Both the position numbers and the translations under genes were made by a program. Under the pieces are notes generated by a model. The model saw only the letters and a list, made by a program, of their open reading frames with translations. It searched no databases and had not been told where the DNA came from. 7,548 bases of DNA from contig JBLWGC010000091.1 of NCBI GenBank assembly GCA_048772705.1, positions 1-7,548 on the forward strand, given 5' to 3'. This stretch comes from Leidyana gryllorum EB-2025a (lineage: Eukaryota; Protista; Apicomplexa). Below are positions 1-7,548 of the stretch, piece by piece (positions within the stretch are counted from its first letter, which is position 1; every line of letters begins with the position of its first letter).

Positions 1-1
1 T

Positions 2-225
2 TCAACAACGAACAATTTGAGCACATTGTCAAAGAGACTTGAATGGTTTCTTCGGGTTATTGACTTCGTGACTCTTCAGAGCCTCAAAGACGCGGCCCTC
101 TCCTCGGACCAATCGACACAAACCTTAGAAGAATGGCTCGTCGCATTGCCACTCGTTGGAACCGCAGAACTCCCGTCTCCACCCGATGAATATCGCGATA
201 TCGCGGCCGAATTCTTTGTTCTCCG
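2..225 (+). CDS. Coding exon (5'-partial) of a large multi-exon hypothetical protein gene
   Basis: Frame is open from the window start (…LSKRLEWFLRVIDFVTLQSLKDAALSS…EFFVLR). It ends at a GTAACC donor that splices in frame to the next ORF. Confidence 0.7.
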
Positions 226-274
226 GTAACCCTCGAAACGGTCCGTTTTGGCCACCATCCGTCTCTGTGCACAG
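226..274 (+). other. Spliceosomal GT-AG intron, 49 nt
   Basis: GTAACC…TCTCTGTGCACAG. Removal gives CG|T (Arg), deletes the in-frame TAA and joins ORF 17..229 to the frame of ORF 156..848 (…FVLR-IMALKM…). Confidence 0.8.
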
Positions 275-819
275 TATAATGGCGCTTAAAATGATAACTG
301 CTGTCTTTGAGACTGTGGAGGCGCACTTCTCACCCGTGGCTGATCTGATGAAAGATCCCAGTGATGAGAATATCCACGAATTACAACGGCTCATTCCCAC
401 CGTATTGAAACCGCTTTTCGGTGATCTTATTGGATCTGTGGCCCCATCTTTTGCGTCTCTCATCGGAGAGGAAATCATTGATCTAAATGCTGCTCTGGAT
501 AGCCGGACGAATAAGGGGGCGGCCACCCACACACACAAATCTCCCGGTACCATGAGATTGGTGTCTGCTTTCCGGTCTTCTCCACCGCAATGGTTGGATC
601 GCGAGCTGTTGAATGCGGCGTCACTCAGACGTTGTGTCGTTCAGGCACGCGACAGCTTGCGGAACGGTCTGGCGCGACTTACAGATGGAGTGCGTCGGCT
701 CATTGATGACGCCGCTCAAGGGGAAAGACTGAGGTCAACACATCAGTTGCTCCTGGATGAGTTGTTCACCAGCTCAAAAGGAGGTCGCAATCTTCTGATG
801 ATCGCCGAGAACTGTCGAG
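275..819 (+). CDS. Internal coding exon of the same hypothetical protein (predicted helical region)
   Basis: Open frame IMALKMITAVFETVEAHF…LLMIAENCR, bounded by an AG acceptor and a GTGAGA donor. Confidence 0.75.
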
Positions 820-886
820 GTGAGACACAGTGCGTGCTCGGTGCCTGAGCTGACGGCGTCTCCCAACCATTTTCCTCCCCTTTCAG
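820..886 (+). other. Spliceosomal GT-AG intron, 67 nt
   Basis: GTGAGA donor, GCTGAC branch site (849-854), pyrimidine tract TTTTCCTCCCCTTTCAG. Splicing gives G|TG (Val) in frame with NDDDILTLFPAV of ORF 820..1218. Confidence 0.8.
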
Positions 887-1147
887 TGAACGACGACGAC
901 ATTCTAACACTCTTCCCAGCCGTCTCGGACAGTTTGTATCTTTTGACACTTCTAGTCAAGGATGACACTGATATGAGTAGTTATGCAGCTGATGTACTGG
1001 AGTCAATATATGAACCGCAGAAGGCTTCGGCCACTACTTCCAGCCCCAAACACACTCGCTCTCCGGCAGAGACTGAGCTCGATGCTGAGAGTGCCGACTT
1101 CTCCCAGACTCTGCTGAGTGATCCCCAGTTGGTTGACACACTTCTCG
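887..1147 (+). CDS. Internal coding exon of the same hypothetical protein
   Basis: VNDDDILTLFPAVSDSLYLL…DPQLVDTLL, followed by a GTATTT donor. Confidence 0.65.
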
Positions 1148-1187
1148 GTATTTTTCACATGTCCGATGCTCGGCTCACTGAGCTCAG
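1148..1187 (+). other. Probable GT-AG intron, 40 nt
   Basis: GTATTT…GCTCACTGAGCTCAG. Splicing avoids the TGA at 1216-1218 and continues as ELISHLKIHFETSDVIKDCLIRP. Confidence 0.5.
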
Positions 1188-1462
1188 AACTGATCAGCCA
1201 CTTGAAGATCCACTTTGAAACTTCCGATGTTATCAAAGACTGTCTTATTCGGCCGTTATCTATCCGTCGACAAGGGGCTGCTGATTTTTAGGACGTTGTG
1301 AAGATTAGGACTCCGACTCACATTCCAACGAGACCGGGGCTCTGCCTACACGCGCGCGGATGATCGCGGGGAGAGAAAAACCGCGGCTCCTGAGACAACT
1401 TGCGCAAAACGGTCACCTAACTCTCAAGCCGCGAGTTACTAATTCAATACATCGATCCACAG

Positions 1463-3586
1463 AGAGTGATGCAGACGACCACACGCGAGCACCACACAGT
1501 TCCATTCTCTCGGTGGACCACAGGGAATGGCGGAAAAAGTGCCAACATTCCCTTGAAGCCTCCAGGGGTGTACGTACCGCTTGTCGACTCATCTGGGAGA
1601 ATTCGACTCCTCGGGTCGTGTGATCCAAACAAGACCGTGAAGATCGTCCCGCCTCCCAGTGTTCACTCGACCTCTTCACTTTGCGAGGAGTTTCGCGCTC
1701 TCATCGAGCGAAAGTTGACACCGTTACGACAGCTCACTGACTCTAATCTGAATCCTCAGGTCGCCCAGCTATTGGCCTCTTTCGTGCACGGCAGCTTCAA
1801 CTGGCGGCTTATTCAAGCCGAGCACTCCCTCTCGGGACAGCTCAACAGCCTAAAGCACTTCGAAACTGCCATCGACTTTGCGAAATCCCGACTGAAACAC
1901 TTTGTCACCACACTGGAGAAAGTGATATCCACTTCGGGCGACATATCGTTACGACTCCACTCCCAGCTCTACTCTCGCGCCCTCGACGAATGTTCGACTG
2001 AGGCTCCTAGAATCTATCTGGCCTGGGAAACTATACAAAAGGAGCGGTTATTGCAACTCACACGAGACCACGCGTCTCAACTCGCATCCCAAGACGAAGA
2101 TCTCACCGCTCTCTGCTCGCAGCAAAGTTTGCCTATCAACAAGTGTGCGAGCGCATCAAGCCCCATGCCGCCAGACGAACAGTCGCTCGTGGCGCTCAAC
2201 AACACATTACAGCTTCCCCCTCCTCCCCCATTCCCAATGACCCTTACGACGCCTCCCGTCTTCCCTCCAACTTCACCTCTTTTGCAACAAGAAAGCGTCT
2301 TTGATGCCGGAATGGGGGATATCTCGTCCCCCTCAGATGTCTCAGAGGAGGCCCCGCTTACCTCTTCTGGGGACTGCGAAGAGGAGTGTACAACATTTCA
2401 GCAAGTGTCTCCCAGGCCTTCCCCCAGGCTGGGCCGCGTGCCATCTCGTCGCGCACCGACAGCTCCCTCTGCTGAGCCCAGCGCGCCGAGTTACATAATT
2501 TCGACGCCCGAGCTCCCCACTGCCTCCACCGCCGAACCCGCTCTCGACCAAAAAGCACTTAAGCCCCCCCACCCGTCTGAGGAGACAGTCAATCGAGATG
2601 AAACGGTTCTGAAGAAGAGCCCTCGGGCTGTCGACATCAAGTCGGACAGAGGGATGGTGACTTCCACCGCCGTTGCAAGGCCTGTGCCCGAGTCATTGGG
2701 GCCCGAAAGATCCTTCGCTGGTCCGCTCGCTCGGCGTCCAGGTGGTGAAGAGCCACCCGACCCTCAGGGGGGACGCCCCGGTCCGCGCGAGAGGGCCAAC
2801 GCCAAAACAGGGCAAATTTCCAGTGCGAAGCGAGAGTTGCGGACAGTCGCGGCACGTGAGCGGCAAGAGCGTCTGGCCCGACTCGAAAAGGTCCAGGAAG
2901 CATATCAGGTCAGACGAAGGGCACTCAGGGAGCGGGTTCAAATCAAGTCCCTGATGCGCTCGCGACCTGTCAGCCAGCTTCCTACACATTCGGCGGATCC
3001 TCAGACTTGCTCAAGGTCTCCTGTTCCTGTCGCGACCCAGACTCTCAGCAATGCCGCTACGGAGAAGGGGCTTCCTACTGCTGAGGGACCCACACTGATC
3101 ACTTCTCCTGCCATAGTGAATCCCCCACACGCCCAAAGGGTCCAGGATGCTGCCAAGGTTAGTCAGTCCCTGGGTGGACCTAAGGTGCCCCAAGCCTCCA
3201 GTGGTCGTATCCCACGTTCAAATGAACGTCGCGGGTGCGTTTCCCGCAGTGGCGGAGAGTGCGATCGACAACTGGGAACTGATCGCATCTGCGGTCGTCG
3301 CAAACCCCCTGTCGCCCTCAACCCCGAGACGCCACCGCCGACTGATAGACCTGCCGTCAAAGAGGTTTCGTCCACGGGAGTCGCCACCAAAGTTGTGGCC
3401 AGGGATGCTTCAATGAGATCTGGTGGGATTCAGGACCTAAGCACATCAGAATTCGAATGTGACGAATCCCTTCCTGGCTCTACACGCCGAGGGGCCCCTG
3501 GCACAGTTGATCGCTTGGCCGTGGCCCCGAACCGCCCAACAGCGGCCAGACAATACAAAAGACGTGTCTGTATAGCATGGAAGTAA
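1463..3586 (+). CDS. Long terminal exon of the hypothetical protein: helical segment, then a Pro/Ser-rich low-complexity region with a short Arg/Glu-rich coiled-coil-like stretch
   Basis: 706-codon ORF ending in TAA at 3586, preceded by a TACTAAT branch site (1437-1443) and a CAG acceptor (1460-1462). The exact connection across 1188-1462 is unresolved, so this could be a separate gene. Confidence 0.75.
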   Translation, partial: RVMQTTTREHHTVPFSRWTTGNGGKSANIPLKPPGVYVPLVDSSGRIRLLGSCDPNKTVKIVPPPSVHSTSSLCEEFRALIERKLTPLRQLTDSNLNPQVAQLLASFVHGSFNWRLIQAEHSLSGQLNSLKHFETAIDFAKSRLKHFVTTLEKVISTSGDISLRLHSQLYSRALDECSTEAPRIYLAWETIQKERLLQLTRDHASQLASQDEDLTALCSQQSLPINKCASASSPMPPDEQSLVALNNTLQLPPPPPFPMTLTTPPVFPPTSPLLQQESVFDAGMGDISSPSDVSEEAPLTSSGDCEEECTTFQQVSPRPSPRLGRVPSRRAPTAPSAEPSAPSYIISTPELPTASTAEPALDQKALKPPHPSEETVNRDETVLKKSPRAVDIKSDRGMVTSTAVARPVPESLGPERSFAGPLARRPGGEEPPDPQGGRPGPRERANAKTGQISSAKRELRTVAARERQERLARLEKVQEAYQVRRRALRERVQIKSLMRSRPVSQLPTHSADPQTCSRSPVPVATQTLSNAATEKGLPTAEGPTLITSPAIVNPPHAQRVQDAAKVSQSLGGPKVPQASSGRIPRSNERRGCVSRSGGECDRQLGTDRICGRRKPPVALNPETPPPTDRPAVKEVSSTGVATKVVARDASMRSGGIQDLSTSEFECDESLPGSTRRGAPGTVDRLAVAPNRPTAARQYKRRVCIAWK

Positions 3587-3915
3587 ACTTTCCAAGTTTG
3601 GAAACGAACAACGCCAATCGAAACCTTTCTCAACCTCCCGGCGCAGAAGGCATTGCAGCTTTCCTGAATGAAAACACAAGTCGTCACACTTCCTTTATCC
3701 ACCAATATCGCAAAAAGTCCGAGCCGATATGTAAAGTGTATGCGTAGCAATCAATGCCTCACCCCGCAATGGAGTGGGGAGGGAGGAATTGGCGGGAGGA
3801 GATGGAAAAACCAGCCTCGAAACGTTGACTCCAGCGAGAGACTGGAGTGGAGTGGCCCTCCTTTCTCCCTCTCTGTTGCAGTAGAATGGCCGAGGAAACA
3901 ACCTCAGCAAAAACA

Positions 3916-4005
3916 CAGTGAGTAAGCGAAGTCAGGAGGACTACTCAGATGTGATTTGTCCCCGGTCCACCTGCTGAGGCGAGAGCGCTTTCGCTTACTT
4001 CACTG
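3916..4005. repeat. Inverted repeat / long hairpin (15 bp outer stem with one bulge)
   Basis: CAGTG-AGTAAGCGAA (3916-3930) is complementary to TTCGCTTACT-T-CACTG (3990-4005). Inner helix CAGG-A-GGAC / GTCC-A-CCTG. Confidence 0.7.
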
Positions 4006-4571
4006 CTGTAGCTCGAACCCGTGGACACGGCTCGGAAGGGGTCGAATGCGCCCCTCCGCGACCCCCTCGACGAGCTCAGGGTTGCATAGAACGGCTAAAA
4101 ATACATGAATGTCAATTTGCAAGAGTAACAGAAGCAAAACATTACAGCTAAGCATTGCTCCCCAGCAGGCAAAATTGTGCACCTCACCAAACCAATGAAT
4201 TCTTGTGTCACTCTCTCCGAACCATTCGCGACTGATCACTCCCGCACGGTTGTTCCTGTTCTAACACCAATCAGCTCGTGATCATCGCCGTGTCGGCCGA
4301 ACTGCTTCCCCGCGCAACCAACGGCCTGCAGAATGCCGAGTGTGTGTCCTTCAAACTTAGCTGCTGTGGGACTCCAAAAGCCGGACGCGGCAACAGCGGA
4401 ATGAATGCTTTATGTTGCGAAGGTTGAGAAATCGGAACTATCAACTCACCGGTAACAAGAGGCCAGCGGCCGCGATCCGTGGTGGCCTCAACCTCCGCCG
4501 CGGGCGAAGTCCTTGCCGTCAAAAGGCCTTCACGTTGAAGTCGGTCGCCCTTAGGGCCTCGGAGAGGCCTT

Positions 4572-4755
4572 CTGGAGAGAGTGTCAGTCCAGTGGCACTC
4601 TTACCAGAATCACCGCCGAATTCACGACGATTGAAACCGTTACCGAAGGAGAAATACCAGTTAAAAAGAGGGGGTCCAATGGACCCCTTCCTTATTTAAC
4701 TAAGGAAAGAACTTTGAATTACAATGGATCTGAGCTAGAAGGCTCGAGAGTGAGT
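4572..4755 (-). ncRNA. U2: U2 snRNA-like gene, divergent variant A (~184 nt)
   Basis: Minus strand reads ACUCACUCUCGAGCCUUCUAGCUCAGAUCCAUUGUAAUUCAAAGUUCUU, colinear with canonical U2 UCUCGGCCUUUUGGCUAAGAUCAAGUGUAGUAUCUGUUCUU. Then stem IIa (UUCCUUA/UAAGGAA), IIb (GGGGUCC/GGACCCC), a IIc partner, an Sm-like site and two 3' hairpins. Ends are inferred. Confidence 0.8.
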
Positions 4756-4779
4756 TTTTGTTGGCGAAGTTTTGCCAGG

Positions 4780-4800
4780 TACCCTGTGTGCGACACACCG
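4780..4800 (-). promoter_or_regulatory. Putative snRNA upstream promoter element (PSE/USE-like) for the minus-strand U2-like gene
   Basis: CGGTGTGTCGCACACAGGGTA on the minus strand, ending 25 nt upstream of the inferred start. Similar in sequence and position to the element of the plus-strand copy. Confidence 0.6.
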
Positions 4801-4822
4801 TTCCGGGACACAGATAGATCGT

Positions 4823-4844
4823 CGGTGGTGTGCCGCACACGGTA
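4823..4844 (+). promoter_or_regulatory. Putative snRNA upstream promoter element (PSE/USE-like) for the plus-strand U2-like gene
   Basis: CGGTGGTGTGCCGCACACGGTA, ending 26 nt upstream of the inferred start at 4870. Confidence 0.6.
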
Positions 4845-4869
4845 TATTCGAGGAATTCTCACCGAGAAA

Positions 4870-5057
4870 ATTCACTCTCGGCCTCACAGCTCAGATCACT
4901 TGTAATATTTAAGTTCTTTCCTTGGTTATGCAAGGAAGGAGACCATTGGTCTCCATCTGCTTACCAGTATTTCTCCCTGGAGTCGAGGCGTGGTAGCGGG
5001 TTTCTCGCACCTGCCTTCTTCGGATCCTCTGAACAGACACTGCATTCGGATGGACCC
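4870..5057 (+). ncRNA. U2: U2 snRNA-like gene, divergent variant B (~188 nt)
   Basis: AUUCACUCUCGGCCUCACAGCUCAGAUCACUUGUAAUAUUUAAGUUCUU aligns with the U2 5' end. Stem IIa 4918-4937, IIb 4938-4954, IIc partner 4959-4967, Sm-like site 4968-4976, stem III ~4985-5018, stem IV ~5022-5057. Length matches a typical U2. Confidence 0.82.
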
Positions 5058-5277
5058 TCCCAACCCCGATGGGTGACATTAGGAATGTAACACTCATTAA
5101 CTGAAGTGAGGCGGAAGTGTGCGAAGTTCAAGTGATCGTCGGCTCCCCACTACGCAAAGAGCTGCCAATCCGGCTACAGGAAATCATCGGAAGACATCTG
5201 ACCGGGTAGGAACAATAGTGTCGGTACTAGGCTTGAACTAGTTTTCACAGGTTTGTTGTCCAAGCATACATCCACAA

Positions 5278-6390
5278 CTACCCTCTTTTTACCCTCTTAC
5301 GGTCCCGCCCCCGGTCGAAGCACCTGATTTTGAATTCGCGCCACTCACAAGAATTTGCCCAGCCATCATCGCCCGGCTTCAAATGTCCACACCATGAGCA
5401 TACTCGTGTGCCTCTGTTCCCTACCCGCCCGAACCCACGGACTGGCAATGGCGTGGAGCTGAGACGCATATGGGACGCTTCAGGGGGTAGGAGAAGGAAT
5501 GAGCGATCTCAGCAACCTGGCGGTTCTGGTAGGTCACGAGCCCATTTGGCGTCTTCAAAAGGGTTGGCTCGTCTTCATTCCACGTAATGCGATGGCAGTC
5601 TCGGAGGCGTTCAGGCGCATAGCGCCGGTATTCATCTTCAGCAAGGGCCACGGTGCGCTTCTTGTCCTCCAGATTGCCCTTCACAAACTTATCGGGACAC
5701 TTCATGCCTCGTTGGCACATGCATCTCTCGTCCGGTGCCCGAAGTGGGATCGGGTGTACAATTAAGGAGGTGTGTGAGCATCGGTTGCGGACGCGATGGA
5801 ACCCATGGGCCTGAACAACTTTCGATCTGCTTGCCGTTGACGATTGGTAACGGCGATGACCAACTTGAGGCCTTCGGCAGAGATGCCAAGAGTACAGTCT
5901 CATTTCCAACCACCTCGTTGTCATCGTCCTCGCTCCCATTCTCCTCGCTCTCGTCGTCAAACAAACGAGCAGTGGTGGTGATCTGATCGACGGTAGTTGT
6001 GGAGACAGCGGACGGTGAGGTATCTGTCAGGATGGAATCTTCATGTTTGACCCGTCTCGAATCCGCAGCGAGGGTCGGGGCCTTGGGACCCGCGCCCATC
6101 CTAACCGCGGTTACTTGAACGGTACTGCAACGGAGTAGTTGGCCTCCTCAGCTGGGGACGGTTGAAGGTCAGTCAGATTTAGCGGTGGTATATCGCCTGG
6201 CTCGGCGTGTGCCCCATCCAAGCTGACTTGATTAACGTCCGCGGAAAGGTTGATGACCCGTGTGGGGTTCAAAAGGCATCTCGACGCGTGACATTCGCTG
6301 TCCGCCTCCGCTCCTCTGATTTGACGGATCGCCGCCCCCGGACGTGATGTGACATTTGGGCTACAGACACGTGCCGTTTTGAGGTCAGAC
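5278..6390 (-). CDS. Probable multi-exon (or frameshifted/degenerate) hypothetical protein gene with an acidic tract and a C-terminal CxxC motif; exon boundaries unresolved
   Basis: Successive overlapping minus-strand open frames look protein-like: …PSPAEEANYSVAVPFK (to 6111), MGAGPK…DDESEENGSEDDDNE… (6099-5689), …KGNLEDKKRTVALAEDEYRRYAPERLRD… (to 5421) and …RVCSWCGHLK…KRVKRG (to 5278). No family recognised. Confidence 0.4.
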
Positions 6391-6654
6391 TACCTAGCAG
6401 GTCAGGACACAGGAACTCTTCGGGGCCCGTGATAGATCCGCGCTTCGGCAGGATCAAAGTCGCTTCGGAGGCGAATCCGACCGAAGAATCTCACCGACCA
6501 GTGTGTGCCGATTTTTGGTAGACTTTGAATGCTTTTGGCCCCCACCTCCTCGGTCTGACGCAGTATCCACCCACTCTCCCCCCCCCCTCGCCCCAAAAAG
6601 CGTCCAACTTGCCGAATACAGCTGGCTTATCGCTCATTCTTACCTTATCATCGT

Positions 6655-6972
6655 GTGTCCTCGGGTGGAAGGGCGCTCAAAGCTGACTATGAGGGGCCGA
6701 GGCTCTACCAGGTAGCTGGCGACAGCGCTCCCATCGCCCACCTCAGCAAGATTGAGGACATCCTCGATCGCCGAGTACAGCTGCATCAACAAAGGCTCAC
6801 GCCGTTGAGTCCAAGTCCAAAAGCGGAGCCTCTTCGTCCAAATCGGGCTACAACGGACGGCTGCGTCACTATCGGATCACAAGGGCCGTCCTGTCAATCG
6901 GGCTGCGATACCATACACTTCCAACTTTATACCCCCACCTCTTCCTTTCTGCGCTGGAAGCTGCCCGGTTGA
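6655..6972 (+). CDS. Possible hypothetical protein or exon
   Basis: 105-codon ORF with no in-frame ATG and a plausible N-terminal half (KADYEGPRLYQVAGDSAPIAHLSKIEDILDRRVQLHQQRL). No homology recognised. Confidence 0.25.
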   Translation: MSSGGRALKADYEGPRLYQVAGDSAPIAHLSKIEDILDRRVQLHQQRLTPLSPSPKAEPLRPNRATTDGCVTIGSQGPSCQSGCDTIHFQLYTPTSSFLRWKLPG

Positions 6973-7161
6973 GGGCCGGTGGATATCACTTTTGGCACTG
7001 TCAGCACCCGTTCATCAACTCTTTCGGCTTTGAGCTGCAGACTTTGGCTGTAATATAGCATATAAGGCCAAAGTGCGGCATTGCCTATATGCGATTATAC
7101 GGCGAGGGCATGAAGTCTCAATTTCTCGGAAAGTGGATGGCCAGCAATTCCATATGCACCT

Positions 7162-7512
7162 TCATCTTCGTGCTTTCTCTTGTCCAATCGCAAGCATTTG
7201 AACCCACCCTTCTCGCATGCCCTCGAAAAGCCCTGGAATGTATTTCGCGACCCAAGCCGCTTGCAAATTGGCACCGATCGCTACCTCTCTTCGGCCTGAT
7301 TCACAGGTAGGGCTAATTGCGCACAACTCCCAGGGATGCCCGCCCATTGCCCCCTCTTCGCCTGCGATATGCCGAGCAAGCAGAGATAAACATTCTGCAT
7401 ACACCCCCTCATTTCGCCTGTATGCGCAGCCGCCCAATTCATAGAGTTGACGTAGAACCACTTTTGCCTCCGTCATGCAGACTGCACGATTCGGCGGATG
7501 CCTAACAGTCAT
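7162..7512 (-). CDS. Possible hypothetical protein or exon
   Basis: 116-codon ATG-initiated ORF with globular-like composition. No homology recognised. Confidence 0.3.
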   Translation of the reverse strand: MTVRHPPNRAVCMTEAKVVLRQLYELGGCAYRRNEGVYAECLSLLARHIAGEEGAMGGHPWELCAISPTCESGRREVAIGANLQAAWVAKYIPGLFEGMREGWVQMLAIGQEKARR

Positions 7513-7548
7513 ACATAATTACACGGCGCGCAATTCGAGATACAGTGC

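Follow-up and report, generated by a model that had tools for sequence, protein, structure and literature searches.

The stretch of U2 snRNA that pairs with the intron branch site ranks among the most conserved RNA stretches of eukaryotes, and the exception found in the literature is that of the trypanosomatids, which have one altered U2. In Leishmania major, U2 works with UUAUAA in the place of GUAGUA; trypanosomatid U2 also has a divergent Sm site, is of one type, is transcribed by Pol III, lacks stem III and functions in trans-splicing (PMC4950102). Animal genomes carry several paralogs of U1, U2, U4, and U5 (human, PMC8457000; Drosophila, PMC4291461); human variant U2 genes coexist with a dominant canonical U2 (PMC8457000), and the spliceosomal variants of animals differ by single recognition bases (PMC8457000; PMC4291461). 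In Entamoeba, the recognition sequence of U1 has changed together with an atypical 5′ splice site, so that U1 matches one new strict consensus (10.1101/2022.06.08.495308).

The stretch of DNA analyzed here (the window, 7,548 nt) is contig C91 of the 15.5-Mb, 237-contig assembly of a eugregarine apicomplexan, which was searched as a whole. The affiliation follows from a deoxyhypusine hydroxylase (DOHH) encoded at another locus, whose closest named matches are Gregarina sp. Poly1 (64%), Gregarina sp. Pseudo9 (63%), and Blabericola migrator (61%), compared with 34–46% for sequences deposited as animal. Its U2 resembles that of trypanosomatids in the A/U-rich replacement of the recognition sequence and the divergent Sm site, but is present in many types with stem III kept, in a genome with thousands of candidate cis introns and a canonical U1 5′ end. 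Several paralogs each of U1, U2, U4, and U5 recall the animal variants, although none of the gregarine U2 genes is canonical. The likeness to Entamoeba lies in an snRNA recognition sequence altered together with an intron signal; here, however, it is U2 that varies, and the branch signal appears dissolved, not moved. Within one cis-splicing genome, the branch-pairing sequence is thus free to vary in sequence and length from paralog to paralog, whereas the recognition sequences of U1, U5, and U6 are fixed. In a literature search largely confined to papers available without subscription, we came across neither a study of gregarine snRNAs nor a description of a genome in which all U2 paralogs diverge at the branch segment.

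The head-to-head U2 genes of the window

Comparison of the window with all of Rfam (cmscan) gave two matches only, one on each strand and both to U2 (RF00004) over model positions 1–192 (Table 1). Both are genuine U2 snRNA genes, and the initial annotation, which had proposed a head-to-head pair of divergent U2-like genes, is borne out by these full-length alignments on opposite strands, with gene starts 113 bp apart; the limits that it gave were too short, the genes reaching to ~5077 and ~4544. The minus-strand match falls just below the RF00004 gathering score of 46 bits, and the minus copy is the top match of a genome-specific U2 model (82.6 bits, the model having been built from these same sequences). 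A U12 identity was rejected, as a genome search with RF00007 gave nothing at E ≤ 1 and no Rfam family matches the window better than U2; tRNA genes were likewise searched for in the window and rejected. Both genes are more stably folded than their shuffles (z −2.9 and −3.7), and stems III and IV are present in both, based on the RF00004 alignment and structure comparison.

Table 1. Coordinates of U2 gene features in the window.
Feature	Position	Strand	Remarks
U2 snRNA gene, plus copy	4870..5077	+	~208 nt, ends predicted; RF00004 match 4870-5065, 56.9 bits, E 1.5e-9, then terminal hairpin and GAC
U2 snRNA gene, minus copy	4544..4756	-	~213 nt, ends predicted; RF00004 match 4756-4557, 43.1 bits, E 3.1e-6
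Upstream element TGTGCCGCACAC	4829..4840	+	-41 to -30 of plus gene; likely promoter element
Upstream element TGTGTCGCACAC	4786..4797	-	-41 to -30 of minus gene
U2/U6 helix Ib (GCU) and Ia (GAUC) strand, plus copy	4889..4897	+	GCU 4889-4891, GAUC 4894-4897; pairs with the genome's own U6
U2/U6 helix Ib (GCU) and Ia (GAUC) strand, minus copy	4727..4735	-	GCU 4735-4733, GAUC 4730-4727; pairs with the genome's own U6
Branch-point recognition position, plus copy	4902..4907	+	GUAAUA replaces GUAGUA; GAUC-to-GUUCU segment 15 nt vs 13
Branch-point recognition position, minus copy	4717..4722	-	GUAAUU replaces GUAGUA; segment 14 nt
Stems, plus copy	4918..4966	+	IIa 4918-4937, IIb 4938-4954, IIc 3′ strand 4961-4966
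Stem IIc 3′ strand, minus copy	4658..4665	-	8 bp with own IIa loop; rank 1 among 14 partners
Sm site variant AUUUCUC, plus copy	4969..4975	+	similar relaxed sites in U1, U4, U5
Sm site variant AUUUCUC, minus copy	4649..4655	-	similar relaxed sites in U1, U4, U5
Extra 4-bp terminal hairpin, then GAC, plus copy	5063..5077	+	likely 3′-end signal
Extra 4-bp terminal hairpin, then GAC, minus copy	4544..4557	-	likely 3′-end signal

The GCU and GAUC segments are retained in both copies, as had been noted at the outset. Stem IIc of the plus copy is interrupted, and its cognate partner ranks 2 among 14. AUUUCUC departs from the standard Sm consensus, yet is a U-rich single strand in the right place, between stems IIb and III. 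The spacer holds two copies of a 12-bp motif, TGTG(C/T)CGCACAC, one per gene, where 0.08 would be expected by chance in the window.

The imperfect inverted duplication of ~105 nt described initially stands as a layout, with 85 of 109 columns (78%) identical between the 5′ segments and 62% identity between the whole genes, but not as a history: in a tree, the plus copy clusters with copies on contigs C85 and C183 (support 94/97), apart from its window neighbor. The pair is therefore old or was brought together, and a recent local inverted duplication is ruled out. Since U1 and U5 genes are often head-to-head as well, the layout is an ordinary one in this genome.

Elsewhere in the window, 17–3586 (+) is a multi-exon protein gene with candidate introns at 226–274 and 820–886 and a 706-codon low-complexity last frame; its exons, searched separately, have no Pfam or homologue match. 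Open frames at 5424–6099 (−; probably two exons, with Cys-rich stretches) and 6655–6969 (+) have no Pfam match.

The U2 family and what it keeps

The RF00004 search of the genome recovered 11 U2 loci, and the upstream motif led to further copies. With a genome-specific model, the inventory comprises 15 full-length U2 genes, one decayed copy (C183:13608-13710), and one 3′ remnant (C211:2643-2700). Fourteen of the full-length genes are distinct, with pairwise identities of 44–82% among the ten compared. The RF00004 gathering score is passed by 7/15, a warning that Rfam cut-offs miss most U2 genes of this kind. Set against these 15 variant loci, the count of canonical U2 loci is 0: no canonical U2 5′ sequence occurs in the assembly with up to 3 mismatches allowed. 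The initial annotation had suggested a specialized spliceosome branch; with neither a canonical U2 nor a U12 in the assembly there is nothing for such a branch to branch from, and the bodies of U1, U4, and U5 have diversified too.

Gregarine samples are often mixed, which would make the diversity an artefact of a mixed-species assembly. This reading, which we regard as scarcely credible, is largely refuted by the physical linkage of different variants: two in the window, three on C85, and five within ~3.2 kb on C204. In addition, Prp8 and SF1 are each single copy in the genome, and the U6 copies are nearly identical. On C204 (160376–163509), two of the five variants lie head-to-head around a single, nearly palindromic shared element, and two of the five have GUU in place of GUA.

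The gregarine genes agree with the U2 of RF00004 in length, in the helix Ia and Ib strands, in stems IIa, IIb, and IIc, in the position of the Sm site, in stems III and IV, and in the CAC of loop IV; they differ in the branch segment, the relaxed Sm site, the extra hairpin with GAC, and the divergence among paralogs. In all 14 variants, GCU and GAU(C/U) can form helices Ib and Ia with U6 from this same genome; stems IIa, IIb, and IV are also present in all 14, with several pair types in IIa and IIb. In most copies, widely dissimilar sequences still fold into stems III and IV and the terminal hairpin. Stem IIc, in which the IIa loop pairs differently, to the exclusion of stem IIa, and which the splicing cycle requires (PMC4712673), is absent from the Rfam model and so provides an independent test of structure conservation. 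Cognate IIc duplexes have a mean of −6.7 kcal/mol against −3.6 ± 0.6 kcal/mol for permuted partners (p ~1e-5); the paralogs are related, so that the cells are not independent events, although six or more distinct complementary words are represented.

The covariation of stem IIc between paralogs argues against decay, as far as sequence comparison can tell, and the overall pattern points to purifying selection on U2 genes that are very probably functional. The proposal that the window copies belong to a family of variant U2 snRNAs, as opposed to decayed copies, is upheld by the 15 genes, by stem IIc, by the upstream element, and by contrast with the C183 locus. The latter is what a decayed copy looks like here: it belongs to the C85c/C183 type, its GAUC and GUUCU are mutated, and it has a 3′ deletion and has lost the upstream element, unlike the window copies. 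The window copies do not behave as snRNA pseudogenes, in which random changes at paired and functional positions and loss of the promoter would be expected. The related idea that all these genes are pseudogenes or spare copies, with the real canonical U2 in an unassembled repeat, could draw on the draft state of the assembly, on the score of the minus copy below the Rfam cut-off, and on the non-standard Sm sites. It is very improbable given the compensatory changes in stems IIc and IV across copies ~50% identical and the retention of upstream and 3′ signals; moreover, the assembly did recover tandem arrays of U1 and eight U6 genes.

The upstream motif occurs at the same distance in 13/15 U2 genes, and 12 of its 22 genome matches are at U2 starts; the C211 and C230 variants carry different upstream elements, that of C211 being repeated twice. 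At the other end, a terminal hairpin follows stem IV in the U2 variants, with GAC behind the hairpin in 13/14. A terminal stem with GAC also closes U4 (5/5) and most U5 and U1 genes, and a loose detector of the hairpin and GAC was positive in 40/42 genes, vs 27–33% of random windows. A hairpin with GAC (often GACA) immediately behind it is thus common to all four Sm-class snRNAs (U1, U2, U4, and U5), and is a candidate 3′-end formation signal.

Copy numbers of the other spliceosomal RNAs are at least 42 matches for U1, 14 for U5, 5 for U4, and 8 for U6; the U1, U4, and U5 bodies are divergent. U1 genes (for example, C216:5002-16060; also C12, C33, C35, C82, C85, C152, C159, and C186) combine an invariant 5′ end with divergent bodies, and include one 342-bp tandem array and repeated head-to-head U1/U5 pairs. 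The U6 genes sit within repeated tRNA gene clusters.

For U2 in relatives, a pattern scan of metagenome contigs gave 5 matches, all of them chance, and the scan of genome and viral contigs gave none; contigs of other gregarines, reached via the DOHH gene, have no U2 on them. A homologue search with the proteins adjacent to the U2 genes found none. One contig filed under the mite Dermatophagoides farinae (GCA_024713945.1:JAMLFS010000020.1) carries a gene that ranks among gregarine proteins, and shares a DOHH–PFK gene order with a gregarine contig; based on these sequences, it is probably gregarine DNA within the mite assembly.

Branch-point recognition sequences and introns

GUAGUA is absent from all 15 full-length U2 copies, and eight hexamers take its place: GUAAUA (plus copy of the window), GUAAUU (minus copy, C85c, and C183), GUAUUU (six copies), GUAUUA, GUAAAA, GUAAAU, GUUUCA, and GUUUUA. 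The second G of GUAGUA, which is the partner of C in UACUAAC, is lost in 15/15, and the G two bases ahead of the GUAGUA position is U here. The segment between GAUC and GUUCU, of 13 nt in the RF00004 consensus, has 13–17 nt. A and U predominate in the 3′ half of the recognition sequence, and this half varies in both sequence and length. The missing GUAGUA lowers the case for a canonical U2, not that for a U2, since the U2 of Leishmania is also without it.

The variable segment has invariant flanks, UUGU before it and AAGUUCU after it. [quoted passage not shown] The 5′ end of U1, loop 1 of U5 (14/14), and ACAGAGA of U6 are invariant in every copy retrieved, which leaves the branch-pairing sequence as the only one that is free among the intron-recognition sequences.

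Introns appear to be short. Ras and proteasome genes are interrupted by gaps of a few dozen bases, and de novo prediction at the retrieved loci gave about a dozen plausible introns. The pattern GTRAGT-N28-42-YAG has 7940 matches in the genome when no branch motif is required, and among the matches listed it follows one strand through gene clusters, as expected of real introns. For the branch site, donor–motif–acceptor combinations were counted genome-wide with a motif required 4–18 nt before YAG, and chance rates for the motifs were taken from 161 kb of the genome's DNA; scrambled motifs served as the control, the reversed pattern being unsuitable since the reversed donor is commoner. CTRAY gave 674 matches (chance rate 0.0312; corrected 21.6k), TTRAY 651 (0.0270; 24.1k), and RTRAY 1290 (0.0571; 22.6k), compared with 511 (0.0295; 17.3k) for the scramble CYART and 991 (0.0380; 26.1k) for YATRY. 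In these genome-wide counts, C is not preferred at −3, and TRAY does not clearly exceed the scrambles; nor did a shifted consensus, with T or A at −3 to match GUAAUA or GUAAUU, gain support over the scrambles. A strict yeast-type (CTRAY) branch site is excluded in the short introns. Because true and chance donors are mixed in the counts, these are compatible with a weak, human-type (yUnAy-like) branch consensus. Human branch points are loose too, yet GUAGUA is kept (PMC13019295); degenerate branch sites alone therefore do not force a change in U2.

Proposed placement of U2 and a U2-associated retrotransposon

We favor, at a probability of about 0.55, the reading that the window genes are ordinary U2s of a major spliceosome that places U2 by the 5′ splice site, YAG, and proteins, so that the branch helix has been released and the paralogs drift. 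Transcription of each U2 gene would be driven by the gene's own upstream element; the window pair would be read divergently out of the 113-bp spacer, and transcripts would end at the hairpin–GAC signal. The U2 snRNP would then be set on introns of 40–50 nt mainly by the strong 5′ splice site, YAG, and proteins, with base pairing between U2 and the branch site amounting at most to a GUA toehold. With selection relaxed over the remainder of the branch helix, unhomogenized paralogs would drift there while structure is preserved through compensatory changes, and the variants would be largely interchangeable. The presence of an SF1 gene fits a protein-guided placement of U2. Against this explanation, pure drift does not account for the invariance of UUGU(A), human U2 keeps GUAGUA in spite of loose branch points, and, the assembly being a draft in 237 contigs, a canonical U2 could be missing from it.

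Alternatively, the variants might not be interchangeable, each suiting a different A/U-rich branch sequence or life stage, so that the family jointly covers introns that have no one consensus. We entertain this tentatively, given that eight hexamers and lengths of 13–17 nt are kept in genes otherwise under purifying selection, that two variants alter even GUA to GUU, and that the C211 and C230 variants differ in their upstream elements; an engineered U2 with a changed recognition sequence does redirect branch choice in human cells (PMC13019295). Yet no intron class that would match a variant came to light, ATRAY, GTRAY, TTRAY, and CTRAY being about equal and not above the scrambles in the genome-wide counts, and one upstream element is common to 13/15 genes. 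Furthermore, the bodies of U1, U4, and U5 are equally divergent with recognition unchanged, so that divergence needs no specialization.

The gregarine genes amount to a naturally occurring allele series with which to ask how much U2–intron pairing branch selection requires and what the BSL tolerates, and these alleles could be tested in existing yeast or human orthogonal-U2 assays.

A third explanation concerns a single-copy, Utopia-like non-LTR retrotransposon in the region C211:2643-8672, behind an intact U2. Its ORF of 1795 aa has a C-terminus that matches R2 proteins (E 1.6e-16) over the CCHC and PD..D region, and features of a restriction-like endonuclease and a C-terminal zinc finger are present in the alignment to R2 proteins. 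At its 3′ side lies the U2 remnant, which starts in the register of nucleotide 39–40, the Utopia/Keno site. The insertion site is inside the variable branch segment; among the U2 variants, the remnant corresponds to the C211 type alone. Insertion at this site could thus have selected protective variation there, at a cost made affordable by loose branch recognition. We consider this unlikely: there is one element and one disrupted gene only, and U1, U4, and U5 diversified without such a target. Elsewhere, Utopia coexists with a highly conserved and unchanged target in oomycetes and wasps, although many of their U2 genes are disrupted by it (PMC4640811). Relaxed pairing, division of labor, and escape from the transposon are not mutually exclusive; a compound version, in which at least 14 U2 snRNAs divide introns or life stages among them without one branch consensus, possibly set off by escape from the retrotransposon, is as tentative as the division of labor by itself.

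The C211 element resembles Utopia in its R2-like endonuclease region, in its 3′ junction at U2 nucleotide 39, and in the intact U2 upstream, and Phytophthora has the same layout of Utopia at U2 (PMC4640811). It differs in its alveolate host, which is absent from the list of that paper, and in its target, a non-canonical U2 variant. Assigned by the endonuclease region and the junction, it extends Utopia-like elements to an apicomplexan. After the U2 remnant follows a second, diverged copy of the front part of the element.
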